Below, one piece after another: positions 1-64,000 of a stretch of DNA of 64,000 nucleotides (its first letter is position 1; every line of letters starts with the position of its first letter). Origin of the DNA: Cenarchaeum sp. (GTDB lineage Archaea; Thermoproteota; Nitrososphaeria; Nitrososphaerales; Nitrosopumilaceae). Under the pieces are notes generated by a model. The model was not told the origin of the DNA. It did no database searches and worked only from the letters and a program-made list of their open reading frames with translations. The stretch lies in assembly GCA_965242695.1 (NCBI GenBank), contig CBDESU010000001.1:1696001-1760000 (forward strand). The letters are read 5' to 3'. The translations under genes were made by a program, and so were the position numbers.

Positions 1-241
1 CCCGCTTCATTGCCTCCGCGGCCCGCGCCATCGAGTCCGTGTCCATCCTGTCCGGATCGCGTATTATCCGTCCGCGTTCCTCCGTAGACCGCTTCATTGC
101 ACTGGCAGCCTTGGCATAGGCCGCCCACGCCTTCTGGAACCGCTTGTGCGCCGCATGCGTGTGCATCGACCCCGCCCACGCCCTCGCATTGGCTGCCGCC
201 GCCCACAGCGTGGCCGCCGCATCCGGCCGTTCGCCGCCCAT
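1..241 (-). CDS. Hypothetical Ala-rich protein, partial (runs off the left edge)
   Basis: Manual translation from ATG at 241: MGGERPDAAATLWAAAANARAWAGSMHTHAAHKRFQKAWAAYAKAASAMKRSTEERGRIIRDPDRMD..., open to the edge; AT-rich CATAAAG about 25 nt upstream. Confidence 0.45.
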   Translation of the reverse strand, partial: MGGERPDAAATLWAAAANARAWAGSMHTHAAHKRFQKAWAAYAKAASAMKRSTEERGRIIRDPDRMDTDSMARAAEAMKR

Positions 242-910
242 GCCCCGCCGCCCCGCAGGCCGCCTTTATGCCGTTCGATCGGCCCGCGGCGCCCGCCGGC
301 GCCGCGGTCTTCTGCGGCCGCGGCATCAGTCCGCCCGTATGCTGGATCGGGCGCGGCTGCCAAGGCGCACTGCATGCCACGCGCCGGCGGCCGGCGCTAC
401 AGCGTACGTGCCTGCAACAAGGGCGATCGCCATCGCGCCGAACGCGGCAACGCCGGGCTCGGACTCCGCCTCGGCCAGATCGACTACCTGGAGGGCAAGG
501 AGCATCGGGCGACGAGGGCGGGCAGTCCTTCCCCCATACCGGACTATGACCTGTTTAGGATGCTTTGGCAGTTCGAGCCAAGGTGCCGCGCGGGGCTTGA
601 ATAGCCGGCCGCTGGGCTGCATTTTGAGAGCCGGCGTGCGGGTATGGCAGGCGCGCCGCCGCCCCGCCGCCGCCCGTCACCGCCGCCCCGGCCCCATGAC
701 ATCGGACAGCAGGGCAAAGTCCGAGCTGGACAGGCCGGCCAAGTCCGCATGCGATGCGATTGCGGACACGGCGATGCGGCGCCACTCGGGCATCCCAGCC
801 TACAGGCGCCGCGCGGCCCTCCGCCAGTAGTGCGCCGGCTCGCCCCTCCCAGGCGGTGTGCCACGTATTCGGCGAACAATGCGCAGCGGGCGGAGCCGCG
901 CCGCGCGCGA

Positions 911-1606
911 TCACTTGGCGGCCGAGCTGCCGCCGGTTGCACAGTACTCTTCCATGCATGCGTCAAGCAGCAGGTGCTGGGCCGAGAGCGACGCGGACGC
1001 GGCATCCAGCATCGCAGAACGGGCCGCGCGCGCATCCGGCCCCTCGCCTGCCGCACCGTCGAGCCCCTCGATGATCCCCCTCCACGACGCCGCATGCCTC
1101 ACGTCGGCCTCCGTATGCAGGACAAAGTACTCTATAGCGTCGTCGGCGTCGATGCCGTAAAACTCGGCGAGCCCCTCCATCTTTGTGCGGCTTATCTTTG
1201 GCAGCTCCTTTTCAAAGGCGTACATTGCGCACGCTCCGGCCGCGTACCCCGACGACGCGAGCGAGACCATCGCATCGACCGCCCGCGCGGTCTTTTCCAG
1301 CCCGCGGTGCGACTCTAGCTCCTCCCGGCCGACGCCGAGCGATGCGGCAAAGCCGGCCCACGGCCGTATGTGGTCGCGCTCCTCGGCCATGTTGGCCTCC
1401 AGCTCGGGCCTCTCCCCGGCCGGCGCGGCGGCGACGATCGGCGCCATCATCCTCGGGACGGCCTTTACGAGCTGGTAGTACTCCTTCGAGTAGCCCGCAA
1501 GCGACGGCATAGACAGCTCGCCCGCGGACCACGCCTCGTAGAACGGGTGCCTGAGCAGCGTGCGCTCCTCTATCATGCGGTCTATCGCGCCCGCTACCGT
1601 GCCCAT
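911..1606 (-). CDS. TenA/PqqC/CADD-family heme-oxygenase-like diiron protein (CADD-like, putative pABA synthase)
   Basis: HPFYEAW, EERDH, FEKELPKISRTKMEGL and HTEADVRH match the CADD/CT610 pattern; TATA-like ATTAATTA upstream. Confidence 0.8.
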   Translation of the reverse strand: MGTVAGAIDRMIEERTLLRHPFYEAWSAGELSMPSLAGYSKEYYQLVKAVPRMMAPIVAAAPAGERPELEANMAEERDHIRPWAGFAASLGVGREELESHRGLEKTARAVDAMVSLASSGYAAGACAMYAFEKELPKISRTKMEGLAEFYGIDADDAIEYFVLHTEADVRHAASWRGIIEGLDGAAGEGPDARAARSAMLDAASASLSAQHLLLDACMEEYCATGGSSAAK

Positions 1607-1772
1607 CGGCGGGCGCGGCGCCGGGCAGGTAATTAATCGTTGCCGGCGGCGCGCCGGCGCGGTGCAGGGCCGCGGCTCCTAGGCGTCCCCCGCGCGGGGC
1701 GCCCGCGAGGGCCGGCAGGCGCGGGGCGCCCGCGGCGGCCCAGGGGCGCCCGCGGCAGCCCGCATGCATTGC

Positions 1773-1779
1773 TTTAATT
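1773..1779 (+). promoter_or_regulatory. Putative archaeal TATA box of tRNA-Glu
   Basis: TTTAATT about 25-30 nt upstream of the tRNA in otherwise GC-rich DNA. Confidence 0.55.
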
Positions 1780-1803
1780 GCGAGCGCCGCGCGGCCCTGC
1801 CGT

Positions 1804-1897
1804 GCTCCTGTGGTGTAGTCCGGTCCAGCATACTGCCCTTTCAAGGCAGTGATCCCGGGTTCAAAGTCTAGCGATGAAAGTCCCGGCGGGAGCACCA
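1804..1897 (+). tRNA. tRNA-Glu(TTC) with 15-nt non-canonical intron (1866-1880) in the T-loop; CCA encoded
   Basis: Acceptor stem GCTCCTG/CGGGAGC; anticodon arm CTGCC-CTTTCAA-GGCAG; removing GTCTAGCGATGAAAG restores GGGTTCAAATCCC; bulge-helix-bulge TTCA-AAG...TGAA-AGT. Confidence 0.93.
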
Positions 1898-1945
1898 CAG
1901 TTTAATTATCCGCCCGGCCGCCCCCGCCCCGGCAGGCAGCACACC

Positions 1946-2800
1946 TTGGTTGCGGATGAGAAGAGGGCCGTCCCGCTCATGGGCGCGTACGAAGAGTACG
2001 TGCGGCGCATCGACGGCGCCCTAGAGTCCGAGCTGTCCCTGTACGCGCAGTCCGAGTTCATCGCCCCCCTGAGGTACGCCCTCGGCGGCGGCAAGCGCAT
2101 CCGGCCCATAATCCTCGTCCTTGCCGCCGAGAGCGTCGGGCGCGCCGACGGCAACGCCTACACCGCATCGTGCGCCGTCGAGCTGCTCCACACCGAGTCG
2201 GTCATACACGACGACATCATCGACAACGAGACGGACCGGAGGGGAGGCGACCCGTTCCACATAAAGTACGGGTACAACGCGAGCATACTCACCGGCGACT
2301 TTGTCCTCGGCCTCATACTGAGCATATCGTCAAAGCTCAACCGCCCGCGCATCACAAAGGACCTGGCCACGACGGCCATGCTCATGAGCGAGGGCGAGCT
2401 CATCGAGGAGCGCCTCGAGTCGAGCGGCGACGTCACGTTCGACGACTACCTAAAGGTCATCGAGTACAAGACTGCCACCGCGTTCGAGGTGGCCGCCAGG
2501 ATAGGCGCCGTCATCGGCGGCGGCACGGACGAGCAGGTGGAGTCGCTCACAAAGTTCGGCCGCAACATCGGCATCGCGTACCAGATCAGGGACGACCTGA
2601 CCGACTGGAAGAACGAGGACAAGCTCTTCAACCTGCTCATCAAGAAGAGCAACGATCCGCGCGACGTGTTCGACCGGATGGAGGACATGCTAAAGTCGTA
2701 CTCGGGCAGGGCGCGTGCCGGGCTGAGGGGCGTGCCCGAGGGGCCCGCCAGGGACAACCTCGAGGCGCTCGTCGAGTTTACGATGTACAGCAAGCCGTGA
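1946..2800 (+). CDS. Polyprenyl synthetase (geranylgeranyl diphosphate synthase-like)
   Basis: GGKRIRP, HDDIID..RRG (FARM), KTA and YQIRDD motifs; start TTG 1946 or ATG 1979, because the track start overlaps the tRNA. Confidence 0.9.
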   Translation: MVADEKRAVPLMGAYEEYVRRIDGALESELSLYAQSEFIAPLRYALGGGKRIRPIILVLAAESVGRADGNAYTASCAVELLHTESVIHDDIIDNETDRRGGDPFHIKYGYNASILTGDFVLGLILSISSKLNRPRITKDLATTAMLMSEGELIEERLESSGDVTFDDYLKVIEYKTATAFEVAARIGAVIGGGTDEQVESLTKFGRNIGIAYQIRDDLTDWKNEDKLFNLLIKKSNDPRDVFDRMEDMLKSYSGRARAGLRGVPEGPARDNLEALVEFTMYSKP

Positions 2801-2808
2801 CGGAGCGG

Positions 2809-4314
2809 CTACGGCGATCCGGCCGCGATGGGCACAAACACGGGCGCGGCGCTCTCGGCGAGCTGTATGAGCGGCTCGGGGTACACGCCGAACCCGACCA
2901 TGAACAGGATCGAGAATATCATTACGGCGACGACCGGCCGCGGCTCCGACCTTACCCTCTTTTGGTCCTCGCCCTCAAAGTACATCTTGCGGATTATCCA
3001 GCCATAGTACGCCAGCGACAGGGCGCTGTTGAGGACGCCGGCTACCGCAAGCCACGGGGCCCAGCCGGCCGCGGCCGACGAGACCTGCCCGGCGTCGAGC
3101 GCGCCGCCAAACAGCATCAGCTTGCTCCAGAACCCGTTGAGCGGCGGCACGCCGGCGAGTGCGAGCATCGAGATCACCAGGCCGAGCGACGTGATCGGCA
3201 TGCGCCGCCCCAGGCCGCGCAGCTTGTCCAGGTGCGTGACGGCCAGGGCCGCCGCAATGCCGGCGAGCGCGATGAACGCGGCGCCCTTCATGACGGCGTG
3301 GTTGAGCACGTGCAGCATGGCACCCGCCATCCCGACGCCCGAGTAGGGCGCTATAGACAGGCCGATGAGGATGTAGCCGGCGTGCCCGATGCTAGAGTAC
3401 GCCAGCATGCGGGCGAGGTTCTTTTGCATGATGGCAGCCACGTTGCCGACCGTCATCGTCATGACGGCGATGATGCCCAGCGCCAGCGTCCAGTCGAGCT
3501 GGAGCGCGGCCGCGCCGATCAGGACGACGCGCAGCGCGGCGGCAAAGCCGGCCTTCTTCGTGCCGGCGGCGAGCAGCGCCGCCACCGGCGGGGGCGAGCC
3601 CTCGTACGCGTCGGGCAGCCACATGTGGAACGGGACCAGGCCCATCTTGAAGCCGAACCCCGCGATGAACAGGCCGGCGGCGAGCAGTCCGAGGGGCAAA
3701 AACTCGGCGTCGAGCGCCGCAAAGCCGGCGAGGACCTCGGCGATGTTCGTAGAGCCGGTCAGCCCGTACGCTATCGAGATGCCGTATATGATGAGCGCCG
3801 ATGCGAGGGCCCCGAACAGAAAGTACTTTATGGCAGCCTCGTTCGAGCTCGGGTTGCGCTTGTGGAAGGCGGCGAGCACGTACGTCGGTATGCTCATCAG
3901 CTCCCAGGCGACGAACAGCATGACAAGGTCCGTCGAGTACGCGACGAGGACCATCCCTATCGCGGATAGCAGTATGAGGGAATAGTAGACGGCGTGGTGC
4001 CGCATGCGGCGCATGTAGGTTATCGAGCCGGCCGTCGTCATTATGGCGACGATGAGCATCGCGATCGCAAAGAAGCCGCCGAACATGTCGTCCGACACGA
4101 CGTCCTCGGAGAGCAGTACAGACGGCATGACCTGCTCGGTGGCCACCTGGTACACGGCGTACCCGATGGCCGCCACGAGCGCCCCGAACGCGATCGCCGC
4201 GTAGAACGAGTTGGACCCGCGCTCCTTGCGCGCGATGCTGATCAGCGGCAGTACGACGCCGACTGTCCCGAGTATGGCCACGATGACCATCGGCGTAGAG
4301 GTCGCCTCGATCAT
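2809..4314 (-). CDS. nuoN: NADH-quinone oxidoreductase subunit N
   Basis: EAAIKYF, FKMGLVPFHMWLPDAYEG and RMLAYSSIGHAGY motifs; last gene of the nuo operon. Confidence 0.95.
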   Translation of the reverse strand: MIEATSTPMVIVAILGTVGVVLPLISIARKERGSNSFYAAIAFGALVAAIGYAVYQVATEQVMPSVLLSEDVVSDDMFGGFFAIAMLIVAIMTTAGSITYMRRMRHHAVYYSLILLSAIGMVLVAYSTDLVMLFVAWELMSIPTYVLAAFHKRNPSSNEAAIKYFLFGALASALIIYGISIAYGLTGSTNIAEVLAGFAALDAEFLPLGLLAAGLFIAGFGFKMGLVPFHMWLPDAYEGSPPPVAALLAAGTKKAGFAAALRVVLIGAAALQLDWTLALGIIAVMTMTVGNVAAIMQKNLARMLAYSSIGHAGYILIGLSIAPYSGVGMAGAMLHVLNHAVMKGAAFIALAGIAAALAVTHLDKLRGLGRRMPITSLGLVISMLALAGVPPLNGFWSKLMLFGGALDAGQVSSAAAGWAPWLAVAGVLNSALSLAYYGWIIRKMYFEGEDQKRVRSEPRPVVAVMIFSILFMVGFGVYPEPLIQLAESAAPVFVPIAAGSP

Positions 4315-4403
4315 GGCCGGCCGCCCCCTGTCCGCTCCGCCGGAGCCGCGGCCGATGCCGGTGCCGCCGGTGCCTTCGTCGCCATGCCCACGATCGTATC
4401 CAT
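4311..4403 (-). CDS. Possible small ORF (about 30 aa) between nuoL and nuoN
   Basis: MDTIVGMATKAPAAP... fills the gap, and its TGA overlaps the nuoN ATG (ATGA). Confidence 0.3.
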   Translation of the reverse strand: MDTIVGMATKAPAAPASAAAPAERTGGGRP

Positions 4404-4423
4404 TTCAGCCACCACACATACAC

Positions 4424-6505
4424 CTACATCAAAAGTATCAGCACCACGAACAGCAGCCCCGCCCCGAACACGAACAGGTACGACTGCGAGACGCCCGTCT
4501 GCGTGCCCTGCACGACCCGGGCCCCCCACCCGGCGGCGCGCTCAAAGCCCACGTTCATGCCGCGGTCGATCGCGGTCTTTTCAAAGTAGCGGAAGACGCC
4601 GCGGGCGACCCACAGCGGGGCGACGACGAATGCCCAGTATACCATCGCGTTGAGGTACCACCTGTTGAGGAGCAGCTTGTGGATTCCGTAGAAGACGGGG
4701 TTTGACGCGACGAACCGCGCGGGGTCGACCCAGCGGCCGATGTAGAACACGTACCCGAGCCCAATGCCGACCGAGAACGCGACGAGCGACGCCCCGAGCG
4801 CGACGGGGTTTATCCCGGCGAGCATGCCGCCGAGGGCGCCCGCGGCATAGTCCTCGTGGGGCGTGTGTATGCCGAACGAGTCCTCTAGGTACACCTCGAA
4901 CAGGTGGTGCATGCCGCCCTCGACGGACAGTCCGATCAGGCCGAGCCCGATGGTGAACGCGGCGAGTATGCCGTACGGCGCCCACATGGACAGGGGCGCC
5001 TCGTGGACCTGGCGGCCGGACGCCTCCATCCTGCGCACGTGCTCGCTCTTTGGCCCAAAGAAGACCATGCCGATCATGCGCGTCGTGTAGAACGCGGTAA
5101 TGACCGCCGCCAGGACGGCCATCGAGAATATGGGCAGGGCCCAGGCGTTCGACGACTCGTAGACGGCGGCAAATATGGCGTCCTTGCTCCAGAACCCCGT
5201 CGTGATGAACGGCGCGCCCATCAGGGCCAGGCCGGCGGCCCACATGAACGCGTGCGTCTTGCGCATGTGCCTGCGCAGCCCGCCCATGTCCGTCATGAAC
5301 CGCGAGCCGACCACGTGTAGCAGCGAGCCGGCGGCCATGAACAGCGACGCCTTGAACATGGCGTGCGAGACGAGGTGGAAGAAGCCGGCCGTGTACCCGT
5401 CGACGAACCTCTCGGACAGGCCGGCCACGCCGAGGGCCATCATCATGTAGCCGATCTGCGAGCCCGTAGAGTAGGCGAGGACCTTTTTGATCTCGGGGTT
5501 GGCCATGCCCTGCGTGGCGAGCAGGAGTGCCGTGACGGCGCCGACCCACGCGATGACCTCGAAGAACTGGACCGCGAGTATGCCGGCGGCCGAGAGGGCA
5601 AAGAACAGCGGGCCGAGGCGGGCGACAAGGAACACGCCTGCCTTTACCATGGTCGCCGCGTGTATGAGGGCAGAGACGGCCGTCGGGCCGGTCATCGCCT
5701 CTAGCAGCCACTCGTTGAGCGGGAACTGCGCCGACTTGCCGATCGCGCCGCCGAACAGCAGGACGGCGGCGGGCACGAGCAGGCCGGCCGCGGACATCTC
5801 GACGGCCCACGCCGTCTCGGTCGCAAGCTCGCGGAAGCCGAACGTGCCGGCGTACGCGAATATGAGCAGCATGCCGGCGATCATCATGACGTCGCCGACC
5901 TTTGTCATGATGAACGCCTTCATGCCCGCGTGCGTCGGCGAGTAGTAGTCTAGCAGGCCGAGGACGCTGCGCCCCTCGCGGCCGACGTGGTCCTTTTTCT
6001 TGTCGCGGTACCAGAAGCTGATGAGCGCGTACGAGGCGAGCCCGACCCCCTCCCAGCCGAAGAAGACCTGGAGCAGGTTGTCGGACAGGACGATCAGCTG
6101 CATCGAGCCGATGAAGAACGACATCCAGAACCAGAACCGCACCAGGCTGCGGTCGCCCTTCATGTAGCCGGTGCTGTATATCAGGATGAGCAGCGATATC
6201 CACGCGACCACGTTGGCCATGATGACGGCGAGCGGGTCGGCCAGGACGCCGGCCTTTAGGCCGATCGCGTCGATCCACCCGATCTGGTCGTGGACCTCGC
6301 GCGCCTCTAGCGCGCCGCCGAGCAGCGAGGCGGCCGAGACGGCGCTTGCCAGGGCCAGCGCGATCGCGACGTAGCCGGTGGCCCTGACAGACGCCTTGCC
6401 GACGGCAGGTATTATCAGGGCGGCGACGAACGGCAGTATCCACACGAGCCAGGCGCCCTGCGCGCCTAGGTCGAACGGGAGGGCAAACGCCGCCTCTGCC
6501 GCCAT
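4424..6505 (-). CDS. nuoL: NADH-quinone oxidoreductase subunit L
   Basis: GWEGVG, GKSAQFPL, AMTGPTAVSALIHAATMVKAG and HAMFKA motifs. Confidence 0.95.
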   Translation of the reverse strand: MAAEAAFALPFDLGAQGAWLVWILPFVAALIIPAVGKASVRATGYVAIALALASAVSAASLLGGALEAREVHDQIGWIDAIGLKAGVLADPLAVIMANVVAWISLLILIYSTGYMKGDRSLVRFWFWMSFFIGSMQLIVLSDNLLQVFFGWEGVGLASYALISFWYRDKKKDHVGREGRSVLGLLDYYSPTHAGMKAFIMTKVGDVMMIAGMLLIFAYAGTFGFRELATETAWAVEMSAAGLLVPAAVLLFGGAIGKSAQFPLNEWLLEAMTGPTAVSALIHAATMVKAGVFLVARLGPLFFALSAAGILAVQFFEVIAWVGAVTALLLATQGMANPEIKKVLAYSTGSQIGYMMMALGVAGLSERFVDGYTAGFFHLVSHAMFKASLFMAAGSLLHVVGSRFMTDMGGLRRHMRKTHAFMWAAGLALMGAPFITTGFWSKDAIFAAVYESSNAWALPIFSMAVLAAVITAFYTTRMIGMVFFGPKSEHVRRMEASGRQVHEAPLSMWAPYGILAAFTIGLGLIGLSVEGGMHHLFEVYLEDSFGIHTPHEDYAAGALGGMLAGINPVALGASLVAFSVGIGLGYVFYIGRWVDPARFVASNPVFYGIHKLLLNRWYLNAMVYWAFVVAPLWVARGVFRYFEKTAIDRGMNVGFERAAGWGARVVQGTQTGVSQSYLFVFGAGLLFVVLILLM

Positions 6506-8176
6506 CTACGGCGCACCTCCCATTGCGGCCGCCGCGGCCGGCTGCGCGGCCCCGACGACCCCCTCCATGTACGGGACTATCCCCTGGAGGAATATGTCGG
6601 GGTATATTCCAAGGACGACGGTGAAGCCTGCCAGGACCATCATCGGGGCCGTCATGTACCAGTTCGCCTCCTTGACGTGCGCTATCTTTTCGGGGATCTT
6701 GCCAAAGAAGACGCGCTTTAGCATCCACAGCATGTACGACATGGTGAGGGCCGTGGCGACCAGGCCGAGCCCGAACGTGGCGAACCGCAGCGTAGAGCCC
6801 TCGGCGATGGCGGTCTCGATCGCGCCGTAAAAGACGATCCACTCGCCCATGAACCCGCTCGTCGGGGGCACGCCCATGATGGTCAGGGCCCCGATGACGG
6901 CGCACACGGCCGTTATCGGCATGCGGCCGGCCAGCCCGCCGAGCTTTGAGATGCTGCGCGTGCCGACCTGCACGATGATGACGCCGGCCGTCATGAAGAG
7001 CAGCCCCTTGCCGAGCGCGTGCGTAATGTACATCATCTCGGCGCCGGCCAGCCCTAGCGCAGAGTACGTGCCGATGCCGAACAGCAGGTACCCCATCTGG
7101 CTCACGCTAGAGTATGCGAGCATCCGCTTGAGGTCGTCCTGCATGAGGGCCATGGCGCCGCCGTATATCATCGTGACAAGCCCCCACACATGGAACCATA
7201 TCGCAAGCTCGGCGTACTGCATGGGCAGGAACTCTACGATGAGGCGGAATATGCCGTACGCGCCGATCCCGATCATGACGGGCGAGAGGAGCGCGCTGAT
7301 CGGCGTCGGCGCCGCGCCGTGCACCCAGGGCAGCCATATGTGGAACATGAACGCGGCCAGCTTTACGCCTAGGCCGATGGCAATGGCCACGGCGGCGAGC
7401 ATGACGACGTCGGCCGGGATCGCCGCCTCGTCGATGTCGGCAAAGTCGTAGCTGCCCACGCTCAGCCCGATCGTGAGGAAGCCGAGCAGAAGGACGACGG
7501 CGCCGACGTGCGTCCAGAACAGGAACATGAGCGCGATGCGCCGGCGCGGCCCGTCGCCCCAGAACGCGACCAGGAAGAAGCCGGGTATGAGCATGACCTC
7601 GAAGAAGATGTAGAACTCGATGAGGTTCGTGGCCAAGATGGTGCCGAGCATGCCCATGGCGAACACGAGGAACAGCGCATAGTAGACGCCGGACTGGTGG
7701 TTTACGTACCTCTCGAGATCGGCCTTGTCGTGCGGCGGCGCGGCCGCACCGGCGTAGCCGCCGCCCTGCGCACCGAGGCTCTGGCCGGAGCGCGGCGATG
7801 CGCCGGCCGCCGCCTCGGCCTGCAGGGCCCCGCCGCCGTGCCTTGCATGGTACATTTCGTGGAACTTGTGGATCATGTACGGCTTTGAGTACAGGGCCAG
7901 GATGGCGCTGAGCACGTAGATCATGATGGCAAACGGCGATGCCAGGCCGTCCATGAGCAGGCCGAACTCGCCGAACATCGTGGTCCACGGGTAGTGCTCC
8001 TCGTACGTGCCGCCCTCTAGCGCGACCATTACGACGAGGACCGAGCAGTACAGCAGTATGCCAAACGTCAGCCACGTCGCCGCAGTCGGGCCGGCCCGCC
8101 GCCCCACAAGGTACGCAACGGGCGAGAGCAGGAGCGGTATGAAGACGGCCTGCAGAAGAGAGTACTCCATCGCCAT
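6506..8176 (-). CDS. nuoM: NADH-quinone oxidoreductase subunit M
   Basis: FYIFFE, FHIWLPWVHGAAP, DLKRMLAYSSVSQMG and PPTSGFMGE motifs; Gly/Ala-rich internal insertion. Confidence 0.95.
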   Translation of the reverse strand: MAMEYSLLQAVFIPLLLSPVAYLVGRRAGPTAATWLTFGILLYCSVLVVMVALEGGTYEEHYPWTTMFGEFGLLMDGLASPFAIMIYVLSAILALYSKPYMIHKFHEMYHARHGGGALQAEAAAGASPRSGQSLGAQGGGYAGAAAPPHDKADLERYVNHQSGVYYALFLVFAMGMLGTILATNLIEFYIFFEVMLIPGFFLVAFWGDGPRRRIALMFLFWTHVGAVVLLLGFLTIGLSVGSYDFADIDEAAIPADVVMLAAVAIAIGLGVKLAAFMFHIWLPWVHGAAPTPISALLSPVMIGIGAYGIFRLIVEFLPMQYAELAIWFHVWGLVTMIYGGAMALMQDDLKRMLAYSSVSQMGYLLFGIGTYSALGLAGAEMMYITHALGKGLLFMTAGVIIVQVGTRSISKLGGLAGRMPITAVCAVIGALTIMGVPPTSGFMGEWIVFYGAIETAIAEGSTLRFATFGLGLVATALTMSYMLWMLKRVFFGKIPEKIAHVKEANWYMTAPMMVLAGFTVVLGIYPDIFLQGIVPYMEGVVGAAQPAAAAAMGGAP

Positions 8177-8178
8177 GC

Positions 8179-8484
8179 CTATCCCCTCAGGCTCCTAAAC
8201 TCGGCAACGTCGACGTTGCGGTACATGCGGTAGGCCACTATGATCAGCGACAGGCCGACGGCGACCTCGGCCGCCGCGATGCCGATCGAGAACAGTGCCA
8301 GCGTCTGCCCCCCGCTGTCGGGCAAAAACCTGGCGAACGCGACAAGGTTGAGGTTTGCCGCGTTGATTACGATCTCGACGGCAAAGAGCATGCGGATGAA
8401 GTTGCGCTTTACGGACAGGCCGTATATGCCGATGGCCAGGAGTGCAACGGATACGAGTGCAAAGTCCACCAGCTCTCCGGCCAT
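8179..8484 (-). CDS. nuoK: NADH-quinone oxidoreductase subunit K
   Basis: EIVINAANLN and AAAEVAVGL motifs. Confidence 0.93.
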   Translation of the reverse strand: MAGELVDFALVSVALLAIGIYGLSVKRNFIRMLFAVEIVINAANLNLVAFARFLPDSGGQTLALFSIGIAAAEVAVGLSLIIVAYRMYRNVDVAEFRSLRG

Positions 8485-8489
8485 GCGAG

Positions 8490-9446
8490 TCACACCCCTC
8501 CGCCCGTGCCGCCGCTGCCGCCGGACGCGCCAGGCTTGTCGTCAGAGGGCGGCGAAGACTCTTGATCGGCCGCACCGTCCCCGCCGGCATCGGCATCGGC
8601 GTCTGGCGCGGCAGCCGGCTTGTCGGCAGGCTTGGGCGCAGCATCGTCGGGCGCGGCAGCCGGCTTGTCGGCAGGCTTGGGCGCAGCATCGTCGGGCGCG
8701 GCCGCCGGCTTGTCGGCAGGCTTGGGCGCAGCATCGTCGGGCGCGGCCGCCGGCTTGTCGGCAGGCTTGGGCGCAGCATCGTCGGGCGCGGCCGCCGGCT
8801 TGTCGGCAGGCTTGGGCGCAGCATCGTCGGGCGCGGCAGGCTTCGCAGGCGGGGGCGCCTCCGCCGCCTCCGGCGCGGCGCCCGCGGCCGCCGCAGGAGC
8901 CACGGCCAAGGCCGCCCCGTCCCCGCCGCCGCCGCCCTCGCCGTCGTCATCCTCGTACTCGTCCTCGCGGCGGGCAAGCACAAGGGCCCCCGTCACCGAC
9001 GAGGCGAGTATCAGGCCCATCAGTACGAGCGCCGGCCAGTAGTACGTGAGCAGGTCCTCGCCGATATCCTGGAACTCTACCGGCGGCGAGTCCGTCCACA
9101 CCTGCTTGAGGCCCGAGTCTATGACGATCGCCCCCAGGGCCAGCATTACGACGAGCATGAGCCCGATCCCCGCGTACCGCCGCCGCACGTCCTCGACCTT
9201 TGTGAAGATCAGCTGGCGGCGCACGAGCATTACCGTGAACAGTATGAGGACGGCTATCGATCCGACGTACACCGCGATCTGGAAGAGTGCCACGAACGGG
9301 GCGTCGAGCATGAGGAAGAACCCCGCGATCCCGCCGAGCGTCCCCATGAGGGCGAGCGACCCGTACACGAGCGAGCGCAGCTCGAGGGCGGCTATCGCGG
9401 AGCCTATCGTGAGGACCGACAGGGCCACGAACGCTGCGTCAGCCAT
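8490..9446 (-). CDS. nuoJ: NADH-quinone oxidoreductase subunit J with a long low-complexity C-terminal tail
   Basis: QIAVYVGSIAVLILF NuoJ core, followed by about 150 aa of Ala/Pro/Asp/Lys repeats. Confidence 0.92.
   Translation of the reverse strand: MADAAFVALSVLTIGSAIAALELRSLVYGSLALMGTLGGIAGFFLMLDAPFVALFQIAVYVGSIAVLILFTVMLVRRQLIFTKVEDVRRRYAGIGLMLVVMLALGAIVIDSGLKQVWTDSPPVEFQDIGEDLLTYYWPALVLMGLILASSVTGALVLARREDEYEDDDGEGGGGGDGAALAVAPAAAAGAAPEAAEAPPPAKPAAPDDAAPKPADKPAAAPDDAAPKPADKPAAAPDDAAPKPADKPAAAPDDAAPKPADKPAAAPDDAAPKPADKPAAAPDADADAGGDGAADQESSPPSDDKPGASGGSGGTGGGV
8601..8838. repeat. 45-bp coding tandem repeat, about 5 copies (DDAAPKPADKPAAAP), in nuoJ
   Basis: Near-identical 45-bp units visible in the sequence. 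Confidence 0.9.
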
Positions 9447-9987
9447 GGGTGGCTCCCCGATCGTCTATTACGATCTCGGCATCCTGCTGGACGGACGGCT
9501 TGACCTGCAGCTGCTGCGGCGTGTAGATGAGGCCCTCCTTTGTATACGAGGACAGCTCGTAGTCGTTCGTCATGTACAGCGCGTAGAACGGGCATGCGTC
9601 CACGCACAGCCCGCAGAACACGCACTTGCCGTAGTCGATCTGCGGCATGATCGACTTTTTGTTCTGCTTCCAGGTCTCTGGCACCTTTACCATCCCGATG
9701 GCCTCGGCGACGCCCTCGCACGCTATCGAGCACAGCTGGCACCCCGTGCAGTGGTCGTGGAAGAGCATGTGCCTGCCCTTGAGCCCCGCGATGCCGACGC
9801 CGGTCGTTGGGTCGAACTGGTACCCGTCGCCGACGAACTTTAGCTTTTCCTCGGGGTAGCGCAGGGTGAACCGCTTGACGGCCAGGTGCTTGACCCCCGA
9901 GTTGAGGGCCCTGATGATGCCGCTCGCCGTGCCGCGCCGCGGCTCGCTCGCGGCGCCCGCGCCCGCCCCGCCCTCCGCGCCGGCCAT
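9439..9987 (-). CDS. nuoI: NADH-quinone oxidoreductase subunit I (2x[4Fe-4S])
   Basis: CTGCQLCSIAC and CVFCGLCVDACP motifs. Confidence 0.95.
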   Translation of the reverse strand: MAGAEGGAGAGAASEPRRGTASGIIRALNSGVKHLAVKRFTLRYPEEKLKFVGDGYQFDPTTGVGIAGLKGRHMLFHDHCTGCQLCSIACEGVAEAIGMVKVPETWKQNKKSIMPQIDYGKCVFCGLCVDACPFYALYMTNDYELSSYTKEGLIYTPQQLQVKPSVQQDAEIVIDDRGATHG

Positions 9988-9988
9988 G

Positions 9989-11287
9989 TCAGATCATACC
10001 TCCGGGGCCGATCACGCCGGCGTACACGAGCCCTAGCGCTATAAAAATGTTGACGAACGCCAGGCCGATCAGCTTGAACCACCCGATCTCGAGGAGCATG
10101 TCTATGCGTATGCGCGGGAACACGCCTCGGGGCAGCAGTATGAAGAAGATGACGGCCACCGTCTTTAGGACGAACCAGGCGACTGCGCTGAGGAACTCCA
10201 TCGAGAACAGCGGGAGTCCCGGCAGGGCCGCCGAGATCGGGCCGGCGTTGATCCCCTCGTGGACGAGCTGCTCGTCGGGGGGAGGGGCGATCATCGGGCC
10301 GCTCCAGCCGCCGAGGAACAGCACCACGAAGAGGGCGGCGAACGCGTACAGCTTTACGTACGAGCCGAGCTGCACCAAGCCGTACATCATCCCCGACAGC
10401 TCGGTCAGCCAGCCGGCGACGATCTCGGACTCTGCCTCGGGCAGGTCGAACGGTATGCGCTCCAGCTCGGCGAGCGCGCATATGAAGAACACGACGGCGC
10501 CGATGGGGAGGAATATGATCCACGGGAAGAACGACTGGCTCTCGGCGATCTCGGAGAGGTTGAACGTGCCCGTCAGTATGACGACGCCCAGGCACGAGAG
10601 TATGAGCGGTATCTCGAACGAGACCATCTGGTGGAGCGCCCTTATCCCGCCGATGAACGGGAACTTGCTGTTGGCCGACCACGCGGACAGTATCGTGATT
10701 ATCGGAAAGAACCCGATCACGGCGAACACCGCGAGCAGCCCCATGTCCACGTCGGCGACGACCCAGCCGGGGGCGACCGGGATGAGCGCGACGAACGCGG
10801 CCGCGGCCCCGACGAACAGCAGGGGCGCCGCTATGAAGAGCGGCTTGTCGGCGCGCGCCGGTATGATGATCTCCTTCGAGATCAGCTTTAGGCCGTCGCC
10901 CATCAGCTGCAGCAGCCCCTCGACCTTGCCGCAGTAGAAGGGCCCGACGCGCAGCTGGAGCTTTGCGAGCATCTTGCGCTCGACGAATATCGTGCCCGCC
11001 GCGATGAGGGCGGCAAACCCGAACCCCGGGAACACCGCAATGCGGAAGATGTCGGTGTACAGCAGCGCCTTGACCATCGGCAGGGCGCTCTCGGGGTGCG
11101 ACAGCCACGTGAGGGCCAGGAACGGGTTGACGAGCTCGCCGTCGATTACGGGCAGGTCGATGTAGAACAGGATGATCTGTATGAGGGGCACGCCGATGAG
11201 CGTGAGCAGGACGACGGTCCAGAACGCGTTGTCCGTGATCGACTTTAGGAAGTACCCGAGGCGGAACCTTGGGGCGATGACGGACAT
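9989..11287 (-). CDS. nuoH: NADH-quinone oxidoreductase subunit H
   Basis: ERKMLAKLQLRVGP, DGLKLISKE, RIPFDLPEAESE and PRIRID motifs. Confidence 0.95.
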   Translation of the reverse strand: MSVIAPRFRLGYFLKSITDNAFWTVVLLTLIGVPLIQIILFYIDLPVIDGELVNPFLALTWLSHPESALPMVKALLYTDIFRIAVFPGFGFAALIAAGTIFVERKMLAKLQLRVGPFYCGKVEGLLQLMGDGLKLISKEIIIPARADKPLFIAAPLLFVGAAAAFVALIPVAPGWVVADVDMGLLAVFAVIGFFPIITILSAWSANSKFPFIGGIRALHQMVSFEIPLILSCLGVVILTGTFNLSEIAESQSFFPWIIFLPIGAVVFFICALAELERIPFDLPEAESEIVAGWLTELSGMMYGLVQLGSYVKLYAFAALFVVLFLGGWSGPMIAPPPDEQLVHEGINAGPISAALPGLPLFSMEFLSAVAWFVLKTVAVIFFILLPRGVFPRIRIDMLLEIGWFKLIGLAFVNIFIALGLVYAGVIGPGGMI

Positions 11288-12517
11288 TCAGCGGTCAGCC
11301 TCCACGGGCCAGTAGTTGAGGCTCCAGTACACGGCCGGCATGTTGCCGAGCTTCTCGCCGCGCAGCAGGTTCGGCAGGCAGATGAGGTTGCGGAACGACG
11401 GGACGCTCAGCTTTACGCGGTACGGCTCGGGCTTTGCGTCCGAGACGATGTGGCAGCCGAGCGAGCCGCGGCCCGACTCTACGCGCCGGTACACCTCCTG
11501 GTGGGGGAGCTTGCCCTTTGGGTTGGGCTTTAGCTTGGCCCGGACCGAGCCGGACTTTGGCATCTTTGCTAGCGCATCGCGCACGATGCGGCAGCTCTCC
11601 ATCATGTCGAGCCACGGCACGCGCGAGCGCGCGTACGAGTCGCCCTTGTGCAGGACGGGCGTCTCGTAGTCCATCTCTTCGTAGGCGTCGTACGGCTCCT
11701 TCTTGCGCAGGTCGTAGTCGATGCCGCTTGCGCGCAGGACCGACCCCGTCGTGCCGAACCGGACGGCGTCCTGCCGCGAGAGCACGCCCGTGTTCTCGGT
11801 ACGCGAGAGCAGGACGGGGTTGTCGTAGAACACGTCGGCGTACTCTTTGATGCGCTTCTCAAAGTAGTCGACCTGCCGGAGGCACGCATCCTCGAAGTTG
11901 GCCGGCATGTCGTTGCGCACGCCGCCGGGCACAAAGTAGGCGTGCGTGACGCGCGCGCCCGTGAGCTTTTCCATGAGGTCGATGAGCAGCTCGCGATCGC
12001 CGGCCGGCCACATGAACATGGTAGAGTGCCCGAGGAATATCCCGTATATGGCGAGCCAGTACTGGATATAGATGCACTTGTTCAGCTCGGAGGCGATGAC
12101 GCGCACGTACTTTGCGCGCTCGGGCACCTCGATGCCGAGTATCTCCTCGGCGGCCAGGCAGTACGGGTACAGGACGTTGCACGAGTCGTGTATGACGGGC
12201 CTCTCGAGATGGGGTATGTTCAGGACGTAGTTGCGGTACTCGGCCATCTTTTCCTCGCCGCGGTGCACGTAGCCCGGGTCGGGGTCGCAGTTTACGATGT
12301 GGTCGCCGTCGACCTGTATGACGAGGCGCATGTGCCCCGAGCCCGGGTGCTGCGGGCCGACGTTGAGCGTCATTATGCGCTCGTCGGTCCGCTCCACGGC
12401 CATGCCCGGCGGGAGGCGGGACGGCAGGCCGGCGCCCTGCTCCTGCTGTGCCAGGCGCACGTCCGGCGCGGCTACGGAGTCCGACCCGGCCCCTGCGGTT
12501 GCTGCTGTAGCCGACAC
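11288..12517 (-). CDS. nuoD: NADH-quinone oxidoreductase subunit D
   Basis: LNVGPQHP, GYVHRGEEK and C-terminal EADR. Confidence 0.95.
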   Translation of the reverse strand: MSATAATAGAGSDSVAAPDVRLAQQEQGAGLPSRLPPGMAVERTDERIMTLNVGPQHPGSGHMRLVIQVDGDHIVNCDPDPGYVHRGEEKMAEYRNYVLNIPHLERPVIHDSCNVLYPYCLAAEEILGIEVPERAKYVRVIASELNKCIYIQYWLAIYGIFLGHSTMFMWPAGDRELLIDLMEKLTGARVTHAYFVPGGVRNDMPANFEDACLRQVDYFEKRIKEYADVFYDNPVLLSRTENTGVLSRQDAVRFGTTGSVLRASGIDYDLRKKEPYDAYEEMDYETPVLHKGDSYARSRVPWLDMMESCRIVRDALAKMPKSGSVRAKLKPNPKGKLPHQEVYRRVESGRGSLGCHIVSDAKPEPYRVKLSVPSFRNLICLPNLLRGEKLGNMPAVYWSLNYWPVEADR

Positions 12518-12524
12518 GCCCCCA

Positions 12525-13697
12525 TCATCTCCCCTTTATCGCAAAGTCCTTGCGGAGCGGCGGCAGGTCGGCCCAGTCCTCGGGCAGCAAGAGCCGCCTG
12601 TTGTCAGGATGCCCCTCGAAATAGACGCCGAGCATCTCAAAGCACTCGCGCTCGTGGAACTCTACGCTGTAGAACACTTCGCGCAGGCTCGGCAGGCGCG
12701 TAGAGTCGCTGCCCGGGTTTGGGTCTTCCTCGCGCGGGGCCCTGACGTGCAGGGCCATGACCTGCTTTGAGAGGGACGGGTCGAGGTACGAGCCGAGGTG
12801 GTACACGACCTCGATCGCATTGTCCTTTGGATAGTCGACGCCCGAGACCGACTCGGCGTGGTCGAAGTGGAGCTCGTCGCGGATGAACGCGGCGACGTCC
12901 CTTACGGAGTCCGGCGTGGCGCGAACGGCGGTGCGGTTGGCGGCCACCGCGAGTACCTCGGCCTTGTCGCCGAACCGGTCGGCGATGCGGGCCGTCATCT
13001 TGGTCTCAAACTCGGGCGGAGGCGGGGGCGGAGGCTTTGCAGGCTTGCCCGCCGGCTTGGCGGCCGGCTTTGGGGGGGGCGGCTTGGCGGCCGCGCCTGC
13101 CGCCGGCTTTGGGGGGGGCGGCTTGGCGGCCGCGCCTGCCGCCGGCTTTGGGGGGGGCGGCTTGGCGGCCGCGCCTGCCGCCGGCTTTGGGGGGGGCGGC
13201 TTGGCGGCCGCGCCTGCCGCCGGCTTTGGGGGGGGCGGCTTGGCGGCCGCGCCTGCCGCCGGCTTTGGGGGGGCCGGCTTGGCCTCGGGACCGGCTGCGG
13301 CCGCGCCTGCCGCCGGCTTTGGGGGGGGCGGCTTGGCGGCCGCGCCTGCCGCCGGCTTTGGGGGGGGCGGCTTGGCCTCGGGACCGGCTGCGGCCGCGCC
13401 TGCCGCCGGCTTTGGGGGGGCCGGCTTGGCTGCTACGGGGGCGGGGGCCGGCTTTGGCGTGGCTGCAGAGTCCGCAGGCTTTGCGGACTGGGGGCCTGAG
13501 GAGGCCGTCTTGGAGGCATCGGGGGGCGTACTAGGCGTCAAAGAGCCGCCAGAGCTCGTTCCGGCTCCGGCAGGGGGCGGCTGCGAGTCGGATGCGCCAC
13601 CGCCCGTAGGGGGATCGGGCGCGGCATCGGGCTTTTTGGGCCGTGCCGGGGTGTTGCCATCGTCGGGTGCCGTATGGGCCCCCTCGTCAGAACTCAT
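12525..13697 (-). CDS. nuoC: NADH-quinone oxidoreductase subunit C with an approximately 230-aa Pro/Ala/Lys-rich N-terminal extension
   Basis: HERECFEMLGVYFEGHPDNRRLLLPEDW..PPLRKDF at the C-terminus. Confidence 0.93.
   Translation of the reverse strand: MSSDEGAHTAPDDGNTPARPKKPDAAPDPPTGGGASDSQPPPAGAGTSSGGSLTPSTPPDASKTASSGPQSAKPADSAATPKPAPAPVAAKPAPPKPAAGAAAAGPEAKPPPPKPAAGAAAKPPPPKPAAGAAAAGPEAKPAPPKPAAGAAAKPPPPKPAAGAAAKPPPPKPAAGAAAKPPPPKPAAGAAAKPPPPKPAAGAAAKPPPPKPAAKPAGKPAKPPPPPPPEFETKMTARIADRFGDKAEVLAVAANRTAVRATPDSVRDVAAFIRDELHFDHAESVSGVDYPKDNAIEVVYHLGSYLDPSLSKQVMALHVRAPREEDPNPGSDSTRLPSLREVFYSVEFHERECFEMLGVYFEGHPDNRRLLLPEDWADLPPLRKDFAIKGR
13040..13430. repeat. Coding tandem repeats (mostly 39 bp, AKPPPPKPAAGAA) in the nuoC N-terminus, containing G8-9 runs
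   Basis: Repeated ggcttggcggccgcgcctgccgccggctttgggggggg units. Confidence 0.9.
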
Positions 13698-13727
13698 TGC
13701 GGGTTTCCTGCCGGCGCAATTCGGGCG

Positions 13728-13737
13728 TATTTTAAAT
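13728..13737 (-). promoter_or_regulatory. Putative TATA box of the nuoC-N operon
   Basis: ATTTAAAATA on the minus strand about 30 nt upstream of the nuoC ATG. Confidence 0.55.
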
Positions 13738-14769
13738 GTCTATCACACAGCGCAACCAAGATGCGCGGCAGGCCCGCGTCCGGCCTGGGGCCCAGGCAAG
13801 AAGGACCGCCGCGTCAAGTTCCGCATGACTGTCCGGCAGCCCCGTACCCGCCGCCGATCGCCCTCTACAAGCAACCAGGCCGCCCACGCCGCGCCCCGCC
13901 TCGCCCCCACACCCTGCGCGGTGATACCCATGCCGCGTCTCGTCCTGCCCACCACGAGGCCCCTGCCAAGCGGCGCGCAACCCGGCACGGCTTGTCGCAG
14001 CCCGATCTCGCCGCACTGCACTTCGCGGCGCCAGTCAGGACGGCACACCCCCCCCCCCCCCGCCTCGCCGCGCACGGGCAGCGGGCCACACGCTGGCATG
14101 TGCGCCACGCGCGAGTGCGCATGGCAACTCGAGTCGCGAGCCGCGCGCGGCCCTGCCTCGGCGCGCTTGCAGGCGATGCGATCGCCGTCCCGGCGATGCA
14201 GGCCGCGGGGTCGCGGCAGGCCGCCCCAAAGTCGGCCGCCCCCGCCGGCATGCCTTCGGCGTCCGGCATGATTGCCAGGGACGTGCAGATGCCTCATCCG
14301 GCGGCGGCCCGGCCGGCGCCGGGCAGGTCATGCGGCGCAGGATGCGGGCGTCTGCCGGCGCGCCGTGCATCCTTGTGAGGGCCATGCGGCAGGCCGGCAG
14401 GGCGCCCCGATGTCCGCCCGGCGCCGTTTTCGGTCAGGCGCGGCCGCGGGCAGGCGGCGGGACGTGCCCCCGTGCAATCCCGCATCGCATCCTCCGCGCA
14501 GCCTGCCCGGCATGAGGCCCCGGCCGGGCCGGCGAAGCGTCCCGCCCTGCCAGCTGCAGAACGCCCGGCGCGCAGATGCGGCCACGGAATTGCACCCCTT
14601 TGTTCCAGATTTGGAATGTGTGATGGCCGCAAAAAACCCGGCGGCCCCAGTAGGATGCGCGGCGCCGCGCCCTGCGGCCCGCTTCGCCCCGGCAGAGGCC
14701 GCGCCGGGCCGCATCCTTGCCGCAAACAACGCCGCCGGCGGCATCGTCCGGCAGAAGCCGTGCGGCTGG

Positions 14770-15261
14770 CTACCCCATCGCCTGCCTGAGCCTTGCGCGG
14801 GCCGCTTCGATTTCCTCGTTGTTGAGGCAATCCGCCAGCTCTTCCATGGACAGGACAAACCGGCGGGTGGTCGCCGTCAGGCGGTCGGCGTCTTCGACCT
14901 GCCCCTCTACCGTGGTATAGTACATGGCCTCGACCCGCATTTTCTTGGCCGTTTTAAAGTCGCCTACAAGGCCCGCATCGATGCTGTCGCCGAAGAGTCG
15001 GCCAATCAGCACCATGACGCAGTCGTGCATCTCGCACTTTATTCCCGCCCTCATAAGCACCGCGTACGCGGAAAAGTACATCGCATAGTAGCTGGCCGAG
15101 TACGCCCAGTCCGCCGTGCCTTGGTCTATGGAGCTCTGCAGCATGCGCATGGAGTCATGCGACTTTCCCGCGTACGCCCGCCGGAGGCACTCGGACGGCT
15201 CCACCAGGCGGATGCCGCGCTTCTGCCCGGCGCACCACCTGATGTACCTGCTACTGTCCAA
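14770..15261 (-). CDS. HEPN domain protein (putative toxin of an MNT-HEPN pair)
   Basis: WAYSASYYAMYFSAYAVL, CEMHDC and MRVEAMY motifs; TTG start overlaps the MNT stop. Confidence 0.85.
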   Translation of the reverse strand: MDSSRYIRWCAGQKRGIRLVEPSECLRRAYAGKSHDSMRMLQSSIDQGTADWAYSASYYAMYFSAYAVLMRAGIKCEMHDCVMVLIGRLFGDSIDAGLVGDFKTAKKMRVEAMYYTTVEGQVEDADRLTATTRRFVLSMEELADCLNNEEIEAARARLRQAMG

Positions 15262-15862
15262 CGTAGCACCTCCATACGGCCCCGCAAAAGGCATCGGCCC
15301 CCTTCAGGACCACATGGTTCGAGACCGCCTCGCATATGAGCGGGTCGCCCCTGCGCAGCCCCAGCGAGACCTGCCTCGGCGTGGCATACTTTATGTCCAG
15401 CCAGGCCCCGGCCGTCTTGCGCACGTCGTCGACCACCCCCTTGTCCCTGATCCGGGGGCCCACTACCAGCAGATCGACGTCGCTCTCGTCGTCGTGCTCC
15501 TCCCTTGCATAGCTTCCGAACAGGACCAGCGCGCCGTCGACATGCATGTCGAGGTCCTTGAGCACCCGCTTCGCTATGTAGTGCCTGCGCATGTACTCGA
15601 CGGACGCAAAGGACTCGGCCATTGCCATGTAGTGCCTAGTGAACAGGTTGTCTAGGTTCGGCGAGAACGCGATGTTCCGTCCCGCCTTGCTGCGGCCGAG
15701 CACACTGATGCGCTCAAGCCGCTGCAGGTGGAGCCGGACGGATGAGACATCCGCTCCTACCCGCCGTGCGATCTCGCGCATGTGGAGGCTCAGGCGGTAG
15801 TCGCCCGCGTACAGCCGCATGATCGAGAGGGCCGTACCCGCAACGGGGATTTTTTCTCCCAC
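15251..15862 (-). CDS. HTH + minimal nucleotidyltransferase (MNT) domain protein (putative antitoxin)
   Basis: N-terminal HTH (LHMREIARRVG); LFGSYAR...SDVDLLVV motif. Confidence 0.88.
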   Translation of the reverse strand: MGEKIPVAGTALSIMRLYAGDYRLSLHMREIARRVGADVSSVRLHLQRLERISVLGRSKAGRNIAFSPNLDNLFTRHYMAMAESFASVEYMRRHYIAKRVLKDLDMHVDGALVLFGSYAREEHDDESDVDLLVVGPRIRDKGVVDDVRKTAGAWLDIKYATPRQVSLGLRRGDPLICEAVSNHVVLKGADAFCGAVWRCYVGQ

Positions 15863-16160
15863 GTGTTGGGAATCATAAACAGTGTATTAAAGGCTTGACG
15901 GAAAGGGCGCGATTGCGTAGCCGTCCTCCAGTCTCCACATCCCAAGGTTGCCGGCCACTGCCGCCTGCGGCATGCCACGCCTCGAGTCCGAGTGGCCGCG
16001 CCGCGATCGCGGCCTCCATCCCAAGCGGGCACAGCGGCCCGCAGTTGGACGGCCCGGCTACCGTCGGCGCCGCCGCCGGCGCCCCGCCGAGTGCGTGTTC
16101 CATGGCAGTATGATGCCGATCGCATCAAGGCGGGGCGGGCGGGCGCAGGACAGATCACCA

Positions 16161-16673
16161 TCACGCCAGCCCGTACTCAGATGCGACGGCGGCCACCTCG
16201 TCCCCGTCGCGGGCCTGCGCATAGTCTTCGAGCAGCGCGCCGTTGAGCTCGGAGAACGTGTGGCCCCACGGAAACTTCGCGAGCAGATCGTCCGCCTTGC
16301 CGCCAAACCCCAGTATGTAGAGCGCGCCGGCGAGCGCCTCTGCCGTCGTCAGCTTGCCGACCTTTGAGTAGTTGACGGGGTTTCCGGCAAGCAGTGGTGG
16401 GAGGCGCCTGCGGACGGCGGCAGCGGCCGGGCCGGCGCCGCGGCCGTCCGTGGCAAACACCCCCTCGGCCAGGCGCCACGAGCAGTCGACGGCGGTCACC
16501 GACGAGACCATCTTCCGGTCGGGGGGAGCGGCCATCTGCCCGGCGAACGGATCCAGCACCATGGTGCGGCCGCCGGGCGACCTTGCGCGCTGCGCCAGCC
16601 CAAGCCGGACCAGCCTGAGGGCCGTGCATTTTTTCGGGTCGTCCTGGCCGTGCATTACGATGCGCAGGCGCAT
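16161..16673 (-). CDS. tsr3: 16S rRNA aminocarboxypropyltransferase Tsr3
   Basis: QDDPKKCT, DCSW, RRLPPLLAGNPVNY, EALAGALY and FPWGHTF motifs. Confidence 0.93.
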   Translation of the reverse strand: MRLRIVMHGQDDPKKCTALRLVRLGLAQRARSPGGRTMVLDPFAGQMAAPPDRKMVSSVTAVDCSWRLAEGVFATDGRGAGPAAAAVRRRLPPLLAGNPVNYSKVGKLTTAEALAGALYILGFGGKADDLLAKFPWGHTFSELNGALLEDYAQARDGDEVAAVASEYGLA

Positions 16674-16708
16674 GCGGGCGCGCCCGTACCCCCCATATTT
16701 GAAGAGGG

Positions 16709-16807
16709 CGAAGGCCCGTCCCCACCCCCATTCTCCGCTGCGTCTGCTCGCCGGCAAGGACGGCGACTGGATGAGGACGAAGGCCCGTCCCCACCCCCAT
16801 TCTCCGC
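16709..16807. repeat. Two identical 30-bp direct repeats separated by 39 bp of unique sequence
   Basis: CGAAGGCCCGTCCCCACCCCCATTCTCCGC at 16709 and 16778. Confidence 0.85.
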
Positions 16808-16885
16808 CCTTTGGCGCGGCGCAGGGGCAGGCAGGCTCTGCGCCCGGCGTAAATCCATTTAGGGGCAGCGCCGCGGGACGGCGCA

Positions 16886-17308
16886 GTGCGGCGGCGCGCG
16901 GGCAAGGGCCCTGACGAGGAGGAGAGATACTACAATGGCCTGCCGAGGGCGTTCAGGCGCGTCGGCAACCACAGGGACGGCAGCAAGTGCGAGTGGAAAA
17001 AGACCCCCGTGGCGCTGTCGCTGCCGTACAAGGGGATCCGCTGGCCCGCGGTCCTGGCGGCAAGGTGCAGAGTGTGCGGGACGGTCAGGACAACGCACGT
17101 GACGGGCGTCATTCGGTCGGAATACGACGGCAAGCAGCGATGGCTCATGCACTACCTGTACCAGTGGCAGGACGGGCACGTGCGCCTGTGCATCGGCCAT
17201 GTCCGCAGGTTCAGGGGGCGCACGGCCAGCGCGCGAAGCCCCGAGGACGGCCAGCGCGCGGCGATGGAGCTAGCGCGCGCCGCCGTCGGGGGCGGCAGTG
17301 CGAGTTAG
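16886..17308 (+). CDS. Hypothetical protein with a CxxC motif
   Basis: Protein-like composition (YYNGLPRAF, CRVCG, WLMHYLYQWQDG); AT-rich element about 25 nt upstream. Confidence 0.55.
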   Translation: MRRRAGKGPDEEERYYNGLPRAFRRVGNHRDGSKCEWKKTPVALSLPYKGIRWPAVLAARCRVCGTVRTTHVTGVIRSEYDGKQRWLMHYLYQWQDGHVRLCIGHVRRFRGRTASARSPEDGQRAAMELARAAVGGGSAS

Positions 17309-17720
17309 CTTGCGGCAGAGGCGCGACGGCGCGCTGTCCGGCCTTTCCGCCTCGGCCGTCCACTTCCACGTCGATCGCCGCCCCCGCCTCGGCCGGCAGC
17401 ACCGCGAATTTTTCGGGCGTCGCATCCGGCCCCGAGTACCTCACGCGGTGGTCCGTCCCGCCGATCTGCGCGGTCTGGTATACGGCGCCCGGCGCCCTGG
17501 TGGAACCGGACACGAGGCACCCGTCGGCGGCGGGGCAGACTATGCAGTCGGGACGGGGGCCGCCGTCCGGCCCGGCCAGGTTGTCCAAGAGGCGGATATC
17601 GAACGAGGATTGGTCGTCGTGCGGCGCGGGCAGCGGCAACCCCTGCAGGCGGCCGAAGTGGATAGATGGCATGGACCAGATCGCGCAACGGCTGCCGCAG
17701 TCCCCGCACGGTATTCGGAA
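17270..17720 (-). pseudogene. Degenerate duplicate of the 3' end of the lamin-tail-domain gene (27047-27510)
   Basis: ADGCLVSGSTRAPGAVYQTAQIGGTDHRVRYSGPDATPEKFAVLPAEAG is near-identical to the C-terminus of the 27047-30679 protein; frameshift near 17365. Confidence 0.85.
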
Positions 17721-20700
17721 TGGGGGGAGGATCACCTGGCGGCGGCGCACTCTGCCGTGTACGTGACGCGCTGGACGAGCTCGGCGCCCTCCACCTGGGC
17801 ATGCCCCGTCAGGTTGAGCATGAACCACAGCGGCGCCTCTAGGCCGCCGCCAAGTCCGTCCGCCACGGAAGCGCCGCCTGCCGGCAGCGGCTCGAACCCC
17901 ACATTCGATCCGGCCGCGCTCAGCAGCGTGGCGTTGGCAGGAAGCTGCGACAATGTGGCGTTCTGGGCAGGCGTGCCCGGGAGGGTAGCGACGGACCACG
18001 GCGTCGCCCCGAGCTCGACGCTTGAGAACGGCAGCGACCCAGAGTTTACCACCGCCTGCTCGGCCGCATCGGAATAGCCGCCTGGGCGGGCCTGCGCTGC
18101 CAGGCTCTCCGAGCCGAGGCGCATTGAGCACGTGCGGTCGACGGGCGGGGGCGTGCCGCGCTCGGATGCGGCGGTGCCGAACCGCGTCAGGTGGTACGTG
18201 TGGATGATCATGTCGCTGCCGTCGGCCGACTCTATCCGGCACTCGCCCAAGCCGCCGAGCTGGCGGTGGACCCTCTCCGTGGCATCTGCAGCGCATGCCA
18301 GGTCGATCGGCACGATAGCGCTGTCCGCGCCGCCCTTGATGTAGAACGCGCGGCCGCCGGCCTGGCCGTCAAGGGATATGCGGACGGGCATGTCGAATGT
18401 GATGCGGCCGTCGTCAACGCCGCCGCCGGCCTCGACGATCGTTCGCAGCACCATTCCGCCAGAGCTTGGATAGCCAAGGGCGGCTGTGGCGGCCTCGTCG
18501 GAAGTCCCGCCGTCGTCCACGTACAGGTAGAGCGCGCCGGCGGCGGGGACGGACGCTGCCGTGACGCCCGGCGGGAACGTCACCGTGCCGAACGAGGCGG
18601 CCAGCGTGACGGCCTCGGTCGGGAACGTGGCCGTGCCCGGCGCGTCAGATGCACGGGCCAGCCCCGTTACGTTGATCGCCAAGCGGGCTGCCGCGCCGGC
18701 CGCGGTGCCGTCGACTGCCCTGGTAAAACCGTCCGGCTCGATGCTGACCGGCGGCGGCAGCGTCTGCGCAACTAGGACGGTCTGCACGGTCAGGCCGGAT
18801 GCGACGGGTATCTCGCCTGCTGCAAACTGCGGCGGATCGATGCCGGCAACGCCTGCTGTCCCCTCTAGGCCGACCGCAAGCGTGATCGTCCCCGTCTGGT
18901 TGGGGCCCACGCCGTCCCCGCCGAACGCGACGGTGTGGACCGCCGTGCCCAGCCCCTCCACTCCCGACACGGGGCGCGTGCCTGCGGTGCCTGCGCCGCC
19001 CTCTGCGTCGATCTCAACCGCGGTGTACACGGGGCCGTCGCGGCCCGCTGGCGGCCCGAGCGCCGCCGAGTACGTTATGGTCGCGATGTTGCTAGCGGTA
19101 AACACGGCCCGGGCCGTGGCGTTGCCCGGCTGCGGCGCCGCCCCGTCCAGGTCTAGCAGGAGCGCGGCGTCCGTCCCGAGCGGAAGCCGGGCCGCATCGA
19201 TCACCGCCGTTGCGTCCATCTCAAGCACGCCCGTCGTTCCCGGCCCCGCAGGGTCGCCGCCGAATCCCACCGTATGCACGGCGGTCCCATTGCCCGCCAG
19301 GCTGGATACCACGCGCAGGCCGCCTCCCGAGGACAGCGTGACGGACGCGTACGTTCCGGGCGCAACCCACACGGGCTCCGTGTACCTGACCTCGGCCGCG
19401 TTCGGCCCCGAAACGGCGGCAGATCGAACCTCTGGGGCGATCCCGTCGACAACATCCGCCGACGAGTCGGCAGGCTCGTTGCCGGCGGGATCGGCAACGC
19501 TGCCGCCGTCTGCCGGATCGTACGAGATCACCACCCCGTCGGGGGCCGCATCGGGCAGATCGCCGTCAAGGACGAGATCGAGCGAGACGGACGGCTCTGC
19601 GGCATCCTGGCTCGAGTCGACGGCAAGGCCCTCGGCGTCGCGGCCCGACACGGACCAACCTCCGGCGCCCGTTCCCGGGGCCACCACGGGCTCGCTGAAC
19701 AAGACCCGTATCGTGTCGAGCGATACGGCCGTGGCGCCGAGCATCGACGGCGGCTGGCCATCGGCAAGCGCGATCGCGCCGTCCGCGCCGGGCGTGTGCC
19801 CCGCCGCATCGCGCACCGCAGCCGAATCCACCCCCAGCGAGCCCGTCGCATCCGGCCCCGCAGGATCGCCGCCGAACGAGACCGTGTGGGTGTCCGTCCC
19901 GTTTCCCTCTAGGCCGTCGACCATGCGCGGGACCCCTCCCGATGACAGCGTCACGGACGCGTACGCGCCGGGCGCGGCCCACACGGGCTCCGTGTACCTG
20001 ACCTCGGCCGCGTTTGGCCCCGTAACGGCGGCAGATCGAACCTCGGGGGCGATCCCGTCTGCGACGCTCGTCGACGAGGCGACAAGGCCGTTTCCGGCCG
20101 CATCCTCGACGCTGCCGCCGTCGGCCGGGCGGTACGAGATGGTTATCGCATCAGGGGCAGTGTCGGGCAGATCGCCTCCCAGTATGAGGTCGAGCGAGTC
20201 CGCCGGCTCTGCGGCATCCCGGCTCGAGTCGACGGCAAGGCCCTCGGCATCGCGGCCTGACACGGACCAGCCTCCGGCGCCGGCGCCGGGGGCCACCACG
20301 GGCTCGCTGAACAAGACCCGTATCGTGTCGAGCGATACGGCCGTGGCGCCGAGCACCGACGGCGACTGGGCGTCGTCTAGCGCGCGCTGGACCGTGCCGT
20401 TGCCGAGCCGCATGTCCAGTCCCGGCGAGACGACGGCCGTGCCGTCGATCGCCACGCTGCCGGTCGCATTCGGCGGCGCGCCGCCCGGGTCGAACGTGAG
20501 CGTGTGGAAGTGGCTACCGGCGCCGTCGCCTCCCCCCTCCAGCCTCGTTATCATCCTGTCCTGCCCGCCTACCACGAGCTGCGAGTACGCCTCACTCGGG
20601 GCCTCTGCGTTCCTAGTGTACGCAATGACGGCCGTGTCGGGCCCCGTAATCCTTGACGAGAATACGTCCAAAACCCTCCCGTCTAGGATATTCACGGTCA

Positions 20701-22202
20701 AGACATCGTCGCCGAGCGGGTTTGGCGGGTCGGCCCCGTCGAGCACCGCCCTGCCGTCTACCGCCATGCTACTCGGCGGCTCCGGGATGGGGGCAGGCTC
20801 GCCGGCAAAGCCGATCACGTGATGGCGGAGGGGGACATCTGTGTCGTACGGGTCCAGCTGGCGGGCATCCCCGCCGATCTCGAGCCCCGAGTAGGCTCCC
20901 GGCGATGCGGCGACCGGCTCGGTATAGTCGATCGTAATCTCGCGATTCCCCGTGATCAACGGCTCGACGATCTTGGGCCGTATGCGGTCGGCCACGACTA
21001 TGCCCGTCGTGTCCTGCAGGAGGTTGCCGGCCTCGTCCCGGATGCCGCCGGCGCTGGCGTCGTAGGACAGTTCGAGATCGGGGGCCGTGTCGGGCAGGGT
21101 GTCGTTGAGCGTAAAGACGATATTGTCCTGCGGTGCCGATGTCGGGACGGGCCCGAGGGCGGCTATGGAAAGATTGGCCGCGCTGGGCCCCGACAAGGAC
21201 CAGCCGGCCGAGGCGTTCAGTGAGCCGGACGCGACGGGCTCGTCAAAGGTGACGCGTATACGATCCAAAAACTCGGCCTCGGCGGACACCACCGCGGGCG
21301 CCACGGTGTCGACTGCGATGTCCTTGCGCTCACCCAGCGTATCTCCGGCGCCCCATTCGGGCAGTTTCAAGTCGGCATCGTTGCCGGCCGCGTCCCGTAT
21401 GGTCCCGCCGTTGCGGGACAGGGCCGTCGTGCCCGTGTAGTTCAGGTCGTCCGTCTCGTCGCCCTGCCGCACCGTGTACGTAAATACCAGCGTGTTGGAG
21501 TTGTTGCCCCCGGTAAGTGTAGCGTTCCGGTCGGTCGTGCCCGTCTCTAGTCGTATGGACGGCGTGCCGCTTGAGTTGTCGATGATGATGGCCTCGCTAA
21601 TCTTTACCCGCACGTCGATCGCGGTGTCGATGGGATACAGGTCGTTGTCCTTTTCCGAGTAGACGTACTCTACCTCCGGACGGACCGCCTCGAGGCGGAT
21701 CGTCCCCGAGTCGAGCAGGCCGTCCGTGCCGGGCGGGGGCAGGGTCCGGACGGCGTCGTTGTCGGCCTCGTCCCGTATGGTCCCGCCGTTGAGCGAGATG
21801 ACGGCCGCGGTGGTGTAGTCCAGGTCGGCCGTGTCGTCGCCCTCGGTCACAGTGTACGCGAACGCCAGCATCGTAGAGCTGCTCGCCGCCGCGTCGTACA
21901 CCGCATGCCGCCCGGCCGCGCCCGTGTCCAGCGCGATCGACGGCGTGCCGCCCGTGGTGTCGACTGTGACATCCTCGTTGAAGGTGACCGTGACGGCGAT
22001 GTCCGAGCCGATGCCGTACGTGCCGGGCTGGGTCGTCGACGAGACGGAATCTACCTCTGGGCGGACCGCCTCGAGGCGGATCGTCCCCGAGTCGAGCAGG
22101 CCGTCCGTGCCGGGCGGGGGCAGTGTCCGGACGGCGTCGTTGTCGGCCTCGTCCCGTATGGTCCCGCCGTTGAGCGAGATGACGGCCGCGGTGGTGTAGT
22201 CC

Positions 22203-24408
22203 CAGTGGTTGAAAATGTGCCCGTAACTTGACCTACCGTCGTCGTCTGTCCGCCTCGGGGCGGTATATACCATGGCCGCCTTCGCAGGCATGGCTAGGGG
22301 CGGCGGCCGGCGGCGGCCGCCACCTAGCGCGGATCGCGGGGCGCCCGCCCGCGACAGGCCGGCGCACTCTGCCGCGCGGCCGGCGTCCGCGGCCGCGGCC
22401 GGCGGCTCGGCGGAAGGGGGCAGGGCCGACCGGCCGGGAACTGGCAGGATGCGACGGCAGGCAGTGCACGGCCAGATGTTGTGCATGGAGTGGAGATCCT
22501 GTACGCGGCGCGGCCGCGGCTCCCGGCCGCCGCGGCCGCCGCGGCCGCCGTGGCGGCTGCGCACGGAGCCCGCCGTCCGCCGTCCGTTGCACAGCGGGAC
22601 GGGGGGCAGCCTCGGCGGCCGTCGAAAATTCCCCGAGTATGAGGGCGAATTTGCGGGGCATGCAGGGCGCCCGGGCCAAAACGCATGCGAAACTCGGCCT
22701 GCGAGTTGGGGCCGTGGGAGGGATGAAGCGGGCATCGCGGCAAAAGCTCGGCGGCTGGCATGCTTGTGCATGAATCGATTTTTTGTCTTGCACTGGTTCG
22801 ACTTCAGCGAATTGGGCATTGTTAGGAATGAATGTTCTATATATGTTTTGCAAGAAAAGATATACGGCGGCGATCCTCGGAACCGGCGTACGCGGCATGG
22901 CGCAAATCGATTCCGTAAAACGGCACAGTAATATTACCACCCTGGCGAGCGGGCGCCGTGGACACGTTTCTGGGGAGAATTGAGGAGCTCGAAGCCGACG
23001 TCTCGAGCGTGTTTATGTTTTTCGTGGCAATGATGGCGGCGTTTGGGTTTCCCCTGTCCGCCCGGTACAATTCGCTGCACGGGCCCATTTCGCTGTGCGC
23101 CATCATCGCATCGATGGCATTCACAAAGTCGTGCACCGAGACCGCGTCCAAGCTTTTCGCGCTCCGCGTCAAAGACCTGGCGTGGGGCGTCGTCGACGTC
23201 AGGTCGCTGCACCTGCCCACATCGCAGTGGGCGCTCAAGATGATCGCCGGCCTCGACCACGGCGCGATGGAGGCGGCGTGCAGGGCGGCATTTCGCGCCT
23301 GTACAGCCCTGGCCAGGGCGCGCGGGATGATCCCCGCGCGACCCCTGGGCATGATAGACGGGCAGAGCTCGGCGTACTACGGGGAAAAGGGCGACATGAA
23401 GTACATCACAAGGGGCAAGAGCAAGAACGGCACGACAAGGTTCCACACGTTCCTGTGCTCCATCATCAGGGCGGGGCAATACCCGCTGCACACGGCAATG
23501 TGCCGCATGCGCCCCGGGGTTCCGCTGGAGGAGTACCTCCGGGACGTGCTCGCGCAGAACCGCGAGGCCGGGATCAGGTGCTCCCACTGGCTCGTCGACA
23601 GGCTGTTCTTCAGCGTGGCCGCGATGTACGAGTTCGGCAGGGCCGACGAGTACTTTCTGATGTACGCGCGCATGACGCCGGGGATCAAGAAGGCGCTCGA
23701 CGAGTACCTGAGCGGGAAGCGGGCCGCCATGTCCGAGTACGTCGTCAGGTCGGGCCGCCGAAAGTTCACAGGAACCCTGGCGTTCGTGGAAAAGACGAGG
23801 ACGAATAAGAACGGCGAGAGGGAGACGGTCATCCTCCCGATCTTTTCGAACCTTCCGCGGGCCCAGCTCGCCGCCGCGATCCGCGACCTGCCGATCGAGA
23901 TCAAGAAGAGGTGGATACACGAGTCGTCGTTCAGGGTCGCCACGTTCTCAAAGCCGATGACGACCAGCAACAGCCCCTCGCTCAGGACTTTCTTCTTCGG
24001 GATGTCCCTGTTCCTCGGCAACATGTCGGTGATAGCGAACCACGCAATAGAGGCCCGAAGCCACGCAGAGGGCGGGGAGGTGCCCGTCCCCGAGCCGCCT
24101 GCCGACGATCGCCTCGGGGACAAGCGCTGCCTGGCGACCAAGACAAAGTACAGCGTGACATCCAAGGAGTTCCTGAGCCTCCTGGTCTCGGAGGCGGGCA
24201 GGCTGCACACCCGGGACAAGAGGGCTCAGGACGACTACACCGCCTGGGCGATGGCCAAGAACGCGCACCTGATCCCGCCGCCCGTCCAAGAGCGCCCAAT
24301 CCTGACGGGGGAGTACGCTTCCGGCATCCCGCGCTGGGCATGACGGCGGGCTGGCATACCTTCATAACGGGAAGGTGACAGACCCTGCCGGCACATTTTC
24401 AACCACTG
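22203..24408 (+). mobile_element. ISH3-family (IS4-like) insertion sequence, 2206 bp
   Basis: Perfect 19-bp TIR CAGTGGTTGAAAATGTGCC / GGCACATTTTCAACCACTG; 5-bp target duplication AGTCC (22198-22202, 24409-24413). Confidence 0.93.
22958..24343 (+). CDS. ISH3-family DDE transposase
   Basis: IDGQSSAYYG, LVDRLFFS and KRWIHESSFR correspond to the D, D and (Y)RE motifs; lies between the TIRs. Confidence 0.88.
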   Translation: MDTFLGRIEELEADVSSVFMFFVAMMAAFGFPLSARYNSLHGPISLCAIIASMAFTKSCTETASKLFALRVKDLAWGVVDVRSLHLPTSQWALKMIAGLDHGAMEAACRAAFRACTALARARGMIPARPLGMIDGQSSAYYGEKGDMKYITRGKSKNGTTRFHTFLCSIIRAGQYPLHTAMCRMRPGVPLEEYLRDVLAQNREAGIRCSHWLVDRLFFSVAAMYEFGRADEYFLMYARMTPGIKKALDEYLSGKRAAMSEYVVRSGRRKFTGTLAFVEKTRTNKNGERETVILPIFSNLPRAQLAAAIRDLPIEIKKRWIHESSFRVATFSKPMTTSNSPSLRTFFFGMSLFLGNMSVIANHAIEARSHAEGGEVPVPEPPADDRLGDKRCLATKTKYSVTSKEFLSLLVSEAGRLHTRDKRAQDDYTAWAMAKNAHLIPPPVQERPILTGEYASGIPRWA

Positions 24409-25380
24409 AGTCCAGGTCGGCCGTGTCGTCGTCCCGCTGCACCGTGTACGAAAACGCCAGTACGTTGGGGGTGCTGGCCGCAGCGCTGTACGTCGCATTC
24501 CTGTCGATCGCGCCCGTCTCCAGCTGTATGGCCGGCGTGCCGCCCGTGGTGTCGACGACGACGTCCTCGTCGAAGGTGACCGTGACGGCGATGTCCGAGC
24601 CGATGCCGTACGTGCCGGGCGGGGTCGTCGACGAGACGGCGTCGACGGCCGGCCGCACTCCATCGATGCGGATCGTCCCCGAGTCGAGCAGGCCGTCCGT
24701 GCCGGGTGGGGGCAGGGTCCGGACGGCGTCGTTGTCGGCCTCGTCCCGTATGGTCCCGCCGTTGAGCGAGATGACGGCCGCGGTGGTGTAGTCCAGGTCG
24801 GCCGTGTCGTCGTCCCGCTGCACCGTGTACGAAAACGCCAGCACGTTGGGGGTGCTGGCCGCGGCGCTGTACGTCGCATTCCTGTCGATCGCGCCCGTCT
24901 CCAGCTGTATGGCCGGCGTGCCGCCCGTACTGTTGACAACAACGTCCTCGTCGAAGGTGACCGTGACGGCGATGTCCGAGCCGATGCCGTACGTGCCGGG
25001 TGGGGTCGTCGACGAGACGGCGTCGACGGCCGGCCGCACTCCATCGATGCGGATCGTCCCCGAGTCGAGCAGGCCGTCCGTGCCGGGCGGGGGCAGGGTC
25101 CGGACGGCGTCGTTGTCGGCCTCGTCCCGTATGGTCCCGCCGTTGAGCGAGATGACGGCCGCGGTGGTGTAGTCCAGGTCGGCCGTGTCGTCGTCCCGCT
25201 GCACCGTGTACGAAAACGCCAGCACGTTGGGGGTGCTGGCCGCGGCGCTGTACGTCGCATTCCTGTCGGTCGCGCCCGTCTCCAGCTGTATGGTCGGAGT
25301 GCCGCCCGTACTGTTGACAACAACGTCCTCGTCGAAGGTGACCGTGACGGCGATGTCCGAGCCGATGCCGTACGTGCCTG
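24409..25380. repeat. 381-bp (127-aa) near-identical tandem repeats of the surface protein; the array continues at about 21690-22202 beyond the IS
   Basis: TYGIGSDIAVTVTFDEDVVV...DLDYTTAAVISLNGGTIRDEADNDAVRTLPPPGTDGLLDSGTIR repeated. Confidence 0.9.
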
Positions 25381-27046
25381 TCCCGTTCAGCGAGGATGTG
25401 GATTGGACGCGCGGCCCCACAACGTCTATCGAAGTTGCGCCCGATGCGGACAGAGACAGGCGGGCGTCGTTGCCGGCCAGGTCGGTCAGGCTACCGGCCG
25501 TCGTAAGAGCCCCCGTGCCGTCATAGTCCACGTTCGATACGGTGTCGCCGCTCTGCACGCCGTACGTGAATGTGAACATTTCCGAGTTGTTTCCCGACGA
25601 ATAGCCCGCGTTGCGGGTCGCCCCGCCGCCCAAGTCGACCCGCAGCACCGGCGCGGCGCCCGAGTATACAACAGCCTCGTAAAAGGTCACATTGAATACG
25701 ATGCTGTCGCCCGAACTATACCCCCCATCGGGGGGCGCAAAGGTGACGTTCGCCACGCGCGGCACGATGCCGTCGACACGTATGGCGCCCGAGTCGGCCA
25801 ATGAGCCCGCCGCGCCCGGCTCCGGAAGCGTGCATGCGATTGTGTTTTCGGGATCCCAATAATTAGCCAGGCCACGGACCGCGCCACCTTCGATTATCTC
25901 TGACCAATGCAGTGCATTGGTTGCGTTGTAATCAAGGTCGTCAGAGTAGTCGCCCTCCTGCACTTTATAGTTGTAATTGACATAGCCAGAGGTCGATGCA
26001 ACGTGGGAAACGTATGTGCCAAGCCGGTCTATATCACCGGTTTCAAGTGCGATTGAAGAGTGTGATATGGCGCCGTATCTTAGCCCGTCATAAGTGGAAG
26101 TGACGCGTATGCTTACCGTGTCGTTGATTCCATACAGGCCGTCGCGCGAGGTGTACGCTACGGTCACATCAGAACCTGGCAGTGCACAGGGACTAAGATG
26201 ATCCGCATATGCAGCCGGTATTACAAAGCCCCAAAGAACCTGCGAAGGGTACAGAGCCTGCATGTCAGGCGGGGAAAGGGATGCGTCAATGTCTAGAGAC
26301 GAGGATGCCGCAAGTGCCAGTACGATCGCTAGGGATGCGGCGGCAAACGCGCAGATGCGAGAGGCTGCAGGGCCCGGACGGCGCAGAGGGGCGGCAGGCA
26401 GAAGACGAGTCTTCGGCAAGAGTGACTTCTCCGGCACACATCCAAGCCTCCGGCCAAGGGACGCCCTGCCCGCAGTGCGCCGTGCGCCCGCCTGCTCGCC
26501 CCCCCCCCCTCTATTCTACCGGAGGATCCCTCTCCCGACCGGCCTAAATCGCATCCGCTCAATATGCCCCGCCCCCCAACCGTGCCTATAAAAGAATGGC
26601 GGAGTGGGCGGGAGCATCCCGAGCCAAGCGACAGGCCCAAGGAATGCCCTCTAGTCGCCCGCAGGGTTGGCGGCGGCAAAGGCGGCAGGAGGCGCCAAGG
26701 CAGGCAGTGGCCGGGAGGGGCACAGGGCTGCGCGCGGCAGCATCGCCCCTGAGAGTGCGCGGCCGGTCGTGCGCCCGCCATGGGGGCGCCTCGCCGAGCT
26801 TGAGCAGTACGAAGGGCCGCCGATGCGCGTGCAGGAGATGTCAGCAGGCAGGGTTTACCGGGAAGCAGGCGCGCGATTTGCACAAGGGCTTGCGGACATG
26901 GACGGGAGATCTGCGACCCGCGCGCCGAGCACGGAAAGCATCGGCAGCAGCTGTTCACCACCTGTGCCAATGAGACGGTCGGCGCGCGGCAGTGCATCGC
27001 CCATTACCGCAGGTTCAGTGGACGCATGGCCAGGCGCGGCAATGGG

Positions 27047-30000
27047 TTAGCCCGCGCCGCCGCTGTCGGGGGTGGCAATGCGCGTTAGCTTGTAGTAGAG
27101 CCACGACGGCGCGCCCTCCGGCCTCTCCACCTCGACCGTCCACTCCCCGATGTCGATCGCCGTCCCCGCCTCGGCAGGCAGGACCGCGAACTTTTCGGGC
27201 GTCGCATCCGGCCCCGAGTACCTCACGCGGTAGTCCGTCCCGCCTATCTGCACGGTCTGGTATATGGCGCCCGGCGCCCTAGTGGATCCCGACACGAGGC
27301 ACCCGTCGGCTACGGGGCCGATCACGCAGATCGGCCCCTCTTCGCCGCCCGGCCCCGTTGCGTTGGCCAAGAGCCTGATATCGACCGAGGACGGGTCGGC
27401 GCGCGGCGCGGCCAGCAGCAGTCCCTGCAGGGCCCGCGGGACGAACCGGGTCCCGTCGACGTCTGACTCTGACGCAGAGACGGCCACGACCGCATCCGGT
27501 ATGCGGTTAAAGTCCTCTGTGTAGCGCCCGGGCATCGTGGCGTTGCCCTGAGCCGTGCCGTTGCCCTGAGCCTGCCCGCCCGCCGCACCGCCATGGGCCG
27601 CATCCGATGCGTCCGGCCCCGCCACCACGCTGAACGTCCCGGATACGGTCGCAAACGGCGTCGTGGCCTTTACGACGTACCGCCCGACCGCATCGTCGGA
27701 CGAGTCGATCTCGTACGTGCGCGAGAACCTTCCCCTCTCGTCGGGGCGGACGCGCTCGGTCGAGCCGGGCGAGCCGCAAGAGTAGGTCCCGCAGTTGATG
27801 CGCAGCTCTTCCTCGCGGGCTACCGTCACCTCGACCGATTCGACCGAGACGAGCCTTGTCAGCGAGCCCGACACCGCGACGGTATCGCCTGGCCGGTACT
27901 CGGGCCTGTCGGTCCCGACCACAAGCGACAGGTCTGACGCGCCGCGATCGGCGCCGCCCCCCTCGCCTTCGATCAGAAACGTCGTCGCCGCGCGTGTCTT
28001 GGCGTACGTGGCGATTACAGAGTACGTCCCCTCGCCGAACACGCCGATGGGCAGGTCGAACGACGTGCCAAAGTATCCGGCGCTGTCGGGCCCCAGGTTG
28101 TACTCGTAGATGACCTTGAACGGGGCCGCCCCCTCCCTGACTACGACCTTTGCGCGCTCCCTGACCGGCGGGCCCTCGCCGCCGAACAGCGCGCCGGCCT
28201 CGCGGGCAAGGCCGCTCAGGACGACCTCGTCGCCGATCCCGTACGACGCGCGGTCGGCCGATATCGACAGGGGCGGGATCTCGAGCGTGTCGGACGCCGG
28301 ATCGTCAGACACCTTTAGGAATATGCGCTCGGACGCGGGGCCGGCCTTTATGGCGGCCTGGTACACGCCCGGCGTGCGCGGCGCCTCCCACTCCCACGCG
28401 AACCGCGAGCGGTCGGCCAGCGCGCCGTACCGGTCCGTGTCGCCGCCGGGCTTGTACACCGTAATGTCGACCCCGCTGCCCTGCGAGAGGCCGGGGACGA
28501 TCCCCGTCACGACCGTCGTCTCGCCCGGCGCGAGCAGGCTCTTGCTCACGGATATCGACGCATCGCCCTCGATGTCGAGCGAGTCGACTACCTCGAACGC
28601 GGTGAACGCGCGGTGCCGGTTGCTTGCGTAGCTTGCGTGCACGGCGTACGTGCCCGGCCCGTACGCCGACGCGTACAGCGTGTCGGAGACGCGGTAGTTG
28701 CCGGCAGCGTCGGGCACGGCAGACAGCGTGTACGCGACCGGCGCTGCCACCGCGGACCCGCTGCCGGCCGCGCCCCTCGCATCGTCGATCTGCCCGCGCG
28801 AGGCCAGCCCGCCCGATGCGCCGACTATGGTAATCTCGATCGTGTTCGTGACAAGGGATGCCGTCTTTGGTGCGATCGTAGTCCCGCTGAATACGATCCT
28901 CGAGCCCTGCTCGTACACGGCCTTGTCCGTCGTGATCGTCACCTGCGAGGCCTGGGCGGCCGGCCCCGCCGGGGAAGAGGAAGGCGCCGCGCCGGCCGCA
29001 TCCCCTCTGCCCTCCCGGGCCGCGCCCGGCCCGGCCGCCATCGGCGGCTCGACCCGAAACGACGCCTCGGCCCGCACGCCCGTGTCCGAGACGCGCACGA
29101 CGTACTCGCCGACGCGCTCGGTCCCGTTGGCTATGCGGTACTCGTACGAGAACGACCCGTCGCCGGCGGGCCGCACCGTCGCGTCGTGCTTTACCAGGTT
29201 GACGGCGACCCTGCCGAGCGACTCTACCTCTACCTGGCGCAGCTCGAGGTCTAGCGCAAACGACCACTTGCCGCCCAGGCTGCCGCTTATCGCGACCGTC
29301 TCGCCCGGCGCGTACGACGCCTTGTCCGTGCGCACGACGGCCTGGCGGCCCGCACTGTCGGCGTCCCTAGCCACGACGAACCGGCTCGATGCGGACGCCT
29401 CGCCGTACGAGGCCGCAACGGTGTGGTTTCCGTACGCGGCGCCGACGGGGTTGAGGAACAGCCGCGCCTCGAACCGCCCCGCCGCGTCGGGGTACACGAG
29501 CCCCCCGTCCGTGCGCTCGCCGTCGGGGCCGAGCACCTTGTACGAGAGCCCCTCGTACGGCACGACCTCGCGCGCGGCGGCCGTGACGACCACGGTCTCG
29601 CCCGGCCTGTACGATGCGCGGTCGGTCGATATGGACAGCGGCGGCGGCGGCGGCGCGGCAGGGGCCGAACCTGCGCCCGCGGATCCCTGTCCGGCGGCGG
29701 CGCCCGCATCCCCGACCGCAAACGACGAGGATGCCGACGAGCCGGCGTACGAGGCAGTCACCGTGTACGGGCCGTCCGAGGCGCCCGTCACCGCGCTGAG
29801 CCGGACGCTTGCAAAGAACCGCAGCTGCGCGTCGGGGTACACCGATATCTGCCGCTCGTACCCCGACGGCCCCTCTATCGCGATCGAGACGCCGCGGTTC
29901 GAGTGCGACGGCACCGACGCGCGCGCCTCCTCCGAGACGTTTCCCCGTATTGTGATTCGCTCGCCGAGTTCGTACGATGCGCGGTCGGTGCCGACGGCCA

Positions 30001-30679
30001 CCGGGGGGTTCGGCAGCCCTGCCGGTCCTGAACGTGGGGCGCCCTGCCCGGCCGCCGGCGTCCCGCCGGCGTTCGAGCTGCCCGCCGTCGCCGTCCCGAA
30101 CGCCCAGTCCGACGAGTTGGCGCCCGCGCTGCCCGCCGCGCGCGACCACGACCGCAGGTCGCCCGGGCTGTCGCTCAGGCGCGGCGTCTCGTCGACCAGG
30201 CGGCCGACGCCGTCGTGCAGGCGCACGGACGTCATTATGTCTGCAAACCAGGCCGTCCGGTGGTGGAACACGCGAAACTCGCCGGCGGCGATCGACGTGC
30301 CCTCTGGTATCTCCAGCGTGCGCCTGTGCAGGTCGGACGACGATATGGACCACCCGCCGACGTCGACGGGCAGCCTGGACGGGTTGTGCAGCTCGACCCA
30401 CTCTATGACGGCCTTGCGGTCGTCGCCCGGCGGGTTGATCTCGGCCTCGCTTATGACGATGGGGGAGGGCGGGTCGGGGCCGGACTGCGCGTATGCCGCA
30501 GGCAGGATGAGCGCGTCGCGGCCGTGCGGCTCGGCGCCGGCTCCAGCGGTGGCAAGGGCGGCGGCCGCAGGCGCGTAGGCACCCGACTCGCCGGCGGCGC
30601 TGGCGGCCAGGGCGGCCGCCATCGCCACGGCCGCAAGGGCAGCCGTCCCGCGCGCCCGATTCGATGCCGCGCCCCTCAT
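27047..30679 (-). CDS. Large secreted lamin-tail-domain protein with repeated (T/A)D(K/R)xxYxxG(E/D) Ig-like modules
   Basis: IVISEAEINPPGDD...EWVELHNP...VDVGGWSI (LTD) and many TDRASYxPGE repeats; ATG 30679 lies about 25 nt below TTAAAA. Confidence 0.85.
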   Translation of the reverse strand: MRGAASNRARGTAALAAVAMAAALAASAAGESGAYAPAAAALATAGAGAEPHGRDALILPAAYAQSGPDPPSPIVISEAEINPPGDDRKAVIEWVELHNPSRLPVDVGGWSISSSDLHRRTLEIPEGTSIAAGEFRVFHHRTAWFADIMTSVRLHDGVGRLVDETPRLSDSPGDLRSWSRAAGSAGANSSDWAFGTATAGSSNAGGTPAAGQGAPRSGPAGLPNPPVAVGTDRASYELGERITIRGNVSEEARASVPSHSNRGVSIAIEGPSGYERQISVYPDAQLRFFASVRLSAVTGASDGPYTVTASYAGSSASSSFAVGDAGAAAGQGSAGAGSAPAAPPPPPLSISTDRASYRPGETVVVTAAAREVVPYEGLSYKVLGPDGERTDGGLVYPDAAGRFEARLFLNPVGAAYGNHTVAASYGEASASSRFVVARDADSAGRQAVVRTDKASYAPGETVAISGSLGGKWSFALDLELRQVEVESLGRVAVNLVKHDATVRPAGDGSFSYEYRIANGTERVGEYVVRVSDTGVRAEASFRVEPPMAAGPGAAREGRGDAAGAAPSSSPAGPAAQASQVTITTDKAVYEQGSRIVFSGTTIAPKTASLVTNTIEITIVGASGGLASRGQIDDARGAAGSGSAVAAPVAYTLSAVPDAAGNYRVSDTLYASAYGPGTYAVHASYASNRHRAFTAFEVVDSLDIEGDASISVSKSLLAPGETTVVTGIVPGLSQGSGVDITVYKPGGDTDRYGALADRSRFAWEWEAPRTPGVYQAAIKAGPASERIFLKVSDDPASDTLEIPPLSISADRASYGIGDEVVLSGLAREAGALFGGEGPPVRERAKVVVREGAAPFKVIYEYNLGPDSAGYFGTSFDLPIGVFGEGTYSVIATYAKTRAATTFLIEGEGGGADRGASDLSLVVGTDRPEYRPGDTVAVSGSLTRLVSVESVEVTVAREEELRINCGTYSCGSPGSTERVRPDERGRFSRTYEIDSSDDAVGRYVVKATTPFATVSGTFSVVAGPDASDAAHGGAAGGQAQGNGTAQGNATMPGRYTEDFNRIPDAVVAVSASESDVDGTRFVPRALQGLLLAAPRADPSSVDIRLLANATGPGGEEGPICVIGPVADGCLVSGSTRAPGAIYQTVQIGGTDYRVRYSGPDATPEKFAVLPAEAGTAIDIGEWTVEVERPEGAPSWLYYKLTRIATPDSGGAG

Positions 30680-30746
30680 GCCGCCGATCGGCGGCACGGG
30701 CATTTTAAGGCGAGGCCTGCGATAGTTGAGCCGCGGGTCAAGATGT

Positions 30747-31283
30747 TCAGACACGCGCCGCATCGGCGCCGGCTGCCGGGGCGGCCGCATCGGGGCCGGC
30801 ATCCGGCCTTGCCGGCTGCGGCGGGCCGCCGCGAGGCTTCGAGGTGCCGCCAGAGGCCGCATCGGGGCCGGCGCCCGGGCCGCCGGCGGGGGCCGCGCCG
30901 GCATCTGGGCCGCCGCAGTCTGGGCATGCCCCGTCGACGACCCGCTGGCCGCACTCGATGCACAGCCCCTCGCCGACCTGCCGCTCGACTGCCTCTTGCC
31001 GCTTCACGGCGATCATCTTCATCCCAAAGAACAGCGCCGCGCCGATGGCTATCCCCGCCGCGCCGAGGTACATGGCGGCGGCCATCGCGAACAGCACGCT
31101 TGCGGCCAGCAGCACGAGGTCGCGCCTGTAGAACCTCACCGGCCGGCGGCGCGGCCGATTTTTTAAAAGTCTGCCGGCGCTCAGCAGTTCGGTCTCCTCA
31201 CCGTCAGGTCGGCACTCTAACTCGTCTTCACCGCGCGGCGTGGCGGCGGCATGGGCGGCCCGATAAAGGCGTGGCGGCGGCAA
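30747..31283 (-). CDS. Small membrane protein with a C-terminal zinc ribbon (start uncertain)
   Basis: Two hydrophobic segments, then CIECG...CPDC. Confidence 0.55.
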   Translation of the reverse strand: MPPPRLYRAAHAAATPRGEDELECRPDGEETELLSAGRLLKNRPRRRPVRFYRRDLVLLAASVLFAMAAAMYLGAAGIAIGAALFFGMKMIAVKRQEAVERQVGEGLCIECGQRVVDGACPDCGGPDAGAAPAGGPGAGPDAASGGTSKPRGGPPQPARPDAGPDAAAPAAGADAARV

Positions 31284-31307
31284 CGGGGGCGCGATGCCGG
31301 CGATGAA

Positions 31308-31381
31308 TGGGATTGGCAGGATTCGAACCTACGACCTCTGGTACCCAAAACCAGAATCATGCCATGCTAGACTACAATCCC
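31308..31381 (-). tRNA. tRNA-Pro(TGG)
   Basis: Reverse complement GGGATTGTAGTCTAGC...CTGGT-TTTGGGT-ACCAG...GGTTCGAATCC...CAATCCCA. Confidence 0.93.
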
Positions 31382-31511
31382 CGGCAAGCGCCCGCCCGCC
31401 CCCAATTTAAGCGGTATGTGGGCGCCTAGGCGGGCCCCGCCAGAGGCCGCACGCGGCCCGGCGCAGGGCGCCGCGCCAGGCCCCATCGGCCCCGCATCGC
31501 CCCAAGACGGG

Positions 31512-32255
31512 CTAGCCGGCGCGCCGGGCATCCCCGTTCCGGCGGGCCAGCGCTATGCGCCTGCGGGCCATCCTGCAGTACTCGCCGGATATCTCAAAGC
31601 CCATCCACGAGCGGCGCAGCCGCTCGGCCGCGATGGCCGTAGAGCCGGATCCCATGAACGGATCGAGCACCACCCTCGCATTGGTGGCGCCGATGCAGCG
31701 CTCGGCAAGCTCGGCCGGAAACGGGGCCGGGTGGGCGTTGCCGTGCTCTTGCACGATCCGCCATATGTCGCCCAAGCGGCTTGCGCCCTTTTTGAGCCTG
31801 AACCCCGGCTTTGCAATGAGGTAGACCACCTCGTAGGTCGGCAGAAAGTAGCCCGGGTTGAAGTTGATCCCGCCGGCCCTCTGCCATATGATGATCTGCC
31901 TGACTGGAAACCCGGCCACGATGTCTCGCCTGTCCTGCAAGAGGCCGCGCTGGACGCGCCACTTGTGGTTGTAGAATATCGCGCCGTCCTCGGAGAGAAC
32001 CCTCATCATCGACTCTAGGCACCGCCTCTGCCAGTCGACGTACTCGGCGTGCGGCATCGAGTCGCCGTGCCCGTCGTACCCGTCGACTAGCGCCGCCTGC
32101 GGCCACTTGCCGCGGTTGCGGCACCTCAGCCCGTTGCCGGTAGAGTTCTTTATGTTGTACGGAGGCGACGTGACCACCAAGTCGACGCACCCGGCCGGCA
32201 GCCTGCCCATGAGGTCGATGCAGTCGCCTGCCTTCACCCTGTTCAGGACGCCCAT
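31512..32255 (-). CDS. Site-specific DNA methyltransferase (N4C/N6A, beta class), orphan
   Basis: VVTSPPYN catalytic motif precedes HPAPFP and the VLDPFMGSGST SAM-binding motif. Confidence 0.92.
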   Translation of the reverse strand: MGVLNRVKAGDCIDLMGRLPAGCVDLVVTSPPYNIKNSTGNGLRCRNRGKWPQAALVDGYDGHGDSMPHAEYVDWQRRCLESMMRVLSEDGAIFYNHKWRVQRGLLQDRRDIVAGFPVRQIIIWQRAGGINFNPGYFLPTYEVVYLIAKPGFRLKKGASRLGDIWRIVQEHGNAHPAPFPAELAERCIGATNARVVLDPFMGSGSTAIAAERLRRSWMGFEISGEYCRMARRRIALARRNGDARRAG

Positions 32256-32268
32256 GTCCCCTAGGCGG

Positions 32269-32376
32269 GACGCCCCTACTGCCATGCGCGCCGCCCCGCT
32301 TCCGCCCCGACGGCCGGTTTGCCCTCGCGTTCGGCGAGTCGACGCCCCTACTGCCATGCGCGCCGCCCCGCTTCCG
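32269..32376. repeat. Two identical 36-bp direct repeats separated by 36 bp of unique sequence
   Basis: GACGCCCCTACTGCCATGCGCGCCGCCCCGCTTCCG at 32269 and 32341. Confidence 0.85.
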
Positions 32377-32730
32377 AAGCTGGCCGGCGCGCGGGGCCGA
32401 TGCGGCCCGCATTCCGCCAGAACCCTGGGATCGATCCGCCCGGCGGGGCGCGCCCCTGCCCGAACGCGCGCTGCGCGCGGCCTCTGCCCCGCGCGCCGCC
32501 CCGCATCGCCCGCATGCCGCCGCCCGCGCATGTTCGGTTATAATGCATGCCGAATTGCGGCGAGGGGCCCCCTGCCCCAACGCGCCGCGGCAGGGCGCGG
32601 CCCGCAGCCCGCGGCTCATTCCCCGCAGCGGCGGGCAGGGCCGGTTCCCGGCCGCCGCATGCCCGCGTTCGGCCGCGCGGCGCGCCACCCATGGTGCCAT
32701 TAAATAGAGGCGCGAGGCCGCCGACGTATC

Positions 32731-33660
32731 GTGGAAGTCGGGGACTATGCGCGGGCCGGCGCGATAGCGGCCAGGGTGCGCGAGGACGTCCGCTCCAGGG
32801 AATGGGCCGGCAGGACCGCCCTCGAGGTGTGCGAGTACGCAGAGTCCGAGATACGCCGCCTCGGCGCAAGGTGCGCGTTTCCGGTCAACGTGAGCATCAA
32901 CGAGGTCGCCGCCCACTACACGGCCGAGCCCGGCGACGAGCTGGCCATAGGGGGGTCCGACACCGTAAAGATAGACCTCGGCGCGCAGATCAACGGCCAC
33001 ATTGCAGACACGGCCGTCACCGTAAACTACGACCCCGCGTACGACGGGATGGTCGCCGCGGCCGAAGAGGCCCTCGAGGCGGCCATGTCGGCCGCAAGGG
33101 CCGGCGCAAGGGCCGGCGACCTGGGCAGGGCCATCGAGACGACCGTCAGGGACAGGGGATACCGCCCCATATCGAACCTGAGCGGCCACTCGCTCGACAC
33201 GTACACCATACACGCGGGGCGGTCGATACCCAACCTCAGGCCGCAGTGGCCGGCCAAGACGTTTTCGCTCTCGGCATCGGATGCGTACGCCTGCGAGCCG
33301 TTCGTGACGACGCAGGACGGCGCCGGAATAGTCCGCGAGGGCAAGGCGAAAAACATCTACGCGATCATCGGCCGTCGCAACACAAAGGATGCAGAGGCGG
33401 ACCGCATGCTGTCGTACATATGGGACAGCTTCAACATGCTGCCGTTCGCGCTGCGGTGGCTCGTCGGTGAGTGGGAAGAGGCCGAGGCGAGGAGGCTCCT
33501 CGGCGTGCTCGTCTCCAAAAAGGCCGTAAAGGCGTACCCCGTTTTGGTCGAGGTCGCCGGCGAGCGCGTCGCGCAGGCCGAGCACACGTTCATACCAGGC
33601 GAGGACGGGCCCACCGTGACGACGGCGGCGTCCGCGGCCGGCGCCGCGGCGGCCGGATAG
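32731..33660 (+). CDS. map: Methionine aminopeptidase type II
   Basis: AFPVNVSINEVAAHY, KIDLGAQINGHIADTA, NLSGH, EPF and AQAEHT motifs; TTAAATA at 32700. Confidence 0.95.
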   Translation: MEVGDYARAGAIAARVREDVRSREWAGRTALEVCEYAESEIRRLGARCAFPVNVSINEVAAHYTAEPGDELAIGGSDTVKIDLGAQINGHIADTAVTVNYDPAYDGMVAAAEEALEAAMSAARAGARAGDLGRAIETTVRDRGYRPISNLSGHSLDTYTIHAGRSIPNLRPQWPAKTFSLSASDAYACEPFVTTQDGAGIVREGKAKNIYAIIGRRNTKDAEADRMLSYIWDSFNMLPFALRWLVGEWEEAEARRLLGVLVSKKAVKAYPVLVEVAGERVAQAEHTFIPGEDGPTVTTAASAAGAAAAG

Positions 33661-33670
33661 CTGCCGCGGG

Positions 33671-33877
33671 CTATTCCTTGCGCGGGGCCCCGCCCGGCGC
33701 CTCGCCGAATATGCGGTCTATCGAAGAGCCGGCGCCGCAGCCGCCGCACCTGCCGGCCTCGGCGAACAGGACGTCGCCTGCCCGAAACGGCCTCTTTTTC
33801 TCGGCGCCGCAGCCGCCGCACCTCTCGACCGTGAACGCCTCCGCCTCGTCGCCCTTTTCGCCTGCGAACGGGAACAC
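33671..33877 (-). CDS. Small zinc-ribbon protein (2x CxxC)
   Basis: GTG overlaps the upstream stop; TVERCGGC..KRPFRAGD..CGGC..IDRIFGE. Confidence 0.7.
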   Translation of the reverse strand: MFPFAGEKGDEAEAFTVERCGGCGAEKKRPFRAGDVLFAEAGRCGGCGAGSSIDRIFGEAPGGAPRKE

Positions 33878-35067
33878 TACTGCGGCACCCCCGACGTGTT
33901 GCCGACCCCGACGATCAGGACCGCCTGCCCCTCGTCCGTGTTGTCGGCGACCATCCGCCGCACGCGCGAGCGCACGTCGGCCGCAGACTCGGCGATCTCG
34001 CGCGTCATGAGGCCGACGGCATCCTTGACCGACTGCTTTACGACGACGGCAAGGACGGGCACGCCCCGGGCCGCGGCGGCCTCTTCTATGCGGAACCGCT
34101 CGGTCCCGATGCCGCCGATGGCCGCGCCAAACCCCTGCGCTATGCTCGCCGACTCCTCTCCCTCCATCTTGAGGGCCGCATCGACCATTATGATCAAGTC
34201 GATCTTGGCGCCCGACGAGAGGATGGCCTCGACGCCCTCGCCCGGCCTGCCGACCGTCGAGTCGGGCCCCCGCGCCTTGATCAGGTGCGCGGCGCGCCCG
34301 TCGATCGCCCCCTCGGCGGCGACCGTCTGGAACGCCACCTCCCGCTTCTCGAGGCCTGCCATCATCGAGCCGACGACCATCGGCCCGATGCCGTCTCCGA
34401 CCGGCTGGCCGGCCTTGAAGGCAGGAACTGCCCCCCTCATGGCGGCGGCCTGCTCCATTACGAACGGCAGGGCCATCTGCAGCGGCAGTATGAGCGGAAA
34501 GTTCTTTTGCTTCTTGGCCGTGAGGTACATGTGGTTGACGGTGCGGTGCAGTAGGCGCAGGACGGTGGCTATCTCTAGCAGCGTCTGGACGCGCGACAGC
34601 TCGCCGTCGCCGATGCCGGGGCACAGCAGCTTTACGTGCCTGCGCGTGTAATCCTCGCGCGATCGCACCACCTGCTCTATCTTTGGGACTATACCCGAGG
34701 GATCCATGTCGGCCGGCATTATCGTAAAGTAGTCTAGCAGCGTGTCTATTTGGCCGGCAAGCCCGTCAGCCGAGCCGCCGCAGGATCCCGCATCCGGCCC
34801 GCTCCCGGCGCCGCCGCCCCGGCCCCCGACGGCTGCCCCGCCGATCACCCTGCGGACGTACGCCACGAGCTCGTCGCGCGACTCCGAGCCGTAGGCGTCG
34901 AGGCGCTTTATCCCCTTTCGTATCTCGCCGGACGTGACCATCAGCTGTATGCGCTGCCCGTAAAAGACGAACAGTATGATCGGCAGTATCCACACGAGCA
35001 TCATCAGCGGGTTCGAGTCGTCGCCCATGCCGAGCAGCTCGTCGATGTCGAAGCTGAGCAGGTCCAC
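33877..35067 (-). CDS. DUF1512 family protein
   Basis: PADMDPSGIV, PVGDGIGP, VDAALKMEGE, GAAIGG and GVGNT motifs. Confidence 0.85.
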   Translation of the reverse strand: MDLLSFDIDELLGMGDDSNPLMMLVWILPIILFVFYGQRIQLMVTSGEIRKGIKRLDAYGSESRDELVAYVRRVIGGAAVGGRGGGAGSGPDAGSCGGSADGLAGQIDTLLDYFTIMPADMDPSGIVPKIEQVVRSREDYTRRHVKLLCPGIGDGELSRVQTLLEIATVLRLLHRTVNHMYLTAKKQKNFPLILPLQMALPFVMEQAAAMRGAVPAFKAGQPVGDGIGPMVVGSMMAGLEKREVAFQTVAAEGAIDGRAAHLIKARGPDSTVGRPGEGVEAILSSGAKIDLIIMVDAALKMEGEESASIAQGFGAAIGGIGTERFRIEEAAAARGVPVLAVVVKQSVKDAVGLMTREIAESAADVRSRVRRMVADNTDEGQAVLIVGVGNTSGVPQ

Positions 35068-35341
35068 GCCGCCCCGTTGCAGGGGGCGGATTTAACCCTT
35101 CGATCGGCAGGGTGGTGGGGGGGAGGAGTGCGATGCCGCGCGGGTGCCGCCGGCTCGTCGGGCCTGGCCGATCCAAGGCCGGGAGGCGGCGCGGTGCGGG
35201 CGGCGTTGCGGCGGGGTGCCAACGCCGCAGGAAGAGCGCGCAAGGGCGGCGATCGCCCGGTGGCGGGTGCCAGAAGAGGGCGGCGCGGGCGGGAGGGTGT
35301 CGATGTGGTGCGGCGGGCGGATGGCAGGCGCAGGGCGCCGC

Positions 35342-35562
35342 GCCCGACAGGACTCGCGTGGAGGGGGTGCACGGCAGTACGGTACAGCGCAGCCCGAACC
35401 TGCCGCCGTGCCCGACAGGATCCGCGCGGAGGGGAGTGCATGGCAGTACGGTACAGCGCAGCCCGAACCTGCCGCCGTGCCCGACAGGATCCGCGTGGAG
35501 GGGGTGCACGGCAGTACGGTACAGCGCAGCCCGAACCTGCCGCCGTGCCCGACAGGATCCGC
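35342..35562. repeat. Intergenic 68-69-bp tandem repeat, about 3.2 copies
   Basis: gcccgacagga recurs at 35342, 35410, 35479 and 35547. Confidence 0.9.
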
Positions 35563-35805
35563 CTAGCTGGAGGGAGGTCGGCGGACGGCACTCGGGCTGG
35601 CGCGGGGCGGGCTGACGGCCCCCACCCCACCCCACCCCACCCCCCCCCCCACTCTCCCTAGTGCGGGACGCTCCTAGGCGGCCCTGCCGCCGCCCGCGCA
35701 TGGTAGGCGGGCCCGCCCGCCCGCAGCCGCCGCCGCCGCCGCGCCGCGCTAGCGGGGCGTGCAGGGCCAAGAGCAGGTCAAACGCGGCGCTTATATTGCG
35801 AGTCC

Positions 35806-35813
35806 TTTTATAT
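35806..35813 (+). promoter_or_regulatory. Putative TATA box of tbp
   Basis: TTTTATAT about 25 nt upstream of the TTG start. Confidence 0.55.
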
Positions 35814-35835
35814 GGTTTAATAGGCGCGCGGCCGG

Positions 35836-36396
35836 TTGCCCCAAACCAAGCCAATCGTGAGCGTCGAGAACGTTGTAGCGTCCGCCTCTGTAGACCAAAA
35901 GATGGACCTCAACGAGATCACCCGCACGTTCCCGGACGTAGAGTACCACCCCGACCAGTTCCCGGGCCTCGTCTTCAGGCTAAAGGTGCCAAAGACGGCC
36001 ACGCTCATCTTCACGTCGGGCAAGATGGTCTGCACGGGCTCAAAGTCCGAGGAGATGGCGCACAGGGCCGTCAAGACGGTGGTACAAAAGCTCCGCAAGG
36101 GCGGCATCAAGATCAAGAAGGACGCCGTCGTCGAGGTGCAGAACATCGTCGCCTCGATAAACCTAGGCGGCCGCATACACCTAGAGCAGGCGGCCAGGAC
36201 GCTGCCTAGGAGCATGTACGAGCCAGAGCAGTTCCCCGGCCTCATACACCGCATGGTGGACCCAAAGACGGTCATACTGCTGTTCTCGTCGGGCAAGCTC
36301 GTCTGCACGGGCGCCAAGAAGGAAAAGGACGTGTACAGGTCGGTCAACCAGCTCCACGCCCTGCTAGAGGAAAAGGACCTGATGATCTACAGCTAG
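35836..36396 (+). CDS. tbp: TATA-box-binding protein
   Basis: Two TBP repeats: ENVVAS..YHPDQFPGLVFR..IFTSGKMVCTG and QNIVAS..YEPEQFPGLIHR..LFSSGKLVCTG. Confidence 0.97.
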   Translation: MPQTKPIVSVENVVASASVDQKMDLNEITRTFPDVEYHPDQFPGLVFRLKVPKTATLIFTSGKMVCTGSKSEEMAHRAVKTVVQKLRKGGIKIKKDAVVEVQNIVASINLGGRIHLEQAARTLPRSMYEPEQFPGLIHRMVDPKTVILLFSSGKLVCTGAKKEKDVYRSVNQLHALLEEKDLMIYS

Positions 36397-36414
36397 GGCG
36401 GCGCGCCCCCGCGC

Positions 36415-36658
36415 GGGCCGCCTAGCGCACAGGGCTGCCAGGCGGGGCCGCCTAGCGCACAGGGCTGCCAGGCGGGGCCGCCTAGCGCACAGGGCTGCCA
36501 GGCGGGGCCGCCTAGCGCACAGGGCTGCCAGGCGGGGCCGCCTAGCGCACAGGGCTGCCAGGCGGGGCCGCCTAGCGCACAGGGCTGCCAGGCGGGGCCG
36601 CCTAGCGCACAGGGCTGCCAGGCGGGGCCGCCTAGCGCACAGGGCTGCCAGGCGGGGC
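36415..36658. repeat. Perfect 30-bp tandem repeat, 8 copies, spanning the stop codon of the tRNA-binding protein gene
   Basis: cctagcgcacagggctgccaggcggggccg every 30 bp from 36421 to 36631. Confidence 0.95.
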
Positions 36659-37009
36659 AGGCTCCGCCCCGCCGCCCGGCGGGGATGCGGCCAGCCAGTG
36701 GGGCACGCCGTCCACGTCGGCCGCTAGCAACATCGCCCTCGACTCGACGCCGGCAAGCCGGCGGGGCTCGAGGTTGGCCACCACTACTACCGACCGGCCG
36801 GCCAGGTCGCCGGCCGCATAGTGCTCGGCTCCGCCGATTATGACGTCCCGCACGTCGCCGCCGCCCAGGTCGGCGCGCCCCCTCACTATCCGCGTCTTGC
36901 CAGGTATCGGCTCGACCGAGACGATGCGGGCCACCCTCATGTCGAGCCTTGCAAAGTCGTCGTACGAGACGATCGGCTTGGCCGCGTCTGCCTCCTCCTG
37001 CCCTGACAC
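36632..37009 (-). CDS. tRNA-binding domain protein (CsaA/Trbp111/MetRS C-terminal-like)
   Basis: DDFARLDMRVARI and VVVANLEPRRLAGVESRAMLLAA motifs. Confidence 0.9.
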   Translation of the reverse strand: MSGQEEADAAKPIVSYDDFARLDMRVARIVSVEPIPGKTRIVRGRADLGGGDVRDVIIGGAEHYAAGDLAGRSVVVVANLEPRRLAGVESRAMLLAADVDGVPHWLAASPPGGGAEPAPPGSPVR

Positions 37010-37215
37010 GGGGGCGCGGCCGCACGGCCCACGTTAAAGTGTCGCGCACGGGCATCCGGCGCGCGGCCGGCGGCGCCCAAAGCGAAAAGTGGCTGCAAGG
37101 GAAGAGTGGCAGGATGCCCGGGGTGGGAGTTAGGACCCCATTAGCAGGCTGCCCCTTGCAACCGCAGGGGCGCGCGTGCAATCCCATATATTCAATGCGG
37201 CCGCCGCCCGCCCGC

Positions 37216-37692
37216 ATGGTGTCCGTGCGGGCCGAGGCGCGCATACGGGCCCCGCCCGAGGAGGTATGGGCGATAGTATCCGACCTTGACGGGGAGCCGA
37301 GGTACTGGAGGGGGACAAGGTCCGTCAGGAACGTCTCCGAGTCCGGCGGCGTCGTGACGAGGGAGATCACCATCGCGTTCCGCGGCAAAAAGTGCATGCA
37401 GGAGGTGACCGTCGTCCCCATGGAGCGCATCGAGGCAGTCTTTACCGAGGGCGTCATGCGGGGGACAAAGGTCCTGAGCATGCGCGCCGAGGAGTGGCAG
37501 GGCGGCGGAGTCACGGTGCTAGAGGCCGCGTGGGACGTCGGGCTTGCCGGCATGATGGGCATGTTCGACGGCGCCGTCGGCAGGCACATCAGGGGCGGCA
37601 CCGAGCAGGCCCTGGCGGCAATAAAGGAAGAGGCCGAGCGGCGGGCAAGGGCGGGCAAGGGCGGGCCGAGTGCGGAGGTCGCAGGCGGCTGA
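37216..37692 (+). CDS. SRPBCC (polyketide cyclase/START-like) family protein
   Basis: IRAPPEEVWAIVSDL..PRYW and a C-terminal helix ALAAIKEEAE. Confidence 0.85.
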   Translation: MVSVRAEARIRAPPEEVWAIVSDLDGEPRYWRGTRSVRNVSESGGVVTREITIAFRGKKCMQEVTVVPMERIEAVFTEGVMRGTKVLSMRAEEWQGGGVTVLEAAWDVGLAGMMGMFDGAVGRHIRGGTEQALAAIKEEAERRARAGKGGPSAEVAGG

Positions 37693-37735
37693 TGGCCGCG
37701 GGCGGCGCCAGTGGCGGCGCGGGGGTGCGGGCGGC

Positions 37736-39007
37736 ATGCTGACGGCGCTTGATGCGATCGTGTACTTTCTGGCCGCGGCCATGGCCGGCGTGGCAGGCGT
37801 CTGGGTGTGGCTCTTGTGGTCCATGGTAGAGTCCCACAGGAAGACGCCGCGCCTCGGGCGCATCGCCGGCGCGCCCGCCCCCGGGGGCGAGGGGGAGGGG
37901 GCGGGGGGCGGGGGCGATGCGCCCCTCCCCAGGGTGTCGGTCATACTGCCGGCGCGCAACGAGGAAGGCTACATCGGCAGGTGCCTCGACTCGCTGTCTA
38001 CCCAAGAGTACCCGGACTTCGAGGTCGTCGCCGTCGACGACTCGTCGGACGATGCGACGGGGCGAATCATAGCGGGCAGGGCGGCGGCCGACCCGCGCAT
38101 AGTGCACGTAAGCGCAAGGCCCAAGCCGGACGGGTGGATGGGCAAGAACTGGGCGTGCATGGAGGGGTACGCGAGGGCGTCGGGCGAGCTGCTGCTGTTC
38201 ACCGACTCGGACACCGTCCACTCGCCGCGCGCGATGCCGCTTGCCGTGTCGGCCCTGCTCGGCGGCGGCCTGGATGCGGTCACCGTCATTCCGCGCCTCG
38301 TGTGCAGGGACGCCTGGACGCGCGCAACGCTCCCCGTGATCTCTACGTTCCTGCACACGAGGTTCTCGGCCCTGCGCGTAAACGACCCGTCAAAGAAGAC
38401 GGGGTACTTTTTCGGCAGCTTTTTCATGATGAGGAGGAGGGCGTACGAGGCGGCCGGAACGCACGAGGGCGTGCGCGGCGAGATCATAGAGGACGGCGCG
38501 CTGGGAAGAAAGGTCAAGGAGTCTGGGATGCCGATGCTCATGGCGCTCGGCGACGACCTGGTCGACGCCGTCTGGGCCCGCGACCGCGGGACGCTCTGGG
38601 ACGGCCTCAAGAGGCTCATGGTCCCGCTGTACCTGCAGGACAGGCGGTCGGCATTCGGCGTCATGGCCGCCGTCGCCGCCCTGCTGCTGCTGCCGTTCGC
38701 GCTGCTCGGCGCCTCGGGCGTGGCCCTGGCGTGGGGGTGGGAGGAGGAAGGCGGCGGCGCGGCCCTGCAGGCACTGCTCGCCCTGTCGCTTGCCGCATCC
38801 TGCCTGGTGCATGCGGGCGCGGCCGTAGAGTCTGTCGTGCTGCGCGTAGGGCTGCGGTACGCGGCGCTGTGCGCCGCGGGGTGCGCCGCTGTCGTGCTCG
38901 GATTCCAGGCGGGGCTGATCAAGGCAAGGAGCGACGGCGCGGTCGTCTGGCGCGGAAGAAGGTACTCTGCGTCGGACCACGCCGCGTCCGACTCGATAAG
39001 GGTGTAG
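37736..39007 (+). CDS. Membrane glycosyltransferase family 2
   Basis: VSVILPARNEE, VDDSSDD, GWMGKNWA, FTDSD, IIEDG and WRGR motifs. Confidence 0.92.
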   Translation: MLTALDAIVYFLAAAMAGVAGVWVWLLWSMVESHRKTPRLGRIAGAPAPGGEGEGAGGGGDAPLPRVSVILPARNEEGYIGRCLDSLSTQEYPDFEVVAVDDSSDDATGRIIAGRAAADPRIVHVSARPKPDGWMGKNWACMEGYARASGELLLFTDSDTVHSPRAMPLAVSALLGGGLDAVTVIPRLVCRDAWTRATLPVISTFLHTRFSALRVNDPSKKTGYFFGSFFMMRRRAYEAAGTHEGVRGEIIEDGALGRKVKESGMPMLMALGDDLVDAVWARDRGTLWDGLKRLMVPLYLQDRRSAFGVMAAVAALLLLPFALLGASGVALAWGWEEEGGGAALQALLALSLAASCLVHAGAAVESVVLRVGLRYAALCAAGCAAVVLGFQAGLIKARSDGAVVWRGRRYSASDHAASDSIRV

Positions 39008-39175
39008 CCGCGGGGGCCAGCCGCAGATTGAAGGAAGGCGCCCGCCCTCCCCTCGCCCCGGCCCGCCCCGGCCCTCCGAGCGCGGCGCATGCGCCTGCGG
39101 CGATTGCCAACTTGGACGAGCGCCAGCGGCGGGGGCGCGGAAAAGGCATTATTACCCCAGGCGGTCGGCAATTGC

Positions 39176-40474
39176 GTGGAAAAGTCCATCGGCATTGCCG
39201 GAGGGGCCCTTGCAGCGGCGGCCATTCTCATAGCGGTGTCCCTTGCGCTCGCCCCGCCCGCCGGAGTCGACGCGCAGGGCGGCATGCCGGCGGCGGCAAC
39301 AGAGCCCGCCCCTGGTTCGACGCAGGGCCCTGCCGCCGCGCCGGTGGATGCGGTCCAGGGCCACGCGGCCGGGGCCGGAACAGAGGCGCTCAAGGCGGGG
39401 GCCGCAGCCTACGCCAGCGGCTCTGGCGCCGGCGGCATAAACGGCGCGCTGCCGCTCACCGAGATATTCGAGATGGTCGAGGAGGGGACGGTCCGCGTAG
39501 AGGTCCGCCGCCCGCCGTCCGTGACGACCCCCGTCAGCGGCGTCGGCTCGGGCATCGTCTTCGACCAGAGGGGCAACATAGTCACCAACGCGCACGTCGT
39601 CGACGATGCAGACCGCATCATCGTGACCTTCCTTGACGGGCGCTCGTACAACGCAGAGGTCGTCGGGGCCGACCCGTTCACCGACATCGCGGTGATCAGG
39701 GCCGACAGGGCGGCGGCCGACGGCGAGGCCAAGAGCCGTCTCTACCCGCTGAGGCTCGGCGACTCGGCAAACCTGAGGGTCGGCGAGCAGATCGCGGCCA
39801 TCGGCAACCCGTTCGGGCTGTCCGGCTCGATGACGTCGGGGATTGTCAGCCAGCTCGGCAGGCTCCTGCCGGCGCACGGCGCCTTCCAGATACCCGACAT
39901 AATACAGACCGACGCGGCGATCAACCCCGGCAACTCGGGAGGCCCCCTCCTGAACATGCGAGGCGAGGTCGTCGGGATAAACACTGCGATACGGTCGCAG
40001 ACGGGCGAGTTCACGGGGGTCGGCTTTGCCGTCCCGTCGCAGACGGTCGCAAAGATCGTCCCCGTCCTGATACGCGACGGCGGGTACAGGCACCCGTGGA
40101 TAGGCGTGTCGGGGATGGACATCGACCCCGACACGGCCGACGCCCTCGGCCTAGAGGACACGCGCGGGTTCATGGTGATGACCGTCGTCGAGGACAGCCC
40201 GGCCGACAGGGCAGGGATGCAGGGATCGTCAGGGACGGTCGTCGTCGCCGGGCCCGGGGGCGAAGAGGAGGAGCGTCCCGCCGGAGGCGACATTATTGTC
40301 GGCGTCGACGGGATCGAGGTGCGGCGGATCAGCGACATACTCATACACCTGCAGAGGGCAAAGACGGTCGGCGACGACCTGGTCTTGGACATACTCCGCG
40401 ACGGAAGGTCGACGTCGCTCGTCGTCGTACTCGGCGAGCGGCCGGCATCCATCGTGCAGGCGGTTCCCGAGTAG
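39176..40474 (+). CDS. HtrA/DegP-like trypsin serine protease with PDZ domain
   Basis: Signal anchor; TNAHVV, DIAV, IQTDAAINPGNSGGPL motifs; C-terminal PDZ. Confidence 0.93.
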   Translation: MEKSIGIAGGALAAAAILIAVSLALAPPAGVDAQGGMPAAATEPAPGSTQGPAAAPVDAVQGHAAGAGTEALKAGAAAYASGSGAGGINGALPLTEIFEMVEEGTVRVEVRRPPSVTTPVSGVGSGIVFDQRGNIVTNAHVVDDADRIIVTFLDGRSYNAEVVGADPFTDIAVIRADRAAADGEAKSRLYPLRLGDSANLRVGEQIAAIGNPFGLSGSMTSGIVSQLGRLLPAHGAFQIPDIIQTDAAINPGNSGGPLLNMRGEVVGINTAIRSQTGEFTGVGFAVPSQTVAKIVPVLIRDGGYRHPWIGVSGMDIDPDTADALGLEDTRGFMVMTVVEDSPADRAGMQGSSGTVVVAGPGGEEEERPAGGDIIVGVDGIEVRRISDILIHLQRAKTVGDDLVLDILRDGRSTSLVVVLGERPASIVQAVPE

Positions 40475-40584
40475 GCAGCGAAGGGCCGGCGGGCGGTGCA
40501 GGATCGGCAGCGTGCCGATCCGGGCCGCAGGGGGACTGAGGCGAGGCGGCAAGATATGCCAGGTGCCGTCATGTGCGATGGAGA

Positions 40585-41167
40585 GGGCCGGTCGGACTTT
40601 ACGGACTTTTTTCGGTCGGGGCAGATTTTGGCCGGTCGGGGCGCCGGAGGGGGGGCAGTACAGTGCGGCAGTGGACCAGGGGCGACCCCTACGGACTTTA
40701 CGGACTTTTTTCGGTCGGGGCAGATTTTGGCCGGTCGGGGCGCCGGAGGGGGCTGCGCTAGGCGTGGATCTGGGGCGCCGGAGGGGGCCGGTCGGACTTT
40801 ACGGACTTTTTTCGGTCGGGGCAGATTTTGGCCGGTCGGGGCGCCGGAGGGGGGGGGGCAGTACAGGGCGGCAGTGGACCAGGGGCGACCCCTACGGACT
40901 TTACGGACTTTTTTCGGTCGGGGCAGATTTTGGCCGGTCGGGGCGCCGGAGGGGGCTGCGCTAGGCGTGGATCTGGGGCGCCGGAGGGGGCCGGTCGGAC
41001 TTTACGGACTTTTTTCGGTCGGGGCAGATTTTGGCCGGTCGGGGCGCCGGAGGGGGCTGCGCTAGGCGTGGATCTGGGGCGCCGGAGGGGGCCGGTCGGA
41101 CTTTACGGACTTTTTTCGGTCGGGGCAGATTTTGGCCGGTCGGGGAGGATTTTGGCCGGTCGGGGAG
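40585..41167. repeat. Higher-order non-coding array: six approximately 60-bp cores separated by two types of approximately 40-bp linker (A,B,A,B,B)
   Basis: cggactttacggacttttttcggtcggggcagattttggccggtcgggg at 40593, 40692, 40793, 40895, 40996 and 41097. Confidence 0.93.
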
Positions 41168-41279
41168 GGAACGGGGCAGAGTGTACAGATGCACCGGGTA
41201 CGGGTGAAAACCAAAGCTAGGTATGCGCCTCGGATCAGACACCCGGGTCGCCAACAAGTTTGGCAGGGTCAACTTGTAC

Positions 41280-42484
41280 CTAGTCGCGGCTGGAGCTAGA
41301 CATCTCCGATGGTCGTCTTGCCTCCAAGTATGACCGAAGCAGGGGCAGTGCAAACTTGTATAAGCCATGATCATGCTTGTAGACTATGCCTTTTTCTTCT
41401 AAGCGTTTCAGATGTGTTGACACAGTCCCTTTGCTGGTGCCTGTCGCCCCCATGATTGACGAAAACTCATATCGGCTTCAGGTATCAGTGACATGTGATA
41501 TAATGTGTTTTTTTCGCCCGGTATAAGATCTACCATTCTCAGGTCAAAAAAGTCATCGTATAGGCTATGCAATATGTCCGTTCTTACAGATTTGTAGTCC
41601 CGCAGGCCGACGGCATCTTTGGGCGTTCGTTGTAATATTTCGCAGCCAAAAAATTGTATAAAGTAAGGATACCCGCCGGCATCTTTGACCACGGCGTTTA
41701 CAAGTCCGGGCGAAAACCTGCGGTTCACTGCGTTCAAAGGATGTAAGATTGCCTTTTTTGCATCCAAGCGTGAAAGCCCAGTGACTTCTGTTACCTTAAA
41801 CGTGCGTTCAGTGTAAGAGCGTCCCGCCTTGATGTTCTTTACCAAGATCGGCAGGCCCGACAAAACGAGAGAGTATCTCTGCCCCTGCATTTGCACATTG
41901 TTGACCGCGCCAAGAAAGTCGCCAAGCGTATGCCACTTGTCTTTTACATCGTTAACCGTATGGAATTCATCAAGCAGGAAGACGACACCCACGTAGCCAA
42001 GATCATTTACGATCTTCCAGTTTCTTGTAAGATAGTCGACGAGGTGATCTGTCAGCGGCTCTTGCACGTCACGATCATACGACGGCTCGTACACCAACCC
42101 AGATATGCCCACGGTCGACGGCTTGAGGTACTGTCCAGCCGTGCGTAGTTTCCCCTTCGCTGCCTCCACCCTCGACGACGACTCGATCGAGCCGCGGAGT
42201 GCATGCTTCAGTCCCGACGCGAACTGGACCGGATCGGAGTCTCCGGGGCCGTACAAGTGCCTGACCACGGGCAGGAATTTCTCATCGCGGCACATGGACG
42301 CGAACTTTCTTAGCAGTACAGTCTTGCCGACCCCGCGCAGGCCGTGCAGCAGGACGTTCTTCATGTTTCCTACACGGTTGCCCTCTAGCACCTCGTCAAA
42401 CATGTCGATCTCCGCCTCGCGCCCCGCTAAGTATGGCGGATCGAGACCAGCTCCGGGCCGGAAGGGATTGGGGCTATTACGCAT
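41280..42484 (-). pseudogene. AAA+ ATPase with C-terminal winged helix, frameshifted near 41462-41465 (true pseudogene or assembly error)
   Basis: NPFRPGAG, Walker A GLRGVGKT, Walker B FLLDEFH and GGYPYFIQ; adding one T to AGTTTTCG continues as SSIMGATGTSKGTVSTHLKRLEEKGIVYKHDHGLYKFALPLL to TAG at 41280; lower GC than flanks. Confidence 0.82.
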
Positions 42485-42916
42485 GCAATCCCACGCGACA
42501 TGCCCCGCTTATAACTGTGATCATTGCTTTCGCCGCAGGGCGCCTAGTGGCACGGGGCCAGATGTTCGGACAGACCTCGCCTTGCGCAGCCCTGCGGCTA
42601 GGCCCGTAATCACCCCGCACGGATAACGCCCGAGATCGCCTAGAACCACAAGGCACATACAACTTGGCCTTCAAAACCGATCGCGGCGGCACGGTACGCC
42701 ACACGCACGCGCGGCCCCCGTACGCGGCGCGCCCACGCATGCCGCTCGGGGCGATCCCTGCGTGGCATCGCCCCGGCGGCCCAGACCTCGTTTGCATCCC
42801 AATCTTTGGGTAAGGCCAGCCGCGGCGCTTGCAGGCCCAAGGCATGGCCCGTGTCCTCAACGTCGCGAGCGGCCCGCCCCGCTCATAGATAAATACGAGC
42901 CGCCAAGGCCCCGGCC

Positions 42917-44137
42917 GTGAGCAGGCAGGCCCTACTCAGGTCTGATCTTGTCGACGGCCACCTGTCGGCCGCGGCGGCCGGCGGGAGGAGGCGGCCGCCG
43001 GGCGCCGCCGAGGGCGCCCGCATCCTCGATGCAGTAATGTCCGACGGGGACGCGCTGCGCCTGCTCCTGCGCGCCGCGCTCGCCGTGCGCGGGCGCGAGT
43101 GCGCCAGGCCCGGGATCGTCACATTCTCGAAAAAGGCCTTCTTCAACGTCGTCAACCTGTGCAGGGACGTCTGCACGTACTGCACGTACAGGTCAGAGCC
43201 GGCCGAGGCGGCGGCCGTCATGATGTCGCGGCGCGACGTGAAGGCGCTCGGAGAGGCCGCCGCCCGGCTCAACTGCGTCGAGGCGCTCCTTGTAGCCGGC
43301 GAGAGGCCCGAGGAGCGGTACGGTGCGGCCCGCAGGTGGCTTGCGGAAGAGGGATACGCCAGCACGGCCGAGTACCTAGTGCACTGCTCGGAGATGCTGC
43401 TCGGCATGGGCCTGTTCCCGCATACGAACGCCGGCAACCTGACAAGGGCAGAGATGGCAGACCTGTCGGCGACGAACGCGAGCATCGGGCTCATGCTAGA
43501 GACGTCGAGCGCCCGCCTAGGAGGGGCGGGCATGCCGCATGCCGGCGCGCCGAGCAAGGAGCCGGCCGCAAGGCTGGCCGCGCTGGCCGACGCCGGCTCG
43601 CTCGGCATCCCGACGACGACGGGCGTGCTAGTCGGCATCGGCGAGACGCATGCCGAGCTCGCCGAGTCGCTCGCCGCCATCGCCGCCCTGCACGGACGGT
43701 ACGGGCACGTGCAGGAGGTCATTGTCCAGGGCTTCCGGCCAAAGCCGGACACGGCCATGAGGGGCGCGCCGGCGGCCGGCGACGCGTACCTGGCCGCCTC
43801 GGCCGCTCTGGCCCGCCTCATGATGCCTGGCGCCAACATACAGGTGCCGCCAAACCTCTCGCCCGGCTCGTACCAGGACATGCTCGGCGCCGGGATCAAC
43901 GACTGGGGCGGCATATCGCCGCTCACGCCAGACCACGTAAACCCCGAGTTTTCGTGGCCGGCCATACGGCAGGTCGGAGCGCGGACGGCCCGCGCCGGCA
44001 TGCGGCTCGCCTGCAGGTTCCCCGTGTACCCCGAGTTTGTCGGGGCGGTGCGGCGCGGCATCAGGGACAGGATGGCAGGGATCGCCGAGGGCGGCGGAGC
44101 GTGGCTCGTCAGGGAGGAGTACTGGCGTGGCCCGTGA
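42917..44137 (+). CDS. cofG: FO synthase subunit CofG
   Basis: CRDVCTYC, LFPHTNAG, GLMLE, HVQEVIVQ, QVPPNL and DWGGISPLTPDHVNPE motifs. Confidence 0.93.
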   Translation: MSRQALLRSDLVDGHLSAAAAGGRRRPPGAAEGARILDAVMSDGDALRLLLRAALAVRGRECARPGIVTFSKKAFFNVVNLCRDVCTYCTYRSEPAEAAAVMMSRRDVKALGEAAARLNCVEALLVAGERPEERYGAARRWLAEEGYASTAEYLVHCSEMLLGMGLFPHTNAGNLTRAEMADLSATNASIGLMLETSSARLGGAGMPHAGAPSKEPAARLAALADAGSLGIPTTTGVLVGIGETHAELAESLAAIAALHGRYGHVQEVIVQGFRPKPDTAMRGAPAAGDAYLAASAALARLMMPGANIQVPPNLSPGSYQDMLGAGINDWGGISPLTPDHVNPEFSWPAIRQVGARTARAGMRLACRFPVYPEFVGAVRRGIRDRMAGIAEGGGAWLVREEYWRGP

Positions 44138-45473
44138 GTTTCCCGAGCCGGCCCTGAGGGGGGCCGACCCCATAGTGGCAGGCCACCTCGACAGGGCCCT
44201 GTCCGGCCGCGAGGTCTCGGCCGAGGGGGGCGAGGCCCTGCTGGCCGCCCGCGGCGGCGATGCGCACCTAGTCGGGGCCGCCGCGGACGCGCTGCGCGAG
44301 CGCGAGTGCGGCGATGCGGCCACGTACGTCGTCAACCGCAACATCAACTTTACGAACGTGTGCATAAAGCAGTGCGGGTTCTGCGCGTTCAGCCGCGACT
44401 TTCGCGGCAGCCAAGAGGCGTACATGCTGCCCGTCGGAGAGGTCGTCAGGAGGGCCGCCGAGGCGCGCGAGATGGGCGCGACCGAGGTGTGCATACAGGC
44501 GGGCCTGCCGCCGGACATGGACGGGTCGGCCTACGAGGAGATGGTGCGCGCCGTAAAGGGCGCCGTGCCCGGCATCCACGTGCACGCATTCTCGCCCGAA
44601 GAGGTCGCGTACGGGGCGGCCCGGGCCGGCGCGACCGTGCAAGAGTACCTTGCACGGCTCAGGGAGGCCGGCGTGGACACCCTGCCCGGAACGTCTGCCG
44701 AGATACTCGACCAGGCCGTGCGCGACCGCATATCACCGGGGCGCATCACCGTGCGCGACTGGGTCACCGTCGTGACCGAGGCGCACCGCCTCGGCATCCG
44801 AACCACGTCCACGATGATGTTCGGCCATGTGGAGTCGCTCGGGGACAGGGCAAGGCATATGGCCCTGCTGCGCTCCATCCAGCGGCGAACGGGCGGGTTT
44901 ACAGAGTTTGTCCCGCTCAGGTTCATAGCCGACGAGGCCCCGATGACGAGGGGAGGGGACGGCCCCCTGTCGGGCGCCGTGGAAGAGGCATCCGAGGGCG
45001 GTGCGCTCGACACGCTGCTCACGCATGCGGTAGCCAGGATAATGCTGGGCGGGGCGCTGCGCAACGTGCAGGCGTCGTGGGTCAAGGAGGGGCCTGCCAT
45101 GGCGCAGCTGCTCCTCGCGTGGGGCGCCAACGACCTGGGCGGGACGCTCATCAATGAGAGCATCTCGACGTCGGCCGGCGCGGGCCACGGCCAGCTCCTC
45201 AGGCCGCGCGAGATCAGGGCCCTTGCAGGCGGCGCCGGCAGGACGCCGCTAGAGCGCACGACCCTGTACGGGGAGGCTGCGGCCCGGCGGGACGAGGCTG
45301 GGCCGCCCGCGGGCGGGGCCGCCCTTGGGACAGGGTCGGAGGCCGCCCCGCCCCTCGATGCGGTCGACGACCCGGCCAGGTTTGGGTCGTACTTTGAGCT
45401 GATCAAGATAGGCTCGTTCCGGTACAGGAACACGCGCAGGCAGAGGGCGCCGCCGGCGGCTCCTCGTCCATAG
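44127..45473 (+). CDS. cofH: FO synthase subunit CofH
   Basis: YVVNRNINFTNVCIKQCGFCAF, PGTSAEIL, TGGFTEFVPL, QASWVK and GANDLGGT motifs; GTG start at 44127. Confidence 0.93.
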   Translation: MAREFPEPALRGADPIVAGHLDRALSGREVSAEGGEALLAARGGDAHLVGAAADALRERECGDAATYVVNRNINFTNVCIKQCGFCAFSRDFRGSQEAYMLPVGEVVRRAAEAREMGATEVCIQAGLPPDMDGSAYEEMVRAVKGAVPGIHVHAFSPEEVAYGAARAGATVQEYLARLREAGVDTLPGTSAEILDQAVRDRISPGRITVRDWVTVVTEAHRLGIRTTSTMMFGHVESLGDRARHMALLRSIQRRTGGFTEFVPLRFIADEAPMTRGGDGPLSGAVEEASEGGALDTLLTHAVARIMLGGALRNVQASWVKEGPAMAQLLLAWGANDLGGTLINESISTSAGAGHGQLLRPREIRALAGGAGRTPLERTTLYGEAAARRDEAGPPAGGAALGTGSEAAPPLDAVDDPARFGSYFELIKIGSFRYRNTRRQRAPPAAPRP

Positions 45474-45664
45474 CCCAGCAGGCTCTTGCACCCCCACCAT
45501 CCCGCCCCATGCCCTGCGCGCCCAGGCTAGCGCCTGCACAAGCCGGCCCGGCAGGGCAGAGCCCAAAGGGGCAATGGCATGCCTGCCTGACGACGCGGCA
45601 GGACGGCCCTACCACACGCAGTCAGACACTGCACGTTTATATCCCCCACAGAATCAGGCCTTGC

Positions 45665-45829
45665 ATGGTAGTACCCAGATATCCCAAGCCCCTCAGCACA
45701 GAGGCGTGGGAGGCGCTGATTGCAGGGCTGGAAAAGGGCCAGACCGAGGAGCAGAGGAAAATGGTGGAGGAGGCAAAGAGAACCATTCACAACCTGCCGT
45801 GGTCTACGAGCAAAGATCGGCAGGTGTAA
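45665..45829 (+). CDS. Small 54-aa protein, putative antitoxin (copy 1)
   Basis: MVVPRYPKPLSTEAWEALIAGLEKGQTEEQRKMVEEAKRTIHNLPWS; paralog conserved at 48637; TTTATA upstream; precedes a GNAT gene. Confidence 0.7.
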   Translation: MVVPRYPKPLSTEAWEALIAGLEKGQTEEQRKMVEEAKRTIHNLPWSTSKDRQV

Positions 45830-46077
45830 CGATGCTCAACATGCCATACATGGTGGTCGTCTTGGCGAGGACGGCACAGGAACACTCCACCTTGATGCTA
45901 GGGCATAAGAACGTGCCCGTCAGGAGCACAGGGTCGGATGCCGGCGTAGCCGACGAGTTCGGGGCGTAGCACCATGGGCGCCGGCGACATAGATGTGACA
46001 GAGCTGTCTTTGTCGCTACTCGACGAGCTTGACGACAGGGGAGGCTTTGTTTGCAGAAACCCAGAGTTTGCAGACTA

Positions 46078-47640
46078 TAGGGGTTCTATTTGAGTTCACG
46101 AAAACGTATTGAAGATTGCATGCAATTACGGGCGAAAAAAGTCACAGAAAACAGTTACACAAAATAGTTACACAAAACAATTGTATCGTGAATTGTTATT
46201 CCGCAGCGCGGCACAAGTGCAACATTTATCGCAGGCGGGGCATGCCACTTTATTCCTCAAGCAATATCTGGGGAAGCCTCGCAAGAAAGTTGGCGGGAAT
46301 GTTCGAGTTGGCCAGCACAGGGGGCAACTTTGCGCGCTTTTCCGGAGGGAGTATCTTGTCCTCCTTCGCTTGAATCTCTTCGATGGTCGGCAGGGGGATC
46401 TCCTCTTCCGGCATTCTCCTCTGCACGTACGCAAAGTGCTCTCCCGGCCTGAGCCTTTTCTTGATCCCCGCCGCCTTGCGGGGGCTGATCTGCGGCGCGT
46501 CGACCGCAGTCGCATAGTCGTAGAACTCGACCGGGACGATTAGGTCGCTCTCAAAGCACCACCCGAGCTCGCCGCTTATGGCCCCGACGCTGTCGAGCCC
46601 TACGTTGGACATGGCGGTCTTTATGCCGCGGATCTGCGGCTCGGCGACGTTGTCGTTGGGCGTGTACGGAAGCGTGGGTATGCGCCTCAGGCGGTCCGCG
46701 TTGTCCCGGATGTGGTCGCTGGACCTGTCCGAGGTGTGGTACCCGGCGTTGTCGTCTATGGTCTGAATCTTGCCGACTAGGGCGCTGACCCTGTCAAGGA
46801 ACCTCATGTACGCCTCGCTGTTGGCCCGGCCGGGGCACTCCATGACGAAGACCCACCCGTAGCCGACGGCTACGAAGAAGCTCAGGCGTGCGCGCCCGAC
46901 GCTCGACGTGCGCACGATCTCGACCCCTCTCAGCCCCGCCGTCTCGCGCCCGTTCTTGTAGCCCTGCGCATGGCCCTCGTCGATGAAGACCGTATGGTAG
47001 CCGGCCGCGGCGGCCTCCTTGATCTTAGCGCGCGCCTCCGCCTGGAAGGCGAGCCGCTCCTCGAGGCTCGCCGCCTTTGGGTGTGCGGGGCGGGGCACCT
47101 TGAGCCGTATGCCCATCTCCTTGAAGTTCTTTGCGGCCGTCGAGTATGCTATCTTCACCTTGTACTTTTTCTCAAGATGGTCGTGCAGGAGTTTGAACGT
47201 CCACACGTTGGCCTTGTAGCCGGCCGCCTGTGGCCCCATGAAGACATCCATGATCAACTCCCAGCGGATCTCGAGTGGAATTGATCGGCGCCTGCCGGGG
47301 CTCTTGCCCCGCGGGGCCGCCTTCAGGCCCCCCTTGTGCATCTTCACCAGCCAGTCCCTGACCGCGTCGTACGATGCAAGGACCATCCCGGCTATCTCGT
47401 TGAACGACCTGCCCTTCTTGCGGTGGTACGCGGCCATGTACCTCTTGGCCGTCAGCGCGTCCATCTCCTTGTTGGCAAGGCGCTTGAGCTTGTGGGCGCT
47501 CGTGCCAGGCATGAAGCCCTTGCCCTCTGGAATCGATCCCTTTCGCCCCATGCCCTACCCTGTCGTCCCTGCTATACCACCACAGTGGTGAAGGGATCTT
47601 GACACCTGGTCAATTCTTGTCAACTTTAGTAGAGCCCCTA
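46078..47640 (-). mobile_element. IS630-family insertion sequence, 1563 bp
   Basis: Imperfect TIRs TAGGGGTTCTATTTGAGTTCAC / GTCAACTTTAGTAGAGCCCCTA; TA duplication at 46076-77 and 47641-42. Confidence 0.92.
46250..47551 (-). CDS. IS630-family transposase
   Basis: N-terminal HTHs; FIDE, DNAGYH and LPYTPNDNVAE DDE motifs. Confidence 0.92.
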   Translation of the reverse strand: MGRKGSIPEGKGFMPGTSAHKLKRLANKEMDALTAKRYMAAYHRKKGRSFNEIAGMVLASYDAVRDWLVKMHKGGLKAAPRGKSPGRRRSIPLEIRWELIMDVFMGPQAAGYKANVWTFKLLHDHLEKKYKVKIAYSTAAKNFKEMGIRLKVPRPAHPKAASLEERLAFQAEARAKIKEAAAAGYHTVFIDEGHAQGYKNGRETAGLRGVEIVRTSSVGRARLSFFVAVGYGWVFVMECPGRANSEAYMRFLDRVSALVGKIQTIDDNAGYHTSDRSSDHIRDNADRLRRIPTLPYTPNDNVAEPQIRGIKTAMSNVGLDSVGAISGELGWCFESDLIVPVEFYDYATAVDAPQISPRKAAGIKKRLRPGEHFAYVQRRMPEEEIPLPTIEEIQAKEDKILPPEKRAKLPPVLANSNIPANFLARLPQILLEE

Positions 47641-48051
47641 TACCTCGAGGTGAATGCCGCATACGATATGAAGGTGCAAATGGGACTAACCTACCTAGCA
47701 CGGTACAACAAGCAGGTTGTGGGGTTCATGACGCTAGCAATGGCGCACCTAGACAAGGCTGAGCAACAGACGCTTGGCATAGACGCATACGGAAACATAC
47801 TCGTACTGGCCGTAACGGCCTTGGCCACAGACAAGCGCTACGAGCGGCGCGGAGTTGGCCGATATATGGTGAACAGCGACATACTGCTTGCGTTAGACAT
47901 GTCAAGACGGGTTGCGTGCAGAGCCATATACCTAAACGCCGACCCCGACGCCATGGGATTTTACAAAAAACTTAACTTCGAACCGCTGCCTCACTCACCA
48001 GACACAGATGGGGCGCCCATGTACTTTGACCTTGTCCCGTCTGCGTGACGA

Positions 48052-48378
48052 CCCTGGCCAGACACACGGCAGGCCGCCGCGCGGACGGCCCGCGCAGGCA
48101 TGCGGCTCGCCTGCAGGTTTCCCGCGTACTTCGAGTTTGCCGGGACAGTGCGGCGCGACATCAGGGACAGGATGGGGACGATTAGCGAGGACGGTGGATC
48201 GTGGTTCGTGGAGGAAGTACTGGCATGGGACGTGAGTTTCTCAAGGCGGCTCTGTGAAGGGCAGAACCCGTAGTGGCCTGCCACCCCGACAGGCCCCGTC
48301 CCGCCGCGAGGCCTCCGCCGCCGAACATGGGTGGCTCGTTCCGGTACCGGAACGCACGCAGGCAGGGGGCGCCGCCGA
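48052..48378 (+). pseudogene. Decayed duplicate of the cofG 3' end/cofH 5' end fused to the cofH 3' end
   Basis: 48055-48320 aligns by eye with 43955-44225; 48333-48378 aligns with 45411-45456. Confidence 0.85.
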
Positions 48379-48636
48379 ATGCGGCTCGGTCGTAACACGG
48401 CAGGCGCTTGCGCCGGGCGGTGGCCCCAGCCCTGGCCGTGCTGGAATGAGACTAGGCCGAACCCGGCATGCGCTTGCACCTCCCGCCCTACTTCCCGCGC
48501 ATCCCGACTGCCTGCCTGCGCAGCCCGGCGCGGTGAAGCGGGATCATAGATCTGGAGTAGTCGCCACCCACAGGCTGGCACACCCGTGCGGTATGCGATC
48601 GGACAGATTATATACGGTTCCGAAATCCTGCCTTGC

Positions 48637-48801
48637 ATGGTGGTACCCATATACCCAAAGCCGCTCAGCGCCAAGGCATGGAAAGTGCTGATCGCCGAGC
48701 TGGAAAAGGGCCAGTCAGAGGACCAGAAGAAGGCGATGGAGGAGGCAAGAAGGACCATTCGCAACTCGCCGTGGTCCGCTGGCAAGGATCGGCAGGTGTG
48801 A
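48637..48801 (+). CDS. Small 54-aa protein, putative antitoxin (copy 2)
   Basis: MVVPIYPKPLSAKAWKVLIAELEKGQSEDQKKAMEEARRTIRNSPWS; TTATATA upstream. Confidence 0.7.
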   Translation: MVVPIYPKPLSAKAWKVLIAELEKGQSEDQKKAMEEARRTIRNSPWSAGKDRQV

Positions 48802-48943
48802 CGACTGGCCCACATGCCACACATGTCGGTCTTTTCGGCGTGAACGGTACGAGGGAACTCCGGCCCAGGGTTCGTGCACAGGATCGTGCCGGCCAGATGT
48901 GCATTGTGGGATGATGCAGTCGACATGTGCGAGGTGTAATGGC

Positions 48944-49449
48944 ATGGGTGCCAACGACATAGATGTGGCAGAGTTGTCCTTATCGCTACTCGACGAGCTT
49001 GACGACAGGGGAGGCTTTGCAGAAATCCAGAGTTTACAGACTACCTCGAGGTAGGCGCCGCATACGATATGAAAGTACGAATGGTGCTCACCTACTTAGC
49101 GCGGCACAACAAGCAAGTTGTGGGGTTCATGACGCTGGCAATGGCCCACCTGAACAGGTCTGAACAACCGACGTTTGGCATAGACACGTATGGGAACATA
49201 CCCGTGCTGGCCATAACAGCCCTAGCCACCGACAGCCGTTACGAGCGGCGTGGTGTTGGTCGGCATATGGTGAACAATGCCATGCTGATGGCGGCAGACA
49301 TTTCAAAACAGGTGGCGTGCAGGGCAGTCTACTTGAATTCACACCCCGACGCGGTAGGATTCTACAGAAAGCTAAAGTTCAAGACGCTGCCCTACTCGCC
49401 AAGCGTTAGCGAGCCACCTATGTACTTTGACCTTGTCGAAACCACGTGA
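48944..49449 (+). pseudogene. GNAT acetyltransferase (copy 2) with a 4-bp deletion frameshift near 49016-49020
   Basis: GGCTTTGCAGAAAT here versus GGCTTTGTTTGCAGAAAC in copy 1; the rest is a close paralog (ALATDSRYERRGVGR, GFYRKLKF, PMYFDL). Confidence 0.85.
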
Positions 49450-49757
49450 CAACTACATAACCGCAAAATGGTCACCAAGATGTGCGAGTGGCAAGTGCGC
49501 CGCACGCCTAACGCGTTGCAGCACATGCGCAATGATGGTGCGGGCGAGAATTCGCCAAGGGCTTACGACCGCCGCATATTCCAAGAAGATTCATACCACC
49601 ACCGCCCCCATCCCCTCCCAATCGGTGGCCCGCCCCACCCCCTCCCGCTTTCTGCCAAACAGGAAAGCGCATGAGGGTCCCAATCCACGAGCAGGTCGGA
49701 AGCATGCTGCATGCCCATGCCGTGTCACGGACAGGTGTCGCGCAGCGAGCAGGCGGA

Positions 49758-49927
49758 GTCGCAAGATCCTACAGCATCGCGCCACTCTAGCCGCCCCATG
49801 ACGATAAGCCCTTGTCCGAAGTGAACAGACGTCCGCACCTGCAGCGTCGCGCCATCTTGGCAACACCGTCACTCATTACGAACGGGGGCGTTATCGGACG
49901 TCCGCACCTGCAGCGTCGCGCCATCTT
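49758..49927. repeat. Two identical 31-bp direct repeats (49828, 49897) with a 38-bp spacer, plus a degenerate copy near 49758-49789
   Basis: GACGTCCGCACCTGCAGCGTCGCGCCATCTT twice; cctacagcatcgcgcca one period upstream. Confidence 0.8.
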
Positions 49928-50098
49928 AGTAGCCCGGGTATGTCCCCTGTTCCGTTGATGGCATGTCCTAGAGCACCACACAGGGTGCACACGGCGCGAA
50001 TGCAGGGACAGGTGGGGAGGGGTGGCAGGCCCCGTCTCACCCCGGAGCGGCCGGCGGGCGCGGTTGGCTTTTATTATCGCGCTACGGGCTCGGCCCGT

Positions 50099-50221
50099 CC
50101 CAAGCTAGCTCAGCCTGGTAGAGCTCCCGGCTGTAGGTGCCGGCCAAGACGGCTGACGCTGACGGCGTGCCAGGCTACAGACACCGGGTTGTCGAAGGTT
50201 CAATTCCTTCGCTTGGGACCA
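50099..50221 (+). tRNA. tRNA-Tyr(GTA) with 46-nt canonical 37/38 intron (50137-50182); CCA encoded
   Basis: CCCAAGC/GCTTGGG acceptor stem; CCCGG-CTGTAG^A-CCGGG anticodon arm; CTGT/ACAG central BHB helix; GGTTCAATTCC T-arm. Confidence 0.92.
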
Positions 50222-50256
50222 CATCAAAGCGGGCGGCGCGGCCGCGGCCGCGCGCC

Positions 50257-51321
50257 CTACGGGTTGATCACGGCCCTGCCGTTGAGCCGCCGCGCCCGCA
50301 GGTCCTCGAGCGCCCCGTTGGCCTCGTCGAGCGAGTACCGCCGGTCTATGCGGGGCCGGATCGACCCCCTGGCCGCAAGCCCGATCAGGTCTACCATGTC
50401 GGCGTACGTGCCGGTGTACGCGCCGCGTATGCTGATCGACTTTAGCGGGACGGTCACGAGCGGGAGCTCGATGCGGCCGCCGAACAGGCCGACGAGGACC
50501 AGGGTGCCCCTCTTGCGCAGCGAGGCCAGGCCGGCGGCTGCCGTGTTCGGCGCGTTGACAAAGTCGATCACCCCGCCGGCGCCGCCGCTGCCGCCGCACA
50601 CTTCGGCGATCCTCTCGGCCAGGCGGGCCGGCTCGTAGCCGCGCGAGTTTATCGTGTGGTCGGCGCCCATGGACGCGGCAGTCTCCAGCTTTGCATCGTC
50701 GAGGTCGACGCATACGACCCTGGCCTGCGTCGTCGCCTTTGCTATCTGCACGCCCATGAGGCCGAGCCCCCCGGTGCCGAACATGACGATGTGCTCGGGA
50801 TCGGACTCGGCCGCCTTTTTGACCGCCGTGTACGACGTAAGGGCCGCGCACGCGAGGGACGTCGCCTCGTCGGGATCCACGCCCTGCGTCTTTGCCAGGT
50901 AGCGGTGGCTCGGCACCTTTACGAACTCGGCGTACCCGCCGTCGCGGAACAGCCCGACCGAGCCGGGCGTGTCGCAGACGTTCTCGCTGCCCGACCGGCA
51001 CACGGGGCACGAGCCGCAGCCGAGCCACGGGTACACCAGCACCTCGTCGCCCCTTGAAAAGCCCCCTGCGAGGGGGCCGGCCTCGTGGACGGTCCCGGCG
51101 ATCTCGTGGCCTGGCGTGACGGGGTACCTTACGCCGCGGTCCGTGACGCGCAGGAACGTGCCGTCGCCCATGTCGTAGCCGCCCTCCCAGAGGTGCAGGT
51201 CGCTGTGGCAGACGCCGGCGGACCGAACGCGCACGACGACCTCTTCGCCCTCGGGCACGGGAACGTCGACGTCGGAGACGACAAGCGGCGCCTTTGGCTC
51301 GACGATTCGGGCGGCCTTCAC
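50257..51321 (-). CDS. Zinc-dependent alcohol dehydrogenase
   Basis: GVCHSDLH, GHE, CGSCPVC...C and GTGGLG motifs. Confidence 0.93.
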   Translation of the reverse strand: MKAARIVEPKAPLVVSDVDVPVPEGEEVVVRVRSAGVCHSDLHLWEGGYDMGDGTFLRVTDRGVRYPVTPGHEIAGTVHEAGPLAGGFSRGDEVLVYPWLGCGSCPVCRSGSENVCDTPGSVGLFRDGGYAEFVKVPSHRYLAKTQGVDPDEATSLACAALTSYTAVKKAAESDPEHIVMFGTGGLGLMGVQIAKATTQARVVCVDLDDAKLETAASMGADHTINSRGYEPARLAERIAEVCGGSGGAGGVIDFVNAPNTAAAGLASLRKRGTLVLVGLFGGRIELPLVTVPLKSISIRGAYTGTYADMVDLIGLAARGSIRPRIDRRYSLDEANGALEDLRARRLNGRAVINP

Positions 51322-51434
51322 GGCGCGGCGCGCACGCAGGCGATAATATATGTCGTCCACGGGGGCGGGCGCCCGCCAGCGGCGGGGCGGCCGGCGCCGC
51401 CGATGCCCCGGCCGGCCCGGCGGCACGCAGCCGG

Positions 51435-52219
51435 TCAGCAAAAGTTCTGGACTGCGTAAAAGCCGCCGTCCCCGATCGCGACGCCGACGCCGAGGCGGTC
51501 GTACCTGCCGTCAAGGATGTTCTGGCGGTGGCCGGGGCTGTCCATCCACGAGTCGACTGCGCCGGCGGCCACCGGGACAGTGTACGCCGCATGCCCGCTC
51601 ATGTAGATGTTCTCGGCCACGCCCGTCCAGACGACCGCCCCGACCCGCTTTTCGCATGCGTATCCGGCGGCGGCGGCCCGGTCCGTGGGGTCTAGCCCTT
51701 CCGGCGAGTCGTGCATAAAGTAGCCGCGCTCGGCCATGTCCTCCGCATGCCCGCGCGCGATGCCGTCAAGCCGCGCATCGCGCGCCAGTGGCGGGAGGCC
51801 CGCGGCCGCCCTCGCCTCGTTGGTAGCGTTATGGATTGCAGACGATGCGGCCCCGTCGTCTATTCGCGGCTCCAGCGGCGGAAGGACGCCCCCGGCAAGC
51901 TCGCGCGCATCCCCGGCCCCTCGAGGGCGGCTCCGGCCGCGCCGGCAGCCCCGTCGGCGAGCGGACCGGCAAGGGACTCGGCCTGCCGGAGCGCATCCTG
52001 CGCCGCCTGGGGCTGGACGGCCGCCGCAAGGGCTGCGGCTGCGACCAAGGCGGAAGCGCAGGTGGCCACCACGAGGGCGGCGCGGCGGCGGGGGCCGTTC
52101 CGTCGGCGGCCGCTACGCCGGCGGCGTCGATCGCGCCGGCCGCGGCCCACCTCTGCGCCGCACTCGGTGCACACCATAATGCCGGATGTAGTCCTGACAA
52201 GGCTGTGCCTGCACCCCAC
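51435..52219 (-). pseudogene. Membrane-anchored CAP (SCP) domain protein with N-terminal zinc ribbon, 1-bp frameshift at about 51911-51920
   Basis: VGCRH..CTECG and a TM segment in one frame; HNATNEARAAAGLPPL..HAEDMAERGYFMH..ENI..WMDSPGHRQNIL in another; frames join by adding one G to a G4 run. Confidence 0.78.
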
Positions 52220-52351
52220 GCCGCGGGCATCCGGCTGGGGCCTTTTAACGATCGGGGAGCGACGCGCAGGTGGAGGTGCGATCGGCCCGGTTGCGCGCAG
52301 GGATCGGCGGCGCGAAACCGATTTATCGGCGGGCTGCGCCGTGCGGGCGGC

Positions 52352-53299
52352 ATGGAGGCAGAGGGCGGGGCGGCCGGGGCGGAGGCAGAGGCTGCCGCCG
52401 GGGGCGCAGGCCAGGCCGCGGGCGGCGCGTCCGTCAAGTCGGACATCTCGCACGCCCCCGTCAACGTCCTGTTCAACATGTCGTCGATCGCAAAGAGGGA
52501 CGTGTGGGACATCGACCTGATCAAGATACTCGAGCTGCTCACGTCGATCCTCGAGAGGTCCGGCAAGAAGGACCTCAGGGTTGCCGGAATGGCCGCCCTG
52601 TCGTCGTCGCTCATCTACCGGATGAAGGTCGACAGGATATTCGCCCTGCACAGGGAGGCCATGGAGAAGAGGCCGGTCGTCGACAGGCGCGACGTCGACA
52701 TCACCATGCTAGACATCCCGTACCGCCACGAGCCGACGAGGCCCGTGTCCCTCGACGAGCTGCTCGGCATACTCGAGAGCCTGATAAGCACCATCGCCAA
52801 CCCCAAGAGCAGGCGGGGGCGCCTCGTCGTCGAGGCCGACCCCGAGCCAAAGTTCGAGGACGCCTTCATAGCGATCGAGAACTTTATCGGCAAGTACGAG
52901 GCGCTCATACTCTCAAAGCTCGGGGCCGGCTACGGAGGCAGCGGACTCCTCGGCGACATGACGGCCGGCCTTGACGACTTGGACGCCGTGCGGTGCTTTC
53001 TGGCAGTCCTTTTCCTGGCGCGAGACCAGAGGGTCGACCTGGCGCAGGAGGGAGAGGACATCAGGGTCACCCTCATGGCAGGGGCCGCCGCGGAGTCGAA
53101 AAGTCCGCCGGCCGGATCCGCAGAGGTCGTGCCGGAGGGGGCAGGGGCCGGGGCGGCAGGGGCCGGGGCGGCAGGGGCCGGGGCGGCGGCCGAAGCGGCC
53201 GCCGCGGAGGCGGCAGGGGCCGGGGCGGCGGCCGAAGCGGCCGCCGCGGAGGCGGCAGGGGCCGGGGCCGGCGCTCCGGAGGCGGGCATTCCGCAATGA
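52352..53299 (+). CDS. scpA: Segregation and condensation protein A-like (kleisin)
   Basis: VWDIDL, RPVSLDELL and FLAVLFLA..Q motifs; directly upstream of scpB; Ala-rich repetitive tail. Confidence 0.8.
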   Translation: MEAEGGAAGAEAEAAAGGAGQAAGGASVKSDISHAPVNVLFNMSSIAKRDVWDIDLIKILELLTSILERSGKKDLRVAGMAALSSSLIYRMKVDRIFALHREAMEKRPVVDRRDVDITMLDIPYRHEPTRPVSLDELLGILESLISTIANPKSRRGRLVVEADPEPKFEDAFIAIENFIGKYEALILSKLGAGYGGSGLLGDMTAGLDDLDAVRCFLAVLFLARDQRVDLAQEGEDIRVTLMAGAAAESKSPPAGSAEVVPEGAGAGAAGAGAAGAGAAAEAAAAEAAGAGAAAEAAAAEAAGAGAGAPEAGIPQ

Positions 53300-53841
53300 A
53301 TGCCAAAGCCGTCAGCGACTCGGAGGCGACGGCCAGGATAGAGGCGGCGCTCTACTCGGCCGGCAGGCCGCTCACGATCAAGGAGATCATGCACGCTTCA
53401 GGGACGGGATCGCGCACAAGGACGGGGCACCTGCTCGATGCGATAATGAAGAAGGCGAGGAGCGCCTTCAAGGCCATCGAGATAACGGCGCTCCCCGACG
53501 GATCGTTCGTGCTGCAGCTCAAGCCGCAGTACAGCGGCATCATCAGGCGGTACGCGTCAAAGCCCATACTGCCAAAGGCCACCCTCAAGACCCTCTCGTA
53601 CATAGCCTACAAGCAGCCCGTGTCGTCAAAGGACCTGGTCGAGACGAGGGGGTCTGGCGTGTACGCCCACCTGCGCGACCTGCGGCAGCTCGACTACATC
53701 ACGCACCAGAACGTCGGCCGGCTGAAGATATACTCGACGACCGACAGCTTTCAAAAGTACTTTGGGATAAAGGGCGACCAGGACACGCTCAGGGAGATGC
53801 TGTTCGCAAAGGTCAAGAAGACGGCGCAGCAGGGAGGCTGA
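53296..53841 (+). CDS. scpB: SMC-Scp complex subunit ScpB
   Basis: IEAALYSAGRPL, LKTLSYIAYKQPV and YSTTDSFQKYFG motifs. Confidence 0.93.
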   Translation: MNAKAVSDSEATARIEAALYSAGRPLTIKEIMHASGTGSRTRTGHLLDAIMKKARSAFKAIEITALPDGSFVLQLKPQYSGIIRRYASKPILPKATLKTLSYIAYKQPVSSKDLVETRGSGVYAHLRDLRQLDYITHQNVGRLKIYSTTDSFQKYFGIKGDQDTLREMLFAKVKKTAQQGG

Positions 53842-54070
53842 GGATGCGGCCGAGGCGGCGCGGCGGCGCCCACGGACAGGCGCCCGCCTCGCCCCCGATC
53901 GCCCCTAGCGGCGGCGGGAGGCGGAGGCGCCGCGTCCCCGCCCCTCGCCGGCCCCGCCCCTCGCCGGCCCCGCCCCTCGCCGGCCCCGCATGCGGCAGGC
54001 GCGCGGCGGCCGCGGGCCGCGGATGCGGGGCGGCGGCAAGCGTTAAATTGCCCCCCTTTGGGCGCCGGCC

Positions 54071-54448
54071 GTGCGAAAGTCGGTAGAGAACCTTGCGACG
54101 AGCAAGCTGACGGGCGGCCGGCGCCATCCGCTGCGCATACGCCGCAAGTACGAGATCGACAGGTACCCCAACGAGGCCCTGGCCGGCGCGCAGGAGACCG
54201 TGACGCGCAAGGTGCGCGGCCGGCGCGCAAAGACGGCCCTAAAGACGGTCGACTTTGTGAACCTGGCAGGCGCCGGCGAAAAGGTCGTAAAGTCGAAGAT
54301 ACTAAAGGTCCTAGAGAACCCCACGAACAACGACTACCAGAGGCGCGGCGTCATCACAAAGGGCGCCGTCCTAGAGACGAAGGAGGGCAGGTGCAGGGTG
54401 ATCTCGCGGCCCGGCCAGACCGGCACGGCAAGCGCCGTCCTGCTGTAG
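54071..54448 (+). CDS. rps8e: 30S ribosomal protein S8e
   Basis: TGGR, RKYE, ENPTN..RRGVITKGAV and SRPGQ motifs. Confidence 0.95.
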   Translation: MRKSVENLATSKLTGGRRHPLRIRRKYEIDRYPNEALAGAQETVTRKVRGRRAKTALKTVDFVNLAGAGEKVVKSKILKVLENPTNNDYQRRGVITKGAVLETKEGRCRVISRPGQTGTASAVLL

Positions 54449-54457
54449 CGTGGTACA

Positions 54458-54775
54458 ATGAAGGACTACGACCATGTCGTGGTCTGGCTAGACTACTTCA
54501 ACAAGAACCTGTCGCGCACAAAGGGCCGCCGCATGCCGCGCGACAGGTGCGTCTTCGACCCCACCCTCAAGGAGCTCGCCGATGCGGCGGCGGCGGCCGG
54601 CCTCTCGGTGGCCGAGCAGTCCGAGGGGGCGCGCTTTCCGAGGAGGGCGTACGTGAGGTCTGGGTACGTCGTCCTGCCCAAGGACGGCCCAAAGTCGGCC
54701 CACATGCGCCGCATCTCGGACGCGCTGACGGCGCGGCGCGCCAGGCGCTCGAAGGGCAAGGGCAGAAAAAGCTGA
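54458..54775 (+). CDS. srp19: Signal recognition particle 19 kDa protein
   Basis: VVWLDYFNKNLSRTKGRRMPR..P motif. Confidence 0.92.
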   Translation: MKDYDHVVVWLDYFNKNLSRTKGRRMPRDRCVFDPTLKELADAAAAAGLSVAEQSEGARFPRRAYVRSGYVVLPKDGPKSAHMRRISDALTARRARRSKGKGRKS

Positions 54776-54834
54776 GCGCTGGGTCTACAAAAGCTGACCG
54801 AAGCGTTTGTTAACAGGCGGCGCGGCGCCCATGC

Positions 54835-55194
54835 GTGCAGGAGGCAGGTACGATCGTGCATGTTGCCGGAAGCGGCAGGGCCATCGTGAGGCTCTCGCGC
54901 GCCGTCGACGAGGGCCGCGTGCTGTGCGATCGGCGCAGCTCGGCCGTGGCAAGGGTCGTCGAGCTGATCGGTCCCGTCTCGGCCCCGTTCGCATCGGCCG
55001 CGCCCATGAGCAACAGCATCGCAAAGTACGTCGGCCGCAGGGTTTACGAGTCAGAGGGGGCGGGGCGGCGCGGGCCCGAGGAGGATGATCGGCGGCAGCG
55101 GGCGGGGCGGCGCGGGCCCGAGGAGGATGATCGGCGGCAGCGGGCGGGGCGGCGGCCCTCCGGCGCGCGGGCAGGCGGGAGGCGGCGCAGGTGA
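54835..55194 (+). CDS. gar1: H/ACA RNP component Gar1
   Basis: VARVVELIGPVSAPFA motif; located between srp19 and tfb; duplicated 42-bp unit in the tail. Confidence 0.8.
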   Translation: MQEAGTIVHVAGSGRAIVRLSRAVDEGRVLCDRRSSAVARVVELIGPVSAPFASAAPMSNSIAKYVGRRVYESEGAGRRGPEEDDRRQRAGRRGPEEDDRRQRAGRRPSGARAGGRRRR

Positions 55195-56348
55195 CGGCGC
55201 CGACGCCGGCTACGGCCGTGCTGACGGGGTACCAGTGCCGCGCATGCAGGGCGAGCCTCGTGAGCGACCACATCCGCGAGGAGCTAGTCTGCCCAAAGTG
55301 CGGGATAGTCGCATCCGAGCAGCACGGAAGCCGAGAGATGGAGCGCGGCAGGCCCCCGCGCAGCGCCGGCGACGTGCGCCCGGGGCAGAGGGCGTCCGGC
55401 AAGACGACGCTGCTGCGCCACGACATGGGAATAGCCACGGACATTGCGCCCGTCGAGAGCGACTGCAACGGCAACAAGATCTCGCACGAGACGTCTGCCC
55501 ACATGCGCAGCATGCGCAAGCTGCAGAAGCGCATGCGGGCGTCTACGCCCAAGGACAGGAGGCTCGCGGAGATGCTGCGCACGATCGAGAACATGTGCGA
55601 GGCCGCCTCCCTCGTCGACAGCGTCCGCGAGACGGCCGCCATGACGTACAGGGCGGCGGCCAGGAAGATCGACGTCAAGGGAAGGTCAACCATCGGCATG
55701 GCGGCCGCATCGATACACATCGCGTGCAAGAAGCACGGCATTGTAAAGGGCCTCGCCGAGCTGTGCGCCGGCGTGTGCGCATCCGACGAAGAGGCGGCCA
55801 GGAAGTCGAAGCTTGCCACGCGCTGCTACCGCGACATGGTGATCGAGGCGAACGGGATGCAGGGGGAGCAGGCGCCGTTCGTTCCAATCTCAAAGTACAT
55901 ATCAAAGACGGCCAACATGGCATGCGTCGATGCGCGCATCGAGAGGCTCGCGCTGCGGCTGGCCGAGGCGGCGCCCGGCGGGCCGGCGCTCAGCGGAAAG
56001 ACCCCCCAGGGCGTGGCCGCGGCGTACCTGTACATCGCGTCGACCCTTCTCGCATGCCCAATGGCGCAGCACGACATATCGGCCGCCGCCGGCATCGGCG
56101 ACGTGACGATACGCACCAGATGCCGCGACATACTAGCGCAGCACCGGATCAGGATCACTGCAAGGCCTGCGCGGCAGGGCGGCGGCGCGGCCGCGCGCGG
56201 GACGGCGCCCGGGGGCGCGGCGGCTGAGAGCGGCGGGCCCGGGGGCGGCGCGGCCGGCCCGGGGGCGGCGGACGAGTTGGACGAGGCCGAGGAGTCGGCG
56301 GCAACAGGCCCCGGCGCGACAAGGCAGTCGCGGCTGTTCGGCTTTTAG
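55191..56348 (+). CDS. tfb: Transcription initiation factor IIB family protein (divergent)
   Basis: CRAC..ELVCPKCG zinc ribbon, HDMGIAT, and two cyclin repeats (GRS..AAASIHIAC; GKTPQGVAAAYLYIAS; VTIRTR). Confidence 0.88.
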   Translation: MTAPTPATAVLTGYQCRACRASLVSDHIREELVCPKCGIVASEQHGSREMERGRPPRSAGDVRPGQRASGKTTLLRHDMGIATDIAPVESDCNGNKISHETSAHMRSMRKLQKRMRASTPKDRRLAEMLRTIENMCEAASLVDSVRETAAMTYRAAARKIDVKGRSTIGMAAASIHIACKKHGIVKGLAELCAGVCASDEEAARKSKLATRCYRDMVIEANGMQGEQAPFVPISKYISKTANMACVDARIERLALRLAEAAPGGPALSGKTPQGVAAAYLYIASTLLACPMAQHDISAAAGIGDVTIRTRCRDILAQHRIRITARPARQGGGAAARGTAPGGAAAESGGPGGGAAGPGAADELDEAEESAATGPGATRQSRLFGF

Positions 56349-56426
56349 GCAAAGGGGCGCCGGAGCGGCCCTTAGGAACAGCTAAAATCCGCCGGCATTA
56401 TATACAGCGGCTCGGCGGCCCCCCTC

Positions 56427-57233
56427 ATGTCAGTCCTCGAGATCAGGGATCTGCGCGTCTCGCGCGACGGCAAGGAGATACTGAGGGGCGTAAACCTCAG
56501 GACCGGCCCCGGCGAGGTGCATGCAATCATGGGGCCCAACGGGTCTGGCAAGAGCACCCTTGCGTACACCCTGCTTGCGCACCCAAAGTACGAGGTCACG
56601 GGGGGCGACATCGTGCTCGACGGCGAGAGCATCCTGGGGCTGACGGCCGACGAGAGGGCCCGCAGGGGGCTCTTCCTCGGGTTCCAGTACCCGACAGAGG
56701 TCTCGGGGGTCGGCTTTTCGCACTTTTTGCGCACGTCGTACAACTCGCTGAGCAAGGCCCTGCAGGGGCAGGACAGGGAGGTGTTCATCACGGTGCGCGA
56801 GTTCCAAAAGTACCTAAAGGACAACCTCCGCCAGGTCGGCCTCAGGGACGAGTTCCTCTCGCGCTACCTCAACGAGGGGTTCTCGGGCGGCGAGAAGAAG
56901 CGCTCCGAGGTGCTGCAGATGGCCGTCCTCAAGCCGCGCATATCGATCCTGGACGAGCCCGACTCGGGCCTGGACGTCGACTCGGTGCAGGCCGTCGCCA
57001 AGGCGATCAGCGAGGTCTCGGGCAAGGACTCTACGACGATCGTCATTACCCACTATGCAAGGATACTAAAGTTCCTCAACAAGCTCGACCAGGTGCACGT
57101 CTTTGCGGGGGGCCGCATACTCAAGAGCGGCGGGCCGGCCCTTGCCGACGAGCTCGACGAAAAGGGGTACGAATGGGTGCTCGGCGGCCAGCAGGCGCAG
57201 GCCCAGCCGCAGCCGCAGCCGGCGGCGGCATGA
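56427..57233 (+). CDS. sufC: Fe-S cluster assembly ATPase SufC
   Basis: MGPNGSGKST, GFQYP, NEGFSGGEKKR, ILDEPDSGLD and ITHY motifs. Confidence 0.95.
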   Translation: MSVLEIRDLRVSRDGKEILRGVNLRTGPGEVHAIMGPNGSGKSTLAYTLLAHPKYEVTGGDIVLDGESILGLTADERARRGLFLGFQYPTEVSGVGFSHFLRTSYNSLSKALQGQDREVFITVREFQKYLKDNLRQVGLRDEFLSRYLNEGFSGGEKKRSEVLQMAVLKPRISILDEPDSGLDVDSVQAVAKAISEVSGKDSTTIVITHYARILKFLNKLDQVHVFAGGRILKSGGPALADELDEKGYEWVLGGQQAQAQPQPQPAAA

Positions 57234-57290
57234 CGGGCCGCGGCGCCCCATTCGACGGCGATTAAATAGAGCCGCTCGGCCGGCGGCGGC

Positions 57291-57995
57291 ATGGACGGCC
57301 AGCCCGAGGGAGACGCCGCCGAGGCGGACCGGCAGTACTTTTTCTGCCACATGTTCTTCAAGGTAGACCCGAAGTGGAGGTGGATGGCGGACCTGGCCAA
57401 GGAGGAGTCCGCCAAGGAGGTCGCCGGCGTCCTGGCCGCGTCCGGCGTGCGCCTCAGGACCTACTCCACGCTCGGCCTGCGCGACGATGCGGACTTTCTG
57501 CTGTGGTTTGCGGCCGAGTCGGTCGACGAGATACAGGGCGCCGCGGCCAGGCTGTACAAGACGGTGTTCGGCAAGTACATATCGCCGTCGCGCACGTACC
57601 TGTCGAGGACAAGGCCGTCGCTGTACGCCAGGGGCGGCGCGCCCGCGCCGCCGTCGTTCGCCGCCGGCAACGCCCCCAAGCGGTACGCCGTCGTGTACCC
57701 GTTTACAAAGTCGCGCGAGTGGTACCTCCTGTCGGCCGAGCAGCGGCGCGTCATGATGGACGAGCACATAGCGGTCGGGCAAAAGTACCCCGGCGTCGTC
57801 CTCAACACGGCGTACTCGTTCGGCGTGCACGACGAGGACTTTGTGCTCTCGTTCGAGTGCGACGGCCTCGCCGAGTTCCAGGACCTGATCATGGAGCTGC
57901 GCGAGACGGCCGTGTCCAGGTACGTGGACGTCGACACGCCGATGATCGTGTGCGTGAGCAAGGATATAATCCCCCTCGTTTTGAGCCTCGGCTAG
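57291..57995 (+). CDS. Chlorite dismutase/coproheme decarboxylase family heme protein
   Basis: VYPFTKSREWYLL, MMDEH, YSFG.D.DF and ELRET motifs. Confidence 0.88.
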   Translation: MDGQPEGDAAEADRQYFFCHMFFKVDPKWRWMADLAKEESAKEVAGVLAASGVRLRTYSTLGLRDDADFLLWFAAESVDEIQGAAARLYKTVFGKYISPSRTYLSRTRPSLYARGGAPAPPSFAAGNAPKRYAVVYPFTKSREWYLLSAEQRRVMMDEHIAVGQKYPGVVLNTAYSFGVHDEDFVLSFECDGLAEFQDLIMELRETAVSRYVDVDTPMIVCVSKDIIPLVLSLG

Positions 57996-58576
57996 TGAGG
58001 GCGCTCAAGGAGTGGGCGGCGGTCGTCGAGGCGATGCTCGACGGCGCCCAGACGGTCATACTGCGCAAGGGAGGCATACTCGACGTGCCGTCCGGCTTTG
58101 CCATAGCGGCCGGCGACGAGTTCGCCCTGTACCCGACGTACGAGCACCAGGAGGCATCCCACGTCAAGGACTCGGCCAGGCGGTACCTGGAGAGGGCGCT
58201 GGCGGCCCGCGCCGGCGGGGCAGGGGCCGGGGCGGCCACCGAGGTCGCCGCGTACGCCAGGGTAGAGGCAGAGGCGGACGTCTCGTCGGATGCCGCGTTC
58301 GAGGCCCTCTCGCCGATGCACGTGTGGAGCGACTCGTACGTTGCGGCCCGCAGGGGATGGCAGCCCGACCGCCCCGTAAGGGCCGCGCACCTGCGCGTGT
58401 ACAGGCTGCGGGGCGCCCTTGCGGTGCCGGACAGGCCCGAGTACGGCGGGTGCAGGTCCTGGATCGACATCGGAGGCGGCGGCGGCGGCGGCGGCGGGGC
58501 GTCCGATCCCGTCCTGGGCGCTGAGGAGGCGGCCGCGCGCCTAGGCCGGTTCAGGGAGGCGGTGGCGGCGGCATGA
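57995..58576 (+). CDS. DUF1802 family protein
   Basis: ALKEW, G.QTVILRKGGI, LYPTYEHQ and YGGCRSWI motifs. Confidence 0.88.
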   Translation: MRALKEWAAVVEAMLDGAQTVILRKGGILDVPSGFAIAAGDEFALYPTYEHQEASHVKDSARRYLERALAARAGGAGAGAATEVAAYARVEAEADVSSDAAFEALSPMHVWSDSYVAARRGWQPDRPVRAAHLRVYRLRGALAVPDRPEYGGCRSWIDIGGGGGGGGGASDPVLGAEEAAARLGRFREAVAAA

Positions 58577-59580
58577 AGTACCGCGAGCTTGGGCGCGGCA
58601 CCGGGGTGAGGGTCTCGGAGATCGGGTTCAGCGGGTGGACGATAGCCCTCAACTGGTGGGGCAGGGAGATCGACGAGGACGAGGCGCTGCGCATGCTCAG
58701 GCGGGCGTACGACAGGGGGATCAACTTCTTCGAGACGGGCGACATGTACGGCGCCGGCAAGAGCGAGAGGCTGATCGGGAGGGCGTTCAGGGGGATGCGC
58801 GACGAGGTCGTCATATCGACAAAGTTCGGGTACGTCTTCGAGGGGGCCGAGCAGATCGGCCACAGCGAGCTGCCGCAGAGGTTCGACGGGGAGTTTGCAA
58901 GGGCGGCCCTCAGGGCGAGCCTCGGGCGGCTCGGGACGGACCGCGTCGACGTGTACGGCCTGCACAACCCAAAGATGCACCACGTGCGCGACGACGCGGT
59001 GTTCGCGGAGCTCGCATCGATGATGCGCGGCGGGCAGGTGCGCGCCTGCCAGGCCGCGCTCGGGCCGGCCATTGGATGGGAGCAGGAGGGGCTAGAGGCC
59101 ATGGAGCGCCCCGAGGTGTCCGCCGTCCAGACCGTGTACAACATACTAGAGCAGACGCCCGGCAACGCCCTGCTCGAGGGGGCCGCCGAGAGGGGGGTCG
59201 GCGTGCTCGCCAGGGTGCCCGACGCGTCCGGGATACTGACGGGCAAGGTCGGCGCGGACACGAAGATCGACGAAAAGGACCACCGCTCGGTCAGGAAGGG
59301 CGAGTGGATAAGGTCGGCGCTTGCAAAGGTCGAGCAGCTCCGGCCCATAGCCGACAGGGGGGGCCTCTCGATTTCGGAGCTTGCCGTAAAGTTCATCCTC
59401 TCGAGGCCCGGCATGTCGTCGGTGATACCGACCGTGGTGTCGACCGGCGAGATCGACTCGTTCGCGGCAATGTCCGACGGCGGGTACCTCTCGAGGCGCG
59501 ACATGGACGAGATCGCCGCGCTGTACGCCGGATGGCCGCCGTACGAGCTGAAGGGCACGGCCGCCTCCGCGGCCGCATAG
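58573..59580 (+). CDS. Aldo/keto reductase
   Basis: VSEIGF, GINFFETGDMYGAGKSE, STK, SL.RLGTDRVD and Q..YN motifs. Confidence 0.93.
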   Translation: MKYRELGRGTGVRVSEIGFSGWTIALNWWGREIDEDEALRMLRRAYDRGINFFETGDMYGAGKSERLIGRAFRGMRDEVVISTKFGYVFEGAEQIGHSELPQRFDGEFARAALRASLGRLGTDRVDVYGLHNPKMHHVRDDAVFAELASMMRGGQVRACQAALGPAIGWEQEGLEAMERPEVSAVQTVYNILEQTPGNALLEGAAERGVGVLARVPDASGILTGKVGADTKIDEKDHRSVRKGEWIRSALAKVEQLRPIADRGGLSISELAVKFILSRPGMSSVIPTVVSTGEIDSFAAMSDGGYLSRRDMDEIAALYAGWPPYELKGTAASAAA

Positions 59581-59583
59581 GGG

Positions 59584-60672
59584 CTAGCCTGCCGCGGGGG
59601 CGGGGGCGAGCTCGGACGCGTCGATCTCGAACGAGCCCTCCACAAAGTACTCTACGCGCGTCTTCTTGAACTCGCGCGCGCTGAACAGTATCTCGTACTC
59701 GTCGACTCCGATCTGGTCGCGGATGGACGCGGCCGTCCGCCTCGCCTCGTCCTCGGACCTGCAGTGGATCATCGAGAATACGTTGTACTTCCAGTCGGGG
59801 TACACGGGGCGCTGGTAGCAGTGGCTGACCTGGGGGAACGAGCCGAGCCTGGAGCCGACGTCCTCGACCATCCCGTCGGGCACCCTCCACACGATCATCC
59901 CGTTCGCGGTGAATCCGGCGTCGCGGTGCCGGAGGATCGCCGCGTAGCGGCGCATCACCCCGATCTCCTCGTAGCGGCGCAGCCTCTCGAACACCTCGTC
60001 CTCGGACATGCCGAGGGCGCGCGCGGCGGGGAGGAAGGGGCGGTCCTCGACGGGCAGGTCCTTTTGCAGCTGCCGCACGAACTCCCTGTCGGATTCGGAC
60101 GGGTCGAACTCGGCGCGCTCGATGCGCCTCTCCGGCTCGGACGGGGCGACATCGCGCTTCTTCGACTCTACCATTTCGAGTCGCACGCCGATCTTGAAGA
60201 GACGTATGGTCGGCAGCATGCGCGTGCGGGCGACCCCGCGTATGCGGCCGAGGCGGCCCACCTCGGACTTTAGGTCGGCGCCCGGCGGGACGGCTAGCGT
60301 AAACCACAGGTTGAACGCGTGGCGGCGCTCGTAGTTGTGGCTCACGCCGGGGTGGGCGTTGACGAGCTCGGCGACGCGCTCTAACCTGCCCGGCTCGACC
60401 TGCATGGCCACTAACGAGCTCTTGTAGCCGAGGCGCCGCGTGTCGAATATGGCGCTCAGTTGCCGCAGCACGCCGGCCCGCTTGAGCCGCGATATGCGCG
60501 ACTTTACCTCTTCGGTGCCGGTGCCAAAGCGGGACGCGAGCACGTCGTAGGGGCGCGCCTCGAGCGGGAACGACCACTGTATCTCGTTGAGGATCTCGCG
60601 GTCAAGGTCGTCCAGCTCCGCCGGCTGCGCGGCCGCCCGGTGCGGCGCGGCGGATGCGAGGGCCTGCGTCAC
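59584..60672 (-). CDS. ahbAB: Fused siroheme decarboxylase AhbA/AhbB (NirDL/Lrp-like)
   Basis: Two Lrp-like units: VSHNYER..FNLWFT and VSHCYQR..YNVFSMIH. Confidence 0.88.
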   Translation of the reverse strand: MTQALASAAPHRAAAQPAELDDLDREILNEIQWSFPLEARPYDVLASRFGTGTEEVKSRISRLKRAGVLRQLSAIFDTRRLGYKSSLVAMQVEPGRLERVAELVNAHPGVSHNYERRHAFNLWFTLAVPPGADLKSEVGRLGRIRGVARTRMLPTIRLFKIGVRLEMVESKKRDVAPSEPERRIERAEFDPSESDREFVRQLQKDLPVEDRPFLPAARALGMSEDEVFERLRRYEEIGVMRRYAAILRHRDAGFTANGMIVWRVPDGMVEDVGSRLGSFPQVSHCYQRPVYPDWKYNVFSMIHCRSEDEARRTAASIRDQIGVDEYEILFSAREFKKTRVEYFVEGSFEIDASELAPAPAAG

Positions 60673-60819
60673 GGCGCGGCGGCGGAGGGTGCGATTAAAA
60701 GTGTAGCGCGCAGCCAGGGCGGCAAAGGGGCCCCGGCGCAGCGGGCGGCGCCGGCAGGGGGCATGTAGGCGCAAATAGGTAGCCATACATTAAATAGACC
60801 AAAAACTACCGCACTGGTG

Positions 60820-61236
60820 ATGGCAGGGTCTAGGCGCAGGCGCAGTCGCAGTCGCAGGCGTGGCTGGTACGATCTCCCCCCGCTGAGGTACCCGATCACG
60901 TCCGCGATGGTCCGCACGAGCATGCTCGGCGTGTTCGTAAGGGTGGCGGTGCTGAAGACCTGGGTCAGGCGGCGCGACCCCGTGTCGCAGACGGCCGTTG
61001 TCACGCAGGGCACCACCTCGCTCGAGCAGTTCACGAGGCTGAGCCTCGAGGAGGACCTCGACGAGAGGGGCTGGGAGGGCGGCGAGACCCACGCGGTCGT
61101 GGGCGTCAGGGGCGAGGACGGGGACGTCAGGGTCAGCAAGTCCCGCCTCGCCGCCTTTGGGCGCCCGTTTCAGAGCGTCAGGCCGATCCGCGAGATGGTC
61201 GAAGAGTATGATCACAAGGCCCTAGTGAGTGCATAG
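60820..61236 (+). CDS. Probable N-terminal (HEPN-like) part of a frameshifted HEPN-TPR protein
   Basis: TTAAATA upstream; TSLEQFTR and FQSVRPI helical motifs; the next frame continues with IDELEDDLEDMFGLRHGLTH. Confidence 0.55.
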   Translation: MAGSRRRRSRSRRRGWYDLPPLRYPITSAMVRTSMLGVFVRVAVLKTWVRRRDPVSQTAVVTQGTTSLEQFTRLSLEEDLDERGWEGGETHAVVGVRGEDGDVRVSKSRLAAFGRPFQSVRPIREMVEEYDHKALVSA

Positions 61237-61262
61237 ACGAGCTCGAGGACGACCTTGAGGAC

Positions 61263-62891
61263 ATGTTCGGACTGCGGCACGGCCTGACGCACGCCCTGCC
61301 CGGCGGCCGGTTTGATGCGGAAAAGCCGCTGCGCCTCGTCTGGCGCGTCATGAGGGCCGGCATGGAGGGCCGCCCGCTGTACGTGGTCGCGGCCCTGCTC
61401 GTCGAGGCGTCCGTAATGGAGGCTGCCGGCAGGGCTGACGGCGCGCGCCGGGCCGCCGAAGAGGCCCTCGAGGTATGCGATGGAGTCCCAGAGGGAATGC
61501 AAGACGGGGACGGCGGCGGCGGCGATGCCCGGCAGGCCCGGGTGTGCAGGGCCTACGCCCTTGCACGCCTCCGCCGCACGGACGAGGCGGAGGCGGCCTA
61601 CAGGGAGGCGGCCGAAAAGAGCCCGCGCGACGTCCTGCCCCTTGTCGGCATGGGGCACCTCTTGGTGCAGGACGGCCGCCCGGAGGAGGCCGTCGAGTGG
61701 TATGCAAGGGCCGTGGCCGTCGATCCGGACCACGTGGCGGCGCGCACGAGCATGGGGCATGCGCTGGCCGTGGTCCGCGGCGCCGACGGGACAAAGTCCG
61801 TGCAGTGCTACCAGGACGCGATGCGCGGCGGCATCGAGGACGTGTCGCTCCGCGCGGGGTACGGCACCGCGCTGGCGATGATGGGCCTCTACGAGGAGGC
61901 TGCCGAGCAGTACCGCAGGGCAATCGAGCTGGATCCGGCCGATGCGGCCGCTTGCGTCGGGCTCGGAAACGCGCTTGCTGCGCTCAAGAGGCACGGCGAG
62001 GCCGCGGGGATGTACGAAGAGGGGATTCGGCTCGGCGCCGCCGCTGTGCCCGTGCGCGACGAGGTATTGGGCGAAGAGTCCGAGGCCGGAATCTTTGCGC
62101 TTGGTCTGGGCGGGGCCGCGGCGCACCGCGGGCTCGGAAACGCGCTGATTGAGACGGGCAGGCCGGAAAGGGCGGCAGTCGTCCTAGGCAGGGCCGCCTC
62201 GCTGGATCCCGGCAGCCTCGAGGCGCAGTCGGGGCTCGGGAGGGCGCTCTACATGTGCGGGCGGTACGAGGAGGCGGTCCGCGCAGGGCAGCGCGCCGTC
62301 GAGATCGACGCGGGCAGCCTGGAGGCGCAGGTGGGGCTCGGGAGGGCGCTCTACATGTGCGGGCGGTACGAGGAGGCGGTCCGCGCAGGGCAGCGCGCCG
62401 TCGAGATCGACGCGGGCAGCCTGGAGGCGCAGGTGGGGCTCGGGAGGGCGCTCTACATGTGCGGGCGGTACGAGGAGGCGGTCCGCGCAGGGCAGCGCGC
62501 CGTCGAGATCGACGCGGGCAGCCTGGAGGCGCAGGTGGGGCTCGGGAGGGCGCTCTACAAGTGCGGGCGGTACGAGGAGGCTGTCCGCGCAGGGCAGCGC
62601 GCCGTCGAGATCGACGCGGGCAGCCTGGAGGCGCAGGTGGGGCTCGGCGATGTGCTCTACAAGTGCGGGCGGTACGAGGAGGCTGTCCGCGCAGGGCAGC
62701 GCGCCGTCGAGATCGACGCGGGCAGCCTGGAGGCGCAGGTGGGGCTCGGGAGGGCGCTCTACAAGTGTGGGCGGTACGAGGAGGCCGTGGCCGCCTACAG
62801 GTCAGCCCTGGCCCTTGATGCCGGCAACCGCGAGGCGCGCAGGGGGCTGTGGGCTGCACTAGGACGATGGGAAAAGTATGCGGGGAGGTAG
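61263..62891 (+). CDS. Tetratricopeptide repeat protein with an N-terminal RxxxxH motif
   Basis: Many 34-aa TPRs (GLGRALY..GRYEEA); begins MFGLRHGLTH. Confidence 0.88.
   Translation: MFGLRHGLTHALPGGRFDAEKPLRLVWRVMRAGMEGRPLYVVAALLVEASVMEAAGRADGARRAAEEALEVCDGVPEGMQDGDGGGGDARQARVCRAYALARLRRTDEAEAAYREAAEKSPRDVLPLVGMGHLLVQDGRPEEAVEWYARAVAVDPDHVAARTSMGHALAVVRGADGTKSVQCYQDAMRGGIEDVSLRAGYGTALAMMGLYEEAAEQYRRAIELDPADAAACVGLGNALAALKRHGEAAGMYEEGIRLGAAAVPVRDEVLGEESEAGIFALGLGGAAAHRGLGNALIETGRPERAAVVLGRAASLDPGSLEAQSGLGRALYMCGRYEEAVRAGQRAVEIDAGSLEAQVGLGRALYMCGRYEEAVRAGQRAVEIDAGSLEAQVGLGRALYMCGRYEEAVRAGQRAVEIDAGSLEAQVGLGRALYKCGRYEEAVRAGQRAVEIDAGSLEAQVGLGDVLYKCGRYEEAVRAGQRAVEIDAGSLEAQVGLGRALYKCGRYEEAVAAYRSALALDAGNREARRGLWAALGRWEKYAGR
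62211..62822. repeat. 102-bp near-identical TPR-coding tandem repeats, 6 copies
   Basis: Units start at 62211, 62313, 62415, 62517, 62619 and 62721. Confidence 0.93.
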
Positions 62892-63103
62892 CGTACGCGC
62901 GGGCAGGGCACAGGAAATTTGCGGCGCGGAAGATTGCAGAAGGCGGCGCGCGCTGCAGCTCAGGCCGCAAAGACGGCGAGTTGCAGATCCCGCATCCCAA
63001 GGACGGCGCCGCCTGCGGTCGGTTGGGCAACAGCGGCGGCGCTGGCGCCAAGATCAAGTCGCGGGCCGCGGCAGCGCAAAAAATGCAGCGTACGGACGCC
63101 CGC

Positions 63104-63403
63104 CTAGCACGAGATGCGCGCCATGTACCTTGCATAGTCCCGCGCAAACGCCCTGTGGATGCCCACCTCCCTCTGCCACTTTAGCCAGCGTTGCAGATCG
63201 CGCTCGGCTTCCCGGTCTACCTCCACCTCCATCCTGCGCTCAATCCTGCGCTCCCTTGCTCGCTCCATGTACTCTTCTACCACGCTGTACTGGTACTCGG
63301 TAGGATTGTCCGAATCGATGGCCTCCTGGGCCAGGGCATCGAGCTGCTCGTAGCTCATCTTGCTGGGATCCGTTGCGGGTGGCTCTTTCTTTGTCGCGCT
63401 CAC
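63104..63403 (-). CDS. Small charged helical hypothetical protein (about 99 aa)
   Basis: GTG at 63403 about 25 nt below TTTTATAT; DPSKMSYEQLDALAQEAIDSDNPTEYQYSVVEEYMERARERRIERR. Confidence 0.6.
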   Translation of the reverse strand: MSATKKEPPATDPSKMSYEQLDALAQEAIDSDNPTEYQYSVVEEYMERARERRIERRMEVEVDREAERDLQRWLKWQREVGIHRAFARDYARYMARISC

Positions 63404-63773
63404 GAATGGGGACGGCGGTCGGGCCCATATAAAATATTGGTGTAGCCCGGTGCCTGAATGGCACACATTCGGGTCGGGCAAGCGATGCGCACGTCCGGGG
63501 CGGCCGTGGCGCAGTTGATGTCAGACTCGAATGTCTACCCAGCACGGTCCGCCGGCCCCGTCTCGCCCTCTGCCAACCCTCCGTCGAGCTTGCCCCGCCG
63601 GTGACCGTGCATGGTGGACCTCGGAGACAGTCCGCGCCGGCAGGGTGCAGTTTCCCATGCAGAACGGCAAAGGCTGCGGCCAATGCGCAAGAGACGCCGG
63701 AGATCCGGGCGTGCGCCGGCGCGCCGGCGCGCCGCACATCCCCTTAATACGGCCGGCGCCGCGGCCGACAGGC

Positions 63774-64000
63774 ATGATCGTCGACCTGCGAGTGGCCGGC
63801 CGCGCCGCCGTAGTGATCGGGGCCGGCGCCGAGGCGCTCAAGAGGACCAAGGCGCTACTAGCCGGAGGGTGCGCCGTGCGCGTCATCGCCGCCGCCGACC
63901 GGACGGGCGGCAGGCTCGCAGAGATGGCCGCTTCTGGCGCAATCACGCTAGAGCTGGGGGGCCGCATCGACTCGGCGGCAACGATCATCGCGGAGCTCGC
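63774..64000 (+). CDS. Precorrin-2 dehydrogenase/sirohydrochlorin ferrochelatase (SirC/CysG N-terminal-like), partial
   Basis: MIVDLRVAGRAAVVIGAGAEALKR Rossmann-like start; near ahbAB; runs off the right edge. Confidence 0.82.
   Translation, partial: MIVDLRVAGRAAVVIGAGAEALKRTKALLAGGCAVRVIAAADRTGGRLAEMAASGAITLELGGRIDSAATIIAEL

Follow-up and report, generated by a model that had tools for sequence, protein, structure and literature searches.

The window, by which we mean the whole 64,000-nt stretch of Cenarchaeum sp. DNA analysed here, carries two overlapping ORFs on the forward strand, followed by a small convergent gene. ORF1 (60817-61236, + strand) starts with GTG, has an ATG at 60820 and stops at TAG 61234-61236; it encodes an Arg-rich N-terminal extension and approximately the first 115 residues of a HEPN-type domain (RYPIT..., LEQFTR, FQSV). 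The second piece (61227-62891, + strand) encodes the remainder of this domain, to approximately 61400, and then a TPR array. While the ORF finder starts the TPR ORF at the ATG at 61263 (61263-62891, + strand, 542 aa, stop 62889-62891), its frame is open from 61212 onwards, directly after the preceding stop (TGA 61209-61211), and reads SQGPSECIDELEDDLEDMFGLRHGLTH. The two frames lie one base apart, share 25 nt (61212-61236) and give 690-691 codons when joined, in agreement with the overlapping frames and the product of about 690 aa that the initial annotation had seen in the sequence. The array comprises approximately 13 TPRs (TPR_2 matches the TPR ORF in 10 stretches, E 2.1e-61), among them a tandem repeat of 5.6 copies of a 102-bp unit (62211-62785, + strand) that are 97% alike and encode one 34-aa TPR each. 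Upstream of ORF1, an archaeal TATA-like TTAAATA box (60790-60796, + strand) lies 20 nt before the GTG at 60817 and 23 nt before the ATG at 60820. As a TAAATA- or TATA-type box is found at a similar distance before the start codon in seven of the ten HEPN-TPR starts examined (the window included), the box may be the promoter of the HEPN-TPR gene, and its spacing from the start would imply a leaderless transcript.

The small convergent gene, S1 (63104-63403, - strand; GTG start at 63403, stop 63104-63106), encodes 99 aa, in which both termini are conserved (MS(V/A)TK at the N-terminus, ...VGIHRAFARDYARYMARISC at the C-terminus) and the helix between them is charged. A longer ORF at the same place has GC1/2/3 values of 0.61/0.45/0.74. 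A TTTATAT box (63427-63433, - strand) lies 23 nt before the S1 start codon, and a (T/C)(T/C)ATAT-type box occurs at the same distance in eight of nine S1 starts examined, the ninth having TTATGT. Directly after the stop, a short hairpin with a T-run (63087-63100, - strand) matches the consensus of a possible terminator; two terminator-like sites were found against 0.7 expected. The HEPN-TPR gene and S1 together sit between ahbAB and a SirC-like gene, which adjoin each other in the congener G002, so that the insertion with a small convergent gene that had been proposed for this place is borne out.

ORF1 and the TPR ORF are almost certainly one gene that has been broken. The GC-rich third codon position is that of the ORF1 frame over 60860-61219 (GC3 0.92-0.98) and, from approximately 61220, that of the TPR frame (GC3 0.87-0.98); a colinear split is favoured over chance by this switch at the break, since many other listed ORFs in this genome (67.8% GC) lack such a pattern. 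P0012, an intact metagenomic relative of 548 aa, is colinear with both pieces: residues 9-136 of ORF1 align with its residues 7-128 (56% identity, E 4e-36) and the TPR-frame piece with its residues 143-536 (61% identity, E 4e-137). Both parts likewise share a single frame in paralogs, from this genome as well as from G004. Alignment with the paralogs confines the break to one codon (61225-61227), as homology in ORF1 ends at 61224 and homology in the TPR frame begins at 61227, leaving two bases (61225-61226) where relatives have a whole codon; the last four codons and the TAG of ORF1 are thus an out-of-frame tail. Alternatively, the two ORFs could be made as separate working proteins, given that both show coding-like GC3 and that an ATG is present at 61263. 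This is very unlikely, as the cut would fall inside the HEPN domain and ahead of the R-x4-H motif, no relative is split at the same place, other strains have an unbroken frame, and a recent lesion would retain high GC3 in any case.

Alleles of the locus from metagenomic runs agree with this picture. Contigs of runs X1 (depth 396) and X4 (depth 6.5) match the window sequence exactly, break included: an independent k-mer assembly of X1, a run from which the window may itself derive, shows 0 differences over 1001 nt, and the X4 contig, from a different study, 0 differences over 60700-61411. Logan contigs of X5 and X6 instead have one extra base behind 61227, by which the frame reads through, and in each run this allele accounts for the full depth (272.6/272.6 in X5, 41.5/41.5 in X6). 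The near-identical ortholog P0026 also reads through the site. With one base fewer in the contigs of two studies and one base more in two other samples, the window copy appears to be a real strain-level pseudogene. A sequence joint from 60946 to 61371 with 419 other letters in between was also seen and comes from paralog contigs. It is extremely improbable that the gene is really intact and the break a sequencing or assembly error; a high-GC genome in which several family members appear frameshifted might invite that suspicion, but the two exact matches, one in an independent assembly and one from another study, speak against it, and the break site contains no long homopolymer. Programmed ribosomal frameshifting or transcriptional slippage, which would restore the full-length protein and which the initial annotation had considered as regulated recoding, is hardly more credible. 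The 25-nt overlap of the frames and a shift just upstream of the catalytic motif would suit it, yet a -1 shift would be needed and inspection by eye of 61212-61236 reveals neither an X XXY YYZ heptamer nor a homopolymer longer than three; moreover, natural intact alleles differ by one base, and other family copies as well as other alleles of the window locus are broken elsewhere, among the latter X6 with an additional base behind 60889 and the contig of P0026 with a shift further on.

The initial reading as a single HEPN-TPR gene with a one-base frameshift is therefore confirmed by unsplit paralogs, by P0012 and P0026 and by the X5 and X6 alleles, and the search for unsplit homologues proposed at the outset returned none that is split where the window copy is. 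As R-x4-H is cut off by the break from the preceding three quarters of the HEPN domain, the most likely outcome is that no active enzyme is made from the window copy, which is very probably inactive in this strain. The lesion seems to be recent and the copy a young pseudogene, since the frame is otherwise open and neither the promoter-like box nor the partner gene is damaged. Inactivation of a toxin is a possible meaning of the break, yet the majority of copies in this genome are unbroken.

The N-terminal part of the protein has very probably a HEPN fold and a RiboL-PSP-like kinship. Modelled with AF2 on the N-domain of a paralog, the N-terminal ~170 residues take up a HEPN fold (pLDDT 88.0, pTM 0.83). 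Among 48,161 chains searched with VIA-align, the best 16 rows are HEPN entries (Z 7.3-9.3, rmsd 2.9-4.7, 112-133 aligned; by title 2hsb, 3o10, 7ae2, 8xdj, 1wol and 4nqf), as are the best 19 rows of a second structural search (Z 7.2-9.1), although Z values of 7-9 are, by VIA-align's own note, attainable by chance for helical bundles. Roquin, SO_3166, AbiA, Csm6, LsoA, HI0074 and YutE, which are also among these structural matches, are HEPN proteins as well, some of them given as such in PMC3710099. Foldseek returned E-values of no better than 0.5-2.5.

The motif and the profile comparisons point the same way. R-H-G-L-T-H (61275-61292, + strand) is the R-x4-H motif of HEPN domains, now apart from the first part of its domain. 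Its R and H are invariant in alignment A2 and reach a conservation of at least 90% across 88 sequences. Of the 115 cluster representatives of the family, 96 span the motif and 92 of these have both residues, while the early E is kept in 108/108 and the Q in 97/107. The expectation of an early conserved E and a later R-x4-H thus holds nearly without exception. The motif R is followed by a polar residue, which in 89 of the 96 is H and in the other seven N. The initial guess of a RiboL-PSP-like domain was right at the level of the family, in which 38/88 members match PF18735 (HEPN_RiboL-PSP) at E <= 1e-3. Of 12 relatives scanned singly, three low-GC members pass the gathering score of 28.4 bits (30.9, 34.4 and 31.4 bits), the match spanning profile positions 23-190 of 191. 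The copies of this genome align with the low-GC, PF18735-matching members in hhalign (99.5%, E 7e-23, 169 columns) with the motifs in register. Their kinship to the RiboL-PSP family is accordingly transitive, by sequence comparison and with no direct model match: Pfam, scanned at E <= 0.1 or 1, gives 0 families for ORF1 and 0 HEPN matches in nine paralogs (these at E <= 1), none of nine N-domains matches a catalogued defence model of PADLOC-DB 2.0 at E <= 1, and scans of paralog N-domains against NCBIfam yield no direct match to a HEPN or defence model. A sigma-factor match in NCBIfam (0.066) to a paralog N-domain and the single match of a PDB-sequence profile search, a designed helical protein (E 0.0033), were taken as noise. 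Domain scans report the window gene and its family as TPR alone, as had been predicted for ordinary annotation; the C-terminal part is TPR in 67/88 members, and L-PSP is absent from the 25 commonest Pfam families in the 88. Intact copies would probably have RNase activity.

With ORF1 as query, homologues of near length comprised nothing beyond the window's own 109-aa call, and with region 1-170 of a full paralog P0002 alone was found. A search of metagenome contigs with alignment A6 gave one 1.4-kb contig without usable context. L031, the sole locus from a one-protein search of genome contigs, was rejected as spurious, since its match overlies an SDR-type gene in a different frame.

HEPN-TPR matches number 21, 23 and 12 in this genome and two congeners and are rare elsewhere; the searches gave no match for those genomes of the genus that are small, nor for 114 of the 121 genomes covered in the taxonomic family. 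Approximately 20 copies lie in this genome, that of a sponge-associated ammonia-oxidising archaeon. Most of them are unbroken; several are broken, which might also indicate a dispensable family. Around eight copies, the neighbours are mostly housekeeping genes, e.g. AmoC, SRP54, EF-2, Topo VI and heme genes. The neighbour scan covered 42 of 55 ORFs called around these copies, all of 90-1300 aa, and 20 of the 42 are without a family; of the other 13 ORFs, 12 are of the S1 type or come from the S1 region. One defence-like ORF (DUF262/GmrSD_N) was found among the 42, at one of the eight loci, which argues against a classical defence island. A housekeeping or regulatory RNase, acting in RNA processing or turnover with the TPR part recruiting substrates or partners and with no conflict system involved, would be in keeping with cassettes that lie singly amid housekeeping genes, each gene with its own promoter-like box. 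It is nonetheless unlikely: the gene was not found in most of the genomes searched, the ~20 copies diverge fast and several are broken, and the numbers of TPR units and of partner repeats vary from copy to copy. Spread, divergence, breaks and variable repeats fit accessory or conflict genes better.

A different explanation starts from the sponge host, as the DNA of the window is contained in sponge metagenome runs, with no RNA run listed for it, and the expansion is restricted to those members of the genus that have large genomes. The proteins could be 'eukaryotic-like' TPR proteins that handle the host, with a HEPN-like head as a non-catalytic scaffold and S1 as a chaperone or cargo. This, too, has a low probability. 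The HEPN domain makes up the N-terminus, and no signal peptide or membrane segment was seen when the sequence was read by eye; the near-invariant R, H, E and Q would be unneeded in a scaffold; and low-GC relatives hold single copies that are flanked by transposase-, integrase-, Fic- and KAP NTPase-like ORFs (motifs by eye).

The accessory or conflict reading draws further on the small partner. Pfam has no family for S1 or for S2, a second small family, and the protein Atlas offers no usable match for S1, which is modelled as a single long helix (pLDDT 79, pTM 0.39). In tblastn searches of the 3.9-Mb genome, all 15 places with an S1 homologue follow a HEPN-TPR gene at a distance of 71-2323 bp and face it in convergent orientation, and S2 is downstream and convergent in 7/7; G004 shows the same arrangement. 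Strict linkage of neighbouring genes is a trait of Type II toxin-antitoxin systems, from which convergence and separate promoter-like boxes are a departure, convergent orientation being unusual for toxin-antitoxin pairs. Among the 121 genomes of the taxonomic family, S1 is confined to this genome (G000) and G004; more distant members of the HEPN-TPR family are without it, and an S1 or S2 homologue is missing at 6/20 HEPN-TPR loci. Similarity between HEPN domains tracks similarity between partners (r 0.73, reached by 1/2000 permutations), a value that would arise from co-duplication of neighbours alone. Both genes seem to evolve fast, with rough dN/dS values between paralogs of 0.5-0.85 (HEPN domain) and 0.14-0.94 (S1).

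A paralog of 717 aa at G000 C1 2151897-2154092 is naturally intact. Complex models of an intact pair (717 aa and 123 aa) reached an ipSAE of 0.62 (runs 0.62, 0.63 and 0.00; contact agreement at least 2%, which is low, and partner pLDDT at least 52), against a best of three of 0.03 in controls; in calibration, the ipSAE mark was reached by 58/80 solved complexes and 2/110 mismatched pairs. The modelled interface joins TPR residues 325-610 to partner residues 55-94 and places the central helix of the partner in the TPR groove, so that it uses the repetitive middle of S1 and not its conserved C-terminus. Models readily place a charged helix in a TPR groove. On the strength of these models, S1 has a better than even chance of binding the TPR array.

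Overall, the explanation that serves best, and which we consider reasonably likely, is a RiboL-PSP-like HEPN and TPR gene with a one-base break that belongs to a family expanded in this lineage. In most copies, a two-gene cassette is formed: the HEPN-TPR gene is joined by a gene for a small protein, charged and helical throughout, which is present once to four times and is encoded downstream on the opposite strand behind its own promoter-like box. The HEPN domain would act as a metal-independent RNase, while the groove of the TPR solenoid would accommodate the central helix of the cognate partner. Binding of the partner may restrain the RNase in the manner of an antitoxin or, alternatively, couple it to a signal; once the partner is lost or displaced, RNA cleavage and growth arrest might follow, as in toxin-antitoxin or abortive-infection systems. 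A role in conflict or of a toxin-antitoxin type is given slightly less than an even chance, and the role of a sensor RNase in defence, as first proposed, may be conceived for intact copies. More tentative still, and on balance doubtful, is the idea of an undescribed archaeal two-gene conflict cassette in which the TPR solenoid controls a RiboL-PSP-type RNase by clamping the repeat helix of its cognate partner, an antidote or a bait. Here, TPR units and partner repeats, whose numbers both vary across family copies, would co-expand and co-diversify over the ~20 copies. A considerable part of the 'eukaryotic-like' TPR proteins of sponge-associated ammonia oxidisers would then serve immunity or addiction and not interaction with the host, and the frequent independent breaks would reflect the cost of toxic copies.

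For the window itself the practical consequence is small: this recently broken copy is best annotated as a pseudogene, next to an intact small partner gene. More broadly, a family known to domain scans only as TPR gains a head of the HEPN nuclease type, and the small helical gene that accompanies most copies suggests a new cassette of a toxin-antidote-like kind. To our knowledge, few toxin-antitoxin or abortive-infection systems have been tested in archaea. If true, the proposal would add a new architecture to this field, an RNase with a TPR clamp and a repeat-helix partner, and the ~20 diverged cognate pairs in one genome would provide a natural series for the study of specificity. It would also advise caution in counting TPR genes as symbiosis factors, since the TPR proteins of sponge-associated Thaumarchaeota have hitherto been read as host-mimicking 'eukaryotic-like proteins'. 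The excerpts of the literature considered here, including those of PMC3710099, PMC6697440, PMC7848895 and PMC6563490, contain no description of the HEPN-TPR family and its small partner; the arCOG lists that supplement papers on sponge Thaumarchaeota may hold these genes as TPR proteins.

Several known systems share part of this architecture. HepT-MntA (HEPN-MNT) proteins are among the best structural matches (6m6u, Z 9.1, rmsd 2.9, 114 aligned, in the second search; 5yep, Z 8.6, and 7ae2, Z 8.4, in the first). In HepT-MntA a HEPN RNase toxin is held in check by the product of the adjacent gene. The HEPN-TPR cassette, however, has no MNT nucleotidyltransferase, its genes are convergent rather than co-transcribed, and its partner is a helix of 99-239 aa predicted to bind the TPR array and not to modify the HEPN domain. 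LA2681 proteins have the same combination of HEPN and TPR but belong to a different HEPN subfamily, and no LA2681 match is among the top 25 Pfam families in the 88 members. With RiboL-PSP-HEPN (PF18735) the family shares the HEPN subfamily, by profile, and the conserved R-x4-H. In the excerpted text of Anantharaman et al. 2013 (PMC3710099), 'Ribo L-PSP-HEPN' is described as fused to endoRNase L-PSP, in an operon with ParB, restricted to bacteria and distantly akin to AbiD/AbiF. Here, in contrast, the domain is fused to a TPR array, occurs in ammonia-oxidising archaea with a new small helical partner, and has in the copies of this genome drifted below detection by Pfam. The typical context of L-PSP fusion and ParB operon was not seen over the 88 members and eight loci covered, the TPR fusion taking its place and GmrSD_N/DUF262 occurring at 1/8 loci; as context does not define PF18735, this makes a typical member less likely without touching the kinship. 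Finally, the available excerpts of PMC6697440 and PMC7848895 report TPR-rich 'eukaryotic-like proteins' as enriched in high-GC sponge-associated Thaumarchaeota, and domain scans would count HEPN-TPR genes among these. The HEPN nuclease-type head and the linked partner nevertheless set the HEPN-TPR genes apart and suggest a role directed at RNA within the cell and not mimicry of the host.

With a GC content of 67.8%, spurious long ORFs are common in the window. In ORF1 (60817-61236, plus strand, GTG start with an ATG at 60820), GC3 is 0.92-0.98 and GC1 exceeds GC2, and from about 61220 onward the GC-rich codon position is shifted by one base, in step with the TPR ORF (61263-62891, plus strand). 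This second frame is already open from 61212, where it translates as ...SECIDELEDDLEDMFGLRHGLTH..., so that the two frames and the upstream opening described in the initial annotation were recovered as written. Pfam returned only TPR families for the second ORF and no family for ORF1. Paralogs of ORF1 in the same genome and in one congener each lie inside a far longer open frame (408-921 aa), which encodes a single unbroken protein consisting of the N-domain, the stretch ...ALRECLxxM..DLxxLFDLRHxLVHSLG..., and then TPRs. When aligned to these paralogs, the ORF1 match ends at ...HKAL (61224) and the piece in the TPR frame resumes at ECIDEL... (61227), leaving two bases at the break site where relatives have a whole codon. 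The intact metagenomic protein P0012 (548 aa) is colinear with both pieces, matching ORF1 over residues 7-128 (56% identity) and the TPR-frame piece over residues 143-536 (61% identity), and the near-identical ortholog P0026 is continuous across the break site of the window. Such unsplit homologs bear out one HEPN-TPR gene split by a one-base frameshift; the finding is real, and the central idea of the annotation was correct in the main.

Public assemblies carry both forms of this site. The contig from run X1, which may be the source of the window (depth 396), and that from X4 (another study, depth 6.5) equal the window base for base, while contigs from a further sample (X5) and from a sponge metagenome of a third study (X6) have one extra base behind 61227 that keeps the frame open there. 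The frameshift thus reflects real polymorphism between strains. Assembly error as its cause was rejected on the identity of the independent X1 and X4 contigs to the window. Regulated recoding, also proposed initially, is not supported, as a reading of 61212-61236 showed no slippery heptamer and a single base separates the intact alleles from the broken one. The HEPN-TPR locus of the window is a pseudogene. As the remainder of the gene is intact, like its promoter-like box and its partner gene, the lesion appears recent. Since the enzyme is cut ahead of its catalytic motif, the window copy is most likely dead, with its partner gene surviving.

Other alleles of this locus and other copies of the family are broken at different places. 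The X6 allele, unbroken at 61227, is broken at the N-terminus, where a further extra base behind 60889 puts a stop in place of the codon before the conserved YPIT of the RYPIT stretch, and the P0026 gene shifts frame later, past ...AAEKSP. Split copies in the genome of the window lie at 309387-310151/308776-309567, 513714-514934/512977-513717 and 1844967-1845736; the congener G004 has at least five split N-domains, and the tails of its open frames at loci L002 and L003 are out-of-frame TPR. In the window, a run of CGCAG(G/T) hexamers (60826-60865) codes for an Arg/Ser-rich N-terminal extension, RRRRSRSRRR. At 60841 this tract is shorter by 6 bases in X5 and by 12 in X6, both in frame, and its length therefore differs among strains. 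Four G>A differences in X6, 3 nt apart and at second codon positions, fall in the Gly/Asp run DGDGGGGD (61513-61522), a HEPN-to-TPR linker that is variable in length and composition.

The HEPN kinship of the N-terminal domain is established at the level of fold and profile. Nine N-domains of this genome, aligned as A2, share invariant E51, R132 and H137. The AlphaFold2 model built on A2 is confident (pLDDT 88.0, pTM 0.83) and helical with a beta-hairpin insert, and the R-x4-H ends a long helix (112-137) that is followed by a last helix (146-162). Foldseek matches were weak (E 0.5-2.5), although HEPN proteins were already among them. In VIA-align against 48,161 chains, all 16 best rows were HEPN entries (Z 7.3-9.3), including the Roquin N-terminus, AF_0298, TT1696, SO_3166, sacsin HEPN, HepT-type toxins, AbiA, HI0074, YutE, ST0689, Csm6 and LsoA. 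The 19 best rows of a second structural look were likewise HEPN entries (Z 7.2-9.1). As Z values of 7-9 can occur for helical bundles, the fold taken by itself is evidence of moderate weight. Among 1.84 billion representatives, a profile search retrieved only 115 at E <= 1e-3 (66 at <= 1e-10, 19 at <= 1e-30), and in most of them the HEPN domain is N-terminal. The motifs (L/V)EQFxR, FQ(N/S) and RHxxxH(T/S) are nearly invariant, with E in 108/108, Q in 97/107 and R with H in 92/96, in agreement with the R-x4-H and early conserved E first pointed out. Among the longer members, 67/88 carry TPR_2 and 38/88 match PF18735 (HEPN_RiboL-PSP) at E <= 1e-3; in single-sequence scans, 3 of 12 members exceeded the Pfam cut-off for PF18735 with nearly the whole profile covered. 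Aligned by hhalign to the PF18735-matching members, the copies of this genome gave 99.5% probability and E 7e-23 with motifs in register. At family level, the RiboL-PSP-like guess is thereby borne out, and the high-GC copies have drifted out of reach of single-sequence scans.

Archaeal SSU and LSU rRNA and archaeal AmoA identify the carrier as an ammonia-oxidising archaeon, and five sponge metagenome runs each hold 39-48% of the sampled words of the stretch. Of the 121 genomes searched in the taxonomic family, 7 matched the A2 profile: the genome of the window 21 times (about 20 loci), G004 23 times, a second congener, G002, 12 times, and four others once each. The genus also includes two small genomes, which gave no match. 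In a 301-genome sample of the phylum, matches were confined to two members of this taxonomic family, one of them the genome of the window (0/257 outside the family). The HEPN-TPR family is a lineage-specific expansion in large, high-GC genomes. Parts of the literature on sponge-associated Thaumarchaeota describe high GC and an enrichment of TPR proteins, read as host-interaction factors (PMC7848895, PMC6697440); in the portions covered by our literature search, no paper was found connecting these TPR proteins with HEPN.

The most informative addition to the initial annotation is the small convergent ORF. Most copies have such ORFs downstream, mutually homologous; that of the window (63104-63403, minus strand, 99 aa) has homologs behind two of the paralogs (E 5e-12 and 5e-10), and these link three more groups into a family termed S1. 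Genome-wide tblastn placed S1 at 15 sites. Every one of them follows a HEPN-TPR gene at a distance of 71-2323 bp and in convergent orientation, and 2-4 copies often stand in tandem. Another family, S2, follows more diverged copies (7/7 places linked to HEPN-TPR), and S1 or S2 is present at 14/20 loci. This linkage is strict. G004 has the same HEPN-TPR and S1 arrangement, and among 121 genomes S1 was found only in the genome of the window (13 matches) and G004 (6). S1 proteins have in common the N-terminus MSVT(K/R)Q, short tandem repeats within a charged central part, and the C-terminus QIMVxNFxxFRREYxxMxxRSC; the window copy starts with MSATKK and ends in ...VGIHRAFARDYARYMARISC. Pfam assigned S1 to no family, and its model is one long helix. 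HEPN and S1 subgroups are matched (Mantel r 0.73, reached in 1 of 2000 permutations), so the cassette duplicates as a unit, which is not by itself proof of binding. An A/T-rich box 20-23 nt ahead of the start codon in both HEPN-TPR and S1 would fit leaderless archaeal transcripts from separate promoters.

On contig C1 of this genome, four tandem near-identical S1 copies (units of about 500 bp) stand behind one HEPN-TPR gene at 2149617-2151479, two of which use different reading frames of the repeat unit, and a 9-kb cluster at 1171991-1181010 holds four diverged HEPN-TPR genes, each followed by an S2-type convergent gene. The HEPN-TPR genes of G002 have IS-like repeats on their flanks and are without S1; just upstream on the same strand is a 49-57-aa acidic ORF, MDW(D/E)AESAKY...EFVLVEDDD (locus L051 7015-7167 and 8747-8920, minus; L052 3145-3294, plus), which may be a different partner.

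A modelled complex of an intact pair (717 aa and 123 aa, with an 11-row alignment each) scored 0.62 (runs 0.62, 0.63 and 0.00) versus 0.03 for the best control; 58 of 80 solved complexes and 2 of 110 mismatched pairs attain this mark. Contact agreement between the runs is at least 2% and partner pLDDT at least 52. The contacts predicted with confidence lie between TPR residues 325-610 and partner residues 55-94, the repetitive central helix. The model favours, and does not demonstrate, the predicted binding of partner and TPRs. Csm6 and HepT exemplify HEPN endoRNases with an R-x4-H active site. By analogy with what is established for HEPN proteins (PMC3710099), the domain here would be a metal-independent endoRNase, with the R-x4-H residues making up an active site that is as a rule shared between the two subunits of a dimer. 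From the complex model and general TPR biology, we infer that the TPR solenoid clamps the helix of the partner, which may hold the RNase in check or pass a signal to it, in the manner of an antitoxin or bait; loss of the partner could then free RNA cleavage. Rough dN/dS between paralogs was 0.5-0.85 for HEPN and 0.14-0.94 for S1, values that codon bias may affect by depressing dS. High dN/dS, variable repeat numbers and frequent breaks suit a conflict module and would fit a dispensable family as well. What the analysis adds is the view of the whole family: a RiboL-PSP-type HEPN fused to TPRs, expanded in a sponge-associated archaeon and accompanied by a small helical partner that is new.

In G002, about 0.8 kb separates ahbAB from the SirC-like gene, its divergent neighbour. 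The window has a 2.7-kb cassette between them, flanked by a fused AhbA/AhbB-type siroheme decarboxylase (59584-60786, minus strand; two NirdL-like HTH plus AsnC_trans_reg2) and the start of the SirC-like precorrin-2 dehydrogenase (63531-64000, plus strand), and the insertion suggested initially is thereby upheld. The region is arranged differently in G004 and two further genomes (G001, G003). By eye, ORFs past the SirC-like gene of G002 resemble hemA and hemB.

The 42 ORFs around eight other copies are mainly housekeeping (AmoC, SRP54, EF-2, Topo VI, arginine decarboxylase and others), with five TPR-only, two DUF5678 and one GmrSD_N/DUF262 protein. No classical defence island was seen around these eight copies, the cassettes being scattered singly. 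Distant low-GC relatives hold a single copy amid transposase, integrase, Fic-like and KAP NTPase ORFs (by eye); in one of them (G010, 28% GC, locus L049), the lone gene lies between two Fic-like ORF copies (2033-3142 and 5745-6833, plus strand), followed by a KAP-type P-loop ORF (6938-8332, minus strand). Two DUF5678 genes, 90% identical, flank one cassette on both sides (L067 4517-4858 and 9385-9744; C1 590513-590857 and 595381-595743). Beside another HEPN-TPR copy stands a divergent GmrSD_N gene (DUF262, ParB-like nuclease; L070 8940-10355, C1 2154439-2155857), a neighbour reminiscent of the 'operon with ParB' that the HEPN survey gives for RiboL-PSP-HEPN (PMC3710099).
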